Source: Candidatus Hydrogenedentota bacterium
GTDB taxonomy: Bacteria > Hydrogenedentota > Hydrogenedentia > Hydrogenedentales > SLHB01
Direction: 5' to 3'
Length of the DNA stretch: 10,105 nt
NCBI GenBank assembly: GCA_029974275.1
Contig: JARKSN010000086.1
Coordinates: forward strand, 1 to 10,105
A program made the position numbers and the translations under genes. Below are positions 1 through 10,105 of this stretch, piece after piece. Position 1 is the stretch's first letter; each line of letters begins with the position of its first letter. The notes beneath the pieces are model-generated. The model was not told where the DNA came from. It worked only from the letters and a program-made list of their open reading frames with translations, and did not search any database.

Positions 1-390
1 GCACAGGGCCGTTCCTCGGCCCAGCAATGCGCGCGCAATCCCAAACGTCAAGGCCACGTTCAAAGCGGCGAGCAGCGCCGAGGGGGCGCGCATGGACGCC
101 TCCCCGTCGCCGAAGAGCAGAACAAACAACGCAAGCAGGTAATTGTGGGTGGTTCCGCTGACGTACAGCGTGCCGCTCGGCAAGAGCGGAAGCCCTGTCT
201 GGGCAATATGTTTGGCGACAAAAATATGTACAAGCTCATCGTGCCACAACGACGGCTTCGCCAGATGCGCAAAGCCCAGAGCAAGCGAAAGCGCAACGCA
301 CGCCCCAAGCGCCGCCCACTCCCAGCGCGCCATGGGCGCTGAACCATTCTCAGGGGCGCGATGCGCGGACAAATCAAGCGACGGATGCAT
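1..390 (-). CDS. GT-C fold membrane glycosyltransferase (GT39 / ArnT / PMT_2-like), 5' part only; runs off the left edge
   Basis: Manual translation from ATG at 390 gives 130 codons with no stop: MHPSLDLSAHRAPENGSAPMARWEWAALGACVALSLALGFAHLAKPSLWHDELVHIFVAKHIAQTGLPLLPSGTLYVSGTTHNYLLALFVLLFGDGEASMRAPSALLAALNVALTFGIARALLGRGTALC. A first TM helix is followed by SLWHDE (WHDE at 235-246), then 'FG..E...R.PSA' and another TM helix, the typical GT-C N-terminus. GAGGAG lies about 12 nt upstream. Alternative start at ATG 333. Confidence 0.85.
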   Translation of the reverse strand, partial: MHPSLDLSAHRAPENGSAPMARWEWAALGACVALSLALGFAHLAKPSLWHDELVHIFVAKHIAQTGLPLLPSGTLYVSGTTHNYLLALFVLLFGDGEASMRAPSALLAALNVALTFGIARALLGRGTALC

Positions 391-429
391 AGGTCTTCAC
401 GTCTCCTCACGCGTTGTACAGGCCCACCG

Positions 430-458
430 AGTATAGGCGGCCAACGCGGCGCGAGCAA
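430..458 (-). promoter_or_regulatory. Putative sigma-70 promoter for the GT-C gene
   Basis: Minus strand TTGCTC (458-453), 17-nt spacer, TATACT (435-430), about 40 nt upstream of ATG 390. Confidence 0.55.
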
Positions 459-470
459 CCAGCGCCCACC

Positions 471-499
471 GTGCGCCAGGAGTTGGACATTCGTATAAT
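471..499 (+). promoter_or_regulatory. Putative sigma-70 promoter for the Alg14-radical SAM/Alg13 operon
   Basis: Perfect TATAAT at 494-499 in GC-rich DNA, 37 nt before GTG 537. The -35 position at 17 nt spacing (GTGCGC, 471-476) is weak. Confidence 0.45.
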
Positions 500-536
500 A
501 GAACGCGGCACAATTCTTTGACGCCTAGGAACTTTC

Positions 537-2615
537 GTGCACTTCGAATCGGAAAACGAAACGGATCAGAACGGCTCGACGCGTTCGGACAACGGCGCCG
601 TCGATCTGTCCTTGCCGCCGGGGAGGACGCCCGTCGATCAATCCCGCAGAGCCGTCGATGAACGCGCTGAACGCTGCATCGCGCCCGAAGATTTTCGCCC
701 CAAACGCATCAAGATATGCTTGACCTGTTCGCATGGCGGGCATCTTACCGAGATGTTGGAATTGCAGGAGGCCTTCGAGGGACACGACACCTTCTACTTT
801 TGCTACGACGCCGACACGACGCGTCGCTTGCCCAACGCGCATCTCATCCCGAACATGGCGCGCAATCCTGTGGAATTTGTCAAAAACCTGTTCCGTGTCC
901 ATCGACTTTTCAAGCGAGAAAAACCCGATCTCGTCATTTCCACCGGCGCGGAGATCGCCATCCCCGTTGCGATCAACGCCAAATGGCTCGGCATAAAGAT
1001 GCTCTACATCGAATGCGGCGCACAGGTGACGCGCCCCTCCATCACGGGGCGCCTGCTGTACTGGATGGCCGATTGGTTCTACGTGCAATGGCCGGAACTC
1101 TTGCAGCGCTATGGCCCGAAGGCGATGTTGCGCGGCAGCCTGGTTGACGAAGACAGGCCATTCCCCGGCGATCGCAGCGACGAACGCCGCATGAAAGCCT
1201 CGCTCGTGCAACCCGCACAAGTCGGCGCCTTCTCGAGCGACCAACCCCCCATGGGCCTGGGGTACATCGCATCGGTGTTGCAACAGCACGGCTGCGAAGT
1301 GCGGCTGCTCGACGCGAACGTCGAGAAACTCGGCCCCCTGGACGTCACGCGCATCCTCGCCCAGCAACAGCCCGATCTCGTGGGTTTCACGATCACAACC
1401 CCGTTGTTGCCCAGCGCGTTGGCGATTGTGCGGCGCCTGCGCACGCTTCCAAAGCCTCCGGTGCTCATCGCGGGCGGACCGCACGCCACCGTTCTGCCCG
1501 GCGATTTGCTGCAAGACGGCATGTTCGATTACGTCGTGCGTTCCGAAGGCGAAGAGACCATCGCGGAACTGATCGAACGCCTGCTTGCGGGACAAGACGC
1601 CGAGGGCGTCGAGGGCGTTTCATGGCGACGCAACGGCGAGATTGTCCACAACCCGCCGCGAGCGTTGTCGCTGAAATTTGAATCTTTCCCCTATCCCGAT
1701 TGGTCGATCTTTCCGCTTGACCGTTATTCGAGCATGGCGCGACGCAACGACTACGGCCTGCCCATCGCGACGAGCCGCGGCTGCCCCTATGGCTGCACGT
1801 TCTGCTATAAGGGCGTCTACGGCCGCAAGATCCGCATGCGCCGTCCCGAGAACGTCGCCGACGAATGGCAGTTTCTGATCGATCGCTATCGCGTGCGCGA
1901 GATCGCCGTGCTCGACGATGTCTTCACCCTGCGCGCCGACCGCGCGATGGCGGTGTGCCAGCTCCTCATCGAACGCGGCCTGAACCGCGTTCCGTGGAGC
2001 ACCGTCAACGGCATCCGCGTCGACAACGTCACGCCGGAATTGATGCGCGCAATGCACGATGCGGGCTGCTACCGCGTCTATTTCGGCATCGAGTCGGGCG
2101 TCGAGGCCGTCATCCGCAAACTCAACAAACGCATCAAACTCGACGACGTGCGTTACGCCGTCAGGACGGCCCAGGAGGCGGGACTCGAAGTCGGCGGCTA
2201 CTTCATGCTCGGAAACATCGGAGAAACGCAAGCCGACATGGAGCAGACGATTCGCTTTGCGCTCGAACTCGATCCCGAGTACGCTCAGTTCACCATCGCC
2301 ACGCCCTATCCCGGAACGGTGATGTATCAGCAGGTGATGGACGGCGGCAAGCTGCTCATCAACTCCTGGGAGGAACTTGCAACCTATGGCGCCGGCGTCT
2401 ACGAACTCGGCGATATCACCCCCCAAGTCGTCGGCGCGAAATATCGCGAAGCCATTCGCCGCTTCTACCTTCGCCCGAAGACGATCGTGCGACAGATCCC
2501 CAACCTGCTGACGTGGACCGGCTTCAAACACAGCATCCTTGCCGGATGCCTGCTGATTAAACTGGCGTTTTTGGGCGGACGAAAACGCGTCACCGCAAAG
2601 AAAATCTTTCCATGA
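537..2615 (+). CDS. Fusion protein: Alg14/PssD/CpsF-like glycosyltransferase subunit + B12-binding domain + radical SAM domain (class B radical SAM enzyme)
   Basis: GTG start with AGGA 6 nt upstream. 708-1145 carries Alg14/PssD motifs (KICLTCSHGGHLTE, KPDLVISTGAEIAIP, YIEC..QVTRPSITGR, FYVQWPEL, GSLV). About 1191-1590 is a cobalamin-binding domain (PPMGLGYIASVL, PDLVGFT, IAGGPHAT, DYVVRSEGEET). The radical SAM core has TSRG-CPYGCTFC (CxxxCxxC at 1782-1805), DDVFT, FGIESG, YFMLG..GET and ATPYPGT. No stop between the domains. Confidence 0.92.
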   Translation: MHFESENETDQNGSTRSDNGAVDLSLPPGRTPVDQSRRAVDERAERCIAPEDFRPKRIKICLTCSHGGHLTEMLELQEAFEGHDTFYFCYDADTTRRLPNAHLIPNMARNPVEFVKNLFRVHRLFKREKPDLVISTGAEIAIPVAINAKWLGIKMLYIECGAQVTRPSITGRLLYWMADWFYVQWPELLQRYGPKAMLRGSLVDEDRPFPGDRSDERRMKASLVQPAQVGAFSSDQPPMGLGYIASVLQQHGCEVRLLDANVEKLGPLDVTRILAQQQPDLVGFTITTPLLPSALAIVRRLRTLPKPPVLIAGGPHATVLPGDLLQDGMFDYVVRSEGEETIAELIERLLAGQDAEGVEGVSWRRNGEIVHNPPRALSLKFESFPYPDWSIFPLDRYSSMARRNDYGLPIATSRGCPYGCTFCYKGVYGRKIRMRRPENVADEWQFLIDRYRVREIAVLDDVFTLRADRAMAVCQLLIERGLNRVPWSTVNGIRVDNVTPELMRAMHDAGCYRVYFGIESGVEAVIRKLNKRIKLDDVRYAVRTAQEAGLEVGGYFMLGNIGETQADMEQTIRFALELDPEYAQFTIATPYPGTVMYQQVMDGGKLLINSWEELATYGAGVYELGDITPQVVGAKYREAIRRFYLRPKTIVRQIPNLLTWTGFKHSILAGCLLIKLAFLGGRKRVTAKKIFP

Positions 2616-2637
2616 CCAAGCAACGAAACGGAATGCG

Positions 2638-3126
2638 ATGATCTACGCCACCGTGGGCACGATGTTCCTGGACTTTCCCAGGCTGATTCGAAAACTCGAC
2701 GCGATCGCCGAAACCACCGGCGAACGTATCGTCATTCAGACCGGCCTTGGCGCCACGCTTCCGCAACGCTGCGAGTTTTTTGATTTCAAATCGCGCGACG
2801 AAGTCCTCGCGCTGCAGCAAGAGGCGCGCGTCATCGTCTGCCACGCAGGCATTGGCTCCATACTCGATGCATTGTCCGTGCGCAGGCCCTTTGTCGTTGT
2901 GCCGCGACGGCTGCAATTCAATGAGCACCTCAGCGATCATCAACTCGAAATCGCCGAGGCCATTCAACGTCGCGCCTGGGGACGCATGGTGCTCGACATC
3001 GACGACTTGCCCGAGGCATGCGCCGCACCGCCCGCCGTCTACGCCTCGTATCGCCCCGCAAAACACCGTTTAATCAGCGCCGTCCGCGATGCGATCGAAC
3101 GCGTCGCGGCAGCGAAAAATAGATGA
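2638..3126 (+). CDS. Alg13/PssE/CpsG-like glycosyltransferase subunit (GT28 C-terminal-like, nucleotide-sugar-binding half)
   Basis: MIYATVGT..FPRLI, IQTG, FDF, IVCHAGIGSILDAL, VVVPRR...EH..DHQLEIAE are the characteristic Alg13/PssE motifs. It lies 22 nt after the gene carrying the partner Alg14-like domain. Confidence 0.92.
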   Translation: MIYATVGTMFLDFPRLIRKLDAIAETTGERIVIQTGLGATLPQRCEFFDFKSRDEVLALQQEARVIVCHAGIGSILDALSVRRPFVVVPRRLQFNEHLSDHQLEIAEAIQRRAWGRMVLDIDDLPEACAAPPAVYASYRPAKHRLISAVRDAIERVAAAKNR

Positions 3127-3181
3127 TTATTTTTGATCCGGCCTTGTTCCGATACGCCGCCGCCGCCGCCTCCCAAAATCA

Positions 3182-3223
3182 TGTGGTATAGTACATACAG
3201 AGTCGGAACCCTGAACGAGGAGG
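3182..3223 (+). promoter_or_regulatory. Extended -10 promoter and strong RBS for the small ORF at 3231
   Basis: TGTGGTATAGT (3182-3192) matches TRTGnTATAAT. GAGGAGG at 3217-3223 is 7 nt before the ATG. No recognisable -35 (a GCC repeat occupies that position). Confidence 0.55.
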
Positions 3224-3230
3224 CGTCGCC

Positions 3231-3446
3231 ATGAAAAACGCATATCTCTTCGATCAGACGCCCTACAAACGTCAAGGGCCCAGAATATCGGCGGCGGGCC
3301 CAAGGCGTTCGGCCATGCCCGGAGACGTCCGAAGGGCGCTATACCGCATGAAAGAGACCCTATCGGGAATCACCCCTGAAGTGAAATGGGGACGCGAACG
3401 ACGCTACCAAGAACTCATGCGCAGTCTGGGCCGCAAGAAGCCATAG
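3231..3446 (+). CDS. Small basic hypothetical protein (71 aa)
   Basis: Ideal Shine-Dalgarno and an upstream extended -10; fills an otherwise empty gap. About 18 K/R versus 6 D/E. No family recognised. The 3' end overlaps the convergent gene by 32 nt. Confidence 0.6.
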   Translation: MKNAYLFDQTPYKRQGPRISAAGPRRSAMPGDVRRALYRMKETLSGITPEVKWGRERRYQELMRSLGRKKP

Positions 3447-5082
3447 CCCCGCGCGGGACACGCGTCCCCATGAGAGCATCGGCCAAGACGATCCCAGAAC
3501 TCGCCACAGAAAGGGTCACGTAGCTATCCGGGGTGATGTCAAACACCCCAAGGGGGGCCCATTGCCCCTTGAAATCCCTCTGGCGCAGGCGAACTTCGCT
3601 GTCCCCCCGAGGCGTATGGACCACATACGTCGTTTCATCGGCATGATGTCCGCGCTGATCGGGAATCCAGACCGAAAGCGTATGCGGGCCCTGTGCCTGC
3701 GGGGGGAAATTCCAACGGCAAGAAGACGGAATGCGCCCCCCCCGAGTGAAATAATAGTGCCCATGAAACGCCGAACGATTGGATTGGTTTGGCCAAAACC
3801 CCTCCAACGCCACGTCCTGGCCACGAATATCCACGATGAACGAGTCCTCCGGCGTTATATAGCGAGGCTTGGCCACAAGGTTTCCGGTGACGGCTGCATG
3901 CGCGCCTTCCTCGAGGACGACGGCATTTTCACCGCTGAACATGTTTGCGGCAATAACGGCGCCCTTCACGTCTTTCCCGATGCGTATGGCCTCCCCCGCC
4001 TTACCGAAACGGCAGCCGTTGACGGCAATCTGGCCCGTCACCGCCTTGACGCACGCCTTGGGTTCGAGCTGGGATCGCCAGTCTAGAAAATGACATTGGT
4101 TGAAGCTGACAAAACCATCGCCCGCCACATGCGCGCACTGGTCGCTCAACCCCCAAAACGCGCAATTGTTGAACTGAACCGTGCCATTGTGGGATTGATC
4201 CACGCAAATCTGCACGGGATTCTCGCCAAATATCGCCACGAACTCGCCATTGGATATCAACAGACCGTAGGGCGCGCTATTTTCAACCCACACGGAAACA
4301 TTGCACGCGTCCGCGCCCAAACCGATGAAGTTGCCATTGCAGACCCCGCTATCCCCCTCGATAAAGCGATACCCCACGCGATATCCCCAGCAAAACGTAT
4401 TGAGCACATGCTGCCAGTCGGTTCGCCCGAAAATGAACGCCTCGCCATGCGATTGCACAAAAGAGCGAAAAACAGGGTTGCCCATCGATTCGGGATAGAA
4501 CGGCCAGAAATGAACGGTGTCGATGCGTCCGATGTCAACGACTCTATCCACCAGGATGCCGCGCCGCAAGGGAGAGCCAAAAACGCGGCTGATCAAATGA
4601 CGGTTGGTCATGTGCCTGCCCATGTGAATGCCCTGGTAGGGATTCACCAGGAGACAATCGATCACGGCGGCGTCTCCTCCCTCCCCGCCTTCCACGCACC
4701 ATGGATACGGCGCGACCTCGCTTCCCGATTGTTCCGGATAGTGCACCGCAAGCCCCTTCAACACGGCATTGGCGCACAACGCAATGAACGGGGCTCCGTC
4801 CTCTTCGCCGCGCCCTTCGTATGCGAGCAACGTGGCGCCGCGCCCCGGCATCCAACGGCGCGGAGAGGTCGCCACGCCCTCAAGCGTAACGTCATTGGGC
4901 ACCGTCACATGCCCTGCAATCGCGCAAAGCCCCGCAGGAAGCCGCACCACCCCGCCGCCGCGATCTCCGCACGCGTCCAAGGCGTTCTGAAGAGCGCCGG
5001 TATTGTCCGTCTGCCCGTCAAGCACGACGCCAAAATCACGGGCATCAATATGATCGCCAGTTTCGAAAGAAATGTTTTTCAT
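3415..5082 (-). CDS. Right-handed beta-helix protein (pectate lyase superfamily / GH28-related) with C-terminal golvesin/xanthan-lyase CBM-like domain
   Basis: Start reassigned to ATG 5082 (MKNISF..., AGGAGG at 5100-5095); 555 aa. The N-terminus DARDFGVVLDGQTDNTGALQNALDACGDRGGGVVRLPAG...VTLEG is the Pectate_lyase_3-type cap, followed by beta-helix coils (NNCAF, NQCHF, NGCRF). 3472-3840 (FIVD..G.W..G.Y..W..W..TYVVH..Q..GQW..LGVF..VTL..G.VLADAL) fits the golvesin-like beta-sandwich. Confidence 0.78.
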   Translation of the reverse strand: MKNISFETGDHIDARDFGVVLDGQTDNTGALQNALDACGDRGGGVVRLPAGLCAIAGHVTVPNDVTLEGVATSPRRWMPGRGATLLAYEGRGEEDGAPFIALCANAVLKGLAVHYPEQSGSEVAPYPWCVEGGEGGDAAVIDCLLVNPYQGIHMGRHMTNRHLISRVFGSPLRRGILVDRVVDIGRIDTVHFWPFYPESMGNPVFRSFVQSHGEAFIFGRTDWQHVLNTFCWGYRVGYRFIEGDSGVCNGNFIGLGADACNVSVWVENSAPYGLLISNGEFVAIFGENPVQICVDQSHNGTVQFNNCAFWGLSDQCAHVAGDGFVSFNQCHFLDWRSQLEPKACVKAVTGQIAVNGCRFGKAGEAIRIGKDVKGAVIAANMFSGENAVVLEEGAHAAVTGNLVAKPRYITPEDSFIVDIRGQDVALEGFWPNQSNRSAFHGHYYFTRGGRIPSSCRWNFPPQAQGPHTLSVWIPDQRGHHADETTYVVHTPRGDSEVRLRQRDFKGQWAPLGVFDITPDSYVTLSVASSGIVLADALMGTRVPRGAMASCGPDCA

Positions 5083-5316
5083 ATGGGGAAAGGGCCTCCT
5101 TACGCCCAAACACGCTATGATTCCCTGCCGCGCATCGCGCTTGGCCCGGCAGTCCACAAACGGCGAGAGCATACGCTCACGCCCTGGACAAAGCAATTTT
5201 CCCCTGACCAATGCCGCGCTCCCACTGCATGTTCGTGAAAATTCTCGCGCGCAAACCCGATCGTGCGATAAGACCGTGTCCCGCATCACGTTGCATCGTC
5301 CATGAACAACACGGAC

Positions 5317-5344
5317 TAAAGATTGGAGGCTCGATTGCCGATGA
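5317..5344 (+). promoter_or_regulatory. Putative sigma-28 (FliA/SigD) promoter
   Basis: TAAAGATT (5317-5324), 12 nt, GCCGATGA (5337-5344), compared with the consensus TAAAGTTT-N11-GCCGATAA (TAAA-N15/16-GCCGATAW). Confidence 0.6.
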
Positions 5345-5433
5345 ACTCTCCAGCGACGGCGTACGGCCCTTGGGCCGTCTCACGAGGCGTTCCCTTCGGG
5401 GGACATAATGCGATGCCCTTCGCCATAAAGGGC

Positions 5434-5447
5434 ATGCAGGGATGCAT
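5434..5447 (+). promoter_or_regulatory. Putative CsrA/RsmA-binding hairpin overlapping the RBS
   Basis: ATGCA-GGGA-TGCAT is a 5-bp stem with GGA in the loop. AUGCAGGGAUGC matches RUACARGGAUGU at 10 of 12 positions and ends 4 nt before ATG 5452. Confidence 0.45.
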
Positions 5448-5451
5448 ACCT

Positions 5452-6033
5452 ATGGATATCTCCATCTCCGCTATTTCTCTTCGGTATCAGTATGAAGCGT
5501 ACGCCATTCAAACCTTTGACAGAACTGCTGCGGACGGACAGAACGCCGCAAAGCCGACCTCGATGCTGAACATGCCCCAGGACGTCATTGATTTCGGAAA
5601 GAGCAGAGCCTTTAGCGCGCAAGACGCCATTCGCATCGTCAACGAGCGCATGATGGAGAAACTGCGCGGCGTGGTGGAGGGAGCCCAACAAGCGATCGGC
5701 ATGAACGGCATGGCGATGATTGACACTTCCGCCGAAGCGACCGCCGGACGCATCGCCGACTTCGCATTGGGATTCTTCGAGGCCTGGCGCAAAAACCATG
5801 CTGATCTCGGCGATGACGACGCCCGCAAGCAGTTCGCCAGCTTCATCGGAGCCGCAATCAAGCAGGGAATCGACGAAGCCAGCGGCATCTTAACGGCCCT
5901 GAACGCCCTGACCCCGCAAAACACGTCGCTCATACAAAATATCGCTAGCATCGTCCAGCAACGACTCGACGATTTCGTGTCCGGCAACGCCGATCCCGCG
6001 ACCCGATCCAACGGAAAGATTATGGCGGCATAG
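5452..6033 (+). CDS. DUF5610-like domain protein
   Basis: DTSAEATAGRIADFALGFFEAW...FASFIGAAIKQGIDEASGILTAL matches my recollection of the DUF5610 signature. Start placed at ATG 5452 (AGGGA 9 nt upstream) because the track's TTG 5323 lies inside the putative promoter; ATG 5413 and 5434 are alternatives. Confidence 0.7.
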   Translation: MDISISAISLRYQYEAYAIQTFDRTAADGQNAAKPTSMLNMPQDVIDFGKSRAFSAQDAIRIVNERMMEKLRGVVEGAQQAIGMNGMAMIDTSAEATAGRIADFALGFFEAWRKNHADLGDDDARKQFASFIGAAIKQGIDEASGILTALNALTPQNTSLIQNIASIVQQRLDDFVSGNADPATRSNGKIMAA

Positions 6034-6048
6034 CCTGCGACCAGGCTA
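6031..6048. other. Short inverted repeat between convergent genes, built from both stop codons
   Basis: TAGCCTG-CGAC-CAGGCTA is a 7-bp perfect stem whose outer triplets are the TAG stops of the two genes. No U-tract. Confidence 0.4.
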
Positions 6049-8673
6049 CTCCGGTCTAAATTTCTGTATCCGGTTGTTGTAGGTGTCTGACACGTAGACA
6101 TTTCCAGCGGCATCCACCGCCACGCCGCCGGGAATGACAAATTGGCCGTTGCCGGACCCAAGCCCTCCCCAAGCGCTCAAAAACGCGCCCGAGGAACTCA
6201 AACGCTGGATACGGTTGTTACCGCTGTCCACGACGTAGACGACTCCGGCGGCATCCACCGCCACGCCGCCCGGATTCAAGAACTGCCCTGTGCCGGTTCC
6301 CTGACTCCCCCAGGCCGCTAGAAAAGCGCCGTTGCCGTCGAATTTCTGGATGCGGTGATTGCTGGAATCGGAGACATACACGTTCCCGGAAAAATCCACC
6401 GCCACGCCGGACGGATTCGTGAAGCGGCCGTTCGTTGTCCCAGCCCCCCCCCATGTCCGCTGAAAAACGCCGCTCGCGGAAAACTTTTGTATCCGATTGT
6501 TGCCATAATCCACGACGTACACATGGTTGGTCGCATCCACCGCCACGCCCACCGGGCCGTTGAATTTTCCGTTGGAGGTCCCCTGACTGCCCCATGCGAT
6601 CACAAAGCCTCCGGTAGAGGTGAACTTCTGGATGCGGTGGTTCGCGGTGTCTCCCACATACACATTGCCGGAAGCGTCCAACGCGATGCCGATAGGATTC
6701 TTGAATTGACCGTTTCCAGTCCCCAAACTCCCCCACGCGGCAAGAAAAGCGCCGCCGGAATCGAATTTTTGAATGCGACTGTTTCCACTGTCCGCTACAT
6801 ATACATTCCCGGACCCGTCCGCCGCCACGCCGGACAAATACCGGAACTGGCCAGGGTCTGATCCGGAACTCTCCCAGTTGGAAACAAAAACGCCTGCCTC
6901 CGTGAATTTCTGGATACGGCTATTGGAATCGCCCGCATAGACATTCCCCTGCGCATCCGCCGCCACGCAGATCGGATAATTGAACTGGCCATGGGAAGTC
7001 CCCAAACTTCCCCAAACCGCCACAAAGACGCCGGTCTCCGTGAATTTCTGGATGCGGTGATTCCCCATGTCCGCGACGTAGACGTTGCCGGCGGCGTCCA
7101 CAGACATTCCGGCAGGATACAGCAGTTTTCCATTGCCGGAACCCTGGCCGCCCCACGACCCCAAAAACGCGCCCTGGGAAGAAAATCGCTGAATCCGGTT
7201 GTTGTTCATGTCCCCAATGTAGACCGCACCCGATGCGCCTACCGCCACGCCGATGGGCGTGTTGAATTGACCGTTGCCCGTCCCCTTGCTGCCCCAGGCG
7301 CGCACAAAGCTTCCACTTCCGGAGAACTGCTGAATGCGGTTTCGGGAAGCGTCGACAACATACACATTGTCGCCGGAATGGTCTGTCGCCACGCCCACCG
7401 GATACTGAAACTGGCCATCGCTGGTCCCCTCGCTCCCCCAGGCGGTCACAAAAGCCCCGCCGGAAGTGAATTTTTGGACGCGATAATTGCCGGCATCGGT
7501 GACATACACGTTGCCCAAGGCGTCCACGGCCACGCATTCCGGAACGTTAAACTGGCCTGGGCCCGCGCCGGGACCGCCCCAGGAATCGATGAAAACGCCA
7601 TCTGGCGCGAATTTCCGAATGCGGTGGTTGTACGTGTCCGCGATGTACACATTGCCTGCGGCGTCCGTCGCCATGCCATCCGGCCCAGCAAAATACCAAG
7701 GTTGCGCCAATTCGGGCCACATCCGATCAAAAAAATACCCGCCCACGGGTTCGTTGTGCAGAATGGCGTCGCTTTTCACCGCCGACTCCCCAGCGGCGTT
7801 TCGCACCTTGAAATAAACCGTCTTCGTCTTGTTCCCGGGGGACAGCGTGAATGATGGCGCAGAGTCGTAGGGCCGCCACGCGGCGCCCACAAACGTCGCC
7901 GATTCCGACGCCATGTATTCCGCCGGCTTTCCCGTACAAACATTCTGCAACGTGACCGTGGCGGAAGCGGTTTCGGCAGCGCCGTTGTTGATGGAAAAAA
8001 CCGAGACGGCGGGCGTCACCACGAGTTCGTACGCTATCGAGTCGCTGACGGCGGGCGAATCGTCTATCGCGCTTTTCACCTTGAAGTGCACGGTCTTGAG
8101 CCCATCGCCGACGGAAAGCGTAAACGAGGGGCAGCCCGAGTAGGCTTGCCACGAAGCATCCGAAAAATCCGCCTGTTCCGAAGCCATATAGTGCGTTGGC
8201 GCTCCCTTGGAAACATTATTCAGCGTGACGGTGCGTGAATAGGAAAGCGAGGCTCCGTTGTTGATCGCCATCGCCGTCACGACAGGCGCGATAGGCGCAT
8301 TGGGAACCAGGGGGTCGGTCCCGTCATACGCCTCCTGGCCATCGTAAATGCCGTCGCCATCCGTGTCGGGCAAGGCGGGATTCGTGCCCAACCGGATTTC
8401 GGCCGCGTCGCACAGACCATCCTTGTCGGCGTCGATAGACAAGCGCAATGCGGCGTTGATCACGAGTTGAACGTCCATCGCGTCCACCGAACCGCTGAAA
8501 TCAATATCCACGGGGTACACCACGGGCATTTTGAGCGCGGCGTTGATGATCAACTGAACGTCCATCGCGTCCACCGCGCCGCTGCGATCTATGTCAGCGA
8601 CGACAATCGCCCACGCCTGCGCAGCGATTACACAACCTAGCGCCGTCATTCCCACAATACGCAACATACGCAT
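6046..8673 (-). CDS. Secreted multidomain protein: signal peptide, dockerin-like duplicated EF-hand module, bacterial TSP3-like repeats, two Ig-like repeats, 12 NHL repeats
   Basis: Start ATG 8673 (AAAGG upstream); 875 aa. Signal peptide MRMLRIVGMTALGCVIAAQAWA. Then 2x DID.SG.VDAMDVQL.INAAL, DADKDGLCDAAE..GTNP..PDTDGDGIYDGQE..GTDP, 2x INNGA..TVTL.NV..G.P..YMASE..F..A.W..Y..PSFTLS.G..KTV.FKV, and 12x F..P.GVAVD..GNVYV.D..N.RIQKF. Confidence 0.9.
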   Translation of the reverse strand: MRMLRIVGMTALGCVIAAQAWAIVVADIDRSGAVDAMDVQLIINAALKMPVVYPVDIDFSGSVDAMDVQLVINAALRLSIDADKDGLCDAAEIRLGTNPALPDTDGDGIYDGQEAYDGTDPLVPNAPIAPVVTAMAINNGASLSYSRTVTLNNVSKGAPTHYMASEQADFSDASWQAYSGCPSFTLSVGDGLKTVHFKVKSAIDDSPAVSDSIAYELVVTPAVSVFSINNGAAETASATVTLQNVCTGKPAEYMASESATFVGAAWRPYDSAPSFTLSPGNKTKTVYFKVRNAAGESAVKSDAILHNEPVGGYFFDRMWPELAQPWYFAGPDGMATDAAGNVYIADTYNHRIRKFAPDGVFIDSWGGPGAGPGQFNVPECVAVDALGNVYVTDAGNYRVQKFTSGGAFVTAWGSEGTSDGQFQYPVGVATDHSGDNVYVVDASRNRIQQFSGSGSFVRAWGSKGTGNGQFNTPIGVAVGASGAVYIGDMNNNRIQRFSSQGAFLGSWGGQGSGNGKLLYPAGMSVDAAGNVYVADMGNHRIQKFTETGVFVAVWGSLGTSHGQFNYPICVAADAQGNVYAGDSNSRIQKFTEAGVFVSNWESSGSDPGQFRYLSGVAADGSGNVYVADSGNSRIQKFDSGGAFLAAWGSLGTGNGQFKNPIGIALDASGNVYVGDTANHRIQKFTSTGGFVIAWGSQGTSNGKFNGPVGVAVDATNHVYVVDYGNNRIQKFSASGVFQRTWGGAGTTNGRFTNPSGVAVDFSGNVYVSDSSNHRIQKFDGNGAFLAAWGSQGTGTGQFLNPGGVAVDAAGVVYVVDSGNNRIQRLSSSGAFLSAWGGLGSGNGQFVIPGGVAVDAAGNVYVSDTYNNRIQKFRPE
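6049..7695 (-). repeat. 12 tandem NHL repeats (about 47 aa / 141 bp period), coding
   Basis: Twelve units counted in the translation. Visible on the + strand as recurrent ccaccgccacgcc and gaatttctggatgcgg-like words. Confidence 0.9.
8446..8595 (-). repeat. Duplicated dockerin-like Ca-binding loop-helix (29-aa period), coding
   Basis: Identical 22-mer tgaacgtccatcgcgtccaccg at 8468-8489 and 8555-8576, 87 bp apart. Confidence 0.75.
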
Positions 8674-8796
8674 GATATCTGTGCCTTTTTTCTGTTTTGC
8701 CGTTGTTGACATACCCAAGCGGTTCTTCTCAAAGGGTAACGGGGGTGGATGGAAGAGTCAAACGGTCGCGCCTCATGCATGGGCGGGCTTTTCGCC

Positions 8797-9969
8797 TCAG
8801 GACAGCGCTCCTTGGGGAAACCGTTTGACGACGATAGGGTAGCCTTCCCAGACATCGCCCAGGCAGGTGCCTACGGAGCGGGCCGCCAGGAGCAATGGGT
8901 GATCCGGCGACACAATGCGCCGTTTGCCCACCACGTCTTTCAGGGGGACCGGCACAAAGGCCTCGCCGCGCTTGGCAATCATGACGCCAAACCGTCGGCG
9001 CAGCACGCATTCGGCGGCGTGCGTGCCAAATTCAGTGCAGAGAATGCGATCGGCGGGCGTCGGGATGCCTCCCCGCTGCAAATGTCCCAGCGAAGTCACG
9101 CGCGTTTCCAGACGGGTCGCTTGTTCCAGATGTTCGGCGAGTATCGCACTGACAGGCTCTTTGTAATGCCCCCCCGCTCCATTTTTCTTCGCGCCGTTCT
9201 TCTTGTCCTTTGCATCATGCTTCTTGGGAATCGCCGTCCGGGGCACGGCTCCTTCGGCCATCGCCACGATGCTGAACATCTTGCCCTGGCGCATGCGATC
9301 AAGCAAGGACTGCGCCACCACGTCCATAGAGTAAGGAATCTCGGGAATGAGGATGACGTCCGCCCCGCCCGCCACGCCTGCCCCCAACGCCAACCAACCG
9401 GCATTGTGACCCATGATATCGACCACCATGACGCGGTGATGACTCGATGCCGTGGTGTGCAATCGATCGATCGCCTCGGCGGCTATGCTCATCCCGGTAT
9501 CGTATCCGAAACACACATCGGTGCCGTACACGTCGTTGTCGATGGTTTTGGGCACGGTGACGACATTCAGGCCTCCCTTTGTCATCAGGTGATAAGCGCC
9601 TTTCTGGGTGCCGCCTCCTCCCAGACAGATAAGGCAATCCAGATTGAGGCGGCGATAGGTCTCTACCGCGGCGCCCGTCATGTCCCGCACATTTCCATTG
9701 GGCGCGGGCATTTTGTTGGGTTTGTTCCGGCTTGTGCGGAGAATCGTCCCTCCTAGGGTTAACAGTCCCGCCGTTTCGCTCGGTTCGAGCTTGAGGTAGC
9801 GATTTTCGACAAGCCCCGTAAAGCCCTCGAAAAAACCGAAGACCTCGACCCCTTCCATGCCCACTCCGCGGACAATGGCCCGAAGAACCGCGTTCAGTCC
9901 TGGACAGTCCCCGCCAGAAGTCAATACGCCAATCGTTTGCACACGTTTCAGAGGGCTCTTCTTCGACAC
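8797..9969 (-). CDS. pfkA: 6-phosphofructokinase, PfkA family (group III / mixed-substrate-type, probably ATP-dependent)
   Basis: IGVLTSGGDCPGLNAV, GGTILRTSR, LGGGGT, VPKTIDND, FGYDT, DRLHTTASSHHR, MGHNAGWLAL, LIPE, AEGA, LGHLQRGG.P...DR. GTG start with AAGGA about 6 nt upstream. Confidence 0.95.
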   Translation of the reverse strand: MSKKSPLKRVQTIGVLTSGGDCPGLNAVLRAIVRGVGMEGVEVFGFFEGFTGLVENRYLKLEPSETAGLLTLGGTILRTSRNKPNKMPAPNGNVRDMTGAAVETYRRLNLDCLICLGGGGTQKGAYHLMTKGGLNVVTVPKTIDNDVYGTDVCFGYDTGMSIAAEAIDRLHTTASSHHRVMVVDIMGHNAGWLALGAGVAGGADVILIPEIPYSMDVVAQSLLDRMRQGKMFSIVAMAEGAVPRTAIPKKHDAKDKKNGAKKNGAGGHYKEPVSAILAEHLEQATRLETRVTSLGHLQRGGIPTPADRILCTEFGTHAAECVLRRRFGVMIAKRGEAFVPVPLKDVVGKRRIVSPDHPLLLAARSVGTCLGDVWEGYPIVVKRFPQGALS

Positions 9970-10013
9970 GATCTATCCTTTTCCGCCAATATAGGGGCTG
10001 CTATTTCGACAAG

Positions 10014-10042
10014 ACTGTAGCGTTCCGCCAAGCATTCGTCAA
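10014..10042 (-). promoter_or_regulatory. Putative sigma-70 promoter of pfkA
   Basis: Minus strand TTGACG (10042-10037), 17-nt spacer, TACAGT (10019-10014), 44 nt upstream of the GTG. Confidence 0.65.
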
Positions 10043-10105
10043 GGTCTTTTTGCAGAAGCGTTTTGGCGGAACTCACGTCTGGATTCCAAAGCATCTCGCC
10101 CGTTC

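Follow-up and report, generated by a model that had tools for sequence, protein, structure and literature searches.

The window analysed here is a 10,105-nucleotide stretch of DNA from a Candidatus Hydrogenedentota bacterium (assembly GCA_029974275.1, contig JARKSN010000086.1), and the genes of interest lie within its first 3,126 nucleotides. We assign the following features to this region.

1..390, minus strand: N-terminal 130 codons of a PMT_2-type GT-C glycosyltransferase gene, divergent from the fused gene (tblastn)
391..536, no strand: intergenic region separating the divergent PMT_2 and fused genes, no ORF assigned
537..2615, plus strand: fused PssD-linker-B12-binding-radical SAM gene, 692 aa, GTG start (ORF call, Pfam, NCBIfam)
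537..701, plus strand: variable N-terminal extension, residues 1-55, probably disordered (homologue comparison, AF2); true start uncertain
702..1145, plus strand: PssD/Cps14F/Alg14-like domain, N-terminal (acceptor-side) half of a split GT-B enzyme (NF041549; CSHGGHLTEM loop)
1146..1190, plus strand: 15-aa linker DEDRPFPGDRSDERR, residues 204-218, with a conserved D-R-S-x-E-R/K-R core
1227..1571, plus strand: B12-binding (Rossmann) domain, residues 231-345 (PF02310; same coordinates in the genome search)
1770..2261, plus strand: radical SAM core (PF04055), with C416, C420 and C423 at nt 1782-1805
2514..2573, plus strand: amphipathic C-terminal helix, residues 660-679 (TWTGFKH..LL.KLA..GGR), in the AF2 model and conserved in fused homologues
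2638..3126, plus strand: PssE/Cps14G/Alg13-like subunit, C-terminal (donor-side) half of a split GT-B enzyme, 162 aa (PF04101)

The initial annotation described 537..2615 as one uninterrupted 692-codon frame combining Alg14/PssD, B12-binding and radical SAM domains. The ORF listing and its translation confirmed the frame, and each domain scored above its Pfam cut-off: Alg14 (PF08660, residues 111-198) at 53.1 bits against 27, B12-binding at 78.5 bits against 32.1, and Radical_SAM (residues 412-575) at 83.7 bits against 29.5. The NCBIfam PssD model NF041549, matched over its full 151-position profile to residues 61-202, gave 125.7 bits (cut-off 110), and 129.4 bits in a genome-wide profile search. 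The glycine-rich loop CSHGGHxxEM, which we take to be the signature of the PssD/Cps14F/Alg14 family, lies at residues 63-72 and is identical or nearly so in the N-terminally full-length fused homologues and in three stand-alone PssD proteins. In a 73-row alignment the GGPH motif of the B12-binding domain (residues 313-316) is nearly invariant, as is the CxxxCxxC cysteine motif, which proved to be intact as first reported. An AF2 model of the fused protein reached a mean pLDDT of 87.5 and a pTM of 0.87, and the latter value suggests that the domains are packed in a fixed arrangement.

The extension at residues 1-55 is not conserved across 37 fused homologues and is modelled at pLDDT < 50 over residues 1-41; a 96% identical homologue (P0003) begins at the same position as the 537..2615 product. 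A hydropathy scan found no transmembrane-like segment in the fused protein, the maximum of 1.5 over 19 residues falling within a Rossmann strand. The C-terminal helix reaches 1.4 over 19 residues, under a typical transmembrane segment, and is a possible membrane-surface anchor. Eukaryotic Alg14 has an N-terminal membrane anchor that is absent from the fused PssD. Stand-alone PssD proteins of related genomes also start straight at the catalytic domain with no room for such a helix, so that an anchor does not define the bacterial PssD family.

Stand-alone PssD proteins terminate at GSLIDE and stand-alone radical SAM enzymes begin with MKxxLIQP, and the fused proteins carry an extra conserved stretch, the linker, between these two regions. 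The linker occupies the residues first assigned to it, with M219 following at nt 1191, and its D212 is invariant in an eight-row alignment (A4). The initial annotation had left room for a separate product made only from the ATG at 1191. The homologues answer this in part, and against it: the corresponding residue is not methionine in 17 of the 37 fused homologues, and in 7 of the 37 it is F, I or P, none of which can be encoded by ATG, GTG or TTG, so that no start exists at that position in those seven.

We also checked the junction at 1145-1191, as had been proposed, on public data. Contigs from four runs bridge it with no gap. Two of these runs stem from divergent strains and carry 37 and 7 substitutions in the junction pieces; the listing shows no indel within 537-2615. 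The genomes G022 and G014 encode the fused gene as uninterrupted 734-aa frames in our own ORF calls; flags for internal stops on these two genes turned out to be their own terminal stops. A fusion that was merely an assembly or sequencing artefact, or two genes read as one, finds no support apart from the fragmentation of the window's assembly into 342 contigs, and it is vanishingly improbable given these gap-free contigs, a linker that is in frame and conserved in 37 homologues, and an architecture shared by 36 independent clusters from several sources and by nine genomes. The fusion is genuine and inherited.

The suggested Pfam search recovered PF08660, PF02310 and PF04055 together in 36 of the 120 listed clusters, at 56-96% identity. 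Of 135 genomes of the phylum, 9 encode the fusion. They belong to 8 genera of a single family, in which it was found in 8 of 53 genomes in addition to the window's own. A scan of 1.84 billion representative proteins turned up only one full-length fused representative. A metagenome scan with alignment A1 gave, among the matches listed, only relatives at 38% identity or less, and an ESM Atlas look-up with the radical SAM part returned only generic 'B12-binding radical SAM' clusters.

Stand-alone PssD proteins, 54-72% identical to the fused domain, are present in at least 15 relatives, and in 5 of 7 such loci examined PssE follows directly. Because unfused relatives keep pssD and pssE adjacent, the radical SAM gene would have been inserted between them and fused in frame. 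A tree of the PssD domain (44 rows, 149 columns) has support on only 3 of 41 branches, with fused and stand-alone forms interleaved without support; it cannot test a single origin, so we used the radical SAM tree instead. This tree was built with FastTree only, without bootstrapping; the decayed homologue P0085 was left out, the internal stop of the genome's own paralogue C331 was set to X (a rule that would also have applied to any stop in locus-derived rows), and only the first 480 residues of the radical SAM-methyltransferase L031 were used. All 37 radical SAM domains from fused proteins group in a single clade (FastTree support 100), which is nested within a 60-row clade of stand-alone enzymes from other phyla (support 99), and the radical SAM paralogues of the window's genome lie far off. 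On these data we judge that the fusion arose once, by insertion of a radical SAM gene between pssD and pssE.

The Alg13/PssE-like gene reported directly after the fused gene is indeed there, 22 nt downstream. Its product matches Glyco_tran_28_C (PF04101) at 50.9 bits, above the cut-off of 22, and scores 91.9 bits against the PssE model NF041548, under the cut-off of 120. Across 13 PssE orthologues the HAGIGS and EH..DHQ motifs do not vary, the catalytic motifs of PssE and of the fused protein are intact, and a PssE orthologue follows the fused gene in all 7 fused loci. When the pair was modelled as a complex, as the initial annotation had advised, binding was predicted with an ipSAE of 0.88 (0.87-0.89 in three runs), the best control giving 0.00; contact agreement between runs is 93% or higher, with a partner pLDDT of 85 or more. 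In the calibration of the tool, 116 of 157 solved complexes and 2 of 215 mismatched pairs attained this ipSAE mark, counts that hold only roughly here because our own alignments were supplied. In the model the C-terminal helix of PssE packs on the PssD domain and also contacts residues 254-277 and 390-391 of the B12/radical SAM part. Such a model may pass merely from the pair's resemblance to single-chain GT-B enzymes such as MurG. Together, the model and the gene order strongly support the prediction that the fused PssD half and the adjacent PssE half form a complete glycosyltransferase.

The radical SAM part falls below every NCBIfam equivalog cut-off. Its best match is HpnJ (TIGR03471; 187.3 bits against a cut-off of 577.6, E-value 4.8e-55), followed by BchE (TIGR02026; 184.9 bits against 481.35), and since all the cut-offs failed the chemistry cannot be read from homology. 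The closest solved folds are MgmA (9CCB) and AprD4 (6FD2; TM 0.75-0.77), with fold-match E-values of 1e-19 to 1e-23 and 15-24% sequence identity to solved relatives; the N-terminal Rossmann fold also matches those of MgmA, TsrM, TokK, OxsB and CysS. No sequence motif is diagnostic of cobalamin binding, and AprD4 is not known to use cobalamin. A search of the window's genome found 18 B12-binding domains and no CobS. The domain content supports assignment to the class-B-type (B12-domain) enzymes, with cobalamin use as a prediction. Some fused homologues (P0040, P0041, P0042 and P0085) have lost the CxxxCxxC loop and half of the barrel, so that radical chemistry would be dispensable in some lineages.

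Upstream, the 1..390 product on the minus strand is 59% identical over 113 aa to residues 58-170 of a PMT_2 protein in genome G039, and 51% identical to one in G004 (tblastn). The G039 gene adjoins a stand-alone pssD. The PMT_2 gene runs off the start of the window's contig, and residues 172-562 map to the end of an 8885-nt contig of the same assembly (C184:8885..7719), where the gene continues. A plus-strand frame at 1..342 was considered as the upstream gene and discarded in favour of this one; it showed no similarity to the C-terminal end of the additional B12 radical SAM gene present in G015 and G004. The intergenic region 391..536 is a putative promoter region. Across 300..3500, we found no promoter-like (sigma-70-like) sites and two terminator-like sites, fewer than in shuffled sequence.

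We examined the loci of the nearest stand-alone radical SAM orthologues (40-47% identical) in four genomes. They adjoin GT2 genes in all four, a DUF2304 gene in two, and PMT_2 and STT3 genes in one. This count leaves out L032, which was too short, and L033, from a 'Hainich' bacterium, in which no glycan genes were found at E <= 1e-5 and the simple ORF caller missed the radical SAM gene. Two GT2 families recur: the Hydrogenedentota GT2-335 and the counterparts in two of the stand-alone loci share 41-44% identity, and for GT2-240 the figure is 41-47% in three loci. The best matches of GT2-240 are polyprenyl-phosphate sugar synthases of the PpgS, AglJ and ArnC types, and DUF2304 is described, in the accessible part of bioRxiv 10.1101/180810, as the family of GacJ and Rv3632, activators of such synthases. 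A search for Alg14 in four genomes of near stand-alone relatives, two of them also among the four whose loci were examined, found none. These neighbourhoods, together with the missing Alg14, suggest that the conserved partner of the radical SAM enzyme is a polyprenyl-phosphate-sugar pathway and that its tethering to PssD came later and is lineage-specific; by the same token, the radical SAM substrate would not need a PssD/PssE product. In the window's genome the GT2-335, GT2-240 and DUF2304 trio sits on another contig (C248), apart from the fusion. The loci examined showed no priming phosphoglycosyl transferase.

The evidence supports the initial annotation in that this is a split glycosyltransferase of the Alg14/Alg13 (PssD/PssE) type, with a PssD half that is joined to a class-B-type radical SAM enzyme, in what proves to be a heritable fusion. 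The further idea of the annotation, an ordered channelling in which a sugar is first attached and then radically modified to a C-methylated or rearranged product, would go a step beyond this. We propose, with a probability of about 0.55, that the single-origin fusion tethers a split GT-B enzyme to a class B radical SAM enzyme, pairs with PssE and radically tailors a polyprenyl-phosphate-linked sugar. The PssD/PssE pair would work at the cytoplasmic membrane face on such a sugar, and the radical SAM domain would tailor the same lipid-linked saccharide, most likely by C-methylation, with ring contraction or deoxygenation as alternatives. The PMT_2-type GT-C enzyme of the divergent gene may then act on the edited glycan, transferring it outside the cell once it has been flipped. 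The inserted radical SAM gene would be one that normally travels with the GT2-335, GT2-240 and DUF2304 polyprenyl-phosphate-sugar module.

A reading that keeps this architecture and substrate class, with a radical SAM domain that rearranges or deoxygenates the lipid-linked sugar and is no methylase, is unlikely but deserves serious weight. Examples of such chemistry are the hexose-to-cyclitol ring contraction proposed for HpnJ and Cds, and the 1,2-diol dehydration of AprD4. Neither HpnJ nor the close second BchE is a methylase, and AprD4, one of the two closest folds, is a sugar diol-dehydratase; moreover, as far as the available text of PMC13459092 goes, HpnJ acts on a lipid-linked sugar after a GT2 (HpnI) and a deacetylase, and Cds is proposed to contract lipid-linked glucose. 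Against this stand the HpnJ and BchE scores, all far under the family cut-offs, and the similar NCBIfam scores of the methylases ApyD, Sden_1168 P-methyltransferase, MgmA and HpnR. MgmA, a C-methyltransferase, is also the top structural and sequence match in the PDB, and most characterised class B enzymes are methylases according to the accessible portion of PMC12931638.

More doubtful, if only a little, is a specific form of our proposal, in which the fused protein and PssE build a disaccharide on a polyprenyl-monophosphate carrier supplied by the GacI/GacJ-like GT2-240/DUF2304 pair, the same complex adds a C-methyl branch to the sugar or converts it by contraction into a carbocycle, and the adjacent PMT_2 GT-C enzyme moves the product to the cell surface.

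It is improbable that the radical SAM domain acts outside the PssD/PssE reaction altogether, the fusion merely co-localising or co-regulating enzymes of one envelope pathway with no hand-over. Candidate substrates would then be the GT2-240/DUF2304 polyprenyl-phosphate-sugar donor, the GT2-335 product, a peptide or a lipid chain. The stand-alone loci, with their retained GT2 and DUF2304 neighbours and the four genomes in which Alg14 was not found, speak for this, as do the decayed variants that retain one domain and drop the other, and the other family members that are fused to class I methyltransferases or further radical SAM modules and not to glycosyltransferases. Opposed to it are the short and conserved linker, the tight packing of the domains in the model, the predicted contacts of PssE with the B12/radical SAM part, and the maintenance of the fusion across 8 genera.

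Our preferred reading, a glycosyltransferase tethered to a radical tailoring enzyme, can be set beside several known systems. PssD/PssE, Cps14F/Cps14G and Alg14/Alg13 add the second sugar to a lipid-diphosphate-linked sugar. In Rhizobium leguminosarum, Streptococcus pneumoniae type 14 and eukaryotes, respectively, these are likewise split GT-B enzymes encoded by two adjacent small genes; the present pair resembles PssD/PssE in having an N-half above the PssD cut-off, a C-half that matches PF04101 and a predicted heterodimer formed through the PssE C-terminal helix. Unlike PssD, Cps14F or Alg14, the PssD half carries 474 extra residues with the B12-binding and radical SAM domains, and unlike the known pairs it has no N-terminal membrane helix and a PssE under its equivalog cut-off. 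GenK, GenD1, MoeK5 and Fom3 methylate sugar or phosphonate carbons. Like these enzymes, and like MgmA, AprD4, TokK, OxsB and TsrM, the radical SAM part has a Rossmann B12 domain followed by a CxxxCxxC radical SAM barrel, and no enzyme of this set carries a fused glycosyltransferase subunit. The available text of the class B review PMC12931638 names GenK, GenD1, MoeK5 and Fom3 among B12-dependent enzymes, and that text does not contain the words 'glycosyltransferase' or 'fused'.

In the hopanoid cyclitol ether pathway (HpnI/HpnK/HpnJ), as outlined in the accessible sections of PMC13459092, a lipid is glycosylated by a glycosyltransferase, and the attached sugar is then remodelled by a radical SAM enzyme with a B12 domain. 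HpnJ tops our NCBIfam matches, but 187 bits against 577.6 means that the radical SAM part is not an HpnJ, and HpnI differs in being an unfused GT2. Calditol synthase Cds of Sulfolobus acidocaldarius, for which the same partial source gives the proposed contraction of lipid-linked glucose, is alike as a radical SAM enzyme proposed to act on a lipid-linked sugar; archaeal relatives of the radical SAM part are 31-38% identical, no closer than the genome's own paralogues. The neighbours found in relatives and other phyla, a GT2 of about 240 aa, a DUF2304 protein and a GT-C enzyme, recall GacI/GacJ/GacL of Streptococcus pyogenes and PpgS/Rv3632 of Mycobacterium tuberculosis, in which they act as polyprenyl-phosphate-sugar synthase, small activator and extracytoplasmic transferase (bioRxiv 10.1101/180810, accessible part). 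Those systems have no radical SAM enzyme and no PssD/PssE pair, and in the window's genome the GT-C gene alone adjoins the fusion. Literature searches on an Alg14/PssD-radical SAM fusion, on radical SAM enzymes of Hydrogenedentes and on lipid-linked radical SAM glycosylation returned no matches within a coverage that takes in few subscription journals; within that range the architecture is undescribed, as the initial annotation supposed.

More than 220,000 sequences belong to the class B radical SAM enzymes, with substrates known for only a few dozen, according to the available part of PMC12931638. Fusion to a subunit that binds lipid-linked sugars acts as a 'Rosetta stone', giving a testable substrate hypothesis for the fused protein, and through the GT2-335/GT2-240/DUF2304 neighbourhood this hypothesis extends to the stand-alone clade in small-genome uncultured bacteria. 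Records of that clade are labelled Patescibacteria group and Omnitrophota. If the monophosphate-carrier form of our proposal is true, it would give a substrate class to a clade of orphan B12 radical SAM enzymes that spans phyla. The editing of a bacterial lipid-linked envelope glycan would then be shown for a class B radical SAM enzyme for the first time, as would the action of a split Alg13/14-type enzyme on a monophosphate carrier. The natural tethering of a glycosyltransferase to a radical enzyme should be useful for structural work. Hydrogenedentota are common in digesters and wastewater (public runs), and our data suggest that their cell-envelope glycans carry radical-installed modifications that have not yet been sought chemically. 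Taken together, this natural fusion of a glycosyltransferase subunit with a radical enzyme points to an unstudied chemical editing of membrane-anchored sugars in uncultured wastewater bacteria.

The PssD (Alg14-like) half of a split glycosyltransferase and a radical SAM enzyme with a predicted B12-binding domain are encoded in a single uninterrupted frame, as the initial annotation had proposed on reading a 692-codon ORF with an Alg14/PssD domain, a linker, a B12-binding domain and a CxxxCxxC radical SAM domain. The ORF, Pfam and NCBIfam all confirm this architecture. Specifically, the three Pfam domains score above their gathering cut-offs, residues 61-202 match the NCBIfam PssD model end to end (125.7 bits, cut-off 110), and the cluster motif is C416-x3-C420-x2-C423. 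The claim that an Alg13/PssE partner follows directly downstream is borne out by position and by a match to Glyco_tran_28_C above its cut-off, whereas the score against the NCBIfam PssE model (91.9 bits) lies below the cut-off of 120.

Features of the fused gene and its partner (nucleotides of the window, residues of the fused protein)
537..2615, forward strand: fused gene, single open frame of 692 codons with a GTG start
residues 111-198: Alg14 domain (PF08660)
residues 204-218 (nt 1146-1190): linker, with Met219 at nt 1191
residues 231-345: B12-binding domain (PF02310)
residues 412-575: Radical_SAM domain (PF04055)
2638..3126, forward strand: PssE, 162 aa, 22 nt downstream of the fused gene

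Contigs from four public metagenome runs (four studies) span the junction at nt 1145-1191 without a gap, and no indels are listed in them inside the fused ORF; the best-matching run may be the window's own source sample and hence not independent. Two of the four represent diverged strains, whose bridging pieces carry 37 and 7 substitutions. A contig of a diverged strain in one run (X6) has one additional A after 3114 that would put the last four PssE codons out of frame, and a 3-nt deletion at 3169.

Searching 5.8 billion protein clusters by word index, we found PF08660, PF02310 and PF04055 together in 36 clusters (P0003-P0038) among the matches listed, with 56-96% identity and lengths of 608-715 aa. 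Where a source is named it is a Candidatus Hydrogenedentes/Hydrogenedentota MAG, and where a database title is given it reads 'PssD/Cps14F family glycosyltransferase' or 'radical SAM protein'. The full-length fused gene is present in 9 of 135 Hydrogenedentota genomes (one genome per species), all from one family (8 of 53 genomes plus the window's own) and distributed over 8 genera. The fusion is not an artefact. When 1.84 billion representative proteins were searched exhaustively with HMMER, the best 150 matches included a single full-length fused representative (P0012) along with three fused forms that are short or decayed (P0085, P0233 and P0245). Eight other long matches, scanned with Pfam, were tandem radical SAM proteins, radical SAM-methyltransferase fusions or an intein-bearing form, and no glycosyltransferase fusion was found among these eight.

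Several very large proteins, each matching the B12 radical SAM query in 4-7 distinct stretches, appear to be tandem radical SAM arrays: P0123 (2331 aa) and P0153 (2096 aa) match in 7 stretches, P0127 (2279 aa) and P0168 (1820 aa) in 6, P0137 (2012 aa) in 5, and P0145 and P0237 in 4 each. P0190 (918 aa) is a B12 radical SAM enzyme whose B12 domain and radical SAM core are separated by an intein with a LAGLIDADG homing-endonuclease domain.

Stand-alone PssD occurs in at least 15 related genomes and is 54-72% identical to residues ~50-210 of the fused protein; the best match to the radical SAM part in those genomes reaches just 27-36%, which is paralogue level. PssE directly follows stand-alone PssD in 5 of the 7 loci fetched and is found downstream of the fused gene in 7 of 7 fused loci, in one of them behind an inserted GH38 alpha-mannosidase gene (L014:11522-14026, genome G004). 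An alignment of 37 fused proteins with the stand-alone forms locates the seam: stand-alone PssD ends in '...GSLIDE', the stand-alone radical SAM enzyme begins with 'MKxxLIQP', and the fused proteins carry about 13-15 extra residues at this point with the conserved core 'D-R-S-x-E-R/K-R'. Because the old radical SAM start position is Met in 20 of the 37 fused homologues and non-Met in the other 17 (F, I or P in 7), an internal start is not a general route to the radical SAM domain. A FastTree tree of 145 sequences of B12 radical SAM enzymes unites the 37 fused domains in one clade (support 100), which is nested among stand-alone enzymes of about 460 aa in a larger clade of 60 rows (support 99); those paralogues from the window genome itself that were included in the tree are placed far from the fused clade. 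We read the adjacency, the seam and the radical SAM tree as pointing to one insertion-fusion event at the origin of the fusion; the tree of the short PssD domain is unresolved and speaks neither for nor against a single event.

Two related genomes have, immediately upstream of the fusion, a second B12 radical SAM gene that falls in a distant part of the same tree. This gene (544-588 aa; L013:11410-13176 in G015, L014:7866-9500 in G004) is unrelated to the fusion, has the Sden_1168 P-methyltransferase family as its best NCBIfam match, below cut-off, and has no orthologue in the window genome. The PssD orthologues of two relatives occur in a flagellar context, with PssE absent nearby: at L024:8353-9846 (G011) PssD comes after a GT2 domain in one fused protein of 497 aa, encoded beside a flagellin gene, and at L023:8748-9257 (G010) it is downstream of FliD and FliS. 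This setting hints at flagellin glycosylation.

An AlphaFold2 model of the fused protein (73-row alignment) has a mean pLDDT of 87.5 and a pTM of 0.87, with pLDDT below 50 just at residues 1-41 and 689-692. This pTM is high for a three-domain chain and suggests that the domains may hold a fixed arrangement. Among solved folds, MgmA (9ccb), a glutamine C-methyltransferase, and AprD4 (6fd2), a sugar diol-dehydratase, come closest, followed by TsrM, CysS, OxsB and TokK, and the N-terminal part shows a weak fold match to MurG-type GT-B enzymes. The proposed complex with the 2638..3126 product is favoured by complex prediction, which gave an ipSAE of 0.88 (runs 0.87-0.89) against 0.00 for the best control. 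In the calibration of the tool, 116 of 157 solved complexes attained this ipSAE mark, as did 2 of 215 mismatched pairs; these counts are a rough guide here, where custom alignments were used. The runs agree on at least 93% of contacts, and the partner pLDDT is at least 85. In the modelled complex the C-terminal helix of PssE (138-161) packs on the PssD domain, and PssE also contacts residues 254-277 and 390-391 of the B12/radical SAM part. The model thereby supports a putative PssD-PssE heterodimer packed compactly with the radical SAM part, and its score may stem from the pair's resemblance to single-chain GT-B enzymes. The fused protein has no predicted transmembrane segment; a conserved, amphipathic C-terminal helix (residues 660-679) is a candidate membrane-surface anchor.

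The nearest stand-alone relatives of the radical SAM part (40-47% identity) have loci in four genomes, and two of the four records are labelled 'Patescibacteria group' and 'Omnitrophota'. All four loci derive from one phylum, in which the stand-alone gene is present in 4 of 301 sampled genomes, and all four are glycan clusters.

Gene order at the loci of stand-alone radical SAM relatives
L030: STT3, S41 protease, GT2-246, DUF2304, radical SAM, B12 radical SAM, GT2-TPR, PMT_2
L031: methyltransferase, GT4, ?, B12 radical SAM-methyltransferase, B12 radical SAM, GT2-323, GT2-241
L192: GT2-339, DegT aminotransferase, B12 radical SAM
L193: B12 radical SAM (two copies), GT2-338, methyltransferase, B12 radical SAM, GT2-240, DUF2304, TPR protein

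Hydrogenedentota relatives without the radical SAM gene have the order PMT_2 (reverse strand), PssD, PssE, GT2-335/368, GT2-240, DUF2304. Over its full length, the GT2-335 of these relatives shares 41-44% identity with the GT2 that comes immediately after the stand-alone radical SAM gene in L030 and L031, and their GT2-240 is 41-47% identical to the GT2-240-type genes of L030, L031 and L193. The best NCBIfam matches, below equivalog cut-offs in each case, are PpgS, AglJ, dolichyl-phosphate hexose transferase and ArnC for GT2-240, and MftF, EpsD and AglG for GT2-335. According to the accessible portion of one preprint (bioRxiv 10.1101/180810), GacJ and Rv3632 are small membrane proteins of the DUF2304 family, the polyprenyl-phosphate-sugar synthases GacI and PpgS are bound and stimulated by GacJ/Rv3632, and the sugar is then moved outside the cell by the GT-C enzyme GacL. 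Across phyla the radical SAM clade is linked to genes for GT2 and DUF2304 proteins, and one of the four loci also has a GT-C gene. These conserved GT2/DUF2304 neighbours therefore mark a polyprenyl-phosphate-sugar pathway as the cross-phylum partner of the clade, and the tether to PssD is a later addition specific to one lineage. An Alg14-family gene was not found in the whole genomes, of unstated completeness, behind four near relatives (L030-L033, of which L030 and L031 are also among the four loci with known context).

The window is the whole of contig C313 (10,105 nt). The N-terminus of a PMT_2 GT-C gene occupies nt 1..390 on the reverse strand (59% identity to the orthologue in G039), and the remainder lies at the very end of contig C184 of the same assembly (7719..8885). 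Because the gene is divided between their ends, the two contigs are probably genomic neighbours. The local order PMT_2 (reverse strand), fusion, PssE is the same as in four related genomes (G004, G014, G039 and G028). The fused gene is the only PssD of the window genome, and its GT2-335, GT2-240 and DUF2304 orthologues are on contig C248 beside another PMT-family GT-C. The genes beyond PssE are unrelated (Golvesin_C/pectate-lyase-like, DUF5610, NHL/TSP3/dockerin and PFK).

Features beyond PssE in the window
3231..3446, forward strand: small ORF, 71 aa, with a GGAGG box upstream of the ATG
3415..5289, reverse strand: Golvesin C-terminal-domain protein, 624 aa, pectate-lyase-like N-terminal match
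5323..6033, forward strand: DUF5610 protein, 236 aa
6046..8718, reverse strand: NHL/TSP3 protein, 890 aa, 11 NHL repeats, bacterial TSP3 repeat, weak dockerin match

The 71-aa ORF has no match in related loci or elsewhere in the genome. The Golvesin-domain and DUF5610 products are unrelated to the glycan genes found after PssE in relatives. The NHL/TSP3 protein passes the model for ScyF, a scytonemin PEP-CTERM protein (442 bits, cut-off 350), probably due to its repeats.

The top family matches of the radical SAM part are mixed, including the non-methylases HpnJ, BchE and AprD4 and the methylases ApyD, the Sden_1168 family, MgmA and HpnR, with all scores far below cut-offs. The window genome (completeness estimated at 100%) has 18 B12-binding domain matches, mostly in open frames whose length, about 440-620 aa, is that of B12 radical SAM enzymes. 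A search for CobS (PF02654) found no match in it. Taken together, the two results suggest heavy reliance on imported corrinoids. Four clusters of fused homologues (P0040, P0041, P0042 and P0085) have an intact PssD but are missing the CxxxCxxC loop together with much of the barrel. In P0039 it is the PssD glycine loop that is lost, with the radical SAM part retained, and P0233 and P0245, at about 310 aa, consist of PssD and a stub. P0039-P0042 and P0085 are each one metagenome cluster in which misassembly is possible; even so, that the same loop was lost four times independently suggests that some lineages can do without radical chemistry.

We propose that the substrate would be a polyprenyl-phosphate-linked sugar at the cytoplasmic membrane face, that the radical SAM domain would tailor this sugar, and that the PMT_2 enzyme would move the product outside the cell. 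The initial annotation had envisaged a channelled complex of glycosyltransferase and radical SAM enzyme acting on a lipid-linked glycan or glycolipid. This interpretation is partly supported by the conserved fusion, the intact PssD, B12 and radical SAM motifs and the adjacent, conserved PssE. Strict channelling is another matter: the failure to find Alg14 in the four genomes of near radical SAM relatives cuts against it, as do the GT2 and DUF2304 genes unlinked from the fusion in the window genome and the decay of several fused homologues on one side.

The components are of known kinds, namely a PssD/PssE-type split glycosyltransferase and a class-B-type radical SAM enzyme. In the accessible part of PMC13459092, HpnI/HpnK/HpnJ provide an unfused precedent for a glycosyltransferase followed by a radical SAM enzyme on a lipid-linked sugar, and Cds likewise an unfused one for a radical SAM enzyme on such a sugar. 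As for the covalent fusion, the initial annotation was aware of no described protein with this architecture; none is described in the searchable literature either, and the words 'glycosyltransferase' and 'fused' are absent from the accessible part of a 2026 review of B12 radical SAM enzymes (PMC12931638). The architecture is deposited in public databases under generic names but is unstudied, and the role given here for the fused protein is a prediction. The fusion is chiefly valuable for what it suggests about the substrate of an orphan clade of B12 radical SAM enzymes, and for its hint of radical-edited envelope glycans in uncultured bacteria.
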